Below are positions 1 to 64,000 of a stretch of 64,000 bases of DNA, in pieces (positions within the stretch are counted from its first letter, which is position 1; the number at the start of each line of letters is the position of its first letter). The DNA comes from a virus (taxonomy: Duplodnaviria > Caudoviricetes). The stretch lies in the IMG/VR virus record IMGVR_UViG_3300042402_003952; one strand, written 5' to 3'. A program made the translations under genes and the position numbers. Under the pieces are notes generated by a model that worked only from the letters and a program-made list of their open reading frames with translations, was not told the origin of the DNA and did not search any database.

Positions 1-1
1 A

Positions 2-946
2 GAGAAACTCCGTAAACTGGGAAATCTTAAAGGAAAGATCTCTCAAAAAGTATCTATGATTACTAAAGAGCATAAGTTCTTTAGTGAGAATACGGTCTGC
101 CCCACCTGCACACAATCAATTGATGAAGAGTTTAGAATAAATAGAATTACAGACGCTCAAAATAAAGCAAAAGAGTTGCAATCTGGTTATAAAGAACTGG
201 AGGAGGCAATTAAAGAGGAGGAAGAGCGAGAGCGTCAATTCAATACTCTATCGAAGGAGATTTCAAACTTAACGAATGGCATTTCTCAAAACAATATTAA
301 GATTAATGGATTGCGAAGGCAAATCAGAAATCTTGAACAAGAAATTCAAGTTCTTACCGAGAACCTTGCAAACAGAAATTCTGAACATGAGAAGTTAGAA
401 TCCTTCAAAGAAAACTTAAAAACTACATACGACGAACTCGCTTCTAAAAAAGACGCAATCAACTATTACGATTTTTCGTATAGTTTGCTCAAAGACGGTG
501 GAGTAAAAACCAAAATCATTAAGAAGTATTTGCCTCTGATAAATCAGCAAGTTAACCGTTATCTTCAGATGATGGATTTTTATATTAACTTCACTCTTGA
601 TGAGGAATTTAACGAAACCGTCCAGTCACCTATTCATGAAGATTTCTCCTATGCTTCTTTTAGTGAGGGGGAAAAAATGAGAATCGACATTGCACTTCTT
701 TTCACTTGGAGAGAAGTTGCTAGAATGAAGAACTCAGTTAATACAAATCTTCTCATTATGGATGAAGTATTTGATAGTTCACTTGATGGATTTGGAACGG
801 AAGAGTTTCTTAAGATTATTCGTTATGTAATCAAAGATGCTAATATTTTCGTAATCTCCCACAAAACCGGACTAGAGGATAGATTTGAACAAGTTATAAA
901 ATTTGAAAAAATAAAAGGATTTAGTAGGATGGTCGTTAATATCTGA
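2..946 (+). CDS. gp46: Recombination endonuclease ATPase subunit (T4 gp46/SbcC-like), 5' truncated
   Basis: Frame open from base 2; coiled coil then FSEGEKMRID signature and LLIMDEVFD Walker B. Confidence 0.95.
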   Translation, partial: EKLRKLGNLKGKISQKVSMITKEHKFFSENTVCPTCTQSIDEEFRINRITDAQNKAKELQSGYKELEEAIKEEEERERQFNTLSKEISNLTNGISQNNIKINGLRRQIRNLEQEIQVLTENLANRNSEHEKLESFKENLKTTYDELASKKDAINYYDFSYSLLKDGGVKTKIIKKYLPLINQQVNRYLQMMDFYINFTLDEEFNETVQSPIHEDFSYASFSEGEKMRIDIALLFTWREVARMKNSVNTNLLIMDEVFDSSLDGFGTEEFLKIIRYVIKDANIFVISHKTGLEDRFEQVIKFEKIKGFSRMVVNI

Positions 947-1026
947 ACCACTTTTAAATCTGTCTATTGTAGCAGACATTTGCAAAGAACTGCTGCTACA
1001 ATATTAGAAGTTCAAAAGCACACCAG

Positions 1027-3216
1027 ATGTCCGTTAATCTAGAAGTCAAGGGTTCTCTTGCCAAATGTCTGGCAACTGAAAACCTGATTATCGAACACAA
1101 GAAAGTTCCGACTGCAATGTTCGATGTGGACCGTCGTGTTCTGACTCTTCCTACCTGGGATAAAGCATCTGCGACTGTCTATGACCTTTTGGTAGGACAC
1201 GAAGTTGGACACGCACTGTTCACCGATAATATTGACTGGACTGTAGATTATCCCGAAGTTCCTAAAGACTTTGTGAATGTTCTTGAGGATGTTCGTGTAG
1301 AACGTCTGATGAAGAAAAAGTATCCTGGTCTTTCTCGGACTTTCTATAATGGTTATAATGAATTGAATTCTGGTGACTTCTTTTCAACCAAGGAAGAGAA
1401 CCTGGATGAACTGACTTTCATTGACCGAATCAATCTGTATTACAAGATTGGTGCATTTCATAACATTGCTTTCTCTGATGAAGAGAACGAGTTTCTGACT
1501 CGTGCAATTCAGACCGAAACGTTTGATGAAGTGCTGCAACTTGCTCGTCAAATCACGGAGTTTGTTCAATACAAACGTCAAAAGGTAGATAATATGCCCA
1601 CTCAAGGTGGTGGGGAAGAAATGTCTGGTCCTGGTGGTGAAGAAGTAGAAGGTCCAGAGAACTCTTCTTCCCAAGATGGAGAGAACCAAGATGGACAGAA
1701 CCAAAGTAATCTTCAGCAAGATTCACAGGGTCAGTCTCAATCTGAAGGTGAATCCTTTGGTGATGACCTGAATAAGTCTATGGAAGCACCGAATGGTGGT
1801 GGTTTCGGTCAGGAAGCAAGCAATAAGCACGAGAAAACTAATCATGATGAGATGACTTCCAAGACTTCTCGTTCCTTTGATGAAAAGTCTCAAGACCTTG
1901 TGGATAAGTTTGCACAAGAAACTAACTATGTGGAACTTCCCAAGATGAATCTTGAGACGATGGTGATTCCTAATGACTTTATTCACGCAAAAGCAAAGGA
2001 ATACTATGAGATGAAGGGAACTTATGTTGCAGAAACCTTCAAGGTTGCTTGTCAGGAATACAATACCTACAAGAAATCTGCAGAGAAAGAAGTTTCTTAT
2101 CTGGTAAAAGAGTTTGAGTGCAAGAAGTCTGCTGACCAGTATGCTCGTTCTAGCACTGCTCGCACTGGTGTTCTGGATACTTCCAAACTCCATACCTATA
2201 AGTTCAACGAAGACCTGTTCAAGAAGATTTCTGTGGTCCCTGATGGTAAGAATCATGGTCTCATCTTCATTCTTGACTGGTCTGGTTCAATGAGTGAGTT
2301 TATTCTGGATGCTTACAAGCAACTGCTGAATCTCATTTGGTTCTGCCGTAAGGTGAACATTCCCTTTGAAGTGTATGCTTTCACTCTGGATGCACATTCT
2401 TATATGGAACTCCAACCGAATCATCCTCCTGTGTATGATAAAGTTCCTGGTGTTCTTGCGCCCGAACAATCATTCCGTCTGATGAATTTCTTCACCAGCA
2501 AAACCAATAATCGTGTTCTTGAAGAACAACTCAAGAATATCTGGTGTGCTTGCTGGTCTTATCAGAAACGCAGTGGTGCTGTTCCTCCTCACTTGGATCT
2601 TTCGGGTTCTCCTATTGGCGAAAGTCTGATGGCACTTCATTCTCTGATTCCTGATTTTCAGGCAAAGAATAAATTGCAGAAGGTGAATGTTATCTTCCTG
2701 ACTGATGGTGAGGGATACCAGAATTCCGTGACGGTTGAACGTAAGGGTCGTTATCCTGATTCTCCTTCCTACGTTGGGAATACAAAGTATCCTCGCACTG
2801 CTATTCGTGATAGGAAGACTGGTCGTGTTTATTCTTCTCTGGATTATGATAACTTCCCTCGTTATGCCAAAGTTCTCCTACAAACGGTGAAAGACAGGTT
2901 CCCAACTGTGAATGTGATTAACTTCCGCATCACTCCTGGACGTGATTTCGCAATGTGTCATCGTTGGTATGGAACTGGTGTAGAGAACTATGAAAAAGTC
3001 AAGGGTGAGTTCCGTAAGCAAGGTTGTGTTCAATTCCAAGACACTGGATTTGACCAATTCAATGTGATTGCTGCTAACTCTCTTGCGCAAGATGAGGAGT
3101 TTTCTGTTCCCGAGAATGCAACAAAAGCACAAATCAAGAGCAGTTTTTCTAAAATGTTGGGCAAAAAGAAAACAAATAAAAAACTTCTTTCCAATTTTAT
3201 CACCACCATTGCATAA
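1027..3216 (+). CDS. CobT-like protein: N-terminal HEXXH peptidase-like domain, acidic linker, C-terminal vWA domain
   Basis: HEVGH motif; Q/E/S/G-rich linker; MIDAS motifs ILDWSGSM and FLTDGEG; near a MoxR/CobS ATPase. Confidence 0.85.
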   Translation: MSVNLEVKGSLAKCLATENLIIEHKKVPTAMFDVDRRVLTLPTWDKASATVYDLLVGHEVGHALFTDNIDWTVDYPEVPKDFVNVLEDVRVERLMKKKYPGLSRTFYNGYNELNSGDFFSTKEENLDELTFIDRINLYYKIGAFHNIAFSDEENEFLTRAIQTETFDEVLQLARQITEFVQYKRQKVDNMPTQGGGEEMSGPGGEEVEGPENSSSQDGENQDGQNQSNLQQDSQGQSQSEGESFGDDLNKSMEAPNGGGFGQEASNKHEKTNHDEMTSKTSRSFDEKSQDLVDKFAQETNYVELPKMNLETMVIPNDFIHAKAKEYYEMKGTYVAETFKVACQEYNTYKKSAEKEVSYLVKEFECKKSADQYARSSTARTGVLDTSKLHTYKFNEDLFKKISVVPDGKNHGLIFILDWSGSMSEFILDAYKQLLNLIWFCRKVNIPFEVYAFTLDAHSYMELQPNHPPVYDKVPGVLAPEQSFRLMNFFTSKTNNRVLEEQLKNIWCACWSYQKRSGAVPPHLDLSGSPIGESLMALHSLIPDFQAKNKLQKVNVIFLTDGEGYQNSVTVERKGRYPDSPSYVGNTKYPRTAIRDRKTGRVYSSLDYDNFPRYAKVLLQTVKDRFPTVNVINFRITPGRDFAMCHRWYGTGVENYEKVKGEFRKQGCVQFQDTGFDQFNVIAANSLAQDEEFSVPENATKAQIKSSFSKMLGKKKTNKKLLSNFITTIA

Positions 3217-3221
3217 TTTCT

Positions 3222-4205
3222 ATGAATTTTTATACCTATGCTTACTTGAGAGAGGATGGCACCCCTTACTACATCGGTAAGGGGCAAGGTAAAAGATTAT
3301 ACGAAAAGCATAAGAGAAAGGGTCAGAAAGACTTTAGACCAAAATTAAAAAATGGTTCTATTGATAAAAATAGAATAATATTTCTGAAGAAAAATCTTAC
3401 CGAAGAGGAAGCATTTAGTCACGAAGTCTATATGATTTCTCTTTTTGGTAGAAAAGATTTGAAAACAGGGATTCTCATTAATATGACTGATGGTGGAGAT
3501 GGTGTCTCTGGAAGTATTTTGAGTGAAGAGAGAAAACAGATTGTTTCAAGAAGATTTTCTAAATCATTTGAACTTGTAAGTCCTCAATTAGAATTAGTTT
3601 CTGGACATCACATAGGGAATTTTTGTGAAAAGTATAACTTAATACAAGAAGTTATTTCCCAGATTTTATCTGGGAAAAGAATATCCCACAAAGGGTGGAC
3701 ACATCCAGATAGACCTCTATCGTGCAAAATTTTTTATATTAGGAATTCAACTGGGGAACTATTCTGCTTTGGTGATATTGATGAATTTTGTGATAAGAAT
3801 AATCTATCAAAAACCAACGTATACAATGTTATGATTGGAAGAAGAAAATTCTGCAATAACGGATGGCATTCCCTAGAATCTAAATTTGAAGAATATAAAC
3901 TTGTATCTCCCGAAGGTAAAATTGTTATCTGGAATACAAGTGATAGAACGTTTTGCTCCAAGTATGGTCTGCGTAAATGGTTATTATTTTCTTTAGTATC
4001 TGGTGAGATAAAACAAACTAGTGGATGGACTTTATATACCAACCCAATAAAAAAACATAAACTTTTATCTCCAAAGAATGAAATGGTAGAATTTATTAAC
4101 ATCACTAAATTTTCAAAGAAAAATAATCTATCCAGAGATAGTATTGGGGACTTATTGAGGGGGAAAAGGAGTGAATACAAAGGTTGGACAAAACCACCCA
4201 ACTGA
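3222..4205 (+). CDS. GIY-YIG-family homing endonuclease with repeated C-terminal modules
   Basis: FYTYAYLREDGTPYYIGKG and LINMTDGGDG; repeated (K/E)LxSP....GW modules. Confidence 0.8.
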   Translation: MNFYTYAYLREDGTPYYIGKGQGKRLYEKHKRKGQKDFRPKLKNGSIDKNRIIFLKKNLTEEEAFSHEVYMISLFGRKDLKTGILINMTDGGDGVSGSILSEERKQIVSRRFSKSFELVSPQLELVSGHHIGNFCEKYNLIQEVISQILSGKRISHKGWTHPDRPLSCKIFYIRNSTGELFCFGDIDEFCDKNNLSKTNVYNVMIGRRKFCNNGWHSLESKFEEYKLVSPEGKIVIWNTSDRTFCSKYGLRKWLLFSLVSGEIKQTSGWTLYTNPIKKHKLLSPKNEMVEFINITKFSKKNNLSRDSIGDLLRGKRSEYKGWTKPPN

Positions 4206-4211
4206 CCACCT

Positions 4212-4239
4212 GGGGGAGTATTTAATACTCCCCTTTTTT
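4212..4239 (+). terminator. Intrinsic terminator overlapping late promoter TATAAATA
   Basis: GGGGAGTA-ttta-a-TACTCCCC stem followed by T run. Confidence 0.75.
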
Positions 4240-4266
4240 ATAAATAACTAAAAAGTATTTGTAAAA

Positions 4267-4809
4267 ATGGACGCACAAGAACTTCGCAATCTTCAAGAAG
4301 CATATATGGAAGTTGTTGAAAATCAGAAACTTGATGAAGGAGAAAAACCATTACCATATGGTCGTATGATGAAAAAGTCTGATGAACTTGCTGATTCTGA
4401 TGATAAAAAGAAAAGAAACAGAGCAGCAAAGATTTACCTAGCAGCAAATGCACCAAAAGGACCAAAAGTTAAGGTTAGAAAAGAACAAGTAGACCTCTAC
4501 GACATTATCCTCTCACATCTTCTTGATGAAGGATATGCTGAAACACCAGAAGCAGCAGAAGCAATTATGGTGAACATGAGTGAAGAGTGGAGAGAGAATA
4601 TTATGGAAAGGGAATATGGACCTGATGAAAAACTACCAGGAAGTGGATTGACTCCAAAACAAAAATATAGAGCAAAACGTGGAAGGTTTATGAAATCAAA
4701 AAAACCTTCCCAAAATGAAACTGGAAGACAAAGAGCACAAAGAATGGCTCAAAATTATTATATTGGCACAACAAAACAACAATATGATAATTTTGGAATA
4801 GGAAATTGA
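4267..4809 (+). CDS. Late-expressed repeated-domain protein, cassette family copy 1 (putative head-internal protein)
   Basis: MDAQELRNLQEAYMEVVENQ N-terminus and DLYDIILSHLLDEGYAETPEAAEAIMVNMSEEWR domain shared with 54369 and 18548; TATAAATA upstream. Confidence 0.7.
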   Translation: MDAQELRNLQEAYMEVVENQKLDEGEKPLPYGRMMKKSDELADSDDKKKRNRAAKIYLAANAPKGPKVKVRKEQVDLYDIILSHLLDEGYAETPEAAEAIMVNMSEEWRENIMEREYGPDEKLPGSGLTPKQKYRAKRGRFMKSKKPSQNETGRQRAQRMAQNYYIGTTKQQYDNFGIGN

Positions 4810-4932
4810 TACTTGTAATCTCAATAAACGGCATTTATTGGGAATTTAACTAAACCCACTTCCCAAACCGTCCCAAGGTGCTCCAGAGGCACCTTTTTTT
4901 GTGCTATGATTACGGAGTAATCAAACAAACCG

Positions 4933-6096
4933 ATGCCTACCAAATCTAACATTATGATCGACCAAGCAATCTCCATCCTGAAAGAAAAGTTTGGCACCGA
5001 GTTTGGTGTCGATGCAGTGAAAGAAGTTGCAAATGAAATTGGCACTTCGTATGCGACCCTTTCCAAATACTTGAATCAGTATAAAGTGGGTCGTGGTAAA
5101 TGGAATCTGGAGGCAACCGTGCAAGAACTTGAAGAAACCTACAACTCTCCTGCTGTAGAAGGAACTGATACGGTTCCTGGTGTGGCAACTATGAACTCTG
5201 TTGTGCAAAATCTCATTCCCAACAAAGATGCTACCTTCGTCAGCTTTGGTAATTTTTCGGATATTAAGAAAGTTATTCAGTCTGGTCTATTCTATCCTGC
5301 TTTCATCACTGGTCTTTCTGGTAATGGAAAAACTTTCGGTGTGGAACAGTCTTGTGCCCAACTTGGTCGGGAACTGATTCGTGTCAATATCACTATTGAG
5401 ACTGACGAGGATGACCTGATTGGTGGTTTCCGATTGGTGAATGGTGAAACCGTGTGGCATAATGGTCCTGTGGTAGAAGCAATGGAACGTGGTGCTATCC
5501 TTCTGCTGGATGAGGTTGACCTTGCTTCTAACAAGATTATGTGTCTGCAATCTGTTCTTGAGGGTAAGGGTGTCTTCCTCAAGAAAATCGGTAAGCACGT
5601 TGTTCCCAAGTCAGGTTTCAACGTGATTGCAACCGCAAACACCAAAGGTAAAGGTTCTGATGACGGTCGGTTCATTGGCACGAACGTTCTCAACGAGGCA
5701 TTCCTGGAACGATTCCCTATCACCTTTGAGCAGGAGTATCCTACTGTCAGCGTTGAAACAAAAATCTTGACTAAAGTTGCAGAATCACTTAATATTCCTA
5801 TGATTGGTGAGCATACTGATTTTATCAAGCACCTTTGTACCTGGTCTGAGATTATTCGTAAGACCTTCAACGATGGTGGTATTGATGAAGTCATCAGCAC
5901 TCGTCGTCTGGTTCATATCATCAAGGCATATTCTATCTTCGGTAAGAAGGACAAAGCAATCAAGGTTTGTCTTAATCGTTTTGATGATGAAACCAAAGCA
6001 ACTTTTGTTGAGTTGTATGACAAGATCGACGCAGAGTTCAAAACTACTGAAAGTGAATATGTGACATACGACCTTGACCACCAACAACAATCCTGA
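4933..6096 (+). CDS. cobS: MoxR/CobS-like AAA+ ATPase
   Basis: GLSGNGKT Walker A, LLLDEVD Walker B, ATANTKG, LNEAFLERF. Confidence 0.9.
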   Translation: MPTKSNIMIDQAISILKEKFGTEFGVDAVKEVANEIGTSYATLSKYLNQYKVGRGKWNLEATVQELEETYNSPAVEGTDTVPGVATMNSVVQNLIPNKDATFVSFGNFSDIKKVIQSGLFYPAFITGLSGNGKTFGVEQSCAQLGRELIRVNITIETDEDDLIGGFRLVNGETVWHNGPVVEAMERGAILLLDEVDLASNKIMCLQSVLEGKGVFLKKIGKHVVPKSGFNVIATANTKGKGSDDGRFIGTNVLNEAFLERFPITFEQEYPTVSVETKILTKVAESLNIPMIGEHTDFIKHLCTWSEIIRKTFNDGGIDEVISTRRLVHIIKAYSIFGKKDKAIKVCLNRFDDETKATFVELYDKIDAEFKTTESEYVTYDLDHQQQS

Positions 6097-6151
6097 TAGG
6101 ATATAAGGAGGTCAATGTGCCTCCTCTTTTTACTTTTTACTATGAAACAAA

Positions 6152-6652
6152 ATGTCTGAAAATTTTGAGAGCACTTACAAAAGTACAATTCCAAATCAAG
6201 ATTTCTGGGAGTATGATGGTATTAGCATGACAGGAAATCCTTACCCATCTACAGACACTATTACCTTTACTGGTTCTCGCCTTCCTGGTGGATTGGGCGA
6301 TGATCATATTTCACTCTCAAATTTTACTATTAAAATGACTGAAGATACTAACAAGAATGGTTTCTGGAAATACGAAGAAGACAAAACTCTGAAAGAGATT
6401 GAGCAATATCTTTCCAGCACTTATCACCAACACTATACTTCTCAAGAATCCAAAACTCAAACTTTGGATTTGATTGAAAGCATTGGTGATGCTGAACCAT
6501 TCACGCGATCAAATGCTATCAAGTATCTGTCTCGTTTTGGTAAAAAGAATGGTAAATCGAAAATGGACATTCTGAAAGCGATCCATTACTGTATTCTTCT
6601 TTATCATTTTGCAGGTCTACATAAGAATACTACTTCTGATTTTCCATATTGA
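6152..6652 (+). CDS. DUF3310-like (putative nucleotide kinase family) protein
   Basis: YHQHY...NAIKYLSRFGKKNGKSKMDILKAIHY pattern. Confidence 0.7.
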   Translation: MSENFESTYKSTIPNQDFWEYDGISMTGNPYPSTDTITFTGSRLPGGLGDDHISLSNFTIKMTEDTNKNGFWKYEEDKTLKEIEQYLSSTYHQHYTSQESKTQTLDLIESIGDAEPFTRSNAIKYLSRFGKKNGKSKMDILKAIHYCILLYHFAGLHKNTTSDFPY

Positions 6653-7341
6653 TCATGAAACTCCAAGATAAAACTATGAAACTCTCTGATAAAACTCTTA
6701 CACTTCTAAAGAATTTTTCTTCAATTAATCAATCAATTCTTTTTAAGGAGGGAAATTGTCTGAAAACTATTTCTGTAATGAAGAACATCCTTGCAGAGGC
6801 GAAGATTGAAGAGGAAATTCCCAAAGATTTTGGAATCTATGATTTGAACCAGTTTTTGAATGGATTGAATCTGCATAAAAATGCAGAACTTGATTTTCAA
6901 AACGATAGTTATGTGGTTATTAAAGAAGGTAAATCACGTTCCAAATATTTCTTTGCTGATCCTAATGTAATTGTTACTCCTCCAGATAAAGATATTGTTC
7001 TTCCTTCTGAAGACGTTTGTTTCCTTCTTGATACCAAAGAACTTGATAAACTGCTTAAGGCTGCTGCTGTTTATCAACTTCCTGACCTGTCTGTGGTTGG
7101 TGAAGCAGGTGTGGTGAAACTGGTGGTTCGTGATAAGAAGAATGATACTTCCAATGACTTTTCTGTAGTTGTGGGTGAAACTGATGAAGTTTTTACTTTT
7201 AACTTCAAAGTAGAAAATATTAAGATCCTTCCTGGAAACTATGAGGTAGTAATTTCAAGTAAACTTCTGTCACGATTTAAGAATACTGGATTTGATGTCG
7301 TGTATCATATTGCTATGGAACCTGATTCTACATTTGGTTGA
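6649..7341 (+). CDS. gp45: Sliding clamp (likely start 6676)
   Basis: MKLSDKTLTLLKNFSSINQSI, FGIYDLNQFL; replication-module position. Confidence 0.95.
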   Translation: MIMKLQDKTMKLSDKTLTLLKNFSSINQSILFKEGNCLKTISVMKNILAEAKIEEEIPKDFGIYDLNQFLNGLNLHKNAELDFQNDSYVVIKEGKSRSKYFFADPNVIVTPPDKDIVLPSEDVCFLLDTKELDKLLKAAAVYQLPDLSVVGEAGVVKLVVRDKKNDTSNDFSVVVGETDEVFTFNFKVENIKILPGNYEVVISSKLLSRFKNTGFDVVYHIAMEPDSTFG

Positions 7342-7853
7342 TGAACATTTTCGTTACAAATCCATTCCCTGCTGAGAGTGCCATTTGCCTCCCCGATAAG
7401 CACATCGTTAAGATGCCACTAGAGTGTTGTCAAATGCTTTCGATCGTGGCATCAGAAAAGTGGGGACACGGATACGGCACTCTCCCTAAGGCAGATGGAA
7501 CTCCCTACAAGACCGAGAAAGGAGCATTCCGCAATCATCCCTGCACCAAGTGGGCACTGGAGAGCATCCATAATGCCTACTGGTTAATCAAGTGGGGATT
7601 GAACTTGTCTGATGAATACTGCCTGCGGTATAATAAAACTCACTCCTGTTATAAAACTCTTGTGGATGCATACTATTTGTTTCCCAGGGGCAAGATTACA
7701 GAAGTGACTCCATTTGCTCGTGCTATGCCTGAGGAATGGAAGTTTGACGACACTATTGATACATTTGAAGCATACAAGAGGTATATTGCATCCAAGCCTT
7801 GGGTGTCTGATAATTACCTCCGTATGCCTGAACGCAAACCTGATTGGGTCTAA
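7338..7853 (+). CDS. Pyrimidine dimer DNA glycosylase-like protein
   Basis: MNIFVT...DKHIVKMPLECCQML and HPCTKW pattern. Confidence 0.7.
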   Translation: MMNIFVTNPFPAESAICLPDKHIVKMPLECCQMLSIVASEKWGHGYGTLPKADGTPYKTEKGAFRNHPCTKWALESIHNAYWLIKWGLNLSDEYCLRYNKTHSCYKTLVDAYYLFPRGKITEVTPFARAMPEEWKFDDTIDTFEAYKRYIASKPWVSDNYLRMPERKPDWV

Positions 7854-7856
7854 ATT

Positions 7857-8801
7857 ATGACAAGTGAATTTCTTTTTGTGGAAAAATATCGTCCTCAAGT
7901 AATTGATGACTGTATTCTTCCTGATGAAACTAAAAAAACATTTAAGGAGTTTGTAGAGAAAGGAGAGATTCCGAACCTTCTTCTTGCAGGTCCTCCTGGT
8001 ATTGGTAAAACTACCATTGCAAAAGCATTGTGTAATGAGTTGGGAGCAGATTTTTATGTCATCAACGGATCCGACGAAGGACGTTTCCTGGATACTGTAC
8101 GGAATCAAGCAAAGAACTTCGCTTCGACCGTCTCACTTACGGGATCTTCTAAACACAAAGTCATCATCATCGATGAGGCAGACAATACCGGTAATGATGT
8201 TCAACTCCTACTACGAGCGAATATTGAGGCATTTTATAACAACTGCCGATTCATCTTCACCTGCAACTACAAAAACAAAATCATTGAACCTCTTCACTCT
8301 CGATGCGCAGTTATCGATTTCACAATCAAAGGAAAGCAACGAGTGCAACTTGCGGGAAGTTTCTTTCAACGACTTCAATCAATCTTGGATTCGGAAAAGA
8401 TTGAATACGATCAAAAAGTCCTTGCAGAACTTGTATCAAAGCACTTTCCTGATTTCAGGCGTGTTCTCAACGAATGTCAAAGATATTCTGCAGGAGGAAA
8501 AATCGACGCGGGCATTCTTGCATCTTTCTCAGACGTTTCTGTAAATGAACTTGTCAAATCTCTCAAAGATAAAAACTTTCCTGAAGTCCGAAAGTGGGTG
8601 GTCAGTAACTTGGACAACGACGCTTCTCATCTACTTCGCAGGGTTTATGACGCCGCTTTTGATCACCTTGTTCCCTCATCTATCCCTGCTGCCGTTCTTG
8701 TTATTGCTAAGTATCAATACCAATGTGCGTTCGTGGCTGACCAAGAAATTAACCTCCTAGCAGCATTAACAGAACTTATGTGTGAATGTGAATTTCGTTA
8801 A
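7857..8801 (+). CDS. gp44: Clamp loader large subunit
   Basis: FVEKYRPQ, GPPGIGKTT, IIIDEAD, PLHSRC. Confidence 0.96.
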   Translation: MTSEFLFVEKYRPQVIDDCILPDETKKTFKEFVEKGEIPNLLLAGPPGIGKTTIAKALCNELGADFYVINGSDEGRFLDTVRNQAKNFASTVSLTGSSKHKVIIIDEADNTGNDVQLLLRANIEAFYNNCRFIFTCNYKNKIIEPLHSRCAVIDFTIKGKQRVQLAGSFFQRLQSILDSEKIEYDQKVLAELVSKHFPDFRRVLNECQRYSAGGKIDAGILASFSDVSVNELVKSLKDKNFPEVRKWVVSNLDNDASHLLRRVYDAAFDHLVPSSIPAAVLVIAKYQYQCAFVADQEINLLAALTELMCECEFR

Positions 8802-8842
8802 ACTACTCCACTACTATTTAGTAAAGGAGTAGTTTAAAAGTT

Positions 8843-9241
8843 ATGGCTAAAGGCACTATCTACGAGCATAGAGAACCAACAGAAACAGAACTTGCTTGGG
8901 TTACTGGTATATGGGAAGGTGAGGGGTCTTGGTCTTACAAAAAAGGTAGAACGAGAATTTTTCCTAATGGAAAAATTTATACTGAAAAAGATTACCTTGT
9001 TATGAAGATGTCTATGACTGATCAAGATATTATGGAACGAGTTGCTGTTATAATGGATGGTAGAAAAATTACTTGGAGTGATGGTGGACCAGTTCACAAA
9101 GCAGCAGGACAAAAACCTTGCTATCATATTAGTCTTCAGGGTGAGGCAGCAAAAAGATGGACTGAATTGATGGCACCTTATCTTGGAAATAGACGCCGAG
9201 AAAAGTATGAAATGATTATGGAGAAATTGAATGCCAATTAG
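8843..9241 (+). CDS. Single-motif LAGLIDADG-like endonuclease, free-standing
   Basis: ELAWVTGIWEGEGS matches the LAGLIDADG helix; no intein or intron around it. Confidence 0.7.
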   Translation: MAKGTIYEHREPTETELAWVTGIWEGEGSWSYKKGRTRIFPNGKIYTEKDYLVMKMSMTDQDIMERVAVIMDGRKITWSDGGPVHKAAGQKPCYHISLQGEAAKRWTELMAPYLGNRRREKYEMIMEKLNAN

Positions 9242-10091
9242 TCAAAAACAATTAAAAACCTGTTTGAGATATCCGGGCGGCAAAAGTAGAGCAGTCGCAA
9301 AGATGGGACCTTATTTTCCCGACCTTCGCAATTATGATGAGTTCCGTGAACCATTTCTTGGTGGGGGAAGCGTTGCAATTTATATCACAAAGAAGTATCC
9401 TGGATTAAATATTTGGGTAAATGACCTTTATGAACCTCTTGTAAACTTCTGGCAACAACTCCAGATGTTTGGGAATGATCTGAAGAATGAATTGGTTGAT
9501 TGTAAAGTTGCTTACAATACTCCCGAACTTGCAAGGGAACTCTTTCTAAAGTCAAAGGAGCATATAAATGATGAGTCTGAAACGAACTTTAATCGTGCTG
9601 TCGCTTTCTATATTGTTAACAAATGCTCTTTTAGTGGTCTTACCGAAAGTTCATCTTTTTCAGAGCAAGCAAGTAACTCCAATTTTTCCTTGCGAGGAAT
9701 TGGAAAATTGCCAGAGTATTCCAAGTTAATTGCTAATTGGTGTATAACTAACTATTCATATGATTATCTGATGGATGGGAACAAAGGTGCTTTTATGTAT
9801 CTCGATCCTCCTTATGATATTAAGGATAATCTCTATGGGAACAAAGGATCAATGCACAAAAGATTTGATCACGATAAGTTTGCTGCTGATTGCGATACTA
9901 ATAATATGGATCAATTGATCAGTTATAATTCAGATCAACTTGTGAAGGATCGTTTTAAGAACTGGAATGCTGTTGAGTTTGATCTTACGTATACGATGAG
10001 ATCTGTTGGTGAATATATGCGAGAACAAAAACAACGTAAAGAACTTTTGCTTTTTAATTATGGAATTGAAGGACTGGTTGGACTCAATTAA
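9231..10091 (+). CDS. dam: DNA adenine methyltransferase (D12 class, T4 Dam-like)
   Basis: LRYPGGKS, EPFLGGGSV, YLDPPY. Confidence 0.93.
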   Translation: MPISQKQLKTCLRYPGGKSRAVAKMGPYFPDLRNYDEFREPFLGGGSVAIYITKKYPGLNIWVNDLYEPLVNFWQQLQMFGNDLKNELVDCKVAYNTPELARELFLKSKEHINDESETNFNRAVAFYIVNKCSFSGLTESSSFSEQASNSNFSLRGIGKLPEYSKLIANWCITNYSYDYLMDGNKGAFMYLDPPYDIKDNLYGNKGSMHKRFDHDKFAADCDTNNMDQLISYNSDQLVKDRFKNWNAVEFDLTYTMRSVGEYMREQKQRKELLLFNYGIEGLVGLN

Positions 10092-10428
10092 TTTTACGAA
10101 AGAAGATTTGTCGGAGAGTATTAAAGATTATCCTCCTTATATTATTAATAAATGTTTGTCCGGACATATTGATTGTGTTCTTTTTGTAAATGAAATGAAT
10201 ATGATGCATCAACTTGATAAAGATATGCAATATTCATTTTATCTAAATAGTCTAAGGAAACGGAAGAGATTTTCTCCCTGGCTCCGTAAAGATAAGATTA
10301 CAGATTTAGAATGTATTAAATCATACTATGGTTATAGTAATGAAAAGGCATCTCAAGCACTGAAAATCTTAACAAAAGAACAACTAACTTTCATCAAACA
10401 AAGACTTGATATTGGAGGAAAAAAATGA
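10060..10428 (+). CDS. gp62: Clamp loader small subunit
   Basis: MELKDWLDSIN...YPPYIINKCLS, YYGYSNEKA; upstream of regA. Confidence 0.9.
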   Translation: MELKDWLDSINFTKEDLSESIKDYPPYIINKCLSGHIDCVLFVNEMNMMHQLDKDMQYSFYLNSLRKRKRFSPWLRKDKITDLECIKSYYGYSNEKASQALKILTKEQLTFIKQRLDIGGKK

Positions 10429-10862
10429 CTACTACGGTAGAACCTACTGTTGAATGGTCTCAAGACCAAATGGTAGAGGTGATTCTTAATGAACCTGATG
10501 ATTTTCTGAAAGTTCGTGAAACTTTGACTCGCATCGGAGTTGCATCAAGAAAGGAGAAAAAACTTTATCAATCCTGCCATATTCTTCACAAGCAGGGTAG
10601 ATATTATATTGTTCACTTTAAGGAACTGTTTGCTCTTGATGGTAAACATGCAAATCTTACTGTGAATGATGTTCAGCGTCGTAATCGTATTGCACGTCTT
10701 CTTGCCGATTGGGGTTTAATTACTGTCGTAAAGGCAGATTCCGTTTCTGATATTGCACCACTCAATCAAATTAAAGTCCTTGCATATAAGGACAAGGGTG
10801 ATTGGATTCTGGAGCAAAAGTATAATATCGGTAAGAAAGGAAAAGCAGTAGAAACCGAATAA
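10425..10862 (+). CDS. regA: Translational repressor RegA
   Basis: DDFLKVRETLTRIGVASRKEKKLYQSCHILHKQGRYYIVHFKELF. Confidence 0.96.
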   Translation: MTTTVEPTVEWSQDQMVEVILNEPDDFLKVRETLTRIGVASRKEKKLYQSCHILHKQGRYYIVHFKELFALDGKHANLTVNDVQRRNRIARLLADWGLITVVKADSVSDIAPLNQIKVLAYKDKGDWILEQKYNIGKKGKAVETE

Positions 10863-11021
10863 ATAGTTTGGTGCCATTCGTGCGGCACTCTACAAAAGTC
10901 GGAACACCCTAAAGAGAAGTACGGTTTTTACCTTGCTTCTCTTTTTGTTTTATGATTAAATAATATTGATCGCCTTATAGGGATCACACAATCAAACCTC
11001 GCTTTTAAAGGAGCTACTATA

Positions 11022-11456
11022 ATGACTAATCTGATGAAGTATCAGGCTGCGGATCTTCCTGCTTTGCTGGAAAGAATTAATCGCAATACGATTGGTATGG
11101 ATGAATACTTTGATCGTATTTTTAAAATTCACGAAACAACCTCTAACTATCCCCCCTACAACCTAGTTCAAGTAAGCAACGTAGAATCGCGACTTGAACT
11201 TGCACTTGCTGGATTTAAGAAGAAGGAGGTTTATGTCTACACTCAAGACGGCAAACTCTTTATTGAAGGTCAAAAAGAAGATAAAGAAACGGAGTTCAAC
11301 TATCTCCACAAGGGTTTGGCTCAACGGTCATTTACACGTTCCTGGACACTCTCTGATGATACGGAAGTTAGATCAGTTGATTTTGAGGATGGGCTTCTGA
11401 CAGTCACTCTTGGTAGAATTGTTCCAGATCATCATAAGAGAAAGGATTATCTCTAA
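11022..11456 (+). CDS. hsp20: Small heat shock protein Hsp20
   Basis: NYPPYNL, LALAGF, YLHKGLAQRSFTRSWTL alpha-crystallin domain. Confidence 0.95.
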   Translation: MTNLMKYQAADLPALLERINRNTIGMDEYFDRIFKIHETTSNYPPYNLVQVSNVESRLELALAGFKKKEVYVYTQDGKLFIEGQKEDKETEFNYLHKGLAQRSFTRSWTLSDDTEVRSVDFEDGLLTVTLGRIVPDHHKRKDYL

Positions 11457-11469
11457 ATAAAAATAAAAA

Positions 11470-11625
11470 ATGAAAACTTTTCAGGAATTTGTATCTATAA
11501 TTAAAGAAATGAAAGGTGATTTTGGATATGGTGTTATGCCACCAAAACCAAAATGTTATGGAAAAACCACTACATATGCTATGCTTCCTGGAAAGAAGGT
11601 TTGTAAGTTTAAAAGAAAGAGATAA
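11470..11625 (+). CDS. 51-aa microprotein with capsid-targeting-like N-terminus
   Basis: Hand translation MKTFQEFVSIIKEMKGDFGY...KFKRKR; TAAATA just upstream. Confidence 0.65.
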   Translation: MKTFQEFVSIIKEMKGDFGYGVMPPKPKCYGKTTTYAMLPGKKVCKFKRKR

Positions 11626-11724
11626 ATATAATTGAATATCGTCGGCGCATGAGGAGCACCTGGCAAAATCCAGGATAACTCCTCATTTTTTATAAATACC
11701 AATAAAGAGTAGGTGTGATTTTAA

Positions 11725-12303
11725 ATGGAATATTATACATATGCTTATTTTGATGAAAATAATATTCCTTATTATATTGGTAAAGGAAAAGGTAAAAGAG
11801 CTTGGGATAAAAATCACTCTGTTTTAATACCTCCAAATGAAAGAATAGTAATTTTGAAGGACAATCTTACGGAGGAAGATGCATTTAAGCATGAAATTTA
11901 TTTAATCGAAATTCTTGGTAGAAAAAGTCAAGGAACTGGTATATTGGAAAATATACATAGTGGTGGATGTCAACCCTCTGGATTTATACAGCACTCGGAA
12001 GAAACTAAATCTATGATGAGATTGAGAAGACACAGTGAAGAAACAAAGAGAAAAATCGGAGAATCTTCAAAAGGACGCCCCTGTAAAGAAGAAGTAAAAC
12101 AAAAATTATCAAAACTGTGGACTGGAAGAAAATTAACAGAGGATACGAAAAATAAAATAAGTAAATCTCATATGAGTAAAAAATTAAGTGAAGAGACAAA
12201 AAGAAAAATGAGTGACGCAAAAAAACAAATGAGTGAAGAGACGAAAAGAAAAATGAGTGAAAAGGCAAAATTGAGAGAAGCAAAAAAACGAGGAGAAACT
12301 TGA
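11725..12303 (+). CDS. GIY-YIG homing endonuclease with NUMOD3 repeats
   Basis: YYTYAY...YYIGKG; repeated HSEETK/SEETKRKMS. Confidence 0.85.
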   Translation: MEYYTYAYFDENNIPYYIGKGKGKRAWDKNHSVLIPPNERIVILKDNLTEEDAFKHEIYLIEILGRKSQGTGILENIHSGGCQPSGFIQHSEETKSMMRLRRHSEETKRKIGESSKGRPCKEEVKQKLSKLWTGRKLTEDTKNKISKSHMSKKLSEETKRKMSDAKKQMSEETKRKMSEKAKLREAKKRGET

Positions 12304-12349
12304 CTCCTCCTTTTTTTATTGCTAGAATAATCGGAGGTATGAGACAAAA

Positions 12350-12694
12350 ATGACTGTAAAACTTGCACTATTGAAATCCGGAGAGGATGTAATCGCAGAT
12401 ATTCAAGAAATGGTTATTGAAGAAAAAGTAGTTGGATATATCTTCAATAAACCTTGTCATATTAAAATGAAATTGAAAGAAGAAGATGAAAAATCTGATT
12501 CTGTTAAGATTAGATTGGTTCCTTGGATTCTTCTTTCAAAGGATACAAAAATTCCAGTATCCTTGGATTGGGTAATTACTATAGTGGAACCAATCGATCA
12601 ACTTTCTAAAATGTATCAAGAGGATATTTTAAACAATGGAAATAGTCAAAATATTGTTATTAACCAACAATCAAATTCTGATCAGTCGGATTGA
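12350..12694 (+). CDS. Conserved hypothetical protein upstream of gp43
   Basis: MTVKLALLKSGEDVIAD; SD GGAGG; phage-like codon usage. Confidence 0.65.
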   Translation: MTVKLALLKSGEDVIADIQEMVIEEKVVGYIFNKPCHIKMKLKEEDEKSDSVKIRLVPWILLSKDTKIPVSLDWVITIVEPIDQLSKMYQEDILNNGNSQNIVINQQSNSDQSD

Positions 12695-12893
12695 AGAAGT
12701 TGGTGCTGATATTGGAGAACCCGATTGCAAACTTGTTAATCCGTTTGTAGTGAAAAGTGATAAAACTCTAGATCCATTTCTCTGTGGATATACAAAACAA
12801 AATACATTTATGATGAGTTCGGATAAAATTATTACACTTTCTGATCCAACTCCAACTCTACTTGAAAAATATGGGGATTTAATTAAGGAATGA
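12636..12893 (+). CDS. Conserved hypothetical protein coupled to gp43
   Basis: GEPDCKLVNPF motif; ATGA overlap with gp43. Confidence 0.65.
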   Translation: MEIVKILLLTNNQILISRIEEVGADIGEPDCKLVNPFVVKSDKTLDPFLCGYTKQNTFMMSSDKIITLSDPTPTLLEKYGDLIKE

Positions 12894-15385
12894 ATTTTTA
12901 CACTAATGTTCAATTGATTGGAAATCAATTTTTGGTTCGTGGAGTACAGAATGGTAAAAGATTTGAAATAAGAGATGAGTTCTTTCCAACTCTTTATGTA
13001 AAAACTAAAAAAGACCCCAAGTATAGAACATTAAGTGGAGAAGCAGTAGAACCTGTAAAACCTGGAACTGTTAGAGATTGTCGTGAGTTTTATAGTAAGT
13101 ATGAAAATGTGGATGGATTTGAGATCTATGGAAATGATCGATATATCTATCAGTATATCTCAGAAAAGTATCCAGAAGATGAAATTAAGTTTGACATCAG
13201 TAAAATCAAACTTGTAACGTTGGATATTGAGGTTGCCTCAGAACAAGGATTCCCTGATGTAGAATCTGCTTCAGAAGAAATCTTGTCTATCAGTATTCAG
13301 GATTATACAACCAAGAAGATTACAACCTGGGGAGTTAAACCATTTAATAATACTCGTAAAGATGTCACTTATTATCATTGTCCATCTGAGTATGAACTCC
13401 TGAATCATTTTATTAATTATTGGATGGTTGATGTACCTGATGTGATTACTGGATGGAACATTCAAATGTATGATGTTCCTTATATCTGTAAGCGATTAAA
13501 TCGTGTTCTTGGTGAGAAACTAATGAAGCGTTTCTCTAACTGGGGACTTGTGACTGAAGGTGAAATTTTCATTAATGGGCGTAAGCATACGACGTTTGAT
13601 GTGGGTGGTTTGACTCAACTTGATTATCTTGATCTTTATAAGAAGTTTACTTATAAAGTTCAAGAATCTTATCGCCTTGACTATATTGCTGAAGTTGAAC
13701 TTGGGCAAAAGAAACTGGATCACTCTGAGTTCGATACTTTTAAAGATTTCTACACTAAAGGTTGGCAAAAGTTTATTGAGTATAACATCATTGACGTAGA
13801 ACTTGTTGACCGTTTGGAAGACAAGATGAAACTTATTGAACTTGCTTTGACGATGGCATATGACGCGAAGGTGAACTATGCCGACGTGTTCTATCAAGTT
13901 CGTATGTGGGATAATATCATTTATACTTATCTTAAGAAAAGAGATATTGTAATTCCCCCACGAAATAAAGAACGTAAGGATGAGAAGTATGCTGGTGCTT
14001 ACGTAAAAGAACCGATTCCTGGAATGTACGATTGGGTTGTGAGTTTTGACTTGAATTCTCTATATCCTCACCTGATTATGCAGTACAACATTTCTCCAGA
14101 AACTCTCTTAGAAGAAAGACATCCGACAGTTAATGTTGATAAGATTCTCAATCGTAATCTTACTTTTGAGATGTATAAAGACTATGCGGTATGTGCCAAT
14201 GGTGCTATGTATCGTAAGGATGTTCGTGGTTTTCTCCCAGAACTAATGGAGAAGATCTATAATGAACGTGTGATCTTTAAGAAAAAGATGCTTGCGGCAG
14301 AGCAAGAATATGAAAAGACAAAGAACAAGGAGTTGATTAAAGAAATTGCTCGTTGCAATAACATTCAGATGGCACGTAAGATTCAACTTAACTCTGCATA
14401 TGGTGCTATTGGAAACCAATACTTCCGTTATTATAAATTAGCAAACGCAGAAGCAATCACATTGTCTGGACAAGTATCCATTCAATGGATTATGAATAAA
14501 GTTAATTCATACCTTAACAAGATTCTTAAAACTGAAGAGGAAGATTATGTCATTGCTTCTGATACTGATTCTCTGTATATTAATATGGGTCCTTTGGTTG
14601 AAAGTGTATTCAAAGGCAGAGAGAAAACTACTCAAAGCATTGTTTCGTTCCTTGATAAGGTCTGTAATCTGGAATTTGAAAAGTATATTGAAAATTCTTA
14701 CCAAGAATTGGCTGAGTATGTAAATGCATACGACCAAAAGATGATCATGAAGAGGGAGTGTATTGCTGAACGTGGTATTTGGACTGCGAAGAAACGATAT
14801 ATTCTCAGTGTGTGGGATAGCGAAGGTGTTCGCTATGAAGAACCAAAACTCAAAATTAAAGGTATTGAGGCAATCAAATCTTCTACTCCTGCACCTTGTC
14901 GTAAGATGTTGAAAGATTCTTTTAACATCATGATGAGTGGAAGTGAGGACAATATGATTAAGTTCATTGAAAATTGTCGTGATAAGTTTAAAAAACTACC
15001 TCCAGAACAAATTTCATTTCCACGTTCTGCATCTGATGTTCAGAAATACTCTTCCTCTTCAGATCTTTATATTAAGGGAACTCCCATTCATGTTCGCGGA
15101 GCACTGTTATTCAATCATTACATTAAACAAAATAAATTAACTGGAAAATATTCTCTTATTCAAAATGGAGAAAAAATTAAGTTTATCTATCTCAAAAAAC
15201 CAAATATTATTCATGAAAATGTAATCTCATTCATTCAAGAATTTCCTAAAGAACTCAATCTTGACAAATACATAGATTATGAACTACAATTTGAGAAAGC
15301 ATTCCTAGAACCACTTAAGATTATTCTTGACGTGATTGGGTGGAAAGTAGAAAAGACAACAAACCTAGATGCATTTTTTATTTGA
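12890..15385 (+). CDS. gp43: Family B DNA polymerase
   Basis: LDIEV exonuclease motif, SFDLNSLYPH, KIQLNSAYG, ASDTDS, KKRY. Confidence 0.98.
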   Translation: MNFYTNVQLIGNQFLVRGVQNGKRFEIRDEFFPTLYVKTKKDPKYRTLSGEAVEPVKPGTVRDCREFYSKYENVDGFEIYGNDRYIYQYISEKYPEDEIKFDISKIKLVTLDIEVASEQGFPDVESASEEILSISIQDYTTKKITTWGVKPFNNTRKDVTYYHCPSEYELLNHFINYWMVDVPDVITGWNIQMYDVPYICKRLNRVLGEKLMKRFSNWGLVTEGEIFINGRKHTTFDVGGLTQLDYLDLYKKFTYKVQESYRLDYIAEVELGQKKLDHSEFDTFKDFYTKGWQKFIEYNIIDVELVDRLEDKMKLIELALTMAYDAKVNYADVFYQVRMWDNIIYTYLKKRDIVIPPRNKERKDEKYAGAYVKEPIPGMYDWVVSFDLNSLYPHLIMQYNISPETLLEERHPTVNVDKILNRNLTFEMYKDYAVCANGAMYRKDVRGFLPELMEKIYNERVIFKKKMLAAEQEYEKTKNKELIKEIARCNNIQMARKIQLNSAYGAIGNQYFRYYKLANAEAITLSGQVSIQWIMNKVNSYLNKILKTEEEDYVIASDTDSLYINMGPLVESVFKGREKTTQSIVSFLDKVCNLEFEKYIENSYQELAEYVNAYDQKMIMKRECIAERGIWTAKKRYILSVWDSEGVRYEEPKLKIKGIEAIKSSTPAPCRKMLKDSFNIMMSGSEDNMIKFIENCRDKFKKLPPEQISFPRSASDVQKYSSSSDLYIKGTPIHVRGALLFNHYIKQNKLTGKYSLIQNGEKIKFIYLKKPNIIHENVISFIQEFPKELNLDKYIDYELQFEKAFLEPLKIILDVIGWKVEKTTNLDAFFI

Positions 15386-15513
15386 TGGAATTGCCGATTA
15401 CTGAAAAAGAATTTGAGATCATCGTTGAGGTTCTAAAGAATAAAGAACCACAACTCTATAATAAATTGTGGTCTTACAAATTCAACCAAAATAAAACTAT
15501 AAACAGAAAATAA
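15385..15513 (+). CDS. 42-aa hypothetical protein between gp43 and uvsX
   Basis: Hand translation [33 protein letters not shown]; TGATG overlap. Confidence 0.55.
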
Positions 15514-15515
15514 TT

Positions 15516-16523
15516 ATGGATTTCCTTAAAGACATTGTAAAAGAGATTGGTGATGACTTTACCAAGTTAGCATCAGATATTGATGAGACTGAGACTTATG
15601 TTGATACTGGTTCATATATCTTTAATGCACTGGTTTCAGGTAGCATCTTTGGTGGTGTATCTGGGAATAAAATTACTGCTATTGCTGGAGAGTCTTCTAC
15701 TGGAAAGACTTTTTTCTCTCTCGCTGTGGTTAAGAACTTTCTTGATACTAATCCCGATGGTTACTGTCTCTACTTTGACACTGAGGCTGCTATCACTAAA
15801 TCACTTATAGAATCTCGTGGAATTGATACTACTCGTTTGGTTGTTGTTAACGTTGTTACTATTGAAGAGTTTCGCACAAAGGCGCTCAAAGCAGTAGATA
15901 TGTATCTGAAAGCACCAGTAGAAGATCGCAAACCTTGTATGTTTGTGCTAGACTCTTTAGGTATGCTCTCTACAACCAAAGAGATTACCGATGCACTAAA
16001 TGAAAAAGAAGTTCGAGATATGACTAAATCTCAACTTATTAAAGGTGCATTCCGAATGCTCACGCTCAAACTAGGTCAAGCAAATGTCCCGCTCATTGTC
16101 ACAAATCATACATACGATGTCATCGGAGCTTACGTACCAACTAAAGAAATGGGAGGAGGTTCTGGACTCAAATACGCAGCAAGTACGATCATTTATCTCA
16201 GCAAAAAGAAAGAAAAGGATGGAACGGAAGTGGTCGGCAATATTATCAAGGCTAAGACTGCTAAATCGCGTTTGAGTAAGGAGAACAAAGATGTTGAAGT
16301 CCGTTTGTATTATGATGAGCGCGGTCTTGATCGTTACTATGGTCTTCTGGAACTTGGTGAGATTGGTGGACTCTGGAAGAATGTAGCAGGTCGCTATGAG
16401 ATGGATGGTAAAAAGATTTATGCTAAGCAGATTCTAAAAGAACCTGAGGTATATTTCACACCTGAAGTAATGGAACAACTTGATCAAATTGCACGAAAGG
16501 AATTTAGTTATGGAGAAAGTTGA
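15516..16523 (+). CDS. uvsX: RecA-like recombinase
   Basis: [36 protein letters not shown]. Confidence 0.96.
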
Positions 16524-17886
16524 GTTTCTAATTCTTAGAAACCTTTTATACAAGGAAGAATATATTCGAAAGGTAATACCATTTCTAAAATCTGAATATT
16601 TTGAAGATCCTAATCAAAAGATCATATTTGAAGAAATACTTTCTTTTGTTCAAGAGTACAATCGACCAGCAACTAAAGAAGTTCTTTGTATTGAAGTAGA
16701 GAAACGTCAAGATATTAATGACGAATCTTTCAAGCAAATTGTTCATTTGATTTCTTCTTTGAACGATGTTCCTTCTGAGTTTAATTGGTTGATTGATACG
16801 ACAGAAAAGTGGTGTCGCGATCGTGCCATTTACTTGGCACTTATGGAGTCTATTCATATTGCTGATGGAAATGGCGAAAAGAAGAATCGTGACAGCATTC
16901 CTTCTATTCTTTCTGATGCTCTTGCTGTAAGTTTTGATAACCACGTAGGTCATGATTACCTGCAAGACTATGAACAACGATACGAGTCTTATCATAAAAA
17001 GGAGGATAAAATTGAATTTGATCTTGAGTACTTTAACAAAATCACGAAAGGTGGTCTCCCTAACAAAACTCTTAACATCGCTCTTGCTGGTACGGGCGTC
17101 GGGAAATCTCTATTCATGTGCCATGTGGCTAGCTCCGTCTTGCTCCAAGGACGGAACGTTTTGTACATTACGTTGGAAATGGCAGAAGAACGTATTGCTG
17201 AAAGAATTGACGCAAACCTTCTGAATGTTCCTATTCAAGATATCGTAGATCTTCCAAAGCAGATGTTTGAAAGTAAGGTTAATAATCTTACCAAGAAGAC
17301 TCAAGGTACTTTGATTATTAAAGAATATCCAACTGCTTCAGCACATGCAGGTCACTTTAAGTCACTTCTCAATGAACTTGCTCTTAAAAAGTCGTTTAGT
17401 CCTGATATTATTTTCATTGATTATCTTAATATCTGTTCTTCTTCTAGGTATCGTGGAAATGCAAACATTAATTCCTATACATTTGTAAAAGCAATTGCAG
17501 AAGAACTTCGTGGACTTGCTGTAGAATTTAATGTTCCTATTGTAAGTGCCACTCAGACAACTCGTTCTGGTTATGGTTCTTCTGATGTTGAGTTGACTGA
17601 TACTTCAGAATCCTTTGGTCTTCCTGCTACTGCTGACTTAATGTTTGCATTGATTTCTACAGAAGAACTTGAAGGTCTTGGGCAGATTCTTGTTAAACAA
17701 CTTAAAAATAGGTATAATGATCCTACCATTCATAAGCGTTTTGTGGTTGGTATTGACCGTGCTAAAATGCGTCTTTATGACTGCGAACAATCTGCTCAAC
17801 AAGATATCCTTGACAACGGAAAAGATGAAGAGTATGATTATGAAGAAAAGAAACCTAAAAAAACATTTGAGGGATTTAAATTCTGA
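16510..17886 (+). CDS. gp41: Replicative DNA helicase
   Basis: [30 protein letters not shown]. Confidence 0.96.
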
Positions 17887-18305
17887 TGACTGATAAAAAA
17901 GTTATTGATAGTGACAAATATATTGAGTTTGTGCGTCAAACCACAAGTCCTGCAAGCAGTGACTTTGGACAACTTCTTGCACGAATGACTGAACTTGAGG
18001 CAAATAATGATGCTGATGTTCCTCGTCTTTTGACTGCTGCTCTTGGCATTAGTGCAGAAGCAGGTGAGTTCACTGAAGTTGTAAAGAAAATCATTCTCCA
18101 AGGCAAACCCTATAATGAAGAGAATGTCTTTCATATGAAGCGTGAACTTGGTGATATCTGTTGGTATCTTGCTCAAGCGTGTATGGCACTTGATACTAAC
18201 TTCCGTGAAATTATGGAAATGAACTATGAGAAATTGAGTGCTCGCTACCCAGAAGGAACGTTTGATGTATATAGAAGTGAAAACCGTGTAGAGGGTGACC
18301 TATGA
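17886..18305 (+). CDS. mazG: MazG-like nucleotide pyrophosphohydrolase
   Basis: GISAEAGEFTEVVKK...RELGDICWY. Confidence 0.92.
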   Translation: MTDKKVIDSDKYIEFVRQTTSPASSDFGQLLARMTELEANNDADVPRLLTAALGISAEAGEFTEVVKKIILQGKPYNEENVFHMKRELGDICWYLAQACMALDTNFREIMEMNYEKLSARYPEGTFDVYRSENRVEGDL

Positions 18306-18487
18306 CTAAAGAAAAACAAGTAACACTTAAACTTGATGCTCGTACTGCAGCAGCAGTTCGTCAAGTTCTCTTTGATGCTCAAAAAGGATATACTTATGAT
18401 GAAGTCAGTGTTCCTCCTCGTGTAACTGATATTCGTGAGGTAATTGGGCAACTTGATGATAATATTGGCGCTGTTTTTGGTGCTTGA
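18302..18487 (+). CDS. Small hypothetical protein
   Basis: ATGA-type overlap with mazG; followed by hairpin. Confidence 0.6.
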   Translation: MTKEKQVTLKLDARTAAAVRQVLFDAQKGYTYDEVSVPPRVTDIREVIGQLDDNIGAVFGA

Positions 18488-18547
18488 ATTTGACTCCTTC
18501 GGGAGTTTTTTTGTTTTATAAATAAATAAAAAAGTATTTGTAAAAAA

Positions 18548-19582
18548 ATGTCTAGAATTACTGGAAAACAAGCTCTTGGACTTTTTGAGGCTTATCAAGC
18601 AGTATATGCTCCCCAAGAATTATCTGAAGAACAGATTTGGGAAGAAGTAGAAGAGTGGGTAAATTCACTTCTAGAAGAAGGATATGATCTGAGTGATTAT
18701 ACCTGGGAAGAAATGTATGAAGCATATATCGAAGAGGCAAGAGCAGAAGGTGTAAAACCTTATAAAGCAGGACCAACTCAAGCAGATGTAAGAGCAAATG
18801 CTGCTGCTGCTCGTCAAAAGCACGTTGCAGGCGCTTCTGGACAAAAAGGTTATGGACCTGAAGATAAGTTTAAGAGTGATTGGAAGCTAAGAGCAACTCC
18901 ATCTTCGACAAGTAAGAGAAAAGATGGAACTATTGAAACTGTTTCTCAGAGAATGGATAGAGAAAAACCTTATGCTACCAGACCATTTTCTCCATTATTT
19001 ACAAAACAAGGAAGTCGCACTGCTTCTGCCGTAACAAGAACGATTGAGGGTCCAGGAGAACCACAAGCAGTCACAATGCCTAGAAAAGGTAGAGGTGAAA
19101 AACCAAAACTTTCTAGAGAAATTATCCGTAAGGAGCACGTAGATGTTTATGATGTAGTTCTCTCTCATCTTCTTGATGAAGGATATGCTAATTCAATTGA
19201 ATCTGCAGAAGCAATTATGGTGAATATGAGTGAGGAATGGATTGATACTATTATTGAAGATTTTGATCAACTTGATGAAGCAGAAGGTTCCTACGGTGCT
19301 ACACCAAAGGCATATAGTGCAGCAAGAAAAACCAAAATGACTGCAAAGAGAAAGCCTTTCCTCAAGAAGATGTTAAGCAGAACTAACCCTGCTAATAGAA
19401 CAAGTGCTTATGATTCTCCAAGAAAGGGTTTGACTGCTGACGATAGAGAAAGAGCAAGAGCAGGTTCTGCTTATGGTGTTGGGACTCGTCAAGACCACGA
19501 TTATCCTTCAGAGGGTCCTGGTGGTGTAACCAAGAGTGCTAAGAAACTCCGTAAGCAAAGAGCAATGGGAGAAATTGATTGA
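18548..19582 (+). CDS. Late repeated-domain protein, cassette family copy 2 (two acidic domains, two basic cores)
   Basis: LLEEGYDL and VLSHLLDEGYANSIESAEAIMVNMSEEW domains; same AAAAGTATTTGTAA leader and TATAAATA. Confidence 0.7.
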   Translation: MSRITGKQALGLFEAYQAVYAPQELSEEQIWEEVEEWVNSLLEEGYDLSDYTWEEMYEAYIEEARAEGVKPYKAGPTQADVRANAAAARQKHVAGASGQKGYGPEDKFKSDWKLRATPSSTSKRKDGTIETVSQRMDREKPYATRPFSPLFTKQGSRTASAVTRTIEGPGEPQAVTMPRKGRGEKPKLSREIIRKEHVDVYDVVLSHLLDEGYANSIESAEAIMVNMSEEWIDTIIEDFDQLDEAEGSYGATPKAYSAARKTKMTAKRKPFLKKMLSRTNPANRTSAYDSPRKGLTADDRERARAGSAYGVGTRQDHDYPSEGPGGVTKSAKKLRKQRAMGEID

Positions 19583-19644
19583 AAATCTAAATTATAGAAT
19601 TTATTGACCCCCCTTTCTAAATATAAGAAAGGGGGGATTTTTTT

Positions 19645-20541
19645 ATGTCTGACATTTTATCGAGAATGAGTTCTTCTTTTCAACGTAATGTTGCAAGTGG
19701 TGTTATTCCAAAATCTGCTGTTGATGGATATGGTGGATTTTTTGTAGAAAAAGGAAGGTCATATGAAAATGAAATCGTCGGAAAGTTAAAAAGATCAAAA
19801 AAATCAGATGGAACACCTGCACCCTTAATACGATCAAATTTTACTGCTGCTGGTACTAGTTTGAATCCAGATGTTCAGTTTTATGCAAATAATAATAAAA
19901 ACTTGGCAAGTGTTGAAGTTAAAACTAGTTTAAATGCTCAGTGGCTTTCAAAAAAACTAAAAGTAGAAAAAGATGGTAATACTTTTTTTTGGAATGTTAC
20001 TGAAAAAGGTAGAACAAAAACATATGGATTATTAAAGTCTATTTTAGATACTTATAAAGAAGATATATTAAAATCAATAAAGGATGATTTTAATCTACCC
20101 TCAAAAAATAATGAGACAGGAAGTAATCCATTTTACAATATGCAGGCTGTATATGATGCTTTTGAAGATAAAACATTTACAACAAAATTTAAATCTTATA
20201 CACAAAGAAATCAAAAAATTATAATAACTGGAAAAGAAATAGTAGAATTATATGAAAAATATTTGAATGATTTAAATACGTATTATATTCAAATTAAAGG
20301 TAAAGGATTATATTATATTGGGGAAGATATGTATAAATTAAATGATAATTTACCAAAAAATAAAAGGATAATAAAATTTCCTATATCGACAGCATCTTTA
20401 TCTTTAAAAAAGGCATATAAATCTGGCGGAAAATATCAACTTGAACTTCGTATAACTGCATCATCTAAATCAATACAACAAAGTAATTTTTCTTTGGATG
20501 ATACTGGTGATTTAAAAATTATATCCGATTTTGTTTATTAA
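19645..20541 (+). CDS. Putative PD-(D/E)XK nuclease (restriction-endonuclease-like)
   Basis: GRSYENEI helix, PDVQF...SVEVKT; visibly AT-richer than neighbours. Confidence 0.5.
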   Translation: MSDILSRMSSSFQRNVASGVIPKSAVDGYGGFFVEKGRSYENEIVGKLKRSKKSDGTPAPLIRSNFTAAGTSLNPDVQFYANNNKNLASVEVKTSLNAQWLSKKLKVEKDGNTFFWNVTEKGRTKTYGLLKSILDTYKEDILKSIKDDFNLPSKNNETGSNPFYNMQAVYDAFEDKTFTTKFKSYTQRNQKIIITGKEIVELYEKYLNDLNTYYIQIKGKGLYYIGEDMYKLNDNLPKNKRIIKFPISTASLSLKKAYKSGGKYQLELRITASSKSIQQSNFSLDDTGDLKIISDFVY

Positions 20542-20563
20542 TAAATATCTATAAACCTATAAG

Positions 20564-21862
20564 ATGAAAAGATTTTCTCAATTTATATTAGAAGCAAAAG
20601 AAACCAGGGCATCTGAGCAAGCTAAGAAACTTGGTTTAGTTGGTAATGGTCATGGGGATTGGTATAACTCCCAGGGAGAATTTGTTGCTAAAACTGTAGA
20701 TGGGCAATTAAAATTTTTTAATAAAGGACAAAGAATTGGATTAAGAGATATTCCACCAAAATCTGGACAAGGAAGAGGAGCATCTGCTAAGGCACAACAG
20801 CAAGTATCTCCACAACAAACTCAAGGTCAGCAAATTTCTCCTCAAAGAATACCTATTGGGCAAGATGAGCAAATGCCTGCGGATGATGAGTTTTTAACAA
20901 TTGTTCTTGCTAAATTTAATCCCCCATCAAAGGAGCATAAAAAATTATTTACTACTGCAAAAAGAGTTTCTTTAGGTGGAGAATTAAGAATTTATCCATC
21001 TAGAACTCAAGATACTAAATCAAATCCATTAACTGTAAATAGAAAAATTTATTATTTGAAAATGATGTTTCCTGAAATTAAAGATGATATTGTAAATAAT
21101 CCAGAAATTAAAACAATATTTGATGTGTTAATTGCAGGAAATGAAGACGGATATACGAATGTAAATATTGTTGTTGGATCTGATCGTCAAGCCGAAATAC
21201 AAAATCTAGCAAATAAATATAATGAAAAATTTTATCAGTACAATGAAATAAAAGTAATTCCTACTGGAAATTTTGATTCAGGAAAGGATAGTTCGGGAAT
21301 TTCTTCTGGTATGATGAAAAAAACTGCTGCTGACAATAATTTTAGAGAATTTAAAAGAGCCGTTACTAAAAATGTTGATGACCTTGATGCTAGAAAATTG
21401 TTTAATGAACTCAGGAAGGCAATGGGATTTAAAGAAAATGTTAAGGAAAATTATAATCTTTGGGAAATTGCGCCAGAATTAGACTTTAAAAATTTGAGAG
21501 AAAATTATATCCAAAATAAAATTTACAAAATTGGAGATATTGTAGAAAATGTGAATACTGGTCTGGTGGGTAAAGTTATACGTAGGGGGACAAATTATTT
21601 GATATGCGTCACTGAAGAAGATGTTATGTTTAAATCCTGGATAAAAGATATTGTTGAGTACAATGAAGTTAAAATGGATAGTTTGATGAGGGATAAAACT
21701 CACCCAAATACTCTTGTTGGAACTTTGGGGTCATTTAAATATCATGCAAAAATGACTCCAGGTGCAATTGGAACTAATAAGAAAAATCTTCAGTATGGGG
21801 GTAAAGCATATGGAGTAAATTTTATAAATAAGTATAAGGCAAAAAAAGCAAGTACTTGTTAA
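20564..21862 (+). CDS. Cyanophage cytidyltransferase-like (HIGH-superfamily nucleotidyltransferase) protein
   Basis: FNPP..H, YPSRTQD..SNPL, NIVVGSDR, SSGMMK. Confidence 0.8.
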   Translation: MKRFSQFILEAKETRASEQAKKLGLVGNGHGDWYNSQGEFVAKTVDGQLKFFNKGQRIGLRDIPPKSGQGRGASAKAQQQVSPQQTQGQQISPQRIPIGQDEQMPADDEFLTIVLAKFNPPSKEHKKLFTTAKRVSLGGELRIYPSRTQDTKSNPLTVNRKIYYLKMMFPEIKDDIVNNPEIKTIFDVLIAGNEDGYTNVNIVVGSDRQAEIQNLANKYNEKFYQYNEIKVIPTGNFDSGKDSSGISSGMMKKTAADNNFREFKRAVTKNVDDLDARKLFNELRKAMGFKENVKENYNLWEIAPELDFKNLRENYIQNKIYKIGDIVENVNTGLVGKVIRRGTNYLICVTEEDVMFKSWIKDIVEYNEVKMDSLMRDKTHPNTLVGTLGSFKYHAKMTPGAIGTNKKNLQYGGKAYGVNFINKYKAKKASTC

Positions 21863-21863
21863 G

Positions 21864-24305
21864 ATGACTAAAGCAAAACCCGATTATCTTGATTTTGACG
21901 GCGATAGAAACACTAAAGAATCAATGAAAAAAGCCCTGAAAGATAAGAAAACAAAATCTGTTAAAGAGGGGTTGATTGGTGGTCAGACTAAAATTGATGT
22001 TGCTGCTCCTTATGGGAAATTAACTTCTGCAGATTTTAAACATCTTCGAAAATCAAAAAAGAAACTCACCAAAGAAGGATATTCAAATTGGAGAGAAGAC
22101 CTGATTGAAATCGCAGATAAAATTCCAGTAAAAAAAGGAGAAGAGCAAAAAATAATAGAAAAAGAAGTTAATAATAAAATTAAGATTAATCCAACCCTTG
22201 AACTGGGAGAAGCACTAGGAAATCTTGGTGGAACTCTTATTGAAATGATCGAGATTGATGAAGTTGATTATATTGTTGAGAGTGTTTATAATGAACTTCT
22301 CGATGAGGGTTATGATGATAACGAAATTGAAGAAGCTCTTGAGTATGCATTAACCGAAGCAACAGTTACTTTCGGACACGATACTCCTGTTAGAGAAAAG
22401 AAAAGAGGTAATTTATTAAAAGCGGTTGGAAGACTTGCAAGACAAAAACTTTCCAGTAAAGTTCGTGGGGTTAAAAGTGCTGCTTCCGGTGCTATTGCTT
22501 CTGGTGCAAGGCAAGTTGCTAGAGGTGCATTAGGTGTTGCTCGTAAAATGGAAGGCGACAAAAAACCAAGTAAAGTTCATAGCAAACCCGGAGTAAGAAC
22601 ATCATCGACTTATAGTGGTGCTGGTGTAGGAACTAGAGAAAGAGTGAGTAGTGGTTCTTATACTCCTCCTAAACCACAACCAAAAACACAACCAAAAGCG
22701 TCATCTCAAAAATCTCCAGATCCTTGGGGAGAACCAACAACTCCACCAAAAGCAACTCCTAAACAGCAAACAACACAAAAACCTCAAGCAAAAACTACAA
22801 CAGTTTCGGCAAAACCTCAAGCAAAAACTACAACAGTTGCTGCAAAACCATTAAGTAAAAAGCAACAGCAGGCTGCCATGAGGGCAATTCGTAGAAATCC
22901 AAATATCTCTAAAACAGATTTGGATAGAATTACTTCTTCAGTAAATGAAGTAAATCAAAAAGTTTTTAATGATTATTGGAGTTATGTTGCAGAAGAATAT
23001 AAAGAGCAATATGAAATTCTTGAAAAAGCAGAAAGTGAGCAACAACAAAAACTTTTTGGACTTGCACTTTCGGTGAAGAGGGGACAAACTTCAAGAGATA
23101 AAGTAAGCGATAAAGTTCTTGAAATTGTTGATAGTATGAGCGAAAAGAAAATTCGTGATTTTGCTAAAACTCCTCACAAAGGACTTCCTAACAAAATAGA
23201 GACAAAAGAAGAAGCAATAAGACAAGAATTTATTGCTAGAATGATTGAAAAAATTGAAAATCAAAGTGAAGTATATGTTGATGAGGCAAAACTTCCAAAC
23301 TCAATGAAAAAAGGTAGAAAAAAACTTGAGAGCAAAACTCAAGTAATACATGATGTTGATGATAATCTTGCAGATCAACGACATCCTGATGCAGCTAAGA
23401 TTGATGTAATGAGAAAATCTTCCGGCAAATGGCAGAAAGTTAAATCATTAACTCCTAGCCAATTTGCTCATCATAAACTTAGAGGTCCTGGCGAACCTGT
23501 AAAGGAAGAAAAAGATGATCCTGGTGATAAATATGGATTCGATCAATTTAGAAGTACTAAAAAGTTTAGAGAAACGACCAAACCAAACAAACCAGTAGTA
23601 AGGTTGGGAGATAGTTCAAGAAGACCTGCCCAAAAATCTGTGGTGACTGCTCGTGGTGGATCTGAATTTGGAAGTAAAAAACCTAGTACTCCTATGGATA
23701 ATCCAGGAGAGTTTGCTAAAGATTTAAAATCTAGAATTGGGGTAAAAAATCTTGAGAGAAAGAATGTTCATTTTACTGGGGGAATGCGTGCAGGTTCTGG
23801 TCCTGAGAAAAAAGCAGAAGTAGTTAAAAGGATTGTAAAACCCGATGCCAAAAAAGTAATTACTACTGATGACCATCTTCAAAATGTAAGACATATGGCT
23901 GCTGCAGCATCTGAAACTGCACCTAAAGCAAAAGTTAGAGCATATCAATCAAAACCAGCGACAAAGGCAAAAGGTAAGGTTAAAACTGGAGATATTGTTC
24001 CAGTGAGAGTTGGTAAGGAAAAGAATTTAAGTGATACTAATATTGGTATAAGAAAGAACACCTCGCCTTCATCATCTACTAAAGAAACTCAACGCAGAAG
24101 AAAAATTGCAAAGCGTGGTATGAGAAGTGAAGCACTTGATGTAAATACTCAGCAACAAAATACTTCGCGGGTTAATCAACCAACTTCAAATGAATTAAAT
24201 CCTAAACAAAAATCTGCTCTTTCTAAGTTAATTCAAAGTAAAACTATGGAATTGACCGCAGCAAAAAGAGCAATAAGTTCTGGAATTTCTCCTGATATTG
24301 GTTAA
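21864..24305 (+). CDS. Large mosaic protein (putative head-internal/structural) with HAD-like domain
   Basis: LLDEGYDDNEIEEALE domain; K/P/T-rich repeats; VIHDVDDNL / VVTARG / TTDDH motifs. Confidence 0.6.
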   Translation: MTKAKPDYLDFDGDRNTKESMKKALKDKKTKSVKEGLIGGQTKIDVAAPYGKLTSADFKHLRKSKKKLTKEGYSNWREDLIEIADKIPVKKGEEQKIIEKEVNNKIKINPTLELGEALGNLGGTLIEMIEIDEVDYIVESVYNELLDEGYDDNEIEEALEYALTEATVTFGHDTPVREKKRGNLLKAVGRLARQKLSSKVRGVKSAASGAIASGARQVARGALGVARKMEGDKKPSKVHSKPGVRTSSTYSGAGVGTRERVSSGSYTPPKPQPKTQPKASSQKSPDPWGEPTTPPKATPKQQTTQKPQAKTTTVSAKPQAKTTTVAAKPLSKKQQQAAMRAIRRNPNISKTDLDRITSSVNEVNQKVFNDYWSYVAEEYKEQYEILEKAESEQQQKLFGLALSVKRGQTSRDKVSDKVLEIVDSMSEKKIRDFAKTPHKGLPNKIETKEEAIRQEFIARMIEKIENQSEVYVDEAKLPNSMKKGRKKLESKTQVIHDVDDNLADQRHPDAAKIDVMRKSSGKWQKVKSLTPSQFAHHKLRGPGEPVKEEKDDPGDKYGFDQFRSTKKFRETTKPNKPVVRLGDSSRRPAQKSVVTARGGSEFGSKKPSTPMDNPGEFAKDLKSRIGVKNLERKNVHFTGGMRAGSGPEKKAEVVKRIVKPDAKKVITTDDHLQNVRHMAAAASETAPKAKVRAYQSKPATKAKGKVKTGDIVPVRVGKEKNLSDTNIGIRKNTSPSSSTKETQRRRKIAKRGMRSEALDVNTQQQNTSRVNQPTSNELNPKQKSALSKLIQSKTMELTAAKRAISSGISPDIG
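22778..22848 (+). repeat. 33-nt tandem duplication (KPQAKTTTV[S/A]A x2)
   Basis: aaaacctcaagcaaaaactacaacagtt occurs twice, 33 nt apart. Confidence 0.85.
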
Positions 24306-24347
24306 TTTTTCCTAAATAGTTTTGAATCCACTTATACGGAGGTTATT

Positions 24348-24521
24348 ATGGGAGTATTAGTAGAGGTTGTAAAACCACTTCTTTTAGCGGCAATGAATTC
24401 TTGCCATACAAAAAGACTTGTTTGTGAACTTCTTGATCGTTATGTAAATACTACCGATAATGATATTGATGATCTAATTGCAGGGACAGTGAGAACTGCG
24501 CTGCTTAAAGGTTGTAAGTGA
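24348..24521 (+). CDS. 57-aa hypothetical protein
   Basis: Hand translation MGVLVEVVKPLLLAAMNSCH...; SD GGAGG; TAAATA upstream. Confidence 0.65.
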   Translation: MGVLVEVVKPLLLAAMNSCHTKRLVCELLDRYVNTTDNDIDDLIAGTVRTALLKGCK

Positions 24522-24612
24522 TTAATTTTTAAAATAAATTACAAAGGAGATCAAAAGTAAGATCTCCTTTTTTTATAAATATTATTAGCAAATAATTTTA
24601 CGGAAGAAAGAC

Positions 24613-25380
24613 ATGGCACTCTGGGGAGACAATGATAACATTCATTCTGGTGGCACAGTATCTTTAGATTATCAAACCGGTGTTGTAACTGGAAGTGGGA
24701 CAACTTTTGGAAACGTTGGTGCTGCAGCAACTGGAGACGTTATTCGTTTTGGTGCAGTTGTCGGTGGAATTTATTATGGTGATGCTGTAATTGTTGGTAT
24801 TGCAAGTACGACTCAACTATCAATTGGATCAACTAATGGTCTTAGTGGAGCTACGATTTCTGGTGCTCAGTACACTATAAATGAACAACCAAAGTATACA
24901 GTTGATGATGTTTTCTATAGTCAGAAGCATGAACATTCAGGCGAAACAATTAATGCTGTTGTAACCACTGCCTCTGCTCCTGGTGCATCTATTGGAACAA
25001 GTATTGTTGCGGTTGCAAGCACTACAGGAATTCTTGTTACAGATACTCTTACTGCTAGTGGTGGAGTTAGTGCTGTAGTTTCTTCAATCGGTGCTACAAC
25101 TGTTTCTCTTGGTTCTACAATTTCTGCGGGTATTACTACTGGAGCAACTATTACGTTCACTCGTGTAACTGGTGCTCGTAATACTTATGTCGCTGGTGTT
25201 TCTACTGAAGGTGTAGGTGCTGCTAGATCAACAGTATACCAAATTGGTGCTGGTTGGGTTGGAGTTACTACCTATAAAGATGCTGAAGGTAATCTTAGAG
25301 TTAAGAAAGAGATTCTAGTCGCAATGTCTGGCATTCAGACTGGAAATGTTCCTATCTATGATGCAGATCCAACGGTTTGA
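24613..25380 (+). CDS. Gly/Thr/Val-rich virion structural (fibre/decoration-like) protein
   Basis: MALWG start, GWVGVTTY..LRVKKEILVAMSGI end; TATAAATA upstream. Confidence 0.65.
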   Translation: MALWGDNDNIHSGGTVSLDYQTGVVTGSGTTFGNVGAAATGDVIRFGAVVGGIYYGDAVIVGIASTTQLSIGSTNGLSGATISGAQYTINEQPKYTVDDVFYSQKHEHSGETINAVVTTASAPGASIGTSIVAVASTTGILVTDTLTASGGVSAVVSSIGATTVSLGSTISAGITTGATITFTRVTGARNTYVAGVSTEGVGAARSTVYQIGAGWVGVTTYKDAEGNLRVKKEILVAMSGIQTGNVPIYDADPTV

Positions 25381-25386
25381 TAATAT

Positions 25387-25779
25387 ATGTTTTTTAATGA
25401 ATTGAATGAGGACAATTTCCTTTTGTTTGCTATTAAAAATTATGAAAATCCTCAAGCAGTCACTAAAGAAGATTTTGACAAAGATTTAAATCATTTTAAA
25501 TACATCAAAAGACTTTTGAAACGATATAAAAAATCAGGTGAACTTAAAACTCACCTGATTTTAAACCATTTTATTGTTCTTTATAATATTTTTGGTGAGG
25601 CTGCTACACCTATGTTATTTTTTAAAATAGATAAAGATCTTTGGTCAGTTCTAAAATCTTTTATTATATTTTTGAATAAGCTTCCAGAATACCCAAGATC
25701 ATCAATTCATAATATTCAAGTTGACCTATATTGTTTAGAGGAACTTTATAAAATCTACAATGGAAAAGAAGAAACTTGA
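25387..25779 (+). CDS. Conserved T4-like hypothetical protein
   Basis: NFLLFAIKNYENPQ...EDFDKDLNHFKYIKRL. Confidence 0.7.
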   Translation: MFFNELNEDNFLLFAIKNYENPQAVTKEDFDKDLNHFKYIKRLLKRYKKSGELKTHLILNHFIVLYNIFGEAATPMLFFKIDKDLWSVLKSFIIFLNKLPEYPRSSIHNIQVDLYCLEELYKIYNGKEET

Positions 25780-25987
25780 TTGGATTATTTCTATAATAAG
25801 AGAAGAAATGATGACAGCAAATCCTCCTGGTGGTTCTGGTGGATTTTCTAGTTCTTCTGATCCGGCAGGTCCAGTTGCCGGCAGAAGTCCAAAAATGTTT
25901 CTTTTATCGAGAAAGTTTGCTAAAACTTATTCTAAAGGTGGTCCCGGATCCCGCAAAAAATGGTTAGATTATTTAAAAAATAAATAA
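25760..25987 (+). CDS. Small hypothetical protein
   Basis: ORF overlapping the previous gene; IREEM...GG motif. Confidence 0.55.
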   Translation: MEKKKLDWIISIIREEMMTANPPGGSGGFSSSSDPAGPVAGRSPKMFLLSRKFAKTYSKGGPGSRKKWLDYLKNK

Positions 25988-26065
25988 TATTAAACTATAA
26001 AATTTATACGATTAGTTTTCTGAAAAAAGTGAGAGAACGTTCAGACAACTAATTAAACTAAAAAA

Positions 26066-26476
26066 ATGTTTAATCAAAACATATCTGCAGACACTAAAAT
26101 TGCTGTATTGGAAGAACGTCTTTCGGCATACGAAGGTATGATGAAAAAAATTGATGAGGCAATACAGTTAATGGGTAAGACGAGTCAAAATATTAGTAAA
26201 ATGCTTGCTGTTCATGAAGAAAGAATAGAGCAGTGTCATAAGGCAGATGATTATATTAGTAGAGTAATTGAAGAACTGAGATTAGAAAATAAAGATCAGT
26301 ACGAAGCAGTATCAGGAAGAATTGAGAAAATAGAAAATAAATTAGAAGAAGTTGTAAAGTTTCGTTGGGTTATAATTGGGATTTTCGCTGTAGTTTCTTT
26401 TGGTCTCTCGCAATCTCATGTGGTCGTAGATCTTTTAACTCCAGATTCTTCTCAAGTACAAGTACTACAAAAATAA
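26066..26476 (+). CDS. Coiled-coil protein with C-terminal transmembrane helix
   Basis: KIAVLEERL heptads; FRWVIIGIFAVVSFGL hydrophobic segment. Confidence 0.65.
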   Translation: MFNQNISADTKIAVLEERLSAYEGMMKKIDEAIQLMGKTSQNISKMLAVHEERIEQCHKADDYISRVIEELRLENKDQYEAVSGRIEKIENKLEEVVKFRWVIIGIFAVVSFGLSQSHVVVDLLTPDSSQVQVLQK

Positions 26477-26501
26477 ATAGTTGAGTGTTGGCACACCGCC
26501 A

Positions 26502-26609
26502 ATGAAAACTCAAAGAAAAATCACAGTCTATTCACTTCAAAAAGCGACAAATTCGGTTGTTAAGTGGACAGCAATAATCACTTCCCTTTGCCTTGACAAG
26601 ACGCGATAG
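26502..26609 (+). CDS. 35-aa hypothetical protein
   Basis: Hand translation MKTQRKITVYSLQKATNSVVKWTAIITSLCLDKTR. Confidence 0.45.
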   Translation: MKTQRKITVYSLQKATNSVVKWTAIITSLCLDKTR

Positions 26610-26638
26610 TCTGGTAGAATAGATCAACAGGTTAATGT

Positions 26639-27622
26639 TTGTTTATGGACTTTGTTGATGTAAAGTACATCAATTTGATATCTTCTCGTTTTCAGAAATT
26701 CAAGAAGGTAAAGAATAATCTTTACAACTTTCGTTGCCCTATTTGCGGCGACTCTCAAAAAAATAAAAATAAGGCAAGAGGTTATTTGTATCAAGTAAAA
26801 AATAACACAAACTTTAAGTGCCATAATTGTGGCATTAATATTTCCTTCAACAATTTTCTCAAACAAATAGATTCCGTAATCTATAAGCAATATGCATTTG
26901 AAAAATTTAAAGATGGAAAGACTGGTAGAAACTTCACTGTTGAAGAACCAGCGTTTCATTTTCAAGCACCAAAGTTTAAACCTAAACTAGACTTACCTAA
27001 AGCATCAGAAAATCCTGATGCAAATGAATATTTGGTAAAGAGAAAATTAAATCCGCATAACTATTATTACGCCGAAAAATTTAAGTCTTGGACTAATTCT
27101 TTAAAGAAAGTCTTCGATGATACAAGTAAAGATGAACCTAGGATTATCATTCCTCTGTTCTATCAAGATACTCTTATTGGATTTCAAGGTAGAGCACTTG
27201 ATCATAATAAGATTAAATACATTACTGTAATGCTTGATGATGATGCACCAAAAATATATGGTCTCGATGAAATCAAAAAAGATCAAACTGTCTACATCAC
27301 GGAAGGTCCATTCGATTCAACTTTCATATGCAACTCAATTGCTCTTTGTGGAGCTGACGGTGATGTTAGTAAGTGGGGTATTAGCAATTGTGTGTGGATC
27401 TATGATAACGAACCACGTAATGCAGAAATCCACCGCAGAATTGAACATTGTATCAGTGGAGGAGATAAGGTCGTAATTTGGCCATCTAATATAAAAGAAA
27501 AAGATGTGAATGATCTAATTATTAGTGGATATTCTCAAGAAAATATTATGAAAATTATTAAAGAAAATGTTTATAAAGGATTGGAGGCAAAATTAAAATT
27601 AAATCAATGGAAAAGATGTTGA
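26639..27622 (+). CDS. gp61: DNA primase (with alternative C-terminus)
   Basis: CPICGDS...CHNC zinc finger, EGPFDS, YDNEPRN, KDVND. Confidence 0.96.
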   Translation: MFMDFVDVKYINLISSRFQKFKKVKNNLYNFRCPICGDSQKNKNKARGYLYQVKNNTNFKCHNCGINISFNNFLKQIDSVIYKQYAFEKFKDGKTGRNFTVEEPAFHFQAPKFKPKLDLPKASENPDANEYLVKRKLNPHNYYYAEKFKSWTNSLKKVFDDTSKDEPRIIIPLFYQDTLIGFQGRALDHNKIKYITVMLDDDAPKIYGLDEIKKDQTVYITEGPFDSTFICNSIALCGADGDVSKWGISNCVWIYDNEPRNAEIHRRIEHCISGGDKVVIWPSNIKEKDVNDLIISGYSQENIMKIIKENVYKGLEAKLKLNQWKRC

Positions 27623-28192
27623 TGTATTAGGAACGCATTTTAAGTGATGTTTTAAATTGGATTTTATAGTTTCTCTTTTGCAAAATAAACAACAAAATCT
27701 ATCAGTTCTTTGTTTTTTAAATAGTGGATGTTTTTCTCCTCTTATTCCAAACATTGGATTATTTTTTCCTTTCATCCTTTTTGAATGATCTGGTCTTTTT
27801 CTTCTTGCATGTGGTCTTGGGATGCCTTTTGTTTTTTCACTTAACTTTTGGTTTCTTTCTTTGGTATGTTTTTTTCCTGAAAAACCAGATCCAAATTTTC
27901 CATTTGCAACTGCTATTGATTTGTTGATATAAAGTGGATTTTTGTCTACCTTTAAATGTCTATGTATTTTTTCTTCTTTTTGATATGCATCTTTTCTTTT
28001 TTTAAATTCTTGTATTATTAAAGTCTTAAATAAATGTGGATTATTTTTAATTTCTATTTTCCATATATCTCTGTATTCTTCGGACATTACTGAACCATGA
28101 TATCCACCATCAATTTTATCGATACTTGTTGAACCAATATAAAATGGAGGAAGATTATTTCCTTTATAAATTGTAAGATAAACGCAGTACAT
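27599..28192 (-). CDS. GIY-YIG homing endonuclease with NUMOD3 motifs, antisense to flanking genes
   Basis: VYLTIY...FYIGSTS, YHGS, GKKHTKE, NNPMFG. Confidence 0.85.
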   Translation of the reverse strand: MYCVYLTIYKGNNLPPFYIGSTSIDKIDGGYHGSVMSEEYRDIWKIEIKNNPHLFKTLIIQEFKKRKDAYQKEEKIHRHLKVDKNPLYINKSIAVANGKFGSGFSGKKHTKERNQKLSEKTKGIPRPHARRKRPDHSKRMKGKNNPMFGIRGEKHPLFKKQRTDRFCCLFCKRETIKSNLKHHLKCVPNTSTSFPLI

Positions 28193-28226
28193 ACCATATC
28201 ATTAATATCTAAAACTATTTATTAAT

Positions 28227-28334
28227 ATTAATGATATGGTTCTTTCTGGACTGGATGTGCAGTCTGTGATAGAATTAAATACTTACTCTGGATTAGAAGC
28301 AAAACTAAAATTCACTACTTGGAAGAAAATATGA
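28227..28334 (+). pseudogene. Duplicated primase 3' end (INDMVLSGLDVQSVIELNTYSGLEAKLKFTTWKKI*), ATG at 28236
   Basis: Aligns with the C-terminus of 26639..27622 (VNDLIISG...YKGLEAKLKLNQWKRC); stop overlaps nrdA ATG. Confidence 0.8.
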
Positions 28335-30628
28335 GCAACGGAACAAAAGTTAAAAAACGTGATGGTCGAATTGAGTCTCTCGACCTGGATAAGATGCATC
28401 TGATGGTTGAAGAGGCATGTAAAAGTCTTTCAGGTGTCTCTGCTAGTCAAGTTGAAATGACTTCTGGTATTCAATTTTATGATGGAATTACTACAGGAGA
28501 AATTCAGGAAATTCTGATTCGTTCTGCTTCGGATTTGATTGATCTAGACCACCCAAACTACCAATATGTTGCAGCAAGGTTACTTCTGTTTGCTGTCCGT
28601 AAACAACTTTATGGTAAGATGAAAGAACTTCCATCTCTTGAGCAGCACATTTACAACTGCGTAAATCAAGAGGTATACGATAATGATATCTTTAACAAAT
28701 ATTCGCAGGAAGATATTGCTCGTGCGGAGTCTTTTATTGATCATGATCGTGACTATTTGTTTACATATGCTGGTCTTCGCCAAGTAGTAGACAAATATCT
28801 TGTTCAGGATCGTAGTAATGGTGGTGTATATGAAACACCACAGTTTATGTACATGATGATTGCTCTGACTATCTTTGCAGAGTATCCAAAAGAAACCCGT
28901 ATGTCATATGTCAAGAGGTATTATGACGCAATCTCCAAACACAAAATCAACATCCCAACACCAATCATGGCGGGAGTGCGAACTCCGCTTAGACAATTTG
29001 CTAGCTGTGTGCTTGTTGACGTTGATGACACCCTCGATAGTATCTTTAGTAGTGATATGGCTATTGGCAGATACGTTGCACAGAGGGCGGGAATCGGCAT
29101 CAACGCTGGTCGAATCCGTGGTATCAACAGCAAAATTAGAGGTGGAGAAGTTCAACACACGGGTGTTGTACCATTTCTCAAGAAGTTTGAAGCAACTGTC
29201 CGATGCTGCACGCAAAATGGCATACGAGGTGGATCCGCGACAGTCCACTTCCCAATCTGGCACCAAGAAATAGAGGACATTCTGGTTCTCAAGAATAATA
29301 AAGGTACGGAGGACAATCGTGTTCGTAAACTTGATTACAGCATTCAGATCAGCAAACTCTTCTATGAGAGGTTCATTCAGGATGGTGAGATCACGCTTTT
29401 CTCCCCCCATGATGTACCTGGACTTTATGATAGCTTTGGACTCCCTGAATTTGATGAACTCTACTGTTCATATGAAAAAGATCCGACCATTAAGAAAAAG
29501 ACTATTAAGGCACAGGAACTCATTCTTAATCTTCTCAAAGAACGTGCAGAAACGGGTCGTATCTATATTATGAATATTGACCACTGTAATTCTCACTCAT
29601 CCTTTAAGGACAAAGTGAACATGTCAAATCTTTGTCAGGAAATTACTCTTCCCACAGACCCTCTTCAGCATATTGACGATACGATGGGGGAGATTGCTCT
29701 CTGCATTCTCTCTGCTATTAACGTCGGTAAAGTGAAATCTGATGAGGAACTTGAAGAACTTTGTGATCTTTCAGTTCGTGGTTTGGATGAGTTGATTGAT
29801 TATCAGAAATACCCCGTAGTGGCGGCAGAAATCGCCACCAAGGCGCGTCGTTCTCTTGGTATAGGGTTTATTGGTCTTGCACACTATTTGGCAAAACTTG
29901 GGTTCAATTACGACTCCCAAGAAGCATGGGATGCAGTTCATGGTCTTTCTGAATCTTTCCAATATTATCTTCTGAAAGCATCCAATCAACTTGCCAAAGA
30001 GAAGGGATATTGTGAATATTTTGGACGCACAAAGTATGCTGATGGTATTCTTCCTATTGATACGTACAAAAAAGATGTAGACGAAATTTCGCCCATTAAC
30101 CTTCAACATGATTGGGAAACTCTTAGGTCATCTATCTTGGAACACGGTCTCAGGCACTCAACATTGTCCGCACAGATGCCATCGGAGAGCAGTTCCGTTG
30201 TGTCAAATGCAACCAATGGAATCGAACCTCCTCGTGGATTCTTGTCCGTTAAGAAGAGTAAAAAGGGACCGCTCAAACAGATTGTTCCGCAGTATCATAC
30301 CCTTAAGAACACTTATACGCTTCTTTGGGATATGCCTAGCAATCGTGGTTATATTAACATTGTTGCTGTGATGCAAAAATTCTTTGACCAGGCAATCTCT
30401 GGAAATTGGTCATACAACCCAGAAAACTACAAAGATAATGAAGTTCCTGTGTCAGTAATGGCGAATGACTTTTTGACTACATACAAGATGGGATGGAAAA
30501 CTTCATACTACCAAAACACTTACGATATTAAGACTGATGAGGTAGTAGAAGAGAAACCCAATCTTCAAGATTTGCTAAGTGAGTTAAGTTCAGCAGAGGA
30601 GGGGGAGTGTGAATCCTGCGCAGTTTGA
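28331..30628 (+). CDS. nrdA: Ribonucleotide reductase class Ia alpha subunit
   Basis: ATP cone VKKRDG, QFASCV, MSNLCQEI, AQMPSESSS, C-terminal CESC. Confidence 0.98.
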   Translation: MSNGTKVKKRDGRIESLDLDKMHLMVEEACKSLSGVSASQVEMTSGIQFYDGITTGEIQEILIRSASDLIDLDHPNYQYVAARLLLFAVRKQLYGKMKELPSLEQHIYNCVNQEVYDNDIFNKYSQEDIARAESFIDHDRDYLFTYAGLRQVVDKYLVQDRSNGGVYETPQFMYMMIALTIFAEYPKETRMSYVKRYYDAISKHKINIPTPIMAGVRTPLRQFASCVLVDVDDTLDSIFSSDMAIGRYVAQRAGIGINAGRIRGINSKIRGGEVQHTGVVPFLKKFEATVRCCTQNGIRGGSATVHFPIWHQEIEDILVLKNNKGTEDNRVRKLDYSIQISKLFYERFIQDGEITLFSPHDVPGLYDSFGLPEFDELYCSYEKDPTIKKKTIKAQELILNLLKERAETGRIYIMNIDHCNSHSSFKDKVNMSNLCQEITLPTDPLQHIDDTMGEIALCILSAINVGKVKSDEELEELCDLSVRGLDELIDYQKYPVVAAEIATKARRSLGIGFIGLAHYLAKLGFNYDSQEAWDAVHGLSESFQYYLLKASNQLAKEKGYCEYFGRTKYADGILPIDTYKKDVDEISPINLQHDWETLRSSILEHGLRHSTLSAQMPSESSSVVSNATNGIEPPRGFLSVKKSKKGPLKQIVPQYHTLKNTYTLLWDMPSNRGYINIVAVMQKFFDQAISGNWSYNPENYKDNEVPVSVMANDFLTTYKMGWKTSYYQNTYDIKTDEVVEEKPNLQDLLSELSSAEEGECESCAV

Positions 30629-31802
30629 TTTTAAAACTTCTTCAATAGAAGAAACCACCAATATTAAAGGAATGACAGTTTTTAACACCGAAAAAGTTGA
30701 TACCAAAAAGCAACCTATGTTTTTTGGAAAACCTCTTGGAGTTCAGAGATACGATTCATACAAATATCCTATATTCGATAAACTAACTACTCAGCAACTT
30801 GGATACTTCTGGAGACCCGAAGAGGTCTCCCTCCAGAAGGATCGTGGCGATTATCAAACTCTTCGTCCTGAACAAAAGCATATCTATACTTCTAATCTGA
30901 AGTATCAGATCATGCTTGATAGTGTTCAGGGTCGTGGTCCTGGTATGGCATTTATTCCATATTGTTCACTTCCTGAATTGGAAGCATGTATGGAAGTATG
31001 GGGATTTATGGAGATGATCCATAGTCGCTCATACACTTATATTATTAAAAACATCTATTCCGATCCTTCTGAGGTATTTGATACTATCATTGGCGATGAG
31101 CGTATTCTGGAACGTGCTAAGAGCGTTACAGAGTCATATGATGATTTTATTCAATCAGCACAGCAATATGGTGTATCTGACGCTTGGATGCACAATCTTG
31201 AAGGAGTTTCATACGCAAAGGAAACAATCAACGATGTTAAACGAAAACTGTACAGAGCAGTCGCAAACGTTAATATTCTTGAAGGTATTCGCTTTTACGT
31301 TAGTTTTGCTTGTAGTTTCGCCTTTGGTGAACTTAAGATTATGGAAGGATCCGCTAAAATCATCTCTCTTATTGCAAGAGACGAAAATCAACACTTAGCA
31401 CTTACTCAGAATATTCTGAATAAGTGGAGAGAGGGTGATGATCCAGAAATGCAAAAGATTATGAAGGAAGAAGAAGAGTGGACTTATAAAATGTTTGATC
31501 GTGCTGTAAATGAAGAAAAGAAATGGGCAGATTATCTGTTCAAAGATGGCAGCATGATTGGACTTAATGACAAATTACTACAACAATATGTTGAGTGGAT
31601 TGCAAACCGTAGACTAAAGGCAATTGGACTTAAACCCCAATATGATATTGCGGCAAACAATAATCCACTTCCATGGACTCAGCACTGGATTTCCTCCAAA
31701 GGACTTCAAGTGGCACCACAGGAAACAGAAGTCGAAAGTTATGTCGTAGGAGGCATTAAGCAAGATGTTACCAAAAATACTTTTGCAGGATTCCAACTAT
31801 GA
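30609..31802 (+). CDS. nrdB: Ribonucleotide reductase class Ia beta subunit
   Basis: FWRPEEV, EMIHSRSY, LEGIRFY, RDENQH, VAPQETE. Confidence 0.97.
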   Translation: MNPAQFDFKTSSIEETTNIKGMTVFNTEKVDTKKQPMFFGKPLGVQRYDSYKYPIFDKLTTQQLGYFWRPEEVSLQKDRGDYQTLRPEQKHIYTSNLKYQIMLDSVQGRGPGMAFIPYCSLPELEACMEVWGFMEMIHSRSYTYIIKNIYSDPSEVFDTIIGDERILERAKSVTESYDDFIQSAQQYGVSDAWMHNLEGVSYAKETINDVKRKLYRAVANVNILEGIRFYVSFACSFAFGELKIMEGSAKIISLIARDENQHLALTQNILNKWREGDDPEMQKIMKEEEEWTYKMFDRAVNEEKKWADYLFKDGSMIGLNDKLLQQYVEWIANRRLKAIGLKPQYDIAANNNPLPWTQHWISSKGLQVAPQETEVESYVVGGIKQDVTKNTFAGFQL

Positions 31803-31914
31803 TGAATGGTGCGAACAAGAAATCATAAATGCATATAGAGATGCAGCGGAGTGTGATGAGTTTATGTTTGGAGATTATGATTATTGTAAAGAATGGTTAG
31901 GTGCAAATGACTAA
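31765..31914 (+). CDS. 49-aa acidic hypothetical protein
   Basis: Hand translation MLPKILLQDSNYDEWCEQEIINAY... Confidence 0.45.
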   Translation: MLPKILLQDSNYDEWCEQEIINAYRDAAECDEFMFGDYDYCKEWLGAND

Positions 31915-31952
31915 TCACACATAGATAGAGGAGGTTACGCCTCCTCTTTTTT

Positions 31953-32114
31953 ATGCCTAAAAATCAACTGAATAAAGACGAATTGAAAGTTCGTGTTTTA
32001 AAACTAAAAGATAAACTTCATAAAGATCATATTAGACCTGAAATGGATATGAAAGGACTTGCTCATAAATATCTGAATGAAGTTCTTGATATAATAGATG
32101 AGTACAGATATTGA
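31953..32114 (+). CDS. 53-aa hypothetical protein
   Basis: Hand translation MPKNQLNKDELKVRVLKLK...LDIIDEYRY. Confidence 0.55.
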   Translation: MPKNQLNKDELKVRVLKLKDKLHKDHIRPEMDMKGLAHKYLNEVLDIIDEYRY

Positions 32115-32541
32115 CTATGAAAATCCTTGGATTTATAATGGAGTGCCTTTTACTTCCTCTAATATTCAAGATTATTTTGGTTTTGTTTATCTTATCCAGA
32201 ATAATCTTACTGGCAAAAAATATATTGGAAGAAAATATCTTTGGCAGTTCCGTACTCCAAAGGGTAAAAAAAGAAAAGTAAAATCAGAATCAAATTGGAA
32301 GGAATACTATGGGTCTTGTCCGGAACTTAAAGAAGACATTGACAAATTGGGCAGAGAAAATTTTAGTCGAACTATCTTATCATTACATAAAACAAAGGGC
32401 AAAACAAACTTTGGAGAGACCAGCCAACTTTTCAAAAACGATGTCCTCACGGAGTCCCTTGACGACGGAGAACCCGCCTTCTATAATAGCAACATCCTTG
32501 GAAGGTTTTACCGAAAAGACTATTATGACCGCAACGACTGA
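32098..32541 (+). CDS. GIY-YIG nuclease-family protein
   Basis: GFVYLIQN..KKYIGRK, YYGS, FYN.NI. Confidence 0.8.
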   Translation: MSTDIDYENPWIYNGVPFTSSNIQDYFGFVYLIQNNLTGKKYIGRKYLWQFRTPKGKKRKVKSESNWKEYYGSCPELKEDIDKLGRENFSRTILSLHKTKGKTNFGETSQLFKNDVLTESLDDGEPAFYNSNILGRFYRKDYYDRND

Positions 32542-32698
32542 AGATATCGTGGCGCATGTGAGAACTTGGTCTCTTGATCGTGCTGCTGATATGAGTATTC
32601 ATAAAGAGGATGCCCGCGCAATTCTTGCTGAGTTCTATGAGTGGATTGAACCAGAAAGTGATGAACTGGAAATTGTCTCTCTAGAACCAGAAGATTGA
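32525..32698 (+). CDS. 57-aa hypothetical protein
   Basis: MTATTEDIVAHVRTWS...; overlaps previous stop. Confidence 0.55.
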   Translation: MTATTEDIVAHVRTWSLDRAADMSIHKEDARAILAEFYEWIEPESDELEIVSLEPED

Positions 32699-32723
32699 CA
32701 ATCCATAAATACTCACTTATAAT
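32695..32723 (+). promoter_or_regulatory. Sigma70-type early promoter
   Basis: TTGACA-17-TATAAT; similar 17-nt-spaced boxes near 36498, 38878, 39803, 52031, 54912, 58607. Confidence 0.8.
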
Positions 32724-32778
32724 GTTAAGATTCACAACTATGTGAATCTTTTTTATTATGAGACTTTGATTTTAATTT

Positions 32779-32840
32779 AGAGCCGTGGAAGATGCCCTTT
32801 GAGAAAAGGGTGGACCCCTCTTCTATACGGATGTAGAGTT
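32779..32840 (+). ncRNA. Candidate structured leader RNA upstream of rlpA-like gene
   Basis: Nested pairs CCGU/ACGG, GGAAGA/UCUUCU, GCCCUUU-GAGA-AAAGGGU. Confidence 0.5.
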
Positions 32841-32852
32841 CTATTAATTTTA

Positions 32853-33215
32853 ATGCTTTTTAAAACACTTTCGATTTTAGCCCTTGCCACTGCAGGACTA
32901 GCACCCCTTCAAGCAAAGGCAGCGAGCGGATGTTCACTCGCATCACACTATGGAGTTGGTGATGGGTATCACGGGCAGATAACTGCCAATGGAGAAAGAT
33001 ACAATGCTTATGGAAATTCGGTAGCACATAAAACACTTCCCTTTGGAACTAGATTGCGCGTAACCAATCAATCAAATGGAAGATCAGTAATTGTGCGTGT
33101 AAATGATCGCGGTCCTTATATCGCGGGTAGAGACCTTGACTTGTCTTATGGTGCATTCTCTACTATTGCTTCACCTAGTCAAGGTGTAGCTAGAATTTGC
33201 TACTCGCGTGTATGA
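32853..33215 (+). CDS. rlpA: RlpA-like double-psi beta-barrel (septal lytic transglycosylase-like) protein with signal peptide
   Basis: ASHYG...TANGERYN...AHKTLPFGT...VRVNDRGP...RDLDLS. Confidence 0.9.
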   Translation: MLFKTLSILALATAGLAPLQAKAASGCSLASHYGVGDGYHGQITANGERYNAYGNSVAHKTLPFGTRLRVTNQSNGRSVIVRVNDRGPYIAGRDLDLSYGAFSTIASPSQGVARICYSRV

Positions 33216-33270
33216 TTGAATGAAAACCGAATAATAAATAGAGGGGAGCGGTTGCTACTCCTCTTTTTTT

Positions 33271-33675
33271 ATGTTTAATTTTAACTTCGGAAAGAAGAAA
33301 TCAGACAAGAAGCAGATAATCCTCATAAGCGTAATACTCAGTGGTATCGTAGCAACCCTCTCACAATGCTCTGGAGTCTCCTCAGAGCGTCTCTGGGACC
33401 TTCTAGACGAGGTACAGAGGTCTCTGTTCCCTCAGACCATAATCAACGATGTTTTGCTCCAAGATCCTGGTGTGGTGGAGAGGAGAGTCGAAAGAGATGT
33501 AGATAAAGCAATCAGAGAATATGAACGCTTGACAAGACACTCAGAACCACCTAGAGTACCTTTGCCCAGGTTGATAAAGAAATCTCTAGATAATTCTAAG
33601 TGTTATAGTAAAGAATGTAAGTCTTTAGGTGGAGAAATAAGACTTTGTGCTCCTTGGAAAGAGGATTGTGTTTAA
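33271..33675 (+). CDS. Hypothetical membrane-anchored protein
   Basis: N-terminal hydrophobic helix; Cys-rich C-terminus. Confidence 0.6.
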   Translation: MFNFNFGKKKSDKKQIILISVILSGIVATLSQCSGVSSERLWDLLDEVQRSLFPQTIINDVLLQDPGVVERRVERDVDKAIREYERLTRHSEPPRVPLPRLIKKSLDNSKCYSKECKSLGGEIRLCAPWKEDCV

Positions 33676-33717
33676 AATGTATAAATAACTTATCCTTATA
33701 TTTACTTAAAGGTTATT

Positions 33718-33906
33718 ATGTCAGTATCACAAGAACTCTTAAATGCTGTTGAAGTGTGGAAAGTAGAAGATGAAAAATTTACTACAGGAAACAATTCTGC
33801 AGGAACTCGCGCTCGTAAAGCACTTCAAGAAATTGCTAAATTAGTTAAATCCCGTAGAGCAGAAATTGCAGAGGAAAAAAATTCCCGTAAAGAAGCAAAG
33901 GGTTGA
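33718..33906 (+). CDS. Histone H1-like (Hc1-type) small DNA-binding protein
   Basis: KFTTGNNSAGTRARKALQEIAKLVKSRR; TATAAATA upstream. Confidence 0.7.
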   Translation: MSVSQELLNAVEVWKVEDEKFTTGNNSAGTRARKALQEIAKLVKSRRAEIAEEKNSRKEAKG

Positions 33907-33954
33907 AAATTTATAAGAAAACTCTTATAAATAAACATACTTAGGTCGAAAACA

Positions 33955-34056
33955 ATGTCTTATCCAATGCCCACCAAACAGTTTAGTATTCTCGATTGCC
34001 GCTATTGGCATATTGAGGGTGCTCCCCTGTTTGCGGATATGGAAAGACATATGTAA
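33955..34056 (+). CDS. 33-aa hypothetical late ORF
   Basis: Hand translation MSYPMPTKQFSILDCRYWHIEGAPLFADMERHM; TATAAATA upstream. Confidence 0.4.
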   Translation: MSYPMPTKQFSILDCRYWHIEGAPLFADMERHM

Positions 34057-34325
34057 GATGTAATCCATAAAGCAAAATACAGGGGAGAGAAACCAAAAGT
34101 TTCCTCCCTTTTTTTATGCTTTGTGCCACTTGTTCAACTGGTCGTATCATTTGCCATTGGGGTCCAAACCCTGGTATATTACTTGAGTTGGTGGGGGAAC
34201 GAGACCCCAAGTGCCTAGGACCACTTCTGGAACTGGCACAAACCACTTGATTCCCAACGGGTTCTGTGGTATTCTTAAGGAGTGGTTGAGAGACCACCAG
34301 CACCTTGACAATCTAAACCTTTAAT

Positions 34326-34398
34326 GGGTCTGTTGCATAGCGGCTAATGCACCTGGCTTTTAACCAGTATATCGTGGGTTCGAGTCCCACCAGACCCA
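34326..34398 (+). tRNA. tRNA-Lys(UUU)
   Basis: Cloverleaf, loop CU-UUU-AA, GGUUCGAGUCC T arm. Confidence 0.92.
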
Positions 34399-34436
34399 TT
34401 GACCGCTACAGTTCGGTCATTAAACATAAACTGTTC

Positions 34437-34520
34437 GGGTAGGTGTCCGAGTGGTTAATGGAGGAGGTCTGTAAAACCTCTGGCTCTGCCTACGGGGGTT
34501 CAAATCCCTCCCTGCCCACC
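34437..34520 (+). tRNA. tRNA-Tyr(GUA)
   Basis: GAGGU-CUGUAAA-ACCUC, long variable arm. Confidence 0.92.
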
Positions 34521-34522
34521 TT

Positions 34523-34596
34523 GACCCATTAGTGTAGCGGTTTATCACGCCACCCTGTCACGGTGGAGATCACGGGTTCAAATCCCGTATGGGTCG
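34523..34596 (+). tRNA. tRNA-Asp(GUC)
   Basis: CCACC-CUGUCAC-GGUGG. Confidence 0.92.
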
Positions 34597-34644
34597 TTGC
34601 TACGCTGCCTGTGGAGTATTCCTCCTTGGTGGTTGTAGCATCAT

Positions 34645-34719
34645 GGTCCTATCGTCTAGTGGTGAGGACATCACTCTTTCACAGTGAAGACACGGGTTCA
34701 AATCCCGTTAGGACTACCA
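34645..34719 (+). tRNA. tRNA-Glu(UUC)
   Basis: UCACU-CUUUCAC-AGUGA; encoded CCA. Confidence 0.92.
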
Positions 34720-34796
34720 CGGAATGTAGCGCAGTTTGGTAGCGCATCTGTTTTGGGAACAGAGGGTCGCAGGTTCGAATCCTGTCATTCCGACCA
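34720..34796 (+). tRNA. tRNA-Pro(UGG)
   Basis: UCUGU-UUUGGGA-ACAGA; encoded CCA. Confidence 0.92.
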
Positions 34797-34869
34797 GGAA
34801 ACATAGCTTAGTTGGTAAAGCATTCGACTGATAATCGAAAGAGCACTGGTTCGAGTCCAGTTGTTTCCA
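34797..34869 (+). tRNA. tRNA-Ile(GAU)
   Basis: UUCGA-CUGAUAA-UCGAA. Confidence 0.92.
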
Positions 34870-34892
34870 TTGTTGCCTTAAGGCAACATTAA

Positions 34893-34982
34893 GGAAGTGT
34901 GGCAGAGAGGTCTAATGCAGTGGATTGCTAATCCGCCGATGTTCTTTAAGGGCATCCGTTGGTTCGAATCCAACCACTTCCG
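34893..34982 (+). tRNA. tRNA-Ser(GCU)
   Basis: GUGGA-UUGCUAA-UCCGC, long variable arm, G73. Confidence 0.92.
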
Positions 34983-35069
34983 TAGGACTCCAGCAAGGTG
35001 CTTGCTAGGATATAAAAGACTGACGCCTCCCTCTTCAGAAAGAGTAACCAGCAGGTCAGCGTCCACTTT

Positions 35070-35141
35070 GGCAGTGTAGTTCAGTGGTAGAACAAGAGAT
35101 TCATACCCTCTATGTCGGTAGTTCAATTCTACCCACTGCCT
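35070..35141 (+). tRNA. tRNA with CAU anticodon (Met or Ile2)
   Basis: AGAGA-UUCAUAC-CCUCU (31:39 mismatch); GGCAGUG/CACUGCC acceptor. Confidence 0.8.
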
Positions 35142-35142
35142 T

Positions 35143-35215
35143 GTGTCGTTAGCCTAGTGGTTAAGGCAGTAGTTTGTGGAACTACCTAGATGGGTTCAAT
35201 TCCCATACGACACCC
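35143..35215 (+). tRNA. tRNA-His(GUG)
   Basis: GUAGU-UUGUGGA-ACUAC; G-1 and C73. Confidence 0.88.
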
Positions 35216-35216
35216 C

Positions 35217-35288
35217 GCCCTTATAGCTCAGTGGTAGAGCAACTCACTAGTAATGAGTAGGTCGTTGGTTCAAATCCGACTGAGGGCT
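35217..35288 (+). tRNA. tRNA-Thr(AGU), A34 anticodon
   Basis: ACUCA-CUAGUAA-UGAGU; canonical D and T arms. Confidence 0.88.
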
Positions 35289-35323
35289 CTCAACTATCTG
35301 AAATTTCCAGATAGTTCATACAA

Positions 35324-35395
35324 TCCAGAATCGACTAACTGGCAGGTCAGCACCCTTTGAAGGTGTACGTCTAGGTTCGAATCCTAGTTCTGGAA
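35324..35395 (+). tRNA. tRNA-Gln(UUG)
   Basis: GCACC-CUUUGAA-GGUGU; U1-A72. Confidence 0.9.
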
Positions 35396-35396
35396 T

Positions 35397-35590
35397 TGCC
35401 CCTAATGGGGCAACAATCTGTCCAACACTGGGGTTCGACTCCCCACATCTCCACTCTTGGGGATGAACTGGCATTCGACTGGGCAGAGGGTTCTGAGAAT
35501 AAATCTCAACAACATCGTATCTTTCCGCAGAACTGCTGTTGCCGTTTGAGCAATAGCACTTTGAGCGAACTGGGGAGTAATCCCTTTTTC
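35397..35590 (+). ncRNA. ssrA: Two-piece (circularly permuted) tmRNA: acceptor piece ~35397-35453, intervening 35454-35458, coding piece from 35459; tag ORF 35505-35549
   Basis: T arm GGGG-UUCGACU-CCCC; acceptor GGGGAUG/CAUCUCC-A with G3.U70; D loop AACUGGCAUUCGAC; P2 UGGGCAGA/UCUGUCCA; tag LNNIVSFRRTAVAV*. Confidence 0.9.
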
Positions 35591-35591
35591 T

Positions 35592-35666
35592 GTTGGGTTG
35601 GTGCAATTGGTAGCATCTCGGTCTCCAAAACCGAAGATCAGAGTTCAAGTCTCTGGCCCTTCGCCA
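35592..35666 (+). tRNA. tRNA-Trp(CCA), two U-U mismatches in acceptor stem
   Basis: UCGGU-CUCCAAA-ACCGA; encoded CCA. Confidence 0.82.
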
Positions 35667-35667
35667 T

Positions 35668-35744
35668 ACCCTCTTAACTCAGTGGACCAGAGTGCTTGGC
35701 TACGAACCAAGAAGTCGCAAGTTCGAATCTTGCAGAGGGTGCCA
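35668..35744 (+). tRNA. tRNA-Arg(ACG)
   Basis: CUUGG-CUACGAA-CCAAG; encoded CCA. Confidence 0.9.
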
Positions 35745-35781
35745 TTTAAATCTAAATAGCAACAAGAGGTGTGATAGGAAA

Positions 35782-36252
35782 ATGGAATTAGTAGAACCAC
35801 ACTCAACTATACTAGTTTTGAATAGTTCTTACGAGCCACTACACTTCACTAATTGGAAACGTGCAATAGTTTTACTTTTCAAACAGAAAGCAAAACTTAT
35901 CTCCAAGAGAATTATTCGTTTGGTGAATTATGTGAAAATTCCATTTTCCTATGGAAGATCAGATTACCCGACGAGAGCACTCATCTATAAACGGGATGAT
36001 TATGAGTGTCAGTATTGTGAGTCTAAAAATGACCTTACAATTGACCACATAATTCCCCGCTCAAAAGGTGGTAAAGATACTTGGGATAATTTAGTTGCTT
36101 GTTGCACATCTTGTAATCTCAAAAAAGGAAATAAACTTCTTAAAGAGACTAATATGATCTTAAAGAGTATTCCGCAAGCACCAATTAGTAGAGTAATACT
36201 TGATATTCAGAAAACAAAAGTTTCTGAATGGAAGGACTATTTGTTTCAGTGA
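35782..36252 (+). CDS. HNH endonuclease (McrA-like) inside tRNA array
   Basis: CQYC...TIDHIIPRSKGG..WDNLVACCTSCNLKKG. Confidence 0.88.
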   Translation: MELVEPHSTILVLNSSYEPLHFTNWKRAIVLLFKQKAKLISKRIIRLVNYVKIPFSYGRSDYPTRALIYKRDDYECQYCESKNDLTIDHIIPRSKGGKDTWDNLVACCTSCNLKKGNKLLKETNMILKSIPQAPISRVILDIQKTKVSEWKDYLFQ

Positions 36253-36347
36253 GAGATTGACAAATTTTTGAAAATACCCTAATATATAAAGACAGAGGTT
36301 AAGTCCCTGTTACATCCTTATGAGGTGTATCACACTTAATCCATCAT

Positions 36348-36422
36348 CGTGGGGAAGTGTAATGGTTGCACAGAAGTCTCATAAGCTTCAGGTAGGTGGT
36401 TCAACTCCATCCCCCGCCTCCA
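36348..36422 (+). tRNA. tRNA with CAU anticodon and unpaired C1 (initiator-like, atypical)
   Basis: GAAGU-CUCAUAA-GCUUC; C1:C72 mismatch; encoded CCA. Confidence 0.75.
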
Positions 36423-36495
36423 GCCCTTGTATTCCAATGGTAGAGAAGGTGGACTTAGAATCCATACAGTGTAAGTTCGAATCTTACCAGGGGCA
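36423..36495 (+). tRNA. tRNA-Leu(UAG), short variable arm
   Basis: GUGGA-CUUAGAA-UCCAU. Confidence 0.82.
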
Positions 36496-36535
36496 CTTGA
36501 CAATCAAACTTAAATAGTTTATAATTGTCTTATAA

Positions 36536-36607
36536 GCGGAGTTAGTTCAGCGGTAGAACGCTATCCTTCCAAGTTAGATGTCGTCGGTTCGATTCCGATA
36601 CTCCGCT
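36536..36607 (+). tRNA. tRNA-Gly(UCC)
   Basis: CUAUC-CUUCCAA-GUUAG; U73. Confidence 0.9.
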
Positions 36608-36659
36608 CTGAACCTTCGGGTTCTATAAACACACAAACACACTTCATAGGAGAATACTT

Positions 36660-36857
36660 ATGACGCCTTATCAACTTAGATTTGAAGTTTTTAAGCAAGC
36701 TTATGCGATGCTTTCGGATAATTATCATGTAGAGTTTGCAAAAGCAGAATGCTCTAATGGTGGCAAATTGCCGGATGGATTTGATTTAAAATATCCAACT
36801 CTTTCTGATGTTCTTGGGCACGCAGAAACGATTAATGATTTTGTAAGTTCTAAGTAA
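36660..36857 (+). CDS. Small hypothetical protein within tRNA array
   Basis: MTPYQLRFEVFKQA...YPT...AETINDFVS; SD AGGAG. Confidence 0.65.
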   Translation: MTPYQLRFEVFKQAYAMLSDNYHVEFAKAECSNGGKLPDGFDLKYPTLSDVLGHAETINDFVSSK

Positions 36858-36865
36858 TAGAACAT

Positions 36866-36937
36866 TCCCCTGTGGCGCAGCGGTAGCGCGAGAAACTGTT
36901 AATTTCCAGGTCACAAGTTCGAATCTTGTCGGGGGAG
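36866..36937 (+). tRNA. tRNA-Asn(GUU)
   Basis: AGAAA-CUGUUAA-UUUCC; G73. Confidence 0.9.
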
Positions 36938-36956
36938 TTGCTATCAGTAGCAAACT

Positions 36957-37036
36957 GTAGGTGCCAAATACCCCTTCTGGTTAATGCTGGAAGAAGTAAA
37001 GAGTGTGGACATAGGTAAAGTCCACAACACCTACCA
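36957..37036 (+). ncRNA. Candidate three-way-junction RNA
   Basis: GUAGGUG/CACCUAC encloses CUUCUGG/CUGGAAG and GUGGAC/GUCCAC hairpins. Confidence 0.5.
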
Positions 37037-37039
37037 CAA

Positions 37040-37111
37040 CCTCTGGTAGTCTATTGGTAAGGACGGGCGGATAACGCACTTGGAAACTAGGTTCGATTCC
37101 TAGACAGAGGT
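37040..37111 (+). ncRNA. tRNA-like element with non-canonical anticodon arm
   Basis: CCUCUG/CAGAGG acceptor, GUCU/GGAC D stem, CUAGG-UUCGAUU-CCUAG T arm; anticodon arm only GCG-GAUAA-CGC. Confidence 0.6.
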
Positions 37112-37114
37112 AAC

Positions 37115-37187
37115 GGGAGCATAGCTCAGCGGTAGCAGCGTCTGCTTTACACGCAGAATGTCGGGGGTTCGAATCCCTCTGCTCCCA
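37115..37187 (+). tRNA. tRNA-Val(UAC)
   Basis: UCUGC-UUUACAC-GCAGA. Confidence 0.92.
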
Positions 37188-37214
37188 CTTGCATAAATAT
37201 TGAAAAAGAGTATA

Positions 37215-37649
37215 ATGGAAAAACTGTTTAAACTTTTAAGTGATGCTCAGTCATCACTTTTTGTTTTATTTCATAAAACTTGGGCATTTCATTGGAATGT
37301 AGTTGGTGAAGATTTCACACAACTACATCAACTCTTTGGTGGACAGTATGAGACTATGTTTGAAGAGATTGATCGTCTTTCTGAACATATGAGATACTTA
37401 AATGTAAAACCATTAAGTTCTCTTTCAAGAATGCTTGAAGTGACTCAAATCAAAGAGTCTGCAAGTTCAACTGGAGCAAAAGAAATGCTTCAGGAACTTC
37501 TGGATAATAACACCAAGTTTTGTGAGTTAATGGCAGAGATTTCGGAAGAAGCAGAAGAACAAAAGTCTTATGCAACTGCCAATCTAGTTCAAGACTTAAT
37601 GGAATCTCATGGTAAATTTGTATGGATGTTGAGATCACATTTACAGTGA
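37215..37649 (+). CDS. dps: Dps/ferritin-like DNA-protection protein
   Basis: HWNVVGEDFTQLHQLF..QY..EEID..EH ferroxidase motif; W(M)L at C-terminus. Confidence 0.9.
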   Translation: MEKLFKLLSDAQSSLFVLFHKTWAFHWNVVGEDFTQLHQLFGGQYETMFEEIDRLSEHMRYLNVKPLSSLSRMLEVTQIKESASSTGAKEMLQELLDNNTKFCELMAEISEEAEEQKSYATANLVQDLMESHGKFVWMLRSHLQ

Positions 37650-37664
37650 TAAGGATGAAGAAAA

Positions 37665-37916
37665 ATGATTTCAATAAGATGTAAAGATTGCAATAAAGAA
37701 TTAACAGGACACCCATCAAAAACAGTTACTTGTGGGTGTCCTAATATGGCAACAATTCGTGGAGACAAGATTTCGGCACTTGACTTATCTCGAATTGTCA
37801 TGCTAAACTCTCTAAAAGAAAATCAAAACAAAAGTGTGCTTACTTCTCAAGACATTGCTTGGCAAGAAGCACGTCGTCAACGTAAAGTAAGACGACTTGA
37901 TTTTGAAGTCCGTTGA
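37665..37916 (+). CDS. Small Cys-rich (zinc-ribbon-like) hypothetical protein
   Basis: CKDC...CGC. Confidence 0.65.
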   Translation: MISIRCKDCNKELTGHPSKTVTCGCPNMATIRGDKISALDLSRIVMLNSLKENQNKSVLTSQDIAWQEARRQRKVRRLDFEVR

Positions 37917-37927
37917 GGACTTAATTT

Positions 37928-38014
37928 GGAAGGTCAATCCGATTGGCGACGGAACCGCTCTTGAAAAGCGTTGAGGTGTTAAAGCCCTTGGGAGTTCGAC
38001 TCTCCCACCTTCCG
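37928..38014 (+). tRNA. tRNA-Ser(UGA)
   Basis: CCGCU-CUUGAAA-AGCGU, long variable arm, G73. Confidence 0.9.
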
Positions 38015-38127
38015 TTTAGAAAAGTTACAAATTTAACAATTTCTTCAACAGTGTTAAGATATCAACACAAAAAGTTGACTGCGAAATACCTGTGATTAGT
38101 ATATAGTAGTATCACGGGGACGAACCG

Positions 38128-38277
38128 ATGGATCAACATACTTACGAAAATTGGGTGAAAATCAAAGAAACATTTGAAACTTCTGGTAATATTGATAATA
38201 TGTTTTACAAAAGAGCCGTTCAAATTGTTAAAACAAGAGTCGATCCTCTTGCAAAGTTTTTGGGAGATGAGAAGTGA
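38128..38277 (+). CDS. 49-aa hypothetical protein
   Basis: Hand translation MDQHTYENWVKIKETFETSGNIDNMFYKRA... Confidence 0.6.
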   Translation: MDQHTYENWVKIKETFETSGNIDNMFYKRAVQIVKTRVDPLAKFLGDEK

Positions 38278-38444
38278 TGGAACCTGGGGATGAATTTATT
38301 AGTAGGTCTGAAGTGCAGGAGATGATCGACCAAGCTATTGACAAACACAATAAAACTGCTACAATAATATCAGCAGCAATCGGTTCGGTTCTGCTCTTCT
38401 TCTATGCCCACGGCGTCATTGCTATTATAGATAGAGTACAATGA
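38277..38444 (+). CDS. 55-aa membrane protein
   Basis: Hand translation EVQEMIDQAIDKHN...IISAAIGSVLLFFYAHG; TGATG coupling. Confidence 0.6.
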   Translation: MEPGDEFISRSEVQEMIDQAIDKHNKTATIISAAIGSVLLFFYAHGVIAIIDRVQ

Positions 38445-38560
38445 GACACTTTGCTCATTTAATTTTGGATAATCAGGTTTCGCTTTTTATCCTTTGCTAC
38501 CTCTTGACAATGGTTCCAATCATGGGTATAATGATTATACACCAAACAAAAGAAAAATAA
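38441..38560 (+). CDS. 39-aa membrane protein
   Basis: Hand translation MRHFAHLILDNQVSLFILCYLLTMVPIMGIMII; ATGA coupling. Confidence 0.5.
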   Translation: MRHFAHLILDNQVSLFILCYLLTMVPIMGIMIIHQTKEK

Positions 38561-38636
38561 CGGAGTATCGCCTAACTTGGTCATGGCACCTGCTTTGGGA
38601 GCAGGAATAATTTCGGTTCAAATCCGAATACTCCGA
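38561..38636 (+). tRNA. tRNA-Pro(UGG), second copy
   Basis: CCUGC-UUUGGGA-GCAGG. Confidence 0.9.
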
Positions 38637-38652
38637 TCATAAAAATAACTTT

Positions 38653-38880
38653 ATGAAAATGCAAGAACTAGAAGAACTTCAATCCTTTACAGTCGAAGAG
38701 TTTCAATCTGATTTTGACAATCTAATACAAAGAGTAGAAAACGGTGAATCATTTATCATACGAGATGGAAATAATAGCGCAGTGATAGTTCCTTACAACG
38801 AAACCATAAAGTACGCAATAGAATCAACTGTGGATGACGAACTGATACGTCTTCACACAGACCACGAAGAAGGTTCTTGA
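38653..38880 (+). CDS. Phd/YefM-like antitoxin-fold protein (orphan)
   Basis: SFTVEEFQSDFDNLIQRVENGESFIIRDGNNSAVIVPY resembles the Phd/YefM N-terminal pattern. Confidence 0.55.
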   Translation: MKMQELEELQSFTVEEFQSDFDNLIQRVENGESFIIRDGNNSAVIVPYNETIKYAIESTVDDELIRLHTDHEEGS

Positions 38881-38919
38881 CACAGAGTTCCAGATCCTCT
38901 ATAATAGATTCAGATTCAA

Positions 38920-39007
38920 GCGAGTGAGACTTGGTAGTCAGAGGGCACTTATAACGCCTTTCCGCCAGATTAGCGGCTTTGACCTGGTTCGAATCCAGGC
39001 ACTCGTA
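38920..39007 (+). tRNA. Atypical tRNA with UAU anticodon and long variable arm
   Basis: GCGAGUG/CACUCGU acceptor, GACU-UGGU-AGUC mini D arm, loop CUUAUAA, CCGC/GCGG variable arm, CCUGG-UUCGAAU-CCAGG. Confidence 0.65.
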
Positions 39008-39036
39008 TTGTTATTCGTGATTTGCGAATAGCGAAT

Positions 39037-39109
39037 GCCCGTTTGGCCCTCTGGTGAAGGCAATCTGCTCATAACAGATAGAAGGTCGGATCGTAACCGA
39101 CAACGGGCA
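39037..39109 (+). tRNA. tRNA-Met(CAU), elongator-like, T loop AUCGUAA
   Basis: AUCUG-CUCAUAA-CAGAU; GCCCGUU/AACGGGC. Confidence 0.85.
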
Positions 39110-39157
39110 TTTTTTAATAAAACTCATATAAATAAATAGGACTGTCCTATTATAAGT

Positions 39158-39778
39158 ATGAGTTGTAAAAAGCAAGGTTTATTTGATAAACATCATATTG
39201 TCCCAAGATATATGGGTGGGACAGATAACTTTGATAATTTGGTTACAGTATCGAGGACTTGCCATACGATGTTTCATTATTGTAACTGGAATCTATGGAA
39301 CAACAAAGAAGATTATATTGCGTATAAAGGATTGTCTTCTCAAATAACAAAACAAGATATAATTAAAGAGACTGCTAGTATTGCTGGTAAAAAATCTTAC
39401 AAAAATGGAACTGGGTTATTTTCTCTAACAAAAGAAGAAAAGAAAAAAGCATCTTCAAAGGGAGGTAAAAAAGCAGGGAAATATATGTCACAATCTATGT
39501 GGATAAATGATGGAACACAAAATAGAAGAATATTAAAAATCGAAATATTACCTGATGGTTGGGTAGCAGGTAAAGTTAAAAAGAAAAAAAGAAAAAGATA
39601 TGGAAGAAGTTGGGACGAATATATGGATACATTTAAAGAGGAATATCAAAGTAGAATTGAATACTTAAATGGAGTTGACTTGACAAAATGGGGTATTAAG
39701 ACTAAAATTGCTAATGACTGGGGCATTTCAAGAACACAAGTAAATAGATTTCTTGAAAAACACTATTTACCAGCATAG
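39158..39778 (+). CDS. Free-standing HNH homing endonuclease
   Basis: HHIVPRYMGGTDNFDNLVTVSRTCHTMFHYCNW; related to the psbA intron ORF. Confidence 0.85.
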   Translation: MSCKKQGLFDKHHIVPRYMGGTDNFDNLVTVSRTCHTMFHYCNWNLWNNKEDYIAYKGLSSQITKQDIIKETASIAGKKSYKNGTGLFSLTKEEKKKASSKGGKKAGKYMSQSMWINDGTQNRRILKIEILPDGWVAGKVKKKKRKRYGRSWDEYMDTFKEEYQSRIEYLNGVDLTKWGIKTKIANDWGISRTQVNRFLEKHYLPA

Positions 39779-39851
39779 GACACTCATCCAAGTGTCTCAC
39801 TTGACTTCTCCAAGTCAAACCCTTATAATACTAAGGTCAACATTCAAAACA

Positions 39852-40067
39852 ATGACTCTCACAGCAAAATTCAAGAAAGACGTTCAAACCCTTCGTGGTG
39901 CAGCAAATGGCGATTTCTACCTTGATGTAAAGAATCCAAAACTTTACAAAAAGGTTCGTCGATACTATGAAAACGAAGGTGTAGTATTTTCTGGTGATCC
40001 TTTGGATGATTATGAAATGCTTATGGAATATGTTCTTTCTGACCTTGAATCTGTCGAGGTTGCCTGA
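39852..40067 (+). CDS. Conserved hypothetical protein
   Basis: MTLTAKFKKDVQTLRGAANGDFYLDVKNPKLYKKV; sigma70 promoter upstream. Confidence 0.7.
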   Translation: MTLTAKFKKDVQTLRGAANGDFYLDVKNPKLYKKVRRYYENEGVVFSGDPLDDYEMLMEYVLSDLESVEVA

Positions 40068-40118
40068 GTAAATAGTCACGGAGAGACTTTAAAAGTACTG
40101 GTCGTGAGCAAACCCCTT

Positions 40119-40346
40119 ATGTCTAGATCTGATTTACTTCGGTGGATTGGAAACATTCTCCTCATAATAGGATATCAAATCATGTTATGGGGGGATTTCA
40201 AATACGGTTTAATGATAAAAGTTGTTGGAGGACTACTCACAATACCTTTTGCTATTAAACTTAAACTTTGGGATGTTCTATTTTTATGTGCATTCTTTGG
40301 TATTACCGAGATATCAAAGTTAACCCAACTTTTCTTAGTTTCTTAA
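40119..40346 (+). CDS. Small multi-pass membrane protein
   Basis: Three hydrophobic segments. Confidence 0.65.
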   Translation: MSRSDLLRWIGNILLIIGYQIMLWGDFKYGLMIKVVGGLLTIPFAIKLKLWDVLFLCAFFGITEISKLTQLFLVS

Positions 40347-40349
40347 AAC

Positions 40350-40475
40350 TAAGTGGTGGAGCCTCAGAAAGGACCCTCTAGGGTTTATTGCTTCCTTTAA
40401 AGAGCAATTGGTGCGGATGGGGATCTCTCCTGCCTGGTTTCCAATTTCCAGTCAAAGAATTGGTGGCGAGACTGA
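40350..40475 (+). ncRNA. Tandem wcaG-like RNA motif upstream of an NAD-dependent epimerase
   Basis: Two copies of GUUU-stem-UUC..AAAGA-stem-UGG(U)GCG with compensating stems AUUGC/GCAAU and CCAAU/AUUGG; identity recalled, not searched. Confidence 0.6.
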
Positions 40476-40545
40476 GTTTACCTAGAGGAGTTGCATAAAC
40501 TCCTCTTTTTTTGTATAATATATACTAAGAGAATTTTATTAATCT

Positions 40546-41613
40546 ATGAGTGATTATAAAAAAACAGCACTTGTTCTTGGTGCTGGTGGCTTTATTGGAA
40601 GTCATATGGTAAAAAGACTGCGATCCGAAGGGTATTGGGTTCGTGGTGTAGACCTTAAGTATCCAGAATATTCAGATACTGAAGCAAATGAATTTATTGT
40701 TGGAGACCTGAGAGATGCTGCTTTTGTTGAGAGAGTAATTAACTTTAAAGGATACCTAGGTAATTTTTATCATTTTGTTCCTTCAAAGCATGTTGATACC
40801 TTTGATGAAATCTATCAGTTTGCTGCTGATATGGGTGGCGCAGGATTTGTATTCACTGGTGAGAATGATGCAGATATTATGCACAACTCTGCAACCATTA
40901 ATCTGAATGTTCTTGAAGCGCAAAGACAATTAAATGATTTTAAAGGTGTAAACAAAACAAAAATTTTCTATTCTGGATCGGCATGTATGTATCCAGAATA
41001 TAATCAACTAGATCCAGATAATCCCGATTGCCGTGAAGAATCCGCATATCCCGCAGCACCAGATTCTGAATATGGTTGGGAGAAACTGTTCTCAGAGCGG
41101 TTGTTTTTCGCTTATCATCGTAATTATGGGATCCCTGTTCGGGTTGCTAGGTATCATAATATCTTTGGACCAGAAGGAACCTGGGAAGGTGGACGAGAAA
41201 AAGCACCAGCAGCAATCTGTCGTAAAGTAGCATATCTGCAGAAGGAAGGTGGAACAGTTGAAGTATGGGGAGATGGTTTACAAACTCGTTCTTTCTTGTA
41301 CATTGATGAATGTATTGAAGCAACACGAAGGATGATGGATTCTGAATTTATTGGACCAGTCAATATTGGTTCAGAAGAAATGGTTACTATCAATCAACTT
41401 GTAGATACTGCTGCTAAAGTTGCAGGTAAGGTTGTAGAAAAGAATCATATTGACGGACCTCTTGGAGTTCGTGGTCGTAATTCAAATAACGATCTTATTC
41501 GCGAAAAACTTGGTTGGGACTATTCTCAAACACTTGAAGAGGGAATTCATAAGACTTATAATTGGATTTCTGAACAAATTAACAAAAAACATATTGCACA
41601 TCATCCTGTATAA
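40546..41613 (+). CDS. NAD-dependent epimerase/dehydratase (GDP-mannose 3,5-epimerase-like)
   Basis: GAGGFIG, FAADMGGAGF, YGWEK, RYHNIFGP, GVRGRNS. Confidence 0.92.
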   Translation: MSDYKKTALVLGAGGFIGSHMVKRLRSEGYWVRGVDLKYPEYSDTEANEFIVGDLRDAAFVERVINFKGYLGNFYHFVPSKHVDTFDEIYQFAADMGGAGFVFTGENDADIMHNSATINLNVLEAQRQLNDFKGVNKTKIFYSGSACMYPEYNQLDPDNPDCREESAYPAAPDSEYGWEKLFSERLFFAYHRNYGIPVRVARYHNIFGPEGTWEGGREKAPAAICRKVAYLQKEGGTVEVWGDGLQTRSFLYIDECIEATRRMMDSEFIGPVNIGSEEMVTINQLVDTAAKVAGKVVEKNHIDGPLGVRGRNSNNDLIREKLGWDYSQTLEEGIHKTYNWISEQINKKHIAHHPV

Positions 41614-41615
41614 AA

Positions 41616-42275
41616 ATGGCAAAACTACAAAACGCAATTCACCTTCGTCCTACATTTGAAGACTTTGGTATTCAACATTATGTTGAAACTGGAACTGGTG
41701 GAATTTTAGATTCATATGGTCAGAATTCTCTCCTCCAAGTTTCACAACTTCAAAAATCTGATTTGACTATGCATTCGATTGAAATTCTTGATCGAATTTA
41801 TAGCGAAGCGGTTGATTATTTCAAAGATAATTCAAAAGTTTGTATGCATCTTGGCAATAGCCACGATGAACTTCCTAAAGTTCTTGATGAACTTGATGAG
41901 AATCCTGCTCTATTTTTCCTTGATGCTCATTTTCCAGATTCATATCGTGATGAGTTTAATCGTGAAGTTATTCGTGATGATCCTGATTACATTAAAATTC
42001 CACTCGAAGGAGAACTTAGAATTCTATGCCAGAAACGTGATGTAAGTAAGGATATTATTGTTATTGATGATATTCGAATTTATAAAGAAGGTCCTTATCA
42101 AAATGGAAACTTTGAAAATAAAGCTCTCCATGGTGGAGAAAGTCTAGACTTTGTTTATGAACTTCTTGATGAAACGCATGTTATTGTTGAATCTTACTTG
42201 CAAGAAGGTTATTTGATTTGTTTTCCAATTAGTACCAAAGAAGATTCTCTTCGCAAATATATTGTTGGTGCATAA
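41616..42275 (+). CDS. Methyltransferase-fold hypothetical protein
   Basis: YVETGT, SIEI, FFLDAH, IVIDD motifs. Confidence 0.6.
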   Translation: MAKLQNAIHLRPTFEDFGIQHYVETGTGGILDSYGQNSLLQVSQLQKSDLTMHSIEILDRIYSEAVDYFKDNSKVCMHLGNSHDELPKVLDELDENPALFFLDAHFPDSYRDEFNREVIRDDPDYIKIPLEGELRILCQKRDVSKDIIVIDDIRIYKEGPYQNGNFENKALHGGESLDFVYELLDETHVIVESYLQEGYLICFPISTKEDSLRKYIVGA

Positions 42276-43117
42276 TGAAATTACAGAATTGTAAATATAC
42301 CTCTGCATCGGGTGGATGTGATCTTCTAGGACATCCAGAAATGAATGTCCTAGACTGTCTCTGGAATTGTGGATTTTATTCTAATCAGTTTCAGATTTTT
42401 TGTTCACTTCTAATTTTAATGAGACATGGGATTGTTCCTGATAAAATTGATTATTCAATGGGATTCAAACATTTTAAAAAAGATCCTAATCAGGACATTT
42501 ATCCGTTATTTCATCAGATAGATAAGAATCAACCAGTAGACCTTTTTGCAGATATTGATATTCCTGATGCAAATAAGTTTCAAAAAAATCTTTACAATTT
42601 TGAAATTTACAATCAAATCACAAAGAGATTCTTTAATCCAAGTGATATTATTAATGATAGAAAAAAATATTTGCTAGAGAAGTATCAGATAGATACTTCA
42701 AAAACAATTTCAGTTTTGTATAGAGGAACTGATAAGGGAACCGAATTAAAACTTGCTAATCCAGAGCAGTATATGGTAGTTACTAAAAGTCTTCTTAGTC
42801 AAAATAGTGACTTTAAAGTTTTGCTTCAAACTGATCAAACTCAAGTGATTCATTATTTTCACGAAGAATTGAGAGATAGATTAGTTATATTTGAAGAGAC
42901 TCCATCTACAACATCTAATCGTGTTATATGGAGTCTCATGGAGCAGAATGGTGCAGATTCAATTGATTGGTCTCAGTGGTTTGATGCTGCACTTAGGTGT
43001 GTTTCTGATTGTAAATATGTTGTAAATCATACTGGAAATGTTGGTATGTTTATGAATTTGTATAGAGGAAATTTGGAAGGAGTATATCAATTTAATGAAA
43101 GTGGAGATTTGGGATGA
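42275..43117 (+). CDS. NodZ-like/fucosyltransferase-like glycosyltransferase
   Basis: SVLYRGTDKGTE, LLQTD, GNVG. Confidence 0.6.
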   Translation: MKLQNCKYTSASGGCDLLGHPEMNVLDCLWNCGFYSNQFQIFCSLLILMRHGIVPDKIDYSMGFKHFKKDPNQDIYPLFHQIDKNQPVDLFADIDIPDANKFQKNLYNFEIYNQITKRFFNPSDIINDRKKYLLEKYQIDTSKTISVLYRGTDKGTELKLANPEQYMVVTKSLLSQNSDFKVLLQTDQTQVIHYFHEELRDRLVIFEETPSTTSNRVIWSLMEQNGADSIDWSQWFDAALRCVSDCKYVVNHTGNVGMFMNLYRGNLEGVYQFNESGDLG

Positions 43118-43692
43118 AAAACATAAACGCAGAAATAGAATACATTGAAAATTTACCATCCTTTAGTTGGCCAGCAGATTACTTTGAAAATGTTATTTCT
43201 TATGTAAAAAACGAAGGATTGTGGTTAGAATTTGGTGTTTGTTCTGGAAACACAATAAACATAATCTCTTCAAAAACGAAAAACACTGTTTATGGTTTTG
43301 ATAGTTTTTTAGGTCTTCCTGAAGATTGGGGAGATCATCAACCAAAAGGAGCATATAGTAGAAATGGAAATCTTCCATCTATTAATAATAATGTAGAGTT
43401 AGTTGTAGGATTATTTCAAGATACTTTGGATGATTTTCTAAAAGAACATAAAGAACCAGTAGCATATTTGCACTTAGATGCGGATCTATATTCATCAACT
43501 AAATTTGTTCTAGACAAACTTAAAAAAAGAATTGTTTCTGGAACTGTTATTTCATTTGATGAAATTAGAAACTATCCAGAATATAGAGATCATGAAATTA
43601 AAGCATGGTTAGAATTTTCTAGTAAAACAAAAATATCATATGAATGGATTAGTAGAACTGATTATGAACAAGCCACATGTATAGTAAAATGA
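43114..43692 (+). CDS. TylF/MycF-like class I SAM O-methyltransferase
   Basis: WLEFGVCSG, GFDSFLGLPEDW, HLDADLYSST, FDE. Confidence 0.8.
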   Translation: MKNINAEIEYIENLPSFSWPADYFENVISYVKNEGLWLEFGVCSGNTINIISSKTKNTVYGFDSFLGLPEDWGDHQPKGAYSRNGNLPSINNNVELVVGLFQDTLDDFLKEHKEPVAYLHLDADLYSSTKFVLDKLKKRIVSGTVISFDEIRNYPEYRDHEIKAWLEFSSKTKISYEWISRTDYEQATCIVK

Positions 43693-44483
43693 ATAAAGTT
43701 TCTGATTTAGTTTTTCATCATCATACATCTTTAGGTGATAATTTTATTTGCAATGGAATTGTTCATAATTATGCAGAACAACTTTGCGAAAGACTCCATA
43801 TTCCTTGTCATCATAGGTATTATGAAACTGTAAGTTGCCTTTATCAAGATTTTGAGAATATTATTGTGCATCCTTTTAATGATGACTGGGCAACTTTGGA
43901 GCAAGAAATGTTTCCTTGGGCACAAGAGAAAGGGTGGCCTGTAACAAGAATTGGATTTGAAAAAGTTTATTATCGCCGCCTTCAAAGAGAAAATTCCCCA
44001 CCAGAATTTTTTGCTGTCAACTTTGATAGGCAATTTTATGAGCAAGCAGGAATTCTTTTTAAGGAAAGGTATGAAAAGTTTACCCTACCAAAACAAATCC
44101 CTGGAGTAGATGAAGTTTATGATAAGTTGACAGAAGGTGAAAATGATTATATCTTAGTGCATAAGAATTCCAGTGCAGAAGAAGATTATCCAATCGATCT
44201 TTGGACTTGGAGAAGAAATCAAATAGGTGCAATTCCTGATACTAAAATTATAAAAATTCAAATGGGACAGACAACGAATATGTTGTCATATATGAAACTC
44301 ATTGAAAATGCAAAAGAGATTCATTGCATAAACAGTAGTTTCTTTTGTCTGGTTGATAGTGTTGCTAAGAGACTTAAACCAAAACTTTTTTACCATGATA
44401 TTCGCATGAATAATATTACTCAAACAAATTGTGAAGCGAATGGTAATCGTTGGACTGTTGTTGATTATCCTTTTAAGAAATGA
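43689..44483 (+). CDS. Putative glycosyltransferase-like protein
   Basis: HTSLGDNFICNG and EIHCINSSF motifs of GT-B-like phage proteins. Confidence 0.55.
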   Translation: MNKVSDLVFHHHTSLGDNFICNGIVHNYAEQLCERLHIPCHHRYYETVSCLYQDFENIIVHPFNDDWATLEQEMFPWAQEKGWPVTRIGFEKVYYRRLQRENSPPEFFAVNFDRQFYEQAGILFKERYEKFTLPKQIPGVDEVYDKLTEGENDYILVHKNSSAEEDYPIDLWTWRRNQIGAIPDTKIIKIQMGQTTNMLSYMKLIENAKEIHCINSSFFCLVDSVAKRLKPKLFYHDIRMNNITQTNCEANGNRWTVVDYPFKK

Positions 44484-45358
44484 AAAAAATAGCAGTTTCT
44501 ACTTGGTGTACTGATGATTATGCCGTACATTTAAGACCAGATAAGTTACAGAAACTTATTAATCACTTTCATCCGGAAATTGATTTTCATATTTTTGGTA
44601 CAGAAGATACTAAAAATATAACTAAAGATCATCCTTGGATTGGCAAAGAAAATGTTAGATTTTCTGATTGGATGATGGTAGTTACATGTCTTCCTTTAGT
44701 TGAAGACTATGATATGGTTATTCATATAGACGCAGATTCTTTTTGTATCGGTAGTCTTGATCATGTTATTAATTCTGATGCTGAACTAATTGGTGTTAGG
44801 AATAATAATTTCTTTGGAAAAGCAGGTGCAGCACAACCATGCGTAAGTCCTTTTTATGAACCGTATGGTGATGGTGGAATGATTGGTGTTGATCAATTCC
44901 TTAATGCCGGATTCATCGCTTCAAATGATAAACAATTCTGGTATGAATGGAGAGACTTTAATAAGTTTGTTGCTGAGCAAAGTGATGGACAAACATTCAC
45001 TTATAGACCTTGGCCATTAATTCGCAATGAACAAGATACTTGGAATCATATTTTCCATGCAAAAAATAAGTACACTACTGAAATTGTTGATAAAGAAGGT
45101 AGTGGTGTAACATATGGAATAGTTAATCAGTGGGGAGAAAAAGATCATTGTGAGAGTTGGAAAAATTTATATGTAAAAGATAATTCGGTTTACATTGATC
45201 ATCCAATTACAGGAGAACCTTTGAGGACAAGTGTTCTTCATGCTGCTGGAGTTGGAACAATGGAAACTATTAAAGAATATGGTGACCATTATAACTGGTT
45301 GTATGGTATAATTAAACCAGAGGTAAAAGATTACATTCAAACAATTTTAGGAGAATAA
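44480..45358 (+). CDS. Putative GT-A glycosyltransferase
   Basis: IHIDADS DxD motif, LNAGF, NEQDTWN. Confidence 0.65.
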   Translation: MKKIAVSTWCTDDYAVHLRPDKLQKLINHFHPEIDFHIFGTEDTKNITKDHPWIGKENVRFSDWMMVVTCLPLVEDYDMVIHIDADSFCIGSLDHVINSDAELIGVRNNNFFGKAGAAQPCVSPFYEPYGDGGMIGVDQFLNAGFIASNDKQFWYEWRDFNKFVAEQSDGQTFTYRPWPLIRNEQDTWNHIFHAKNKYTTEIVDKEGSGVTYGIVNQWGEKDHCESWKNLYVKDNSVYIDHPITGEPLRTSVLHAAGVGTMETIKEYGDHYNWLYGIIKPEVKDYIQTILGE

Positions 45359-45359
45359 A

Positions 45360-46070
45360 ATGACTGTTATTTTGAAAACGATTAAAGATCTTAAAACATA
45401 TGATCTTTCTAAATCTGAAAAATTTTTAGAGCATCATAATACACCGCACTCAAAAACAACTGCAATTCTTGAGCAATTTGAGAATGGATTCTATTCCTTT
45501 CTTGATGAAAATGAAGAAGTCGTAATGGTTGATCTTGGTGCAAACATCGGACTTTTCTCTCTCTATATGAGTTCTATCTGCAAAGAAGTTTATGCAGTTG
45601 AACCAACACCTTCTCATATTGAGATCATGAAAGATCTTTTTAAAAATCTTGGTGTAAAAAATATCTTTCCGCATCAAGTTGCAATTCACACAAAAAATGG
45701 TGAAGAAGAATTTCAATTAAACAGTAGTAACTCTACAATGAATTCTTTCCTTCGTCATGGTATTGATCCTGGTGGAACTGACAGTGTTATGGTTCCAACT
45801 ACAACTCTTGCAGATTTTATTAAAAATAATGTGAAGAAAAGAGTTAATTTTGTTAAGATGGACATTGAAGGTTTTGAAAATGTGATCGTTCATGATCCAT
45901 CATTTGAAGATGCAATCAAAGAGATTGATGCCATTTATGTTGAAGTTCATGACTTTGAAGGTGTTGGAAAGATGGAAGAGAACGTAAACAAAGTTATTGA
46001 ACGACTTGAATCACTAGGCAAGAAAACCGTAAAACTTACTTATGATGGAGTTCTTGGTTATGACGGATGA
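45360..46070 (+). CDS. FkbM-family methyltransferase
   Basis: VDLGANIGLFS, YAVEP, VKMDIEGFE. Confidence 0.9.
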   Translation: MTVILKTIKDLKTYDLSKSEKFLEHHNTPHSKTTAILEQFENGFYSFLDENEEVVMVDLGANIGLFSLYMSSICKEVYAVEPTPSHIEIMKDLFKNLGVKNIFPHQVAIHTKNGEEEFQLNSSNSTMNSFLRHGIDPGGTDSVMVPTTTLADFIKNNVKKRVNFVKMDIEGFENVIVHDPSFEDAIKEIDAIYVEVHDFEGVGKMEENVNKVIERLESLGKKTVKLTYDGVLGYDG

Positions 46071-46683
46071 AAAACTAGAACGTAGACTTCTTGATATTTG
46101 CTACAATAAAAAACTCCATCACTTGGGAAGTTATTTTTCTTGTTTACATCTCATTGATAAAATCTACGGTGAGATGCAAGATGATGATATTTTCATCCTC
46201 TCAAATGGACATGCTGTAGTTTCTCTCTATGTTGTTCTTGAAAAATATTTTGGATTTGATGCAGAAGAACTTCTTGAAAAATATGGAGAGCATCCAAAAA
46301 GAAATGAAGATGTAAAAATTCATTGCTCAACTGGAAGTCTTGGTATGGGATTAACAGTTGCTGTTGGAAGAGCACTAGCAAATCCTGATCGTAATGTTTA
46401 TTGTATGATCTCTGATGGTGAGTGTGCAGAAGGATCTATTTGGGAAGCATTAAGGTTTGCATATGAAAAAAATGTTCACAATCTTAAGATTTATGTGAAT
46501 GCAAATGGATGGGCTGCTTATGATGCTGTAGATTTAGATTACCTTGAGGATAGAATTAAAGCATTTAATCCTTATGTGAACTTTGTAAGAACTACAGTTG
46601 AGCATCATGGACTTGAAGGACTACATGCTCACTATACTAATTTTACAGAAGAACAATATAAATCTGCCTTGGAGGTTCTATGA
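46060..46683 (+). CDS. Transketolase-like N-terminal (TPP-binding) subunit
   Basis: HHLGS, LSNGH, STGSLGMG, SDGECAEGSIWEA...N. Confidence 0.88.
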   Translation: MTDEKLERRLLDICYNKKLHHLGSYFSCLHLIDKIYGEMQDDDIFILSNGHAVVSLYVVLEKYFGFDAEELLEKYGEHPKRNEDVKIHCSTGSLGMGLTVAVGRALANPDRNVYCMISDGECAEGSIWEALRFAYEKNVHNLKIYVNANGWAAYDAVDLDYLEDRIKAFNPYVNFVRTTVEHHGLEGLHAHYTNFTEEQYKSALEVL

Positions 46684-47150
46684 GAAGGACATTTAGAGAT
46701 CAATTAACTATTGAGATGAGAGAGAATCCTAAAATTTCTCTTTTAGTTGGTGATGTTGGATATGGATTGTTTGATGATCTTAGAAAAGAGTTTCCTCATA
46801 GAGTTATTAATCCTGGAGCATCTGAGCAATTGATGATCGGAATGGCAGTCGGAATGGCAATGGAAGAAATTATTCCAGTTGTTTACTCTATTACTCCTTT
46901 TGTTCTATATCGTCCATTTGAGTTTATTCGTAATTATGTAAATCACGAAAACATTCCAGTAAAACTTGTTGGAAGTGGAAGAAATGATGACTACGGTGTT
47001 TGTGGATTTTCTCATTATGCTTGCGAAGACATGCAAGTATTATCAATCTTTCCAAACATCAAAACTTTCATTCCAAATACAAAGAATGATGTGAATGTAA
47101 AAGAATTCTTATATAACTCTTCCCCATCTTATATGAATTTGAGTAGATGA
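46680..47150 (+). CDS. Transketolase-like pyrimidine-binding subunit (short)
   Basis: GASEQLMIGMAVGMA, RPFEFIR, SHYACED. Confidence 0.88.
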   Translation: MRRTFRDQLTIEMRENPKISLLVGDVGYGLFDDLRKEFPHRVINPGASEQLMIGMAVGMAMEEIIPVVYSITPFVLYRPFEFIRNYVNHENIPVKLVGSGRNDDYGVCGFSHYACEDMQVLSIFPNIKTFIPNTKNDVNVKEFLYNSSPSYMNLSR

Positions 47151-47965
47151 ATATTTTATTTACAGGACATAGAGGATTTCTTGGAAGAGAATTAATTCCA
47201 TATCTTTCTGAAAATCATAATGTTTACTATCCAGAAATTGATTATACTAAGAAAGATCAGATTGATTTATTTCTGGGCGAAAAAAAAATTGATTTCATTC
47301 TTCATGCTGCTATCAAAGGTGGACGTAGAGTAAGGCAAGATATATCAGATGATTTCTACATCAATATGATGATGTTTGAAAATCTTGCTTCTCTAGAAAT
47401 ACCGATGATTAATTTTTGTAGTGGCGCTGCTTTTGGTAGACAAAAAGATATTTTTCTATCGGAAGAAATAAAAGTTGGTAATAGAATTCCTGAAGACTTT
47501 TATGGATTCGCTAAGTGTTTAATCACACAAAGATGTCGTCAATTAGAACATGTTTATAATCTGAGATTTTTTAATGTATTCGGACCAAAAACTCCTAACA
47601 ATATGTTCACCACAGTCAACATAAAAAATTACATTCATAAAAGAGAGATTGTAATTTTTAAAGATAAGTTTATGGACTTCTTTGGAATTGAAGATACTAA
47701 AAAAGTTTTAGATCTTTACCTGAGTAATAATGATCTTCCAAAAGAAGTTAATCTGGTATATGAAAATAAAACAAAATTATCAGATGTTGCAAACTTAATC
47801 AATAATCTTTCTACTCATAAAGTTAATATTGATGTATTGGAAAGTGGAAATGATAATTCGTATTGTGGTTCTGGATTGATCTTAAAATCACTTGGATTAA
47901 ATCTTAATGGGTTAGATAAAGAAATTAGAAATTGTTATGAAAATTTTTGTCAACGGAACATTTGA
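47147..47965 (+). CDS. NAD-dependent epimerase/dehydratase
   Basis: TGHRGFLG, HAA, YGFAK, RFFNVFGP. Confidence 0.85.
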   Translation: MNILFTGHRGFLGRELIPYLSENHNVYYPEIDYTKKDQIDLFLGEKKIDFILHAAIKGGRRVRQDISDDFYINMMMFENLASLEIPMINFCSGAAFGRQKDIFLSEEIKVGNRIPEDFYGFAKCLITQRCRQLEHVYNLRFFNVFGPKTPNNMFTTVNIKNYIHKREIVIFKDKFMDFFGIEDTKKVLDLYLSNNDLPKEVNLVYENKTKLSDVANLINNLSTHKVNIDVLESGNDNSYCGSGLILKSLGLNLNGLDKEIRNCYENFCQRNI

Positions 47966-48335
47966 TATTCTTCATCGTGGACATCTTGAACTTTTGAATT
48001 ATGCAAAAAGTCTTGGTGACTATTTGTGTGTTGGTATTGATACTGATGATAGAGTAAAGGAAAAGAAGGGTCCAACAAGACCTATACATAATCAAGATGA
48101 AAGAAAATTTTTTCTAGAAAATTTAAAGGCAGTTGATGAGGTAAAACTTTTTTCTAGCGATGAGGAACTTGAGGGTTTGGTAAAATCTTTTAAACCTAAT
48201 ATAATGGTTGTTGGTTCTGACTGGAAAGATAAGTCTGTAATAGGCTCTTATTATGCTGCTGAATTAATATTCTTTGATAGGATAGGAGATTATGCCACAA
48301 CAAAAACCATACAGGATATTATTGATCGGGGATAG
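47937..48335 (+). CDS. HldE/RfaE domain II-like sugar-phosphate nucleotidyltransferase
   Basis: NGTFDILHRGH, GIDTD, KGPTRPI, VGSDW. Confidence 0.9.
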   Translation: MKIFVNGTFDILHRGHLELLNYAKSLGDYLCVGIDTDDRVKEKKGPTRPIHNQDERKFFLENLKAVDEVKLFSSDEELEGLVKSFKPNIMVVGSDWKDKSVIGSYYAAELIFFDRIGDYATTKTIQDIIDRG

Positions 48336-49041
48336 TTGCGTCGATGAATACGTCTATGGAACTTGCGAGAGACTAAACCCAGAAGCACCTGTACCAATTC
48401 TTAAGTTTCATAGAAAAGAAAGTAAGAATGGAATGGCGTGGAATGTAAGAGACAATCTGCAAGCATTTGGTATGGAAGTTTATATGTTAACTAATAAAGA
48501 GAAGATTTATAAAACACGATATATTGATGAAAGGTATAATCATCAAATCTTGAGAGTAGATATTGAGGGTGTTTTATCTCCAATGGAATATGAAATACCA
48601 AATGAAAAATTTGATGCATTGGTTATTTCTGATTATGACAAGGGATTTGTCACGCAAAACAGATTATTTGAAATAGTTTTTAACTCTAGAATTCCTGTTT
48701 TTGTTGATAGTAAAAAAACAATCTTACCAGAATCAAATTGTTTTATTAAAATCAATGATAATGAATCAAAACTATTAAAAAGTAGGCACGACAATCTAAT
48801 CGTAACAAGGGGTTCATGTGGGGCAGAATATAATGGTATAACTTATCCTGGAGAAAAGGTAAGTGTATTTGATGTTTGTGGGGCAGGAGATACCTTTTTA
48901 TCTGCGTTAGTTTACTTTTATCTAGAGTATGGTACAATAGAAAGAGCAATACCTTACGCTAATAAAGCAGCTGCAATAGCAGTTCAAAACTTTGGGACTT
49001 ATGTTTTAACTGGAGATGATATTGATGAAATACGTCATTGA
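48292..49041 (+). CDS. HldE/RfaE domain I-like PfkB sugar kinase
   Basis: ERLNPEAPVP, ISDYDKG, DVCGAGDTF. Confidence 0.9.
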   Translation: MPQQKPYRILLIGDSCVDEYVYGTCERLNPEAPVPILKFHRKESKNGMAWNVRDNLQAFGMEVYMLTNKEKIYKTRYIDERYNHQILRVDIEGVLSPMEYEIPNEKFDALVISDYDKGFVTQNRLFEIVFNSRIPVFVDSKKTILPESNCFIKINDNESKLLKSRHDNLIVTRGSCGAEYNGITYPGEKVSVFDVCGAGDTFLSALVYFYLEYGTIERAIPYANKAAAIAVQNFGTYVLTGDDIDEIRH

Positions 49042-49348
49042 TATTGATGGAACTATTTGTGATAAAGATGAAGGTAAAACTTATTCATCTTCCTCGCCAA
49101 AAAGAGATAGAATAAAACTAATCAATCAACTTTATGATGAAGGTCATTATGTTGTATATCTTACCGCAAGAGGTATGGGTAGATATGATAATGATGCAAA
49201 ACTAGCAGAAGCAGATTTGAGATATATAACAGAATTGCAACTCAAAGAATGGGGTTGTAAATATCATAAATTGTTTATGGGTAAACCTGCCGGTGATGTC
49301 TACATAGATGACAAAGGAATTAATGCAAATGACTTCTTCGGAAATTAA
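49025..49348 (+). CDS. HAD-superfamily (capsule biosynthesis-type) phosphatase
   Basis: IDIDGTI, YLTARG, GKP..DVYIDDK. Confidence 0.85.
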   Translation: MKYVIDIDGTICDKDEGKTYSSSSPKRDRIKLINQLYDEGHYVVYLTARGMGRYDNDAKLAEADLRYITELQLKEWGCKYHKLFMGKPAGDVYIDDKGINANDFFGN

Positions 49349-49685
49349 ATTTGTCCCTAAAGGATGGGGATTTGAAAAGTGGATTGTAAACTCTGAAGAA
49401 TACTGTGGAAAACTTCTTTATTTTGTAAAAGGAAAAAAATGCTCTTGGCATTTTCACAAACTTAAAGATGAAGTTTTCTATTTACAATCTGGGAAAATTT
49501 TGTTAAAATATTATGATGAAGATGATATTGCTTTAGCAAATGAACTAATCTTGAATAAAGGAGATAAGTTTCATGTTTATCGCGGATTAAGACATCAAAT
49601 GATTGCTCTTGAAGATACTGAGCTTTTTGAATTTTCAACACAACATTTTGATGAAGATAGTTATCGTGTAATTAAAGGAGATTGA
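49329..49685 (+). CDS. Cupin sugar-phosphate isomerase-like protein
   Basis: VPKGWGFEKWI, SWHFHKLKDEVFY, HQM, STQHFDEDSYR. Confidence 0.8.
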   Translation: MTSSEIKFVPKGWGFEKWIVNSEEYCGKLLYFVKGKKCSWHFHKLKDEVFYLQSGKILLKYYDEDDIALANELILNKGDKFHVYRGLRHQMIALEDTELFEFSTQHFDEDSYRVIKGD

Positions 49686-49686
49686 A

Positions 49687-51234
49687 ATGAGTTTTGGGAT
49701 TAAGTTAGTTGAGGGAATGCATCGTGGATTTCTCTCGAACTATCTTACTATTTTGACAAGTTTTAGAACACTTGAAAATAAAGGAGTAGATCTTAATCAA
49801 GTCTGCGTTTCTCCATCAATGTTTATGTTGTATGGAACTCCAGATCATTGGTTCGATCCTTCTCGCGTATCTGATGATGCCAGTAAAGTTTTTAATGCAC
49901 AAGATGGATGGGATTGTGATTATCCTTGGGCATCTTTTAGGGATTTTGATTTGGATAAGTATCGTAAATACTTACCTTATAATGAAAGAATGCAATCAAA
50001 AATTGATAACATTCCTAGAGATAAGTATAAAAATGCCCTAGGTGTTCATTATCGTGGAACTGATGGAGTTGGGCATACAGAATTTGTTGCTATTGAAAAG
50101 TATATTAAGGTAACAGAAGAAGAATTTAATTCTGGCGGATATGATTGCATTTTTCTTACTACAGATCAGACTAATGTAATTGATGAATTTAAAAATTATT
50201 TTCCAAACATAATGATTCATCATTATGATCATCAGCGTACTATGAGTACTGCTGGTCTTCATTACTCTATTCAGGCAGAACCTAATAGTTCTGAAAGGAT
50301 TCTTGCGGGCGATGAAGTTTTGATTGATGCAACTACGCTATCAATGTGTAAAACTATCATTGGCAAGTCTTCGAATATTACCAACTATGCACGTATTTTG
50401 AGTCCTTATGTTGAAATTCTTTATCAAGATTTGAATACTAGTAATGATCATGGAGATCATGCAGATCTTAATAGTAGAGGTTATCTGGAAAGATTTCCTC
50501 AAATTAGAGTAAAAGATATTCAACCATTTATTTTTAACTGGAATCGTCAGTTTGAAAAAACTTGTGCTATTGAGGATGCACTGAAAGAAGTATTTGATGA
50601 AGTTACAGTCATCAACAGCGACGATAACAATACTAGAGAGGGTTGGATTGACCTTGGAGATTCTGCTTACTTTACTTCTCAATTTACTAAGGCACTAGAA
50701 CTTTTTAAAGATAATAAAAAAGTTCTTCTTCATATTCAAGGAGATACTGAATATGATAATTGGAAACAACTCGTTGATGATGCAAGAAAGTATTATAATC
50801 TTTATGAGTGGGGTGTTTATGCTCCAGATGTAACTAATGTTTGGTATACTCCAGACCAAACTGATATTGATGGATTGCAATCAGAAGATCCTAATATTAA
50901 AATGGTTGCTTGTACTGATGAAACTGTATGGTTTATTCATAGAGATATTATTTCTGATTTTTATAATAGAAATCTTTCTGAAGTTATGACACCAGAAACA
51001 ATGAAAATGGGATGGGGTTGGGATCTTGTAATGAATGCAATTTCTTTTATTATGCAGAGACCCGTAATTAGAGATTATGGTCATCAAATTCAACATGCGC
51101 AGGGAACCAACTATAATAAAGAAACTGCAGGTCAAGAAATGGCAAATCTATGGAACAGTCTTCCTAGTGACCTAAAAGAATGTATTGCCTATATTAAAGG
51201 GGATAGAGAAAAAATCGTTAAGTATTTTGAGTGA
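49687..51234 (+). CDS. Two-domain protein: NodZ-like glycosyltransferase plus second glycosyltransferase-like domain
   Basis: GVHYRGTD, FLTTD, SSNI then IFNWN...LHIQGD...GWGWD. Confidence 0.6.
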   Translation: MSFGIKLVEGMHRGFLSNYLTILTSFRTLENKGVDLNQVCVSPSMFMLYGTPDHWFDPSRVSDDASKVFNAQDGWDCDYPWASFRDFDLDKYRKYLPYNERMQSKIDNIPRDKYKNALGVHYRGTDGVGHTEFVAIEKYIKVTEEEFNSGGYDCIFLTTDQTNVIDEFKNYFPNIMIHHYDHQRTMSTAGLHYSIQAEPNSSERILAGDEVLIDATTLSMCKTIIGKSSNITNYARILSPYVEILYQDLNTSNDHGDHADLNSRGYLERFPQIRVKDIQPFIFNWNRQFEKTCAIEDALKEVFDEVTVINSDDNNTREGWIDLGDSAYFTSQFTKALELFKDNKKVLLHIQGDTEYDNWKQLVDDARKYYNLYEWGVYAPDVTNVWYTPDQTDIDGLQSEDPNIKMVACTDETVWFIHRDIISDFYNRNLSEVMTPETMKMGWGWDLVMNAISFIMQRPVIRDYGHQIQHAQGTNYNKETAGQEMANLWNSLPSDLKECIAYIKGDREKIVKYFE

Positions 51235-52034
51235 TGGACAAAAACAAATCAGTATTCAAACTCAAAGGTCTTCCGCAGATCTATTGGTTAAATCTAGATG
51301 CAGATACTCATCGTCGTGAGTATATGGAATCTCAATTTAAATATTGGGAGATTGAAAATCATACACGTATTTCTGGATATGATGGGAGAGTTGATGATGT
51401 ATCTTCCCATTTGAAAGGAAGAATTCCTGATAATGTATCTCAAAATGAATTGGGATGTTGTATGTCTCATCTTAAAGCAATTCGCCATTTTTATGAAAAT
51501 ACAAACGATGAGTATTGTTTGATTCTGGAAGATGATGTAAACCTTGACATTGCCAAATACTGGAACTTCACTTGGAAAGAGTTTTTCTCACTTCTTCCAT
51601 ATGATTGGGACTGTGTGCAGCTTACTACTATTTGCACGGGAGATATTCATGTTAAATTGCATTTAAAGTTTATCAATGATTTTTCTGCAGCAATCTACTT
51701 AATCAGTAGACATCATGCTGCAAAACTTATGAAACATCATATACGTGGTGAAAAATATAAACTTGATAACGGGGTAAAACCAAGGGCAGTTTCTGAAGAT
51801 ACTATTTTGGAGACTGGAAAAACGTATACGATTCCGTTGTTTTTATATAACTTAGATATGGGGTCTGCCATTCATACAGATCATCTTAGTATCTTTCATA
51901 AAGGTCCTCACGATGCACTACTAAACTGGTGGCAACAGTCTGGTGCAGGTGTTGATATTAGAGAGTATATGAATTATGATCCATATTTGGGTCGAATAAC
52001 TGAAAACTCTTCTACTCAATCTCAAAACGCTTGA
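51231..52034 (+). CDS. Glycosyltransferase family 25
   Basis: WLNLD...RREYM, ELGCCMSHL, ILEDD. Confidence 0.88.
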   Translation: MMDKNKSVFKLKGLPQIYWLNLDADTHRREYMESQFKYWEIENHTRISGYDGRVDDVSSHLKGRIPDNVSQNELGCCMSHLKAIRHFYENTNDEYCLILEDDVNLDIAKYWNFTWKEFFSLLPYDWDCVQLTTICTGDIHVKLHLKFINDFSAAIYLISRHHAAKLMKHHIRGEKYKLDNGVKPRAVSEDTILETGKTYTIPLFLYNLDMGSAIHTDHLSIFHKGPHDALLNWWQQSGAGVDIREYMNYDPYLGRITENSSTQSQNA

Positions 52035-52127
52035 CACTCTTTTAGTTTCCCTCTATACTAAATAAGTACTTAAGAATTCTGTTGTAATTCTTAATCTTTG
52101 TCCTATAGTACAAACAAAAACAAATCT

Positions 52128-53594
52128 ATGAAATTCTTTCAACAACTGATGCTTGCACCTGTTGCTCTGGGAATGGTTGCTCCTGCTGCGACTGCGGCAG
52201 ACCTTAATATGAATGGGGTCAACCAATATTCCGCCGATCAGGTTACAAGCGTCACTCAATTTTCTGATGTACGTCCTACTGATTGGGCATATCAGGCACT
52301 CAGCAACCTCGTAGAGCGTTATGGTTGCGTTGCTGGTTACCCTAACGGAACCTTTGGTGGTGGTAAAGCGATGACTCGTTATGAGGCAGCAGCACTTCTG
52401 AATGCTTGCCTTGATCGTGTGACTGAAGTTACCGATGAACTGAAGCGTCTTCAGGTAGAATTTGCACAAGAACTTGCTGTTCTTCGTGGTCGTGTAGATA
52501 AACTGGAAGCACAAGTTACTACTCTTGAAGCACAACAGTTCTCCACTACAACCAAACTGCGTGGTGAAGCAAACTTTGTAATTGGTAATGTAGATAATTA
52601 TCAAACTAAGGCTGGTGATGTAACTCACGCCGCATTCAACTATGATCTGCGTCTGAACCTGGACACTTCGTTCACTGGTAAGGATCTGCTTCGCACTCGT
52701 CTGCGTTCTTCCAACTTCAGTGCAGATCCTTTTGGTTCCAGTTCATCTATCTTTAAACTGGATAAGGCAGACAACACTACAGGTGAGAATGGTAACAATG
52801 TAGTTATCGATCGTCTGTACTATCAGTTCCCTGCGTTCAATAACACCACCACATTTACTGCTGGTGCTCTAGTTCGTAACACTGAAATTGCTTGGCTGCC
52901 TACTGCTTATAGTTCCAAGATCCTTGACTTCTTCCAAGTTGCTGGTGCTCCTGGTGTTTATAACAAAGCAGTTGGTTCTGGTTTCGGTGTCCAGTATGGT
53001 AACAAGGGTCTTGTTGCTGGTGTAAACTATGTTGCCCAAAATGGTAGCGATAGTGCTACTGGTGAATTTGACCGCTCTGGTGCTCTGAACACTCTGGCAC
53101 AGATCGGTTATCGTGGTGACAACTATGGTATCGCATTTGGTTATCGTTATGGTACTGAAGGCACCCGTGTTCGCACCTACAACGGTCTGAATGGTGCTTC
53201 AGGTACTCTGGTTCCTGGTCAAACCTCTAACGGTTATGCGATCAACGCTTACTGGCAGCCCACTCAATCTGGTTGGGTTCCCTCCATCTCTGGTGGTTAC
53301 GGTTGGAACACTGTAAGTGGCACTCCTAGTGCTGCTACCAACAGTCAATCTTGGTTTGCTGGTCTTCAGTGGGAAGATGTGTTTGTTGATGGAAACACTG
53401 CTGGTGTTGCTATCGGTCAAGCTCCTACTGGTTCTAACCTTGAGAAGTCCACGATGCTTGAGATCTTCTACAAGTATCAAGTGTCTGATAACATCAGCGT
53501 CACTCCTGCTATCATCTATGGTAGTGACAATCAGCGTCTTGCTGGTAACTCCTCAAATTGGGGAGGAATTTTACAAACAACCTTTAAGTTCTAA
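52128..53594 (+). CDS. Cyanobacterial SomA/B-type outer-membrane porin with SLH domain
   Basis: Signal peptide, FSDVRPTDWAYQAL, GYPNGTF..TRYEAAA, QFSTTTKLRGE, terminal TTFKF. Confidence 0.93.
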   Translation: MKFFQQLMLAPVALGMVAPAATAADLNMNGVNQYSADQVTSVTQFSDVRPTDWAYQALSNLVERYGCVAGYPNGTFGGGKAMTRYEAAALLNACLDRVTEVTDELKRLQVEFAQELAVLRGRVDKLEAQVTTLEAQQFSTTTKLRGEANFVIGNVDNYQTKAGDVTHAAFNYDLRLNLDTSFTGKDLLRTRLRSSNFSADPFGSSSSIFKLDKADNTTGENGNNVVIDRLYYQFPAFNNTTTFTAGALVRNTEIAWLPTAYSSKILDFFQVAGAPGVYNKAVGSGFGVQYGNKGLVAGVNYVAQNGSDSATGEFDRSGALNTLAQIGYRGDNYGIAFGYRYGTEGTRVRTYNGLNGASGTLVPGQTSNGYAINAYWQPTQSGWVPSISGGYGWNTVSGTPSAATNSQSWFAGLQWEDVFVDGNTAGVAIGQAPTGSNLEKSTMLEIFYKYQVSDNISVTPAIIYGSDNQRLAGNSSNWGGILQTTFKF

Positions 53595-53703
53595 GGTATA
53601 AATAATAATGCCTTAATTGGTTCGCATCTTTAAGGTAGAGATTGGAGGGCAGAAATGCCCTCTTTTCTTTTATAAATAGTATTGCGAACCAATTTAAGAG
53701 CAG

Positions 53704-54333
53704 ATGAAAAACACTAATATGTTTTATACTTACGCATACTTGCGTGAAGATGGAACTCCTTACTATATTGGTAAAGGAGTTAAAGGTAGAATTTACTCTT
53801 CTAATAGAAAAATAAAAAAACCAAAAGATAAATCTAAAATTATATTTCTTAAACAAAATCTGACAGAAGAGGAAGCATTCAATCACGAAGAGTATATGAT
53901 TTCAGTTCTTGGTAGAAAAGATTTAGGAACTGGAATGTTGAGAAATAGGACTAATGGTGGTGAGGGTGCTTCTGGCTCTTTGAAAAGTGAAGAATTCAAA
54001 AGAAGACATAGTGAAAGAATGAAAGGGAAAAATAATCCTAGTTATGGTAGGAAACAATCAGAGGAACATAGAAGAAAAAATAGTGAGGCAAATAGAGGAG
54101 AAAATAATCATTTTTATGGTAAATCTCATTCGGAAGAAACCAAGAAAAAAATTAGTATGAAGAAGAAAGGAAAACCACTTTCTACAGAGACCAAAAGAAA
54201 ATTAAGTGAGATACATAAGGGAAAATGTGGAGAAAATCATTCTCATTATGGAAAGAAGTGGTGGAACGACGGTAAAGGTAATACTACACTATCACTAGAT
54301 TGTCCTGGTGAAAATTGGGTTCTTGGTAGATAA
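53704..54333 (+). CDS. GIY-YIG homing endonuclease with NUMOD3 repeats
   Basis: FYTYAYLREDGTPYYIGKG; YGKSHSEETKKK. Confidence 0.88.
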   Translation: MKNTNMFYTYAYLREDGTPYYIGKGVKGRIYSSNRKIKKPKDKSKIIFLKQNLTEEEAFNHEEYMISVLGRKDLGTGMLRNRTNGGEGASGSLKSEEFKRRHSERMKGKNNPSYGRKQSEEHRRKNSEANRGENNHFYGKSHSEETKKKISMKKKGKPLSTETKRKLSEIHKGKCGENHSHYGKKWWNDGKGNTTLSLDCPGENWVLGR

Positions 54334-54368
54334 CTTACTTTAATAAATAACTAAAAAGTATTTGTAAG

Positions 54369-54875
54369 ATGGACGCACAAGAACTTCGCAATCTTCAAGA
54401 AGCATATATGGAAGTTGTTGAAAATCAGCAACTTGATGAAGCATCTGGTGGTATTATTGGTGGGAAAACTTTTCCTTCTAAAAATGTTCCTGAAAAATCA
54501 AAATCAAATAAACCATCAAAGATTGGAAGAGGTATAAGAAAATCAATACAATCTGCTTCTTTTGGATTTAGTCAGGAAAACCCGAAAGATATTGTTTCCA
54601 GACATAAAAAATATAGTGATAAAGAACTTGATACAGTTTCCAGAGGAAAGGACGAACCAAAACCAGGAAAAGGAAGAAGTAGAAGTGCTAGGGAGTTTCA
54701 GTTGAAGGTTATTGAAAGGGAGAAAAGAAGGAGACAAAAAGCAAACGAAGAAGTAGATATTTACGACATCATCCTCTCACACTTACTTGATGAAGGGTAT
54801 GCTGAAACCCCAGAAGCAGCAGAAGCAATTATGGTGAATATGAGTGAAGAGTGGAGAGATAGTATTATCGGATGA
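54369..54875 (+). CDS. Late repeated-domain protein, cassette family copy 3
   Basis: First 60 coding nt identical to 4267-4326; same C-terminal domain; unrelated basic core. Confidence 0.75.
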   Translation: MDAQELRNLQEAYMEVVENQQLDEASGGIIGGKTFPSKNVPEKSKSNKPSKIGRGIRKSIQSASFGFSQENPKDIVSRHKKYSDKELDTVSRGKDEPKPGKGRSRSAREFQLKVIEREKRRRQKANEEVDIYDIILSHLLDEGYAETPEAAEAIMVNMSEEWRDSIIG

Positions 54876-54967
54876 TAAGTTAGCAAAACCGAATAAAACC
54901 TTAAGGGATGCTTGACACCCTTTTCTTTTTCCTATATAATTGTGTAACAATTCGTAATAAAACAAAA

Positions 54968-55177
54968 ATGACTATAACTAAAAATGAGTTCGGGCAAATG
55001 AATATGTTTGCTAAAGAACCATCGATGTATATGACCAAGGAAGACCTTGATCGTTATGGCATCGAACCTTATGCCGAGAAGGCGGAGAAAATGAATGGAC
55101 GCACTGCAATGGTCGGGTTTATTGCTGGTCTTATTTCTTATGCTTTCACTGGCAAACTCTTTTTCGGGGTCTTCTGA
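54968..55177 (+). CDS. hli: High-light-inducible protein
   Basis: AEKMNGRTAMVGF chlorophyll-binding motif. Confidence 0.9.
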   Translation: MTITKNEFGQMNMFAKEPSMYMTKEDLDRYGIEPYAEKAEKMNGRTAMVGFIAGLISYAFTGKLFFGVF

Positions 55178-55186
55178 GGGTTGACA

Positions 55187-55273
55187 ATGACTTCACTCTT
55201 GTTTACAATGACCTCAGTTGCCTTCTTCGTTTTGTTGGCAGCATCTGTAGAAAAACTTTGTGAGACTTACTAA
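55187..55273 (+). CDS. 28-aa hydrophobic peptide coupled to petF
   Basis: Hand translation [28 protein letters not shown]; TAATG overlap. Confidence 0.5.
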
Positions 55274-55566
55274 TGACCGTTTTTAATGTCACTCTTCAAT
55301 CTCCTGATGGAACTGAAACCACTATCGAATGTGCTGATGACCAATACATTCTCGAAGCAGCAGAAGAGGCAGGCGTTGACCTTCCTTCATCGTGTAAGGC
55401 AGGCGCTTGTTCCGCTTGTGCAGGCAAACTCATCTCTGGCACCGTTGACAACGAAGAACAATCGTTCCTTGATGACGATCAACAAGCAGAAGGTTGGGTT
55501 CTCACTTGCGTTGCTTATCCCACAAGTGATTGTGTAATTCTTACTGAACAGGAAGAGAATCTGTGA
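55273..55566 (+). CDS. petF: Plant-type [2Fe-2S] ferredoxin
   Basis: [13 protein letters not shown]...VLTCVAYP. Confidence 0.96.
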
Positions 55567-55877
55567 TTGGTAACCTTGAACCAGAGGAGAACGTTATGAG
55601 CAATCCTGGAATGCTAGGACAATTTGCTATTGCTCTACAAGAACTTGGATGGGATAAAGACGATGATGTCTCAGTTGAAATTGGTGGAGTAGCGGTCACA
55701 GGAACTGCTACTAGTCCAAATGCAAACCCAAAATGGGCAAAACCATTTGGAACAGTGTCCTATCAAAACGATGCCTTCATCGTAATTAAAAACAAATCAA
55801 GGAATCCAGTTGTTCCTTCACAACCAAATCCTGAACTCAAACAACAACACCCTTATAATGGAACACTCTCTAGTTGA
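55563..55877 (+). CDS. Conserved hypothetical protein
   Basis: [23 protein letters not shown]; GTGA overlap. Confidence 0.6.
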
Positions 55878-56043
55878 ATTGCTGACTTACTATGTGATTG
55901 TTGCTGCTCTCTTTATTGGAGCACCAGCAGTATTCTTCACAATTGTCTTTATGCCTGCACTTATGAATACTAAGGGTGCAGTTGTTGGTTACAAAATTCA
56001 CCGTGATTATGGTGAAACATCTATCTATTCTAAAGTAAACTAA
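55858..56043 (+). CDS. Small membrane protein
   Basis: Hydrophobic helix YYVIVAALFIGAPAVFFTIVFM. Confidence 0.6.
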   Translation: MEHSLVELLTYYVIVAALFIGAPAVFFTIVFMPALMNTKGAVVGYKIHRDYGETSIYSKVN

Positions 56044-56055
56044 AGGAGAAAAACA

Positions 56056-56163
56056 ATGAACGAACGCGCAGAACGTATTAATGGTTGGGCAGCAATGATC
56101 GGTATTGTTGCCGCAATGGGTTCCTATGCCCTCACCGGACAGATTATTCCGGGTATTTGGTGA
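56056..56163 (+). CDS. hli: High-light-inducible protein (35 aa)
   Basis: Hand translation MNERAERINGWAAMIGIVAAMGSYALTGQIIPGIW; SD AAGGAG. Confidence 0.92.
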   Translation: MNERAERINGWAAMIGIVAAMGSYALTGQIIPGIW

Positions 56164-56212
56164 ATTGATGTTTAATATTTTTAAGAAAAAGAAAAATATT
56201 ATGGAGGTTAAA

Positions 56213-56740
56213 ATGCGTAAAGAACAATATGAAGTTCCCCAAGTTGAATTTGTATTTCGTGAGAATGGGGAATTTGTAACTCGTACTACTTCAGAACTCT
56301 TCGATGGAAAGCGTGTGGTCTTGTTTAGTCTGCCTGGTGCTTTCACTCCTACTTGCAGTGCCTATCAGCTTCCTGGATTCGAAGAGAGATACGACGACTT
56401 TATTGGTAGTGGCATCGACGCTATTTACTGCATCTCTGTTAATGATGGGTTTGTAATGAATGCTTGGCAACAAGATCAGAACATCAAGAATGTACAACTC
56501 ATTCCAGACGGCAATGCATATTTCACACGTTCTATGGGTATGCTCGTCAATAAGTCTAACCTTGGTTTCGGTGATCGCTCTTGGCGTTATGCTATGGTCG
56601 TGGATAACGGAATCATTGAAAAACTATTCGTTGAGGCAGGTCAGCGAGACAATGCAGACAGTGACCCTTACGAAGCAACTACTCCAGAGAATGTTCTGGA
56701 CTATGTAAAATCTACAGTGCGAGAAACTGCAACTGTTTGA
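56213..56740 (+). CDS. Peroxiredoxin (type II / Prx5-like)
   Basis: LPGAFTPTCS, SVNDGFVMNAW, DGN..FT..MG, RSWRY. Confidence 0.92.
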   Translation: MRKEQYEVPQVEFVFRENGEFVTRTTSELFDGKRVVLFSLPGAFTPTCSAYQLPGFEERYDDFIGSGIDAIYCISVNDGFVMNAWQQDQNIKNVQLIPDGNAYFTRSMGMLVNKSNLGFGDRSWRYAMVVDNGIIEKLFVEAGQRDNADSDPYEATTPENVLDYVKSTVRETATV

Positions 56741-56805
56741 AGAATACTCAAAGCGCCCCAAAAGGGCGCTTTTTTAATAAATAGAATATCGAATGGATAA
56801 GGACA

Positions 56806-57495
56806 ATGAGAGTAGATCTTCATAACTTTTTTCAGTATTATGATCCAAAGAATCCTAAACATGTTGCAGCAGTCGAACAACTAGAAGTTGACTTAAAGGA
56901 TTCTCCTCTACTTGACGATAGTTCTAATTGGGTCAAAATTTATAGAACAAAACCAACTGTTCCGGGAGTCCTACCCGTTCCTTTTTATCCACAGACAGAT
57001 AATTATAGAGATGCGCAAAGAACCTGCAATTCATCTGCTTGTGCAATGTGCCTAGAGTATTTCAAACCAGGCACTCTCCAAGGAGCAAAGGGTGATGATA
57101 CCTATATTCAAAAAGTATTTGCAATTGGTGATACAACTGATCACACCGTACAGACAAAAGTTCTGGAAGGTTATGGTATTAAGTCACGATTTAGTTACAA
57201 TCTTGGGTTTGCTGATCTTGATCGTGAGTTATCCGCTGGGAGACCTGTTGTTATTGGTATCCTTCACAGGGGCACTCTATCTGCACCTACTGGTGGGCAC
57301 ATGGTTGTAGTGATTGGGAAGAGAGGTGAGGATTATGTTGTGAACGATCCTTACGGTTCTCTGAATGATGGATATACTGGACCAGTCACAAACGGTAAAG
57401 GTGCGGTGTATAAGAAATCTGATCTGAACTTCCGTTGGTTAGAAAAAGGTAAAGATAAGACTGGTTGGGGGCGTATTTTTGACGCAAAAAAGTAG
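56806..57495 (+). CDS. C39-like cysteine peptidase (0-frame product of lysis gene)
   Basis: RTCNSSACAM (Cys), GGHMVVVIG (His), VNDPYG (Asp). Confidence 0.85.
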   Translation: MRVDLHNFFQYYDPKNPKHVAAVEQLEVDLKDSPLLDDSSNWVKIYRTKPTVPGVLPVPFYPQTDNYRDAQRTCNSSACAMCLEYFKPGTLQGAKGDDTYIQKVFAIGDTTDHTVQTKVLEGYGIKSRFSYNLGFADLDRELSAGRPVVIGILHRGTLSAPTGGHMVVVIGKRGEDYVVNDPYGSLNDGYTGPVTNGKGAVYKKSDLNFRWLEKGKDKTGWGRIFDAKK

Positions 57496-57551
57496 AAAGT
57501 TCTACTCCTGATTCGAGTAAAAGTGATATATCCATAAAAGGAGTAGAACTT
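57486..57551 (+). promoter_or_regulatory. Programmed -1 ribosomal frameshift signal
   Basis: A_AAA_AAG at 57486-57492, stop TAG, then 13-bp stem AAGTTCTACTCCT (57497-57509) / AGGAGTAGAACTT (57539-57551). Confidence 0.85.
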
Positions 57552-57986
57552 ATAAAAGAATTTGAAGGATGTCACTTAAATGCTTATCCAGACCCTTTAA
57601 CAAAAGGACCACCGATTACAATTGGTTGGGGAAGCACTAGAGACTTTGACGGAACGCCATTTAAAATAGGTAGAGTGATTACTCAAAAGTATGCAGACAC
57701 TCTACTTGAGTTTGATTTAAAGAATAGATTTTTACCATCACTTCAAAGAATACCTTACTGGAATGAAATGAATGAAAATCAACAAGGAGCTCTTCTATCT
57801 TTTGCTTATAATCTTGGTGCTGGTTTTTACGGGTCTTCCAATTTTAATACCATAACCAGAGTTCTTAAGAATAAAGAGTGGTCTAAAGTTCCTGATGCTT
57901 TATATCTTTACCGCAATCCTGGAACAAGTGTGGAAGCGGGTTTGAAAAGAAGAAGAGTTGCAGAAGGTAAACTCTGGTCTTCTTAA
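57486..57986 (+). CDS. GH24-like lysozyme domain in -1 frame, no own start codon before the catalytic motif
   Basis: Hand translation KKVESSTPDSSKSDISIKGVELIKEFEGCHLNAYPDPLTKGPPITIGWGST...SFAYNLG...GLKRRRVAEGKLW. Confidence 0.85.
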   Translation, partial: KKVESSTPDSSKSDISIKGVELIKEFEGCHLNAYPDPLTKGPPITIGWGSTRDFDGTPFKIGRVITQKYADTLLEFDLKNRFLPSLQRIPYWNEMNENQQGALLSFAYNLGAGFYGSSNFNTITRVLKNKEWSKVPDALYLYRNPGTSVEAGLKRRRVAEGKLWSS

Positions 57987-58219
57987 TCATCCATCTTTGC
58001 TTTTAATCCAAGCAACGCAGTAAACAAAGTAAACAACGCACTATATCCTTTGTCTATAGAGTTTTCGCACTTTATAGATGGGGGATTTTTTAATTCTCCT
58101 TTTGCATTGGCACTTTCAATAGATCCAGGGATCATAAAGTTGCAGTTGGTAAATGTAATACCAACATACCCTACAGTGCAAACTACAATAATAATGATTA
58201 ATTTGTCTAGTATTTTCAT
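57983..58219 (-). CDS. Small membrane protein convergent on lysis gene
   Basis: Two hydrophobic segments; overlap with neighbour. Confidence 0.55.
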   Translation of the reverse strand: MKILDKLIIIIVVCTVGYVGITFTNCNFMIPGSIESANAKGELKNPPSIKCENSIDKGYSALFTLFTALLGLKAKMDD

Positions 58220-58407
58220 CTTCCTTCTTGTTTATGAATCCAAGTTTTTAACTCATGTAAATATTGCCTGAGTTGATCTGCTTTCTGAAGATGCCACAAA
58301 TCACCACTCTTGAAATACTCTTGAGTGTGATTGTCTATTGCTTTTAAAATATTATGGATGGGAGCGTTCCAAGGTTCACGCTTTGGTGTATTCCACTCTC
58401 GTGGCAT
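58216..58407 (-). CDS. Small hypothetical protein
   Basis: MPREWNTPKREPWNAPIHNILKAIDNH. Confidence 0.65.
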   Translation of the reverse strand: MPREWNTPKREPWNAPIHNILKAIDNHTQEYFKSGDLWHLQKADQLRQYLHELKTWIHKQEGR

Positions 58408-58413
58408 ATGCCC

Positions 58414-58527
58414 TCACTTTTTCTTGCCACCGTTTTTTGCTTTTTTCGCAGTTGCATTGCCTTGATTTTGCTTGGGTTGCTTGCCACCAGCAGAACCCTT
58501 CTTACCTTTGTTTGCAGACTTTGCCAC
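58414..58527 (-). CDS. 37-aa Lys/Gly-rich basic peptide (GTG start)
   Basis: Hand translation MAKSANKGKKGSAGGKQPKQNQGNATAKKAKNGGKKK. Confidence 0.55.
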   Translation of the reverse strand: MAKSANKGKKGSAGGKQPKQNQGNATAKKAKNGGKKK

Positions 58528-58606
58528 TGCACCGTCCCAGATGATACAATGATATTTAGGGAAAACGGTTCTTATTTATACTGTGCCACCTGAGCAATTG
58601 GACCTA

Positions 58607-58656
58607 TTGACAGCGTTTCCTAACGGTGCTATGATAAATAGGTAAACAAATGTTAC
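58607..58656 (+). promoter_or_regulatory. psbA sigma70 promoter with HLR1-like direct repeat
   Basis: TTGACA-17-TATGAT; minus strand GTAACATT-TG-TTTACCTA. Confidence 0.6.
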
Positions 58657-58682
58657 GAGTCTCTCATAACTCTTAACATTGT

Positions 58683-58765
58683 TAAACACCCATTAACCGA
58701 GACCTATGGGGTGTATAAATTACGTCTCTCATATCTTCTCTAGGGGTGAGAAGAAATATTGAACC
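58683..58765 (+). ncRNA. PhotoRC-II-like RNA motif in psbA leader
   Basis: ACACCCAU/AUGGGGUGU and GAGAC/GUCUC pairings; position upstream of psbA; identity recalled, not searched. Confidence 0.6.
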
Positions 58766-58806
58766 CTGTTCGTCCCCACGAACTCTTACTTAACCCTTTT
58801 TCAAAT

Positions 58807-61180
58807 ATGACTGCTTCAATCGCTTCACGCCGTTCTGGCGAAAACCTCTGGGAACAATTCTGTTCCTGGGTAACTTCAACCGATAATAGACTGTATGTTG
58901 GTTGGTTCGGAGTCCTTATGATTCCTTGCCTTCTTGCTGCTACAACTTGTTTTATTATCGCTTTCATCGGTGCTCCCCCTGTAGACATAGACGGTATCCG
59001 TGAACCCGTTGCTGGTTCACTAATGTATGGAAACAACATCATCTCTGGTGCTGTTATTCCAAGTTCTAATGCCATTGGATTGCATTTTTACAGCATCTGG
59101 GATGCTGCTTCTCTTGATGAGTGGCTTTATAAATAATATTGGGTCACTTTAAATCGGGTGAACTGCTGGAAAGCTAAGTTCTTTATGAAACACAAACATC
59201 ACCTTACTCCAAAATATCTTGGTGGTTCTAACGAATCCCAAAATCTTGTAGAAGTTTCTACAACTCAACACGCTATGTTTCATTATTGTAACTGGCGTCT
59301 TTGGGGAAACGAAGAAGATAAGATTGCTTGGAAAGCACTTGCAGGATACTCTAAAAAAGAGGAAATAATTCATCAAGTTATTTCTCTTGCAGGTAAAAGA
59401 GGTGGTAAGGTTGCAAAAGAAAGCGGACAACTTCGGTCTGCTGCTCTTAAACAACCAAGAAGTGTAAGGCAAAAGATTGGTAAAAATCTTATCAACTATG
59501 CCTACAAAAATCCAAAGAATGCAACACAAGAAACTCTTACTAATAGAAAATACAGTAAAGTATTTCACATTTATGAAAAACTAACTGAAAGGACTATTGG
59601 TAATCATCTTGGGGATGTAGTTTTTAATCCAGAAGAAGATAAAACACTCAAAACTGTTTGTTCTATTATTCTGGAAAAATATGGGGTAAAAGTTTATCCT
59701 TCACATCTTAATAGTGTTGCTAATGGAAATAGACTTTTAACAAGTGGTATTTCTTGTAGTTGGATTTTAGAGAATATGCCAATCAGCATCCAAGCCACAG
59801 ACGATACTTCTGTGGAAGGTTCAGAGACTACTGGGTTCAACAAGCGTGTTGAGTAATACCAGATTAGCGCCCGACATCTTATAAAAAATAAGATGAAGAT
59901 ATAGTCCAGTCCATATGGAAACATATGGTTCCCCCGACTGCTATAATGGGGGTCCTTTCCAACTTGTTGTCTTCCACTTCCTCATCGGCATCTACTGCTA
60001 TATGGGTCGTGAATGGGAACTCTCTTACCGTCTAGGTATGCGCCCTTGGATTATGGTTGCTTATAGCGCACCTGTTGCTGCTGCGAGTGCTGTATTCCTG
60101 GTCTATCCTTTCGGTCAAGGTTCTTTCTCTGATGCGATGCCTCTTGGTATCTCTGGTACATTCAACTACATGCTTGTATTCCAGGCAGAGCACAACATCC
60201 TGATGCACCCCTTCCACATGCTTGGAGTTGCTGGTGTCTTCGGTGGTTCTCTTTTCTCTGCTATGCACGGATCTCTTGTCACCTCTAGTCTTGTACGTGA
60301 GACTACAGAAAATGAGTCACAGAACTACGGATACAAGTTCGGACAAGAAGAAGAAACCTACAACATTGTAGCTGCTCATGGTTATTTTGGTCGCCTTATC
60401 TTCCAATATGCTTCCTTCAATAACTCACGTTCACTTCACTTCTTCCTTGCTGCTTGGCCCGTTGTAGGCATCTGGTTCACTGCTCTTGGTGTTTCTACAA
60501 TGGCTTTTAACCTCAATCGTCGGGGTCCCGTCTTAGCAATTTGACGGTAAACATCGGGTGAACTGCTGGAAGCCCTCCATAAATGGGTAATCAGCATCCA
60601 AGTCCAAAGTACACTTTGGAAAGGTTCAGAGACTACCTGAGGAGTTCAGTCTCCTTAATAACAGGAATAAGTGCCCGACATCCTAAATGGATGAAGATAT
60701 AGTCCACTCCTTAAAGATGGTAAATTTAAGGGTTCAGTGCAACGGTTTTAATTTCAATCAGTCCATCATTGACTCACAAGGTCGTGTCCTTAATACTTGG
60801 GCAGATGTACTGAATCGTGCAGGTCTCGGAATGGAGGTCATGCATGAACGGAACGCTAGATTTGTTGGTGTTCTTGCTTAGGAATAAGCATTAGTAAAAT
60901 CGGGTTAAACGGGGAAACTCTCTATGAGACAATCCCGTACCAAGTCAGAAAGGGTTTAAGTTTTCTGAAAGGTCTAACGACTAGATGGTGAGTCCCAACA
61001 ATAATCCATCCACGAATGCCCGACATCCAGAACGGATGAAGAGATAGTCTGAACTTACTAGTGATAGTAAGAAGTAGAGGATAAAGAACCACTACGATAA
61101 CAAAATTGCACAACTTCCCACTTGACCTTGCCGCAGCAGAAGCAACACCAGTTGCTCTTACTGCTCCCGCAATCGGTTGA
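58807..61180 (+). CDS. psbA: Photosystem II D1, four exons: 58807-59126, 59941-60513, 60740-60857, 61109-61180 (1083 nt, 360 aa)
   Basis: Joined exons restore [39 protein letters not shown] in one frame. Confidence 0.95.
59127..59940 (+). mobile_element. Group I intron 1 in psbA (814 nt) with HNH ORF
   Basis: P1 GAGUGGCU/GGUCACUU with U.G, terminal G, UCAGAGACUA and AAGAUAUAGUCC core. Confidence 0.92.
59185..59856 (+). CDS. Intron-encoded HNH homing endonuclease
   Basis: [29 protein letters not shown]; TATAAATA at 59128; 3' end overlaps intron core. Confidence 0.85.
   Translation: MKHKHHLTPKYLGGSNESQNLVEVSTTQHAMFHYCNWRLWGNEEDKIAWKALAGYSKKEEIIHQVISLAGKRGGKVAKESGQLRSAALKQPRSVRQKIGKNLINYAYKNPKNATQETLTNRKYSKVFHIYEKLTERTIGNHLGDVVFNPEEDKTLKTVCSIILEKYGVKVYPSHLNSVANGNRLLTSGISCSWILENMPISIQATDDTSVEGSETTGFNKRVE
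60514..60739 (+). mobile_element. Group I intron 2 in psbA (226 nt, no ORF)
   Basis: Exon ends in U, intron ends in G; core shares AUCGGGUGAACUGCUGGAA, AAUCAGCAUCCAAG, UCAGAGACUA, AAGAUAUAGUCC with intron 1. Confidence 0.92.
60858..61108 (+). mobile_element. Group I intron 3 in psbA (251 nt, no ORF)
   Basis: P1 GGAACGCU/GGUGUUCU, terminal G, AACGACUA and AAGAGAUAGUC core. Confidence 0.92.
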
Positions 61181-61186
61181 TATAAT

Positions 61187-61215
61187 GAGAGACCCTTTAC
61201 GGGTCTCTTTTTTTA
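61187..61215 (+). terminator. Intrinsic terminator after psbA
   Basis: GAGACCC-ttta-c-GGGTCTC plus T run. Confidence 0.8.
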
Positions 61216-61267
61216 TGCTATAATGGAGTTTAAGATTTTATAAATAGTTAAAAGATTAAACACCATA

Positions 61268-61789
61268 ATGAGAACCACGAAGATTTGTAGAACCTGCACA
61301 CAAGAACTTCCTATCTCTGATTTTAGAGAAGGTCGTAGAAGATGTATTAGGTGTGAAGAAAAAACCTATGCAGAAAATTGGGCAAGTAAAACTCACATTA
61401 CTTGCAACAAGTGTGGTTTAGAAAAACTTATTTCTGAATATTATAAAGGTCATAAGAGGTGTAAGGATTGTTACAGTAAAGACTATAAAGACAAAAAACC
61501 TTCTTATGATGATAAGAAAGACTATATGTTAAAGTATACTTATGGGCAGGATTTTGGATTAACTGAATATCAAAATCTTTTGCAGGAACAGAATGAAGTA
61601 TGTGCTATTTGTTTAAATCCAAATACTAATGGTAGGAAGGATAGTAATAATCTTTATGTAGACCACGATCATAATACTGGAAAGGTTCGTGGATTGTTGT
61701 GTAGTAACTGCAATAGAATGCTTGGACTAGTAGGAGATAATATCGGCACACTAACTAATGCAGTTAAATACTTACAAAAGCACCAATAA
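61268..61789 (+). CDS. Endonuclease VII-family free-standing homing endonuclease (F-CphI-like)
   Basis: CAIC...LYVDHDHNTGKVRGLLCSNCNRMLG; N-terminal CxxC pairs; between psbA and psbD; TATAAATA upstream. Confidence 0.85.
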   Translation: MRTTKICRTCTQELPISDFREGRRRCIRCEEKTYAENWASKTHITCNKCGLEKLISEYYKGHKRCKDCYSKDYKDKKPSYDDKKDYMLKYTYGQDFGLTEYQNLLQEQNEVCAICLNPNTNGRKDSNNLYVDHDHNTGKVRGLLCSNCNRMLGLVGDNIGTLTNAVKYLQKHQ

Positions 61790-61790
61790 T

Positions 61791-61913
61791 ATGTCTCATA
61801 ATAATCAACATCATCCTATGGAACCCTGGGTCATTTGGGCAGGTGTAGCTATGATGGTATTCACAGTTCTTGTGTTTGTTTTATTCACTCTTGGGCAGAT
61901 TTATTGGGGATGA
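61791..61913 (+). CDS. 40-aa membrane peptide
   Basis: Hand translation MSHNNQHHPMEPWVIWAGVAMMVFTVLVFVLFTLGQIYWG. Confidence 0.6.
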   Translation: MSHNNQHHPMEPWVIWAGVAMMVFTVLVFVLFTLGQIYWG

Positions 61914-61980
61914 GAATTAATACTCATTGACCTCTTTGTTAACATATGTTAACATAAATATGAGAAATCACTAGGAGGTT

Positions 61981-63042
61981 ATGACTTCTTCAACACTTTC
62001 GCAACCTATTTCACAACGAGGATGGTTTGATGTCCTGGATGACTGGCTTAAACGAGATCGCTTTGTATTTGTGGGTTGGTCTGGACTATTACTTTTTCCC
62101 ACTGCTTATCTTGCTCTTGGTGGTTGGCTTACTGGGACGACTTTCGTTACGAGTTGGTATACTCACGGGTTGGCAAGTTCCTATCTTGAGGGTGCAAACT
62201 TTCTTACTGCAGCAGTTAGTACTCCAGCAGATGCTATGGGTCATTCTCTTCTTCTACTTTGGGGTCCTGAGTCTCAAGGGGATATCATCAGGTGGTTCCA
62301 ACTTGGGGGACTCTGGACTTTTGTGGCGCTCCACGGATCTTTCGCTCTGATTGGATTTATGCTTCGCCAGTTTGAGATTGCACGACTGGTCGGTATTCGT
62401 CCTTATAACGCAATCGCATTCTCTGGTCCTATTGCAGTATTCGTTTCTGTATTCCTTATGTATCCACTGGGACAATCCAGTTGGTTCTTTGCACCATCTT
62501 TTGGTGTTGCTGCTATCTTCAGGTTCCTTCTGTTTCTGCAAGGTTTCCACAACTGGACCCTCAACCCTTTTCATATGATGGGAGTTGCTGGTATACTAGG
62601 AGGTGCTCTGCTATGTGCTATTCATGGTGCAACGGTTGAAAACACCCTCTACGAAGACGGAGACAAAGCAAACACTTTCAAAGGTTTTGAACCCACCCAA
62701 GAAGAAGAAACTTATTCAATGGTTACAGCGAATAGGTACTGGTCTCAAATTTTTGGTATCGCTTTTAGTAATAAGCGTTGGCTCCATTTCTTTATGTTGT
62801 TTGTACCTGTTATGGGTCTCTGGACATCTAGTATTGGAATTATTGGACTCGCTCTTAACCTTAGAGCATACGATTTCGTATCACAGGAAGTTCGTGCAGC
62901 AGAAGATCCAGAGTTTGAGACTTTCTACACAAAAAACATCCTTCTAAATGAAGGACTACGTGCTTGGATGGCACCAGTAGACCAACCTCATGAGAACTTT
63001 GTATTTCCAGAAGAAGTTCTCCCTCGCGGAAATGCCCTTTAA
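61981..63042 (+). CDS. psbD: Photosystem II D2
   Basis: [37 protein letters not shown]. Confidence 0.98.
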
Positions 63043-63187
63043 AAATAAATAGAGGAGTTCCACAAGAACTCCTTTTTTTATGCTTCTTATACTTACACTA
63101 TTCATAGCATTCGGTTTCTTTATGTTTATAATGTCTGTAATACAAGACATTTAATATTCCTACATAAAGATGTGTTGCTTTTTAAGA

Positions 63188-63349
63188 ATGAAAACTTTAA
63201 CACTTACTGAAAATCAAATTAAACTCTTGGCAGATGCTGTATGGGTGCGCCAGCGTCGTTTTATTGCAGGAGATAAAAGATTCAAAGAATATGGAGAAAT
63301 ATTAAATAATATTCTTGAAGATATGGAATATACTCCATCAAGATTTTGA
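63188..63349 (+). CDS. 53-aa hypothetical protein
   Basis: Hand translation MKTLTLTENQIKLLADAVWVRQRRFIAGDKRFKEYG. Confidence 0.55.
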   Translation: MKTLTLTENQIKLLADAVWVRQRRFIAGDKRFKEYGEILNNILEDMEYTPSRF

Positions 63350-63470
63350 TTATGAATACTGATGGAATATATTGTTTGGAAAAAATATTAAAATAATATC
63401 TTCAATTCATAACAAAATCTAACACATTAACAAGAACTCATTATAATTAGAAATGAGTTCTTGCTTTTTT

Positions 63471-64000
63471 ATGAAGATCTTTTTAGACACAGCAGATGTT
63501 TCAATGATTAGTTCAGCATATGACACTGGACTATTGGATGGAGTCACTACAAATCCCACTTTAATTCTTAAAAGTGGCAGACAACTATTAGAAGTTATTG
63601 AAGAAATAACAAAGTCTTTTTCAAAACTAGAAAGTATTTCAGCAGAGGTTGTTGCTGATACTGCAGAAGAAATGCTTTCACGAGCACATCAATATTACAC
63701 AATCGCACCTGCAGTCACCATTAAGGTTCCCTGCACGGTAGAAGGACTTAAGGCTTGTAAGTTTCTTTCCGATAAAGGAATTCAAGTCAATGTAACCCTT
63801 GTGTTTTCTGTAGCACAGGCAATTCTTGCATCCAAAGCAGGTGCAACATTCATCTCACCATTCGTTGGTCGTTGGATGGACAATTCTATTGATGGAATTG
63901 AACTCATCAAGAACATCCGTAAGGCATTTGATTACTCAGGAACATCTACACAAATTCTTGCAGCATCTCTTCGTGATGTGAGGCAAGTAGAACAATCTGC
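63471..64000 (+). CDS. talC: Transaldolase (TalC/FSA family), 3' truncated
   Basis: Hand translation MKIFLDTAD...DGVTTNPTLI, TIKVPCTVEGL, VNVTLVFS..QA, ISPFVGR, ILAASLR. Confidence 0.95.
   Translation, partial: MKIFLDTADVSMISSAYDTGLLDGVTTNPTLILKSGRQLLEVIEEITKSFSKLESISAEVVADTAEEMLSRAHQYYTIAPAVTIKVPCTVEGLKACKFLSDKGIQVNVTLVFSVAQAILASKAGATFISPFVGRWMDNSIDGIELIKNIRKAFDYSGTSTQILAASLRDVRQVEQS

Follow-up and report, generated by a model that had tools for sequence, protein, structure and literature searches.

Clusters of tRNA genes in T4-like cyanomyoviruses and other large phages are same-strand arrays of many tRNAs, set in a hyperplastic region among small ORFs and homing endonucleases, and in AT-rich phages many of these tRNAs carry U34. 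In other phages, tRNA clusters have been explained by evasion of tRNA-targeting defences. Codon-usage compensation has also been given as an explanation (Enav et al., 2012, as cited in PMC10194205). Permuted tmRNAs have been listed for the cyanophages S-CRM01, S-SSM7, S-SSM6a, S-CBWM1 and AG-345-P14 (Buchholz et al., 2022, Table S1; PMC9004378). Together with those of picocyanobacteria (Rfam RF04321 / RF01851), they have a permuted order of pieces, a short CCA-less loop between the acceptor strands, G3:U70, a T-arm and P2, a tag core of the form NNIV..F.R, a 3' hairpin with a U-run and, frequently, tRNA genes as neighbours. All of these traits recur in the locus described here (34325–39110), in which an AT-rich, T4-like cyanomyovirus carries its tRNA genes as a same-strand, multi-promoter set of small RNA genes. 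The window, by which we mean the whole 64,000-nucleotide stretch of viral DNA analysed, has a GC content of 36.6%, and its nearest isolates are cyanomyoviruses. We consider it probable that the region as a whole is best explained as a cyanomyovirus tRNA cluster with a minimal tmRNA and a separate Phd-like module, the parts being independently inherited.

ARAGORN called 22 tRNA genes between 34325 and 39110, all on the + strand, and 20 of these are backed by Rfam at gathering score. The remaining two are a tRNA-Ser(UGA) at 37927–38015, which scored slightly under the cut-off of the Rfam tRNA-Sec model, and an atypical tRNA(CAU) at 39036–39110, for which ARAGORN was the sole caller. The first block (34325–35395; ARAGORN, with Rfam tRNA matches at gathering score) holds Lys(UUU), Tyr, Asp, Glu(UUC), Pro(UGG), Ile(GAU), Ser(GCU), CAU, His, Thr(AGU) and Gln(UUG). 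Both ARAGORN and Rfam place tRNA-Trp(CCA) and tRNA-Arg(ACG) at 35592–35744, and CAU, Leu(UAG), Gly(UCC), Asn, a weak Leu(UAA)-like gene and Val(UAC) at 36348–37188; ARAGORN places a second tRNA-Pro(UGG) at 38561–38636. At relaxed settings, ARAGORN found a 23rd gene, a long-armed tRNA-Ile(UAU) at 38920–39007 (+ strand), which matches tRNAs called in relatives by default ARAGORN at 78–82 of 88–91 nt. U34 is present in many of the array tRNAs, and the chief effect of the array would be to broaden decoding of the phage's A/U-ending codons.

Three perfect sigma-70-type promoters lie on the + strand of the island, at 36497–36525, at 38504–38532 (TTGACA-17-TATAAT) and at 38877–38905, the last overlapping the stop codon of the Phd-like gene. 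The cluster has also gathered unrelated passengers on the + strand: a pair of HNH endonucleases, one Dps gene and a number of small early ORFs. The HNH gene at 35782–36252 (PF01844 at 3.5e-16, phrog_16726) is a variable insertion, seen in just 2 of the 15 related contigs; another variable insertion is the second, homing-type HNH gene at 39158–39778 (PF01844 at 1.8e-07, phrog_655), which was found in a single related contig. Similarly, the gene for the Dps/ferritin-like protein at 37200–37649 (PF00210 Ferritin at 3.5e-23, phrog_3636) is sporadic, occurring in 3 of about 12 related contigs (L042, L104 and L112) and in one cyanophage isolate (S-SRM01). The small ORFs comprise one of 65 aa at 36660–36857 and a conserved set flanking tRNA-Ser(UGA) at 37665–38444, which encodes an 83-aa Zn-ribbon-like protein (phrog_8074), a 49-aa product and a 56-aa member of phrog_1096.

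An unannotated, circularly permuted (two-piece) tmRNA occupies the 196 nt that separate tRNA-Gln from tRNA-Trp (35396–35591, + strand). At standard cut-offs (ARAGORN; Rfam gathering score) no tmRNA was called in this gap; in E-value mode, Rfam matched tmRNA_permuted at 40.4 bits (cut-off 47) over 35427–35478 and beta_tmRNA at 38.4 bits over 35419–35486. Direct reading of the gap gave a complete permuted tRNA-like domain and a tag frame, and the element aligns with ARAGORN- and Rfam-validated cyanophage tmRNAs from S-CRM01, S-SSM7 and IMG/VR contigs (Rfam 78–90 bits). The acceptor piece (35396–35453; partial Rfam matches and folds) consists of a 5' hairpin (35396–35413), the P2 3' strand (35417–35423), the T-arm (35430–35444), the acceptor 3' strand (35446–35452) and the discriminator A (35453). 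As in full-length cyanophage tmRNAs, this piece does not encode CCA. It is followed by a 5-nt intervening loop (35454–35458; alignments), of free sequence among relatives, and a short CCA-less loop is common to all of the cyanophage tmRNAs compared. The coding piece (35459–35591; partial Rfam matches, alignment and folds) contains the acceptor 5' strand (35459–35465), a D-loop analogue (35466–35479), the P2 5' strand (35481–35487), the tag frame and a 3' hairpin with a U-run (35572–35589), which scored as a terminator-like site. The tRNA-like identity elements (G3:U70, A73, T-arm and P2) are all intact, the PK1 region is deleted, and the MFE fold recovers the acceptor stem, T-arm and P2 (z = -4.04).

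The element is homologous to the full-length permuted tmRNAs that S-CRM01 and S-SSM7 carry, but reduced. The same minimal form occurs in 15 further viral contigs, always after tRNA-Gln, and was not found in any isolate of the phage collection; an RNA-library hint comes from a single contig, belonging to a relative. An internal deletion relative to full-length forms, a score below the ARAGORN and Rfam cut-offs and the existence of close relatives without the element are what one would expect of a decaying pseudogene of a full-length cyanophage tmRNA, but we hold this to be highly improbable, as the element is kept at 92–96% identity in 16 contigs (94.8% across contigs) and its tag frame at 99.4% (across 15 contigs), against 78–91% for the adjoining protein genes. 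Furthermore, both flanking hairpins show compensatory changes (the 5' hairpin among the 16 contigs, the 3' hairpin in contig L010), and no identity element of the tRNA-like domain has been lost.

The tag reading frame (35505–35549, + strand) begins at the resume codon CUC (Leu), encodes LNNIVSFRRTAVAV and ends at TGA. Relative to the ARAGORN-called tmRNA of contig L103 (tag ANNIVSFRRTAVAV), it shows five synonymous codon differences and one non-synonymous difference, in the resume codon, a pattern that points to purifying selection preserving the peptide through synonymous change. Cyanobacterial tags usually end in Ala-Ala. The tag described here ends in VAV, without the usual Ala-Ala, and other cyanophage tags mostly deviate also (AV, TV, AL, TA). 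In Synechocystis, an LVA ending makes a stronger degron than AAV or ASV, yet AAV-type endings still destabilise proteins (PMC2860132); with no Ala-Ala end, the LNNIVSFRRTAVAV tag may likewise be a weaker degron.

We propose that the tmRNA would be freed from the tRNA precursor by host tRNA-processing enzymes, through a cut after A35453, where CCA is added, and cleavage by RNase P ahead of G35459; RNase Z or 3' trimming, acting alongside RNase P, would presumably remove the 5-nt loop. Host AlaRS would then charge the RNA through G3:U70. Since none of the cyanophages tested encodes SmpB (no gene for it was found in S-SSM7, S-CRM01 or three contigs), the RNA would work with the host's SmpB to release ribosomes stalled on broken mRNAs during infection, adding (A)LNNIVSFRRTAVAV to nascent chains. 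However, without PK1 and with a non-alanine resume codon, the tmRNA may be unable to support tagging. These same features, in a phage without its own SmpB, could instead indicate an interfering mimic, which titrates SmpB or occupies stalled ribosomes and so damps host trans-translation, or which tags without proteolysis. The VAV ending would fit such a role, as would the deviation from Ala-Ala of most other cyanophage tags found, and there is a precedent in the TLD-only tmRNA of DS6A, which inhibits tmRNA, perhaps via SmpB titration (PMC4131195). We nevertheless think a mimic unlikely, since purifying selection on the tag would be needless for a pure SmpB sponge, G3:U70 and A73 are retained, and AAV-type endings remain destabilising in Synechocystis. 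Ribosome rescue with host SmpB is the reading that we prefer.

The second element of interest is an orphan Phd/YefM-fold protein of 75 aa (38653–38880, + strand), identified by profiles, a structure model and synteny, whose gene starts 16 nt past tRNA-Pro. The protein matches PF02604 at 21.4 bits, under the 29.8 cut-off, and phrog_375 ('Phd-like antitoxin') at 5.6e-13, and 41 of the 48 members of its family match PF02604. When the family profile was compared with the PDB, VapB46 was the best match, followed by Phd and YefM. The AlphaFold2 model has pLDDT >90 at residues 10–45, and its top 50 Foldseek matches are all Phd/YefM antitoxins. A conserved, family-specific motif lies at the extreme C-terminus. 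There is no + strand ORF of at least 40 aa between the gene and the HNH gene at 39158, no toxin gene adjoins the family in the approximately 100 contexts examined, and those contexts are cyanophage only. Of 80 viral contigs with the gene, 70 have tRNA-Pro(UGG) upstream of it and 72 have tRNA-Ile(UAU) downstream, and the order Phd, tRNA-Ile(UAU), tRNA(CAU) is found in Kyanoviridae, S-TIM5 and S-SKS1; the synteny inside Kyanoviridae is largely by descent, and independent observations amount to about three lineages. Both this linkage and the minimal tmRNA are real.

The Phd-like protein would seem a separate, older cyanophage module, expressed early, with its gene transcribed and processed along with tRNA-Pro, tRNA-Ile(UAU) and tRNA(CAU). 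Its C-terminal motif most probably binds a single conserved partner, for which a host type II toxin is a plausible candidate; picocyanobacteria have phd/doc, yefM/yoeB, vapBC and relBE, and phage infection induces relE (PMC5498466). Alternatively, it may bind DNA and so regulate the tRNA operon or other early promoters, instead of neutralising a toxin. The N-terminal domain is the best conserved and best modelled part of the protein, its homologue in true antitoxins is the DNA-binding domain (operator-binding in P1 Phd, with 4zm2 among the top Foldseek matches), and the gene lies between two perfect promoters, one of them across its stop codon. A regulator is a rather doubtful reading, though: the island promoters have no operator-like motif in common beyond the -35 and -10 hexamers, the gene in many relatives abuts the next tRNA with no space for a promoter, and a conserved motif at the extreme C-terminus is more typical of a partner-binding tail. 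Binding of a conserved partner remains our preferred role.

The initial annotation had proposed that these elements form one island against translation-targeting abortive-infection systems, in which the tRNAs replace cleaved tRNAs, the Phd-like protein neutralises RelE/YoeB/VapC/Doc-type toxins and the tmRNA clears non-stop ribosomes. Its inventory was correct: 22 tRNA genes (23 at relaxed settings), the tmRNA, the orphan antitoxin fold and Dps are all present. Moreover, all of the elements lie on the same strand within 4.8 kb, Phd is strongly linked to tRNA genes, cyanophage tmRNAs are mostly in or next to tRNA clusters, a tmRNA and a Phd gene share a tRNA cluster in contig L095 too, and hosts have matching toxin families, with relE responding to infection (PMC5498466). 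The proposed co-occurrence stands for each of Phd and tmRNA with tRNA genes, but tmRNA, Phd and Dps are not a unit. Outside the window's lineage, tmRNA and Phd were not found together in isolates or related contigs: all 10 Phd-positive isolates lack a tmRNA, the tmRNA-positive isolates S-SSM7, S-SSM6a and S-CRM01 have no Phd homologue, and the tmRNA motif is absent from four large contigs of close Phd-bearing relatives in a search that recovered its positive control. Dps has no link to translation, and the tmRNA lies about 3 kb from Phd, with mobile HNH and Dps insertions and separate promoters between them. Therefore, as tmRNA and Phd do not co-occur outside the lineage and Dps is sporadic, a joint anti-ribotoxin island is not supported and we regard it as very unlikely; the three are gained and lost independently.

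Set against T4-like cyanomyovirus tRNA clusters, the array is nothing unusual in kind, its additions being the long-armed tRNA-Ile(UAU), tRNA-Thr(AGU) and the embedded tmRNA. The tmRNA is about 190 nt long, compared with 292–352 nt (ARAGORN) in known cyanophage tmRNAs, lacks both their PK1 region and the 5' portion that acceptor pieces usually have, has CUC (Leu) where known permuted tmRNAs have a GCN resume codon and, unlike those of known cyanophages, falls under the Rfam and ARAGORN thresholds. The TLD-only tmRNA of mycobacteriophage DS6A and the CDS-less tmRNAs are also strongly reduced (PMC4131195, PMC11915505), and the phage-borne DS6A form, like that described here, would need host SmpB. 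However, the DS6A tmRNA is little beyond a tRNA-like domain, whereas the window's RNA has a conserved tag frame with a stop codon. The Phd-like protein shares the N-terminal beta-alpha-beta-beta domain of P1 Phd, YefM and VapB46 (PF02604; PDB 3hs2, 4zm2, 2a6q, 6jqy), and like them is small with a flexible C-terminal tail. Its model fits phage P1 Phd with an rmsd of 1.3 A over 51 residues; unlike these antitoxins, its family has no toxin gene beside it, is confined to cyanophages, carries its own C-terminal motif and is set between tRNA genes. A functional parallel may be found in phage orphan antitoxins and antitoxin mimics such as T4 Dmd, which acts against RnlA/LsoA. Its fold differs and its target has been demonstrated, but Dmd too is a small early protein whose phage encodes no partner toxin, and it neutralises a host toxin, as the Phd-like protein may do.

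The region between 34325 and 39110 carries 22 tRNA genes by ARAGORN, all on the + strand, and 20 of these 22 calls were confirmed by the Rfam tRNA model at gathering score. The tRNA-Ser(UGA) at 37927 falls marginally below the cut-off of the tRNA-Sec model in Rfam, and the CAU tRNA at 39036-39110 is an ARAGORN call only, giving no match to the Rfam tRNA model even at E-values up to 10. We regard the latter as a candidate for either a Met or a lysidine-type Ile tRNA; its T-loop (AUCGUAA) is unusual, and the acceptor stem carries C4 and C5. The tRNA called as Leu(UAA) by ARAGORN at 37039-37112 is weak (30.1 bits in Rfam against a cut-off of 29) and may be degenerate or a mimic. Furthermore, the tRNA-Thr at 35217-35289 has an AGU anticodon (A34), which is unusual for bacteria and is kept in most related contigs. 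A 23rd tRNA, a long-armed tRNA-Ile(UAU) at 38920-39007, emerges at relaxed ARAGORN settings, having been missed by default because of an A-C mismatch in its anticodon stem. In relatives, the same position is occupied by versions of 72-93 nt that ARAGORN does call; 78-82 of 88-91 nt are identical between the window tRNA and these default-called tRNAs, and the T and anticodon stems differ by compensatory changes. In the window, this class II-shaped tRNA lies behind its own perfect TTGACA-17-TATAAT promoter, the two together spanning 38877-39007.

Protein genes are interspersed in and around the array: an HNH endonuclease (35782-36252), a Dps/ferritin protein (37200-37649), an 83-aa Zn-ribbon-like protein (phrog_8074) and two small conserved ORFs between array tRNAs, a 75-aa Phd-like protein (38653-38880, + strand; phrog_375, 5.6e-13) and a second HNH gene (39158-39778). 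Just 5' of the array, at 33718-33906, is a gene for a 62-aa protein that matches the chlamydial histone H1-like Hc1 family (PF07432, 3.5e-13), which is kept in 11 related contigs. The window has a GC content of 36.6%, and the closest isolate, S-PM2, shows just 84% identity, confined to tRNAs. The virus is a new T4-like cyanomyovirus.

The initial annotation had proposed that the tRNA array, a tmRNA, the Phd-like protein and Dps form one island that jointly counters ribotoxins. The parts are all present as described: the 22 ARAGORN tRNAs, the Phd/YefM-like gene, a Dps gene that is secure by PF00210 (3.5e-23; 82.5 bits against a cut-off of 24.5) and whose product shares 53% identity with the protein annotated as Dps in S-SRM01, and a tmRNA with a complete tRNA-like domain (TLD) and tag frame, homologous to validated tmRNAs. 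The joint island is not supported by the co-occurrence check that the annotation itself had put forward, as tmRNA, Phd and Dps assort independently. The tmRNA and Phd are found together in all 10 contigs of the window's lineage that extend far enough, and in one further contig (L095), and we saw no co-occurrence beyond that expected from lineage alone. Among 10 Phd-positive isolates, no tmRNA was seen, sub-threshold matches included, and no Phd homologue was found in the tmRNA-bearing isolates S-SSM7, S-SSM6a and S-CRM01. Similarly, a search that detected its positive control found no TLD motif in four large contigs from close relatives that carry Phd, one of which is 174 kb long and 83% complete. 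Of about 12 related contigs, 3 have a Dps gene (60-62% identity), as does a single cyanophage isolate, and both HNH genes are also sporadic among related contigs. The only associations seen were those of Phd with tRNAs and of tmRNA with tRNAs. Thus, the elements are tied to the tRNA cluster and not to one another, a result that should halt the spread of a tidy, unsupported 'island' story.

The Phd-like protein belongs to a compact family. We found 813 close relatives in metagenomes, yet the 1.84 billion representatives searched yielded only 104 clusters at the 50% identity level, with members nearly all of 50-100 aa; a search with a 10-sequence alignment returned only members 76-97% identical. 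In the family alignment, a Phd/YefM-like block occupies the N-terminal part and a conserved motif the very C-terminal end. The window protein itself scores below the PF02604 gathering threshold (21.4 against 29.8 bits), and 41 of 48 family members match this model at E-values up to 0.01 (best 8.3e-09). A single-sequence phmmer search against the PDB gave chance hits only; the family profile found VapB46 as its best match (E = 0.0012), followed by Phd and YefM. The AlphaFold2 model has pLDDT >90 at residues 10-45, all of its top 50 Foldseek matches in the PDB are Phd/YefM-type antitoxins, and it superposes on P1 Phd with an rmsd of 1.3 A over 51 residues. The protein is thus predicted to have the N-terminal beta-alpha-beta-beta fold of these antitoxins. 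A homodimer prediction for the protein scored 0.39, against a mark of 0.42.

No cognate toxin gene adjoins the Phd-like gene in the window, and no toxin-like neighbour was found in 13 isolates, in 80 tRNA-flanked contigs or beside the most divergent members of the family, which lie in cyanophage contexts in every case. The Phd-like gene is therefore a family-wide orphan. Its neighbours are instead tRNAs: in 70 of 80 viral contigs, tRNA-Pro(UGG) ends 15-36 nt 5' of the Phd start codon, and in 72 of 80, tRNA-Ile(UAU) starts no more than 53 nt past the stop codon, usually with tRNA(CAU) 3' of it. The order Phd, tRNA-Ile(UAU), tRNA(CAU) also occurs in S-SM2, RB11-B, S-H68, S-SRM01, S-TIM5 (Aurunvirus) and S-SKS1 (Llyrvirus); the two tRNAs following Phd are unannotated in S-SRM01, S-H68 and S-SKS1 (our loci L250, L254 and L246). 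In the window, one perfect promoter precedes tRNA-Pro and another lies over the Phd stop codon. No operator-like motif was found at the promoters of the region, where the -35/-10 hexamers are all that the seven best promoter-like sites have in common. We conclude that the gene, an orphan with an antitoxin fold, is an integral part of a tRNA operon. In cyanophages, its RefSeq label of 'Phd-like antitoxin' masks this consistent operon membership, of which we found no discussion in the literature.

The toxin-antitoxin repertoire of picocyanobacterial hosts includes phd/doc, yefM/yoeB, vapBC and relBE, with early induction of relE during cyanophage infection (PMC5498466). Therefore, a role as an antitoxin mimic, in which the Phd-like protein would neutralize a host toxin, is plausible. 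A more elaborate proposal is that the cassette of tRNA-Pro, Phd, tRNA-Ile(UAU) and tRNA(CAU), found in three cyanophage lineages, might be a mobile counter-defence module. The conserved C-terminal tail of the orphan antitoxin would disarm a picocyanobacterial toxin of the Doc, YoeB or VapC type and the flanking tRNAs would sustain decoding; in some lineages, a minimal tmRNA, whose tag has no Ala-Ala degron, would recycle ribosomes and spare nascent phage proteins. We consider this full scheme improbable. The recurrent linkage of Phd to tRNA-Ile(UAU) and tRNA(CAU) in different phage families offers a concrete handle for a partner search.

The array also holds the tmRNA, which goes unreported both by ARAGORN and by Rfam at gathering score. 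In E-value mode, Rfam aligns tmRNA_permuted (RF04321) at 35427-35478, with 40.4 bits against a cut-off of 47, and beta_tmRNA at 35419-35486. In a direct reading of the 196 nt that separate tRNA-Gln from tRNA-Trp (35396-35591, + strand), we recognized an upstream piece consisting of a 5' hairpin, the 3' strand of P2, the T-arm and the 3' acceptor strand with A73, then a 5-nt loop, and then a downstream piece consisting of the 5' acceptor strand, a D-loop analogue, the 5' strand of P2, the tag frame and a 3' hairpin with U-run. This is the permuted order, with T-arm and 3' acceptor strand lying upstream, and the 5' acceptor strand and coding portion following. The Rfam model alignments, the coordinates and MFE/cofold predictions together define a TLD with a 7-bp acceptor stem, G3:U70, A73, a T-arm with a GGUUCGAnUCC-type loop, a D-loop analogue and P2; an unconstrained MFE fold recovers it (z = -4.04 against shuffles). 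The tag frame at 35505-35549 reads LNNIVSFRRTAVAV and ends at an in-frame stop, and its resume codon is CUC, as opposed to the normal GCN. No PK1 pseudoknot was found between P2 and the resume codon, where a 5-bp hairpin is all that remains.

A motif scan of IMG/VR found permuted TLDs at at least 115 viral loci. The reduced form occurs in 15 of them, each time directly 3' of tRNA-Gln(UUG) and within arrays of 17-30 tRNA genes, and ARAGORN called a tmRNA in none of these 15 contigs. In the same contigs, the reduced tmRNA is 94.8% identical and the tag frame 99.4%, compared with 78-91% for the adjoining protein genes. Both flanking hairpins show compensatory changes within the family, and the loop between the acceptor strands is freely variable; this covariation was read directly, because the 16 copies share 96% identity and the alignment places the 5' hairpin out of register. 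Relative to one related locus (L103), the tag has five synonymous codon differences, CGC to AGG among them, and a single non-synonymous one, the resume codon GCA to CUC, a pattern that argues for a translated peptide. We also considered an origin of the element as an attP-type piece of a host ssrA gene. This was rejected, since a near-complete gene including the tag frame is present, and is further disfavoured by the relationship of the carrier phage to lytic T4-like viruses. A TLD-motif scan of genome contigs for a host tmRNA returned 120 loci, none of them cyanobacterial. The locus L065, suspected of being host DNA, proved to be a cyanophage with psbA. The reduced element is, in our view, a real but cryptic minimal tmRNA.

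A 305-nt contig from one RNA run (X1) covers window positions 35314-35588, comprising tRNA-Gln and the whole element of a relative and ending at the U-run, but this is only a hint of expression. At most a 0.10 share of sampled words matched in the RNA runs, and the contigs of the four runs compared derive from relatives or other organisms and lie largely over tRNAs, such that ends, strand and level are unreadable. A search of S-SSM7, S-CRM01 and three contigs revealed no SmpB gene, and a phage tmRNA would therefore depend on host SmpB. Ribosome rescue would proceed through host SmpB, AlaRS and tRNA-processing enzymes. Most cyanophage tmRNA tags have no Ala-Ala end: the endings AVAV, PVAV, AQTV, VAAL and LVTA are found among the window and six other loci (L003, L072, L095, L103, L118 from S-CRM01 and L119 from S-SSM7), and Ala-Ala only in L065 (LVAA) and L054 (AVAA, by eye). 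The window tag may thus be a weaker degron, and, judging from the tag sequences, a systematic change of degron in phage tmRNAs is possible. One viral contig (L004, 5639-5675 and 6379-6415; likewise L105) has the permuted TLD twice, 740 nt apart; the first copy is followed by a different, tRNA-like sequence and no coding piece.

Elsewhere in the window, at 59663-61071 and 58674-58767, three tandem group I intron matches (51.8-80.3 bits) lie just 3' of a PhotoRC-II RNA motif; this part probably corresponds to the psbA region. Located 5' of a gene for a sugar epimerase/dehydratase is a strong wcaG RNA motif (94.8 bits, 40379-40477), itself immediately preceded by a second, weak copy (40289-40368).

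Phage tmRNAs are under-counted by standard tools, given the ARAGORN and Rfam cut-offs. In public records, the S-SSM7 tmRNA (21008-21227) is labelled as hypothetical protein SSSM7_025, and that of S-CRM01 (88361-88533) is unannotated. The reduced tmRNA is among the smallest tag-encoding tmRNAs seen, in a lineage represented by metagenomic contigs only; it was found in no isolate searched. As a natural minimal tmRNA with no PK1, a Leu resume codon and a non-Ala-Ala tag, it is a probe of the true requirements of trans-translation. Cyanophage permuted tmRNAs have been listed previously (Table S1 in Buchholz et al., 2022; PMC9004378), and phage tmRNAs consisting of the TLD only are already known (PMC4131195). 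In S-CRM01, S-SSM7 and several contigs, full-length permuted forms are called both by ARAGORN and, at 78-90 bits, by Rfam; their tags include ANNIVSFRRTAVAV and ANNIVSFSRTAVAV. Aligned with these, the window RNA has kept the TLD, the tag and the 3' part, but has neither the stretch of about 25-45 nt from P2 to the resume codon, which is the PK1 region, nor the 5' portion that the acceptor piece usually has, and it has the same short, CCA-less loop as all cyanophage tmRNA forms.

Follow-up and report, generated by a model that had tools for sequence, protein, structure and literature searches.

Picocyanobacteria of the genera Prochlorococcus, Synechococcus and Cyanobium carry a two-piece tmRNA (Rfam cyano_tmRNA, RF01851) whose gene is permuted, with its elements arranged in the order 5' hairpin, P2, T arm, acceptor 3' strand, spacer, acceptor 5' strand, D-loop analogue, tag, stop hairpin and 3' hairpin. 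In phages, tmRNAs have been known since the work on mycobacteriophages (PMC4131195). More recently, Buchholz et al. (2022) reported 53 permuted tmRNAs in phage genomes, 50 of them aquatic, with S-CRM01, S-SSM7, S-CAM1, S-CAM3 and S-CBWM1 included in their Table S1 (PMC9004378), and a 2025 tmRNA database holds 79 phage sequences (PMC11915505). A phage-encoded permuted tmRNA, also in a cyanophage, is thus already known and not new in itself. In the open-access literature we found no description of phage tmRNAs with a Val-ended tag or with a resume codon other than GCN, nor of the minimal architecture and the contrast between host (AA) and phage (V) tag endings reported below.

Here we analyse one such gene in a 64,000-nt stretch of viral DNA (the window) that comes from a T4-like cyanomyophage and carries nrdA/nrdB, a 22-gene tRNA array and group I introns. 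The gene has the same order of elements as the picocyanobacterial tmRNA and shares with it the G3.U70 pair, A73, an unencoded CCA, the NNIVSF tag core and A(-4)A(-3) before the resume codon; it differs in being about 90 nt shorter than the 288-nt cyano_tmRNA model and in having CUC where the picocyanobacterial RNA has GCU or GCG. The permuted tmRNAs of cultured T4-like cyanophages (S-CRM01, S-SSM7/S-SSM6a, S-CAM1, S-CAM3 and Sf-FS3, all in Table S1 of PMC9004378) likewise lie at or in tRNA clusters, and they share the sequence of the tRNA-like domain (TLD), GGGGTTCGAYTCCCC.CATCTCCA ... GGGGATG, as well as, in S-CRM01, the tag residues FRRTAV. Unlike the window gene, these cultured-phage copies have a longer P2/PK1-region segment and a GCN resume codon, are called by ARAGORN and pass both relevant Rfam cut-offs (74-128 and 78-99 bits). 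Strongly reduced phage derivatives of tmRNA have also been described, namely the TLD-only RNA of mycobacteriophage DS6A (PMC4131195) and CDS-less permuted tmRNAs (PMC11915505); however, the DS6A RNA comprises hardly more than a tRNA-like domain, while the window gene has a stop codon and a tag frame that is under selection.

Identity and fold of the RNA gene

The gene occupies positions 35396-35591 (+) and fills the entire gap between tRNA-Gln (35324-35395, +; Rfam tRNA, 57 bits), which lies immediately 5' of it, and tRNA-Trp (35592-35666, +), immediately 3', both called by ARAGORN. This position within the tRNA array of a T4-like cyanophage bears out the initial annotation, made from the letters alone, which had described a phage-encoded tmRNA. 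Among deposited phage genomes there was no near match to the window (the best had ~78% identity, in conserved genes), and metagenomes of lakes and other fresh waters, sampled in many studies, repeatedly contained its DNA. In IMG/VR, pattern scans picked up about 60 viral contigs that have a tmRNA gene of the window's type; about 17 of these, from lakes, have exactly its architecture and yield 14 unique sequences, which we will henceforth refer to as the window clade.

All elements named in the initial annotation were found where it had placed them, both on reading the sequence and in a single-sequence minimum free energy (MFE) fold (-71.3 kcal/mol, z = -4.4; 0 of 200 shuffles equally stable). 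The permuted order that it gave, with the T arm and acceptor 3' strand first, then a 5-nt segment, the acceptor 5' strand, the D loop and the mRNA-like region, is seen directly in the sequence and agrees with the fold. Specifically, reading along the plus strand, the gene starts with the hairpin UGCCCC-UAAU-GGGGCA (35397-35412, stem 35397-35402/35407-35412; Rfam alignment and MFE), the counterpart of the first hairpin in the cyano_tmRNA model, with compensatory changes in relatives (GCTCC/GGAGC, ACCTC/GAGGT). P2 is an 8-bp helix between UCUGUCCA (35417-35424) and UGGGCAGA (35480-35487), found in the MFE fold and supported by covariation. Between its strands lie the T arm (35429-35445; 5-bp stem 35429-35433/35441-35445, loop UUCGACU; Rfam alignment, MFE and covariation), the acceptor 3' strand CAUCUCC with A73 at 35453 (35446-35453; CCA not encoded), the spacer CTCTT (35454-35458), the acceptor 5' strand GGGGAUG (35459-35465), which completes a 7-bp stem in which G3 (35461) pairs with U70 (35450), and the D-loop analogue AACTGGCATTCGAC = AACUGGCAUUCGAC (35466-35479; Rfam and phage alignments), which in the window clade has a 1-nt insertion relative to the other phage and host copies. 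The tag frame (35505-35549) runs into a stop-codon hairpin with UGA in its loop (35535-35557; MFE), matching a hairpin of the cyano_tmRNA model, and the gene closes with a terminator-like hairpin followed by a U run (35572-35589; MFE), equivalent to the 3' hairpin of that model and replaced by compensatory changes in one relative (L012; GGAAGA...TCTTCC).

Neither the spacer nor the absence of an encoded CCA is unusual. Close clade members read CTCTT, TTCTT, TTCTC, TTAAT, TTATC or TTCAT in the spacer while its flanks are fixed, as expected of an excised segment. The spacer is 5 nt long in the window, 5-23 nt in hosts and 4-8 nt in phages, and CCA is encoded in no host or phage copy of the permuted tmRNA family; a 5-nt spacer and an unencoded CCA are thus normal for this family.

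We found that the tRNA-like core of the window matches that of the Synechococcus phages S-CRM01 and S-SSM7, and that the cyano_tmRNA scores of related viral sequences form a graded series (L032 159 bits, L003 142, S-CAM1 128, S-SSM7 109, L026 82, S-CRM01 74, L196 66, window 47) along which the tag, the TLD and the 3' hairpins are common to the window and the accepted tmRNA members. Homology to accepted tmRNAs settles the identity of the locus. Within the window clade the members are 94-100% alike, so that conservation there is by itself weak evidence; across 41 phage sequences, by contrast, RNAalifold recovered P2, the T arm and the acceptor stem unguided, with double compensatory changes in 14 of 24 pairs. 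The acceptor pair 5:68 covaries (UA/AU/CG/GC), as does P2, whose inner pair is CG in 23 sequences, AU in 15 and UA in 3; the alanine identity pair G3.U70 and the T-arm core GGTTCGAYTCC are kept in 41/41. The alanine determinant, A73 and the 8-bp P2 listed in the initial annotation are therefore not only present in the window but also, in the case of G3.U70 and P2, backed by comparison.

These results bear on whether the locus could be what is left of a tmRNA gene captured from a host or phage, decaying and kept only through its position in the tRNA array. A large internal deletion, the loss of the GCN codon and scores below threshold in every standard tool (see below) would fit such a history. 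Yet every helix is preserved, with compensatory changes, as are G3.U70, the T loop and the D-loop analogue; the 14 unique variants, which come from many samples, all have an unbroken tag frame, and an excess of synonymous codon differences speaks against decay. We consider this explanation very improbable.

Detection with standard tools, which the initial annotation had proposed as a check, gave a divided outcome. Default ARAGORN reported no tmRNA in the window; with a lowered threshold it placed a permuted tmRNA at the locus, but with spurious tags (ASSNLAEGAI and others) because it requires a GCN start. The Rfam cyano_tmRNA model aligned end to end with 47.2 bits (E 3.9e-12 in a 231-nt search) and, together with the NNIVSF core of the tag, this upholds the cyanobacterial likeness noted at the outset; tmRNA_permuted (RF04321) scored 40.4 bits (E 5.9e-5 in a 30-kb search). 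Both scores fall below the gathering cut-offs (70 bits for cyano_tmRNA, 47 for tmRNA_permuted), although the E-values of the two models in the 30-kb search, 9.4e-9 and 5.9e-5, respectively, are significant. ARAGORN did call the tmRNAs of S-CRM01, S-SSM7, S-CAM1/3, L026 and L032, and only two minimal forms, the window clade and a single further contig (L196), were both missed by it and under both Rfam cut-offs. Given that default ARAGORN and both Rfam models overlook the window clade, survey counts of phage tmRNAs will be too low. A 93-aa ORF at 35396-35677 was also considered as a protein gene and rejected, as it extends through tRNA-Trp and the RNA reading has covariation.

The shortened mRNA-like region and its resume codon

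The initial annotation had remarked on the small size of the RNA, and comparison with relatives locates the reduction. The distance from the T loop to the tag is 73 nt in the window clade and 71 nt in L196, compared with 88-100 nt in most phage copies and 99-124 nt in 119 host species. The window clade lacks the outer P2 and a pre-tag segment of ~25 nt: about 34 alignment columns of the other phage copies are missing between P2 and the tag, and the upstream segment is shorter where other copies extend P2. The 17 nt between P2 and CUC contain one 5-bp hairpin in the MFE fold, and neither PK1 nor an extended helix was found between P2 and the tag by alignment or folding. In E. coli, PK1 is important to tmRNA function. 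The small hairpin, UGAGA-AUAAA-UCUCA (35494-35508, +), is predicted from the MFE fold; it replaces the longer PK1-region segment of relatives, with the frame-setting A(-4) in the loop and CUC as part of the stem. In relatives only GAGA/UCUC is kept, with no covariation. A natural tmRNA of ~190 nt that is conserved in many lake viromes bears on the question of how little RNA trans-translation requires.

L196, from IMG/VR, is the only other minimal form that we found. It resembles the window in its simple 5' hairpin and in escaping detection (missed by ARAGORN; 66 and 43.8 bits, below both Rfam cut-offs), and differs in the base pairs of its P2 (9 bp), in its GCG resume codon and in its tag, ANNIVSFRRTLVSAAA; it sits on a long branch and its relationship to the window clade is unsure.

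At the resume position, all 14 unique members of the window clade have CUC, whereas GCN was found in 119/119 hosts and in 30/30 other unique phage sequences. The canonical alanine codon is thus absent from the window, as the initial annotation had stated, while the frame itself is present. Immediately 5' of CUC the window reads U35500 A35501 A35502 A35503 U35504, which is the host-type context U(-5)A(-4)A(-3); A(-4) and A(-3) are invariant in 85/85 unique host sequences, and in E. coli it is chiefly the corresponding A86 (-4) that determines the frame (PMC2481249). Given its alignment with the GCN codon of relatives and this host-like UAAAU context, CUC is the likeliest point at which translation would resume. 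The following AAC (35508) is a less likely resume codon, as it would have U(-4) and C(-3) where 85/85 hosts have A and A; the downstream peptide is identical in either case. Of the other frames, -1 has no stop nearby and +1 reads ...LLLPFEQ before its stop, and neither fits the pattern of synonymous change described below. Since GCA and CTC differ at 3/3 bases, CTC may have been acquired with the deletion junction rather than through selection.

The IMG/VR sequences L032/L039 and L026, also in phage tRNA arrays, encode the tag ANNIVSF(R/S)RTAVAV, which is the same or nearly the same as that of the window, including the AVAV end, and share with it the stop hairpin and the 3' sequence GCAATAGCAC; unlike the window, they have a GCA resume codon and 15-25 extra nt before the resume position.

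In agreement with the initial annotation, a tblastn search of the window with SmpB of Cyanobium as query detected no smpB (best E 2). Nor was smpB present in S-CRM01 or S-SSM7, in a tmRNA-bearing viral record of 249 kb (100% complete) or in a 65-kb fragment of the window clade; a Cyanobium control was positive. With no smpB of its own, the phage RNA must use host SmpB. The main rival to a rescue function is a decoy, in which the intact TLD would bind host SmpB (and AlaRS), the shortened mRNA-like part would support no resumption and host trans-translation would be inhibited, a role that has been proposed for the TLD-only RNA of DS6A. The deletion of the PK1 region and the outer P2, the non-canonical resume codon and the dependence on the host pool of SmpB would suit this scenario, and Hudson et al. 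(2014) note strong inhibition of tmRNA by a TLD-like molecule, perhaps through titration of SmpB (PMC4131195). A pure decoy, however, needs no tag, while here the tag frame is kept open with a prevalence of synonymous change (8:1 and 3:1 in the comparisons below), and neither the frame signal at -5/-4/-3 nor the hairpin at the stop codon has been lost. Furthermore, in L196, the sister minimal form, the resume codon is still GCG and the tag ends in AAA, and such a pairing of short architecture with canonical resume codon and tag is what would be expected of a coding tmRNA. We thus regard a decoy as unlikely.

Instead, we consider it likely that the locus is a working phage-borne gene for a two-piece tmRNA (ssrA) of cyanobacterial ancestry, reduced to its core. 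Such a gene would be transcribed together with the surrounding tRNA array. Ordinary tRNA-processing enzymes would act on it: RNase P would generate the 5' ends at G35459 and of tRNA-Trp, the tRNA 3' endonuclease would cleave behind A35453 and behind tRNA-Gln, and CCA would then be added as it is to host tRNAs and to the host tmRNA. In this way the 3' processing of tRNA-Gln would produce the 5' end of the acceptor piece, while the 5' processing of tRNA-Trp would trim the 3' end of the coding piece; owing to the placement of the gene between two tRNA genes, all four RNA ends could come from these two activities. The spacer (35454-35458) would be removed on maturation. Of the two resulting RNAs, the acceptor piece would measure ~58 nt before CCA addition and the coding piece ~132 nt, and they would stay joined through the 7-bp acceptor stem and the 8-bp P2. 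Host AlaRS would charge the molecule via G3.U70, and host SmpB would bring it to ribosomes that have stalled on broken mRNAs; infection should generate these in abundance. Resumption at CUC, set by U(-5)A(-4)A(-3), would add A-LNNIVSFRRTAVAV, such that non-stop products are predicted to end in ...ALNNIVSFRRTAVAV (or ...ANNIVSFRRTAVAV).

The tag peptide and its C-terminus

The tag frame (CUC AAC AAC ... GCC GUU UGA; 35505-35549, +, stop at 35547-35549) reads LNNIVSFRRTAVAV, 14 codons compared with 16 in hosts. This peptide is homologous to ANNIVSFRRTAVAV of L032/L039 and to ANNVVKFRRTAV... of S-CRM01, for which ARAGORN gives the tag ANNVVKFRRTAVTSLVAAL (for S-SSM7, ...AANNIVAFSRILTREFARTDELVTA), and all 14 unique sequences of the window clade combine CTC with LNNIVSFRRT(A/V)VAV. 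Across the 14 codons the window differs from the distant L039, which has the longer architecture, by 8 synonymous changes and 1 non-synonymous change (the resume codon), and from L173 by 3 synonymous and 1 non-synonymous. From this excess of synonymous differences we conclude that the tag peptide is under purifying selection.

The C-terminus of the tag sets phages apart from their hosts. Host tags are fixed on AA, which ends those of 119/119 picocyanobacterial species, whereas the window tag ends in AV, as initially annotated: it is hydrophobic at its end and lacks Ala-Ala. Among 44 unique phage tags, 37 end in V (22 AV, 12 LV and 3 TV), 5 in AA and 1 in TA, with 1 incomplete. V endings were found in at least five well-supported phage clades whose tags otherwise differ. 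On the tree, V-ended tags need 3-4 label changes, and the strongly supported branches are compatible with a single origin.

The contrast between AA in hosts and mostly Val in phages, an ending that here is under purifying selection, suggests that phages interfere with tag-directed proteolysis or avoid it. In Synechocystis, the tag endings AAV and ASV reduce reporter levels less than LVA (PMC2860132), a comparison in which V-ended tags were set against LVA and not against the native ...VAA. By analogy, the Val ending probably makes the tag a weaker degradation signal than the host ...PVAA, or one with a different address, and the phage may recycle ribosomes without feeding the usual route of proteolysis. 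We tentatively propose, as a possibility rather than an expectation, that selection has remodelled cyanophage tmRNAs, above all those of the minimal clade, so as to uncouple ribosome rescue from Ala-Ala-dependent host proteolysis; if so, the Val-ended tag would free ribosomes during infection while the tagged products are spared or re-routed, and the minimal clade would be an example of a tmRNA that functions with a leucine resume codon and no PK1.

Alternatively, the RNA may be a functional rescue tmRNA in which the Val ending and the Leu codon are inconsequential, ...AVAV being handled like ...PVAA and reflecting lineage history. The same Synechocystis reporters can be read in this direction, as V-ended ssrA variants still reduce protein levels (PMC2860132); Ala to Val is a single transition, the well-supported branches allow a single origin of V-ended tags, and the tags of cultured cyanophages also include endings in AA and TA, besides AAL (TA and AAL being non-AA endings, as in the window). 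Lineage history sits less easily with AA in 119/119 host species against 5/44 unique phage tags, with V endings (AV, LV, TV) in several clades of otherwise different tags, and with terminal codons that are kept under purifying selection. Overall, we see this explanation as possible but doubtful. The main interest of the locus lies in the combination of a selected, host-unlike tag with a clade that is invisible to current tools.

Genomic neighbourhood and related loci

Among assembled contigs from RNA runs, 1 contig of the metatranscriptome run X15 spans tRNA-Gln and the tmRNA of a relative, although DNA carry-over is possible; in runs X16 and X19 coverage is confined to the adjoining tRNA genes. 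The X15 contig, from a close relative, has G->A at 35544, which changes the last tag codon from GUU to AUU and the tag to ...VAI, and it also has hairpin and P2 variants typical of L013-type clade members. Three perfect TTGACA-17-TATAAT promoter matches were found in the tRNA array (36497-36525, 38504-38532, 38877-38905), all downstream of the tmRNA gene; the nearest promoter-like site upstream is at 34151-34180 (10/12).

The tRNA array also contains several protein-coding ORFs. Two HNH endonuclease ORFs lie within it (35692-36252 and 39158-39778; Pfam) and a SegE-type GIY-YIG endonuclease just 5' of it (32098-32541; Pfam), and homing endonucleases thus sit amid the tRNA/tmRNA cluster. A ferritin/Dps-like ORF was found at 37200-37649 (82.5 bits). 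A further ORF of 75 aa (38653-38880) has a weak match to Phd/YefM (21.4 bits against a cut-off of 29.8) and, as this match is below the cut-off, its identity as an antitoxin is not established. Elsewhere, the window contains the RNA motifs wcaG and PhotoRC-II (the latter at 58674-58767), and just 3' of PhotoRC-II there are three group I intron matches within 1.4 kb (59663-61071; 51.8, 80.3 and 67.2 bits), presumably a multiply interrupted gene of the psbA region.

Several related loci deserve mention. In deposited records, CDSs annotated as 'hypothetical protein' lie over permuted tmRNAs, namely at L002:1480-1698 (S-SSM7 SSSM7_025), at L206:400-540 (S-CAM3 gp053) and in S-CAM1 isolates; the S-CRM01 record has no feature at the tmRNA locus, and none of these phage records carries a tmRNA feature there. 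In L032/L039, a phage-type tag, ANNIVSFRRTAVAV, is joined to a host-like TLD (GGGGCTG/CAGCTCC, 159 bits) that the tree groups with hosts, a mixture that reflects either recent capture with convergence or recombination of the tmRNA gene. In L003 (5577-6413), and in L009 with the same sequence, the phage tmRNA gene has two copies of its tRNA-like domain at a distance of 740 bp, with identity over ~95 nt as far as GGGGATGcactg. The first copy then continues into unrelated sequence, in which a further T-arm-like motif occurs, as if an insertion into the tmRNA gene had regenerated the 5' part of the gene. Finally, glutamine riboswitches have been reported as attached to some marine phage tmRNAs (Buchholz et al., PMC9004378), and we found a glutamine riboswitch aptamer (61 bits) at L196:755-808, ~7 kb from the tmRNA of that contig.

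Follow-up and report, generated by a model that had tools for sequence, protein, structure and literature searches.

Several bacterial and phage genes are known to yield two proteins through a programmed −1 shift of the ribosome. In Escherichia coli, the single gene dnaX yields both tau and gamma, in a set proportion, by means of an A_AAA_AAG heptamer and a downstream stem-loop, and this heptamer is highly shifty in E. coli because a single tRNA-Lys(UUU) reads both codons and pairs weakly with AAG. In phages, −1 frameshifts in the G/GT tail chaperone gene of lambda and in gene 10A/10B of T7 extend structural or assembly proteins. Endolysins can also be made in two forms, as in CD27L, CTP1L and Lys170, where the second product arises from an internal in-frame start.

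Here we describe a peptidase–lysozyme locus in a 64,000-nucleotide stretch of DNA (the window) from a T4-like, Kyanoviridae-like cyanophage of lake-water metagenomes. Our reading, to which we assign a probability of roughly 85%, is that a programmed −1 ribosomal frameshift joins a C39-like peptidase to a GH24 lysozyme that has no start codon of its own.

The locus resembles dnaX in its heptamer, in a stem a few nucleotides downstream and in a possible upstream Shine–Dalgarno (SD)-like element at a permissive distance. The consequences of the shift differ, however: dnaX meets a stop codon almost immediately after shifting, which makes the frameshift product the shorter of the two, whereas here it is the zero frame that ends immediately and a shift would add a whole catalytic domain. 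A further difference is that the sequence of the hairpin varies within the peptidase–lysozyme family itself. The lambda and T7 cases share with this locus a late gene, a −1 shift near the end of the open reading frame (ORF), here predicted to be a minority event, and a C-terminally extended product, but the extension here is the enzyme domain of a lysin. As in CD27L, CTP1L and Lys170, one lysin gene would provide a full-length and a shorter product; in those endolysins the short product is a C-terminal binding domain made by internal initiation, whereas here termination would yield the N-terminal peptidase as the short form, and recoding would be needed for the long one. Both catalytic domains, along with the N-terminal module, are also found in lysins of the ACG-2014f type (PHROG 3617) and the S-CREM1 type (PHROG 10051), which are encoded in one frame and so give only one product.

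A literature search, in which subscription journals were thinly covered, found no published lysin or endolysin frameshift of this kind. None of nine public phage records inspected carries a frameshift marking, and an Rfam search returned two sub-threshold chance matches and no frameshift element.

Layout of the peptidase–lysozyme locus

The window carries ferredoxin, peroxiredoxin and psbA genes as neighbours of the locus, and the closest phage-collection records at the locus itself reach at most about 71% identity. The first gene (ORF1; 56806..57495, + strand) encodes a C39-like papain-fold cysteine peptidase whose predicted zero-frame termination product has 229 aa. It matches Peptidase_C39_2 (PF13529) with an E value of 2.5e-11 (44.8 bits against a cut-off of 24), and Q63, C74, H165 and D181 are invariant among 70 homologues. 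The AF2 model shows a confident papain-like fold (pLDDT 91.3), and its best PDB matches are 3erv, a Bacillus C39-like peptidase, and the peptidase domains of the bacteriocin-processing proteins PCAT and ComA; searching the PDB by sequence gave chance matches only. A single-protein search of genome contigs returned host-type C39 peptidases of filamentous cyanobacteria together with one probably mis-binned phage contig. Ahead of the Pfam domain lies an N-terminal module of about 48 aa (56806..56949, + strand) with two helices in the AF2 model (residues 5–11 and 17–31), for which a protein atlas held no usable match.

ORF1 ends GAC GCA AAA AAG TAG. The slippery heptamer A_AAA_AAG occupies 57486..57492 (+ strand) in X_XXY_YYZ phase, and the zero-frame stop TAG (57493..57495, + strand) abuts it. 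The −1 frame is closed upstream by a TGA at 57480..57482 (+ strand), 4 nt before the heptamer, and is then open from 57483 to a TAA at 57984–57986. The part of this frame that would follow a shift (57492..57986, + strand; 164 aa) consists of a linker of about 20 aa and a GH24 (T4-type) lysozyme, which matches Phage_lysozyme (PF00959) with an E value of 5.4e-22 (78.9 bits against a cut-off of 22.3) and aligns to solved lysozymes and endolysins in the PDB, best to 9kbq (E 6e-14). Its FEG, YPD and TIGWG motifs are conserved among 51 distinct sequences. The earliest ATG, GTG or TTG in the lysozyme frame is a GTG at 57675, downstream of the Glu, Asp and Thr catalytic motifs. The predicted products are thus proteins of 229 aa and 393 aa (229 + 164).

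An earlier note on this DNA, made from its letters, had described the same arrangement: a peptidase ORF ending GCA AAA AAG TAG with an in-phase heptamer, a −1 frame closed by a TGA before the slip site, no start codon ahead of the lysozyme catalytic motif and products of 229 and about 393 aa. These readings all recur at the coordinates above, the only candidate start lying beyond FEG, YPD and TIGWG. The note also pointed to a G-rich, SD-like run about 14 nt upstream. Such a run, GGTTGGGGG, is present at 57463..57471 (+ strand) and ends 14 nt 5′ of the heptamer, as described, and may or may not be stimulatory: the run encodes a conserved Gly-Trp-Gly whose codons dictate its sequence, its third codon positions vary freely among relatives, and no extra constraint is seen there. 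As checks, the note had proposed looking for an indel at the junction and for conservation of heptamer and stem in relatives, and it had named in-frame fusions in relatives as a finding that would speak against frameshifting.

The window contains a 22-gene tRNA array that includes a tRNA-Lys(UUU) gene at 34325–34399, and a tRNA scan found no tRNA-Lys(CUU) gene within the 64 kb. Slippage on A_AAA_AAG would involve this tRNA-Lys(UUU).

The sequence upstream of ORF1 is consistent with late expression. A G+C-rich hairpin with a 10-bp stem followed by a T run, terminator-like in form, lies 3′ of the peroxiredoxin gene (56750..56775, + strand), although the terminator scan, by its own criteria, lists this stem on the − strand; a hairpin and T run also precede the peptidase gene in many relatives. 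Directly after it, the T4-type late-promoter-like motif AATAAATA (56776..56783, + strand) stands 22 nt before the ATG. Among 66 distinct upstream regions from relatives, 27 have the motif ATAAATA 21–25 nt ahead of the ATG of the peptidase gene, and late-promoter-like motifs number 31 on the + strand of the window versus 2 on the − strand. This would fit transcription of the peptidase gene in the T4 late mode, with AATAAATA as a putative promoter. At the other end of the locus, a convergent ORF of 78 aa with two hydrophobic segments overlaps the lysozyme stop and is found in 27 loci; with its two predicted transmembrane segments it is a candidate holin.

Conservation of the slippery site and of a downstream hairpin

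Two scans of IMG/VR, together with phage records, yielded 105 classifiable related loci. In 74 of them the peptidase ORF ends in an in-phase A_AAA_AAG and the lysozyme is without exception in the −1 frame, and three more carry T_TTT_TTT at the same place. The remainder comprise 13 loci with ATGA-coupled genes, nine in-frame fusions, one fusion with the domain order reversed, two with well-separated genes and three without a lysozyme nearby. The heptamer is conserved in relatives, and recurrence of the arrangement in 74 of 105 loci is more than chance. A stop codon follows the heptamer immediately in 67 of the 74 (TAG in 60, TAA in 5 and TGA in 2), and ahead of the zero-frame stop the open stretch of the −1 frame is typically just 10 nt long. 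Across 39 distinct junctions the codon preceding AAA AAG is always NNA (GCA in 25, GTA in 12, ATA and ACA in one each); an X position that stays A while the codon switches between Ala, Val, Ile and Thr indicates that the nucleotide itself is selected. The cultured phage S-PM2, which has been sequenced twice, reads GAT GCA AAA AAG TAA and continues with a start-less lysozyme in the −1 frame, in a locus annotated as a truncated ‘putative lysin’.

These observations bear on the possibility that the layout is an artefact, either a homopolymer error of sequencing or assembly or a recently frameshifted gene that is being lost. Homopolymer runs are error-prone, and one in-frame variant with seven A residues does exist. 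Against this, the locus was found in at least 16 lake or freshwater metagenome runs, and contigs from three independent runs (2016, 2024 and 2025) are gapless across the junction, with 0–2 substitutions, so that the check for an indel, done on contigs, revealed none. The gapless contigs, together with the 74 relatives including the twice-sequenced S-PM2, rule out a single-base assembly error. The layout is shared across up to about 40% protein divergence by loci from many samples and from cultured isolates. Wherever it could be read through (74 loci), the start-less lysozyme is an intact ORF, and its dN/dS against relatives, with the window as reference, is 0.06–0.34; judged by these ratios, it is under purifying selection. 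Because the independent assemblies agree and the lysozyme appears to be selected, we consider error and decay excluded for practical purposes. In one metatranscriptome run (X17), two short contigs fall within the lysozyme and none crosses the junction.

Downstream of the heptamer, folding predicts a putatively stimulatory hairpin at 57497..57551 (+ strand), in which 57497–57509 pairs with 57539–57551 as a perfect 13-bp stem around a 29-nt loop. The spacer of 4 nt agrees with the 4–5 nt given in the earlier note, and lies at the short end of the usual range for −1 signals such as those of dnaX and IS elements. The window hairpin has a predicted energy of −18.4 kcal/mol (z −4.24), and none of 200 shuffles folds equally well. 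Its 5′ arm falls in the unconserved interdomain linker and its 3′ arm in the codons just upstream of the lysozyme LIKEFEG.

Of 41 distinct A_AAA_AAG junctions in a first folding, nearly all are predicted to form hairpins of 9–14 bp that start 0–8 nt past the heptamer; inclusion of the T-run loci and of the second scan brought the distinct junctions to 43. Their arms belong to at least nine unrelated sequence families at the same place, with loops from about 7 to 55 nt. Three stem families were aligned separately, because the register of the helix relative to heptamer and lysozyme differs between families, and compensatory double changes were found in 4 of 11, 2 of 9 and 2 of 8 pairs, respectively. 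In the alignment of the window's own family (A1), 97% of cells are paired, compared with 29–50% after sliding of the partners; double changes are present in 13 cells, compared with 3.3 in shuffles, and none of 500 shuffles reaches 13. The stem of S-PM2 shows such a compensatory change, from U-A to C-G. When synonymous codons were shuffled so that the protein was kept, the mean z over the 43 junctions was −1.77, with individual z-scores being modest. Two kinds of relative serve as natural negative controls: the in-frame fusions have neither the heptamer nor a consistent hairpin, and in S-SRM01, in which the lysozyme has its own ATG, the hairpin is absent (z about 0, and +1.0 in the synonymous shuffle). 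The stem is therefore conserved among relatives as pairing kept while the sequence changes, with covariation in three families, and a downstream RNA structure appears to be maintained by selection at a short distance from the heptamer.

The same data weigh on the proposal that two separate proteins are made, with termination at the TAG followed by reinitiation on a nearby non-canonical codon, which would give a free lysozyme and no fusion. Coupled relatives are indeed known: ATGA overlaps occur in 13 loci and in S-SRM01, and there are a few GTGA and TTGA overlaps. In a minority of relatives a GTG, TTG or ATG overlaps the stop or lies just past it (L043, L048, L020–22, L104 and S-SRM01), and coupling may contribute in those few. 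However, the window, like about 45 relatives among the first 89 loci, has no ATG, GTG or TTG between the upstream −1 stop and the catalytic Glu, and the codon spanning the stop is GTA. Reinitiation or coupling would account for neither the phase of the heptamer nor the hairpin, which would sit on the restart site and hinder initiation. Moreover, truly separate lysozymes possess an extra N-terminal module that the window lysozyme lacks. Since most loci are without a start codon and the hairpin would cover the restart site, reinitiation fails as a general account, and we regard it as very improbable.

The nature of that extra module suggests why the start-less lysozyme would need its partner. 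The stand-alone lysozymes of DSL-LC02 and DSL-LC03 begin with their own copy of the peptidase N-terminal module (54% identity over 48 aa, E 3e-17), and the ATGA-coupled lysozymes have an N-terminal extension of about 55 aa with a weak match to it (hhalign E 2.3e-4, probability 44%), for which BLASTP of the peptidase module against the extension found nothing (E 0.28). In S-CREM1 the module is placed between lysozyme and peptidase. The copy on stand-alone lysozymes may explain why the start-less lysozyme needs fusion, and suggests that a lysozyme of this family needs the module, which in this locus only the frameshift would supply. S-SRM01 departs from this pattern: its lysozyme has its own ATG and no module, and the heptamer is retained.

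In-frame fusions and a second slippery sequence

Relatives of the locus do include in-frame fusions, the finding that had been named as speaking against frameshifting. In phages of the ACG-2014f type the peptidase and lysozyme are encoded in one frame, as they are in nine metagenomic loci, and PHROG 3617 is a model of this fusion. The junction of these proteins, ...GWGRIFDAKVEEKK... (FDAKVEE...), is collinear with the predicted trans-frame sequence ...GWGRIFDAKK/VESS... (the slash marks the frame change), and in the absence of heptamer and hairpin these fusions support the frameshift reading instead. They also indicate that the predicted fusion product is viable. S-CREM1 and one further locus (L114) encode a peptidase–lysozyme fusion with the domain order reversed.

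Seven A residues make up the run in P0194, a close relative of the window's clade that was found in two metagenome runs; it reads FDVKKVV in frame and gives a 389-aa protein. One-base changes in the run can therefore switch a locus between the frameshift and in-frame modes.

A different slippery sequence occupies the junction in S-CAM7 and two metagenomic loci (L089 and L090), which read GT T_TTT_TTT CCA CAG TAG with the lysozyme again in the −1 frame. Their peptidases differ by up to 12%, and the lineage has a different 13-bp hairpin, 5 nt downstream, that is kept through wobble changes. In the peptidase tree these three loci nest within the clade of in-frame fusions (support 96/85), and all A_AAA_AAG loci fall in the other main clade; the tree is midpoint-rooted and does not fix the direction of change. 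The simplest reading suggested by this topology is that frameshifting originated twice at the same domain junction.

Homopolymers at the site in both lineages are also what would be expected if RNA polymerase, rather than the ribosome, slipped, by adding an A within the A6 run (or a U within the T8 run of S-CAM7), which would give identical proteins. The A7 variant at the DNA level shows that the length of the run is labile. A6, however, is shorter than the runs of about nine on which such slippage is generally efficient, and transcriptional slippage needs no X_XXY_YYZ phase, no final G, no adjoining stop and, above all, no covarying hairpin at 0–8 nt, which are traits of ribosomal signals. 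We accordingly think it highly unlikely that the products arise in this way. For a programmed −1 ribosomal frameshift, the earlier claim that full lysozyme requires frameshifting gains support from the start-less frame, the covarying stem, the 74 loci and the collinear fusions.

Predicted products and their possible role in lysis

The mechanism that we propose would operate on the late-expressed peptidase gene. Ribosomes would arrive at A_AAA_AAG with both the P and the A site occupied by tRNA-Lys, and there the 13-bp hairpin 4 nt downstream would block their progress. Most would continue to the TAG and release the 229-aa peptidase, composed of the N-terminal module and the C39-like domain. 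A fraction would slip back by one base, re-pairing from AAA-AAG to AAA-AAA, and continue through GTA GAA onward to give a 393-aa protein in which the N-terminal module and peptidase are followed by a flexible linker and the GH24 lysozyme. Free lysozyme would never be produced. With termination and slippage on one message, there would be two cell-wall-degrading products at a ratio set by the RNA signal.

We infer from the sequence comparisons that the slippage is ribosomal, what its efficiency would be and that the proteins act on peptidoglycan as one or more lysis enzymes. The substrate of the peptidase, to judge from its partners, is presumably a peptide bond of peptidoglycan. PHROG families labelled ‘endolysin’ match the proteins of the locus, and the fusion may be an endolysin, or else another lytic enzyme such as a virion-borne lysin. 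The fixed ratio of the two products may meter lysis.

A broader interpretation, which we offer tentatively and consider possible but doubtful, is that recoding in these phages solves a problem of domain sharing and has arisen on at least two occasions. Every lytic enzyme would have to bear the N-terminal module, which would serve for targeting or docking, and the lysozyme would obtain it through its own copy (as in DSL-LC02 and DSL-LC03), through in-frame fusion (as in ACG-2014f) or through a tuned frameshift. A_AAA_AAG and U_UUU_UUU would have been reached independently, each with its own hairpin, the linker being free to evolve as an RNA structure, and a change of one base in the run would move a lineage from fixed-ratio to all-fusion expression or back.

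The comparison also corrects an annotation error of long standing, as the lysins of S-PM2 and S-CAM7 are annotated as short truncated ORFs and PHROG 10457 is built from such truncated fragments. The family amounts to a natural experiment in which one pair of enzymes is found in frameshifted, in-frame, coupled and separate versions, with two slippery sequences and many hairpins, and it lends itself well to the question of why selection favours two lytic products at a fixed ratio. S-PM2 on Synechococcus WH7803 offers a cultured system for direct testing of the frameshift reading. If that reading is confirmed, phage cell-wall lysins would join the short list of genes that use programmed −1 frameshifting, in a group of phages that is among the most abundant in lakes and oceans.

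Natural variants of the peptidase-lysozyme fusion

Variation among related loci affects both the reading frame and the domain order of the fusion. In two of them (L126, positions 880-900, and L127, positions 784-804), found in two sequencing runs that both come from one study, the slippery run contains seven A residues where the usual number is six, and the peptidase and lysozyme are encoded in frame as a single protein of 389 aa (P0194). The opposite domain order, in which the lysozyme is followed by the N-terminal helical module and then by the peptidase, is found in cyanophage S-CREM1 (L004, positions 1459-2640; PHROG 10051) and also in L114. The contig of L114 was placed in a MAG that carries the label Acidimicrobiaceae; it probably comes from a phage and was mis-binned.

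Genes and transcription around the lysozyme

A 78-aa ORF on the minus strand (57983-58219) is convergent with the lysozyme gene, and the stop codons of the two overlap. The encoded protein has a hydrophobic segment at each terminus along with a charged tail, and homologues occupy the equivalent position in 27 related loci, including those of S-PM2 and S-SRM01. A PHROG search with this ORF returned no match; we regard it as a candidate holin. The neighbourhood also includes the N-terminal part of psbA (D1), followed by an interruption (58759-59856 together) that carries an HNH-like ORF (59158-59856).

In the metatranscriptome run X17, two short contigs align with the lysozyme part (57602-57734 and 57820-57983) at 90-99% identity, and neither reaches the peptidase/lysozyme junction. 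These matches hint at natural transcription of this gene or of a relative. When both strands of the window were scanned, ATAAATA was found 31 times on the plus strand and twice on the minus strand, a bias that fits a T4-type late promoter element serving the genes of the window, most of which lie on the plus strand.

Pseudoknot potential and tRNA supply at the probable frameshift site

The loop of the frameshift hairpin includes the bases AAGUGA and AUCC, which are complementary to UCACUU and GGAU further downstream, within the EGCH codons. These stretches (57521-57533 with 57567-57577) can pair, and would thereby make an H-type pseudoknot. A similar pairing, CAAGU with ACUUG, is kept in S-PM2. 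Such a pseudoknot is not general, however, since it is impossible in the hairpin families with 7-nt loops.

Elsewhere in the window, 22 tRNA genes of the phage form an array (34325-39110), in which tRNA-Lys(UUU) is present (34325-34399) and tRNA-Lys(CUU) is absent. Slippage on A_AAA_AAG is expected to involve tRNA-Lys(UUU), and we speculate that the phage-supplied copy might raise the efficiency of frameshifting.
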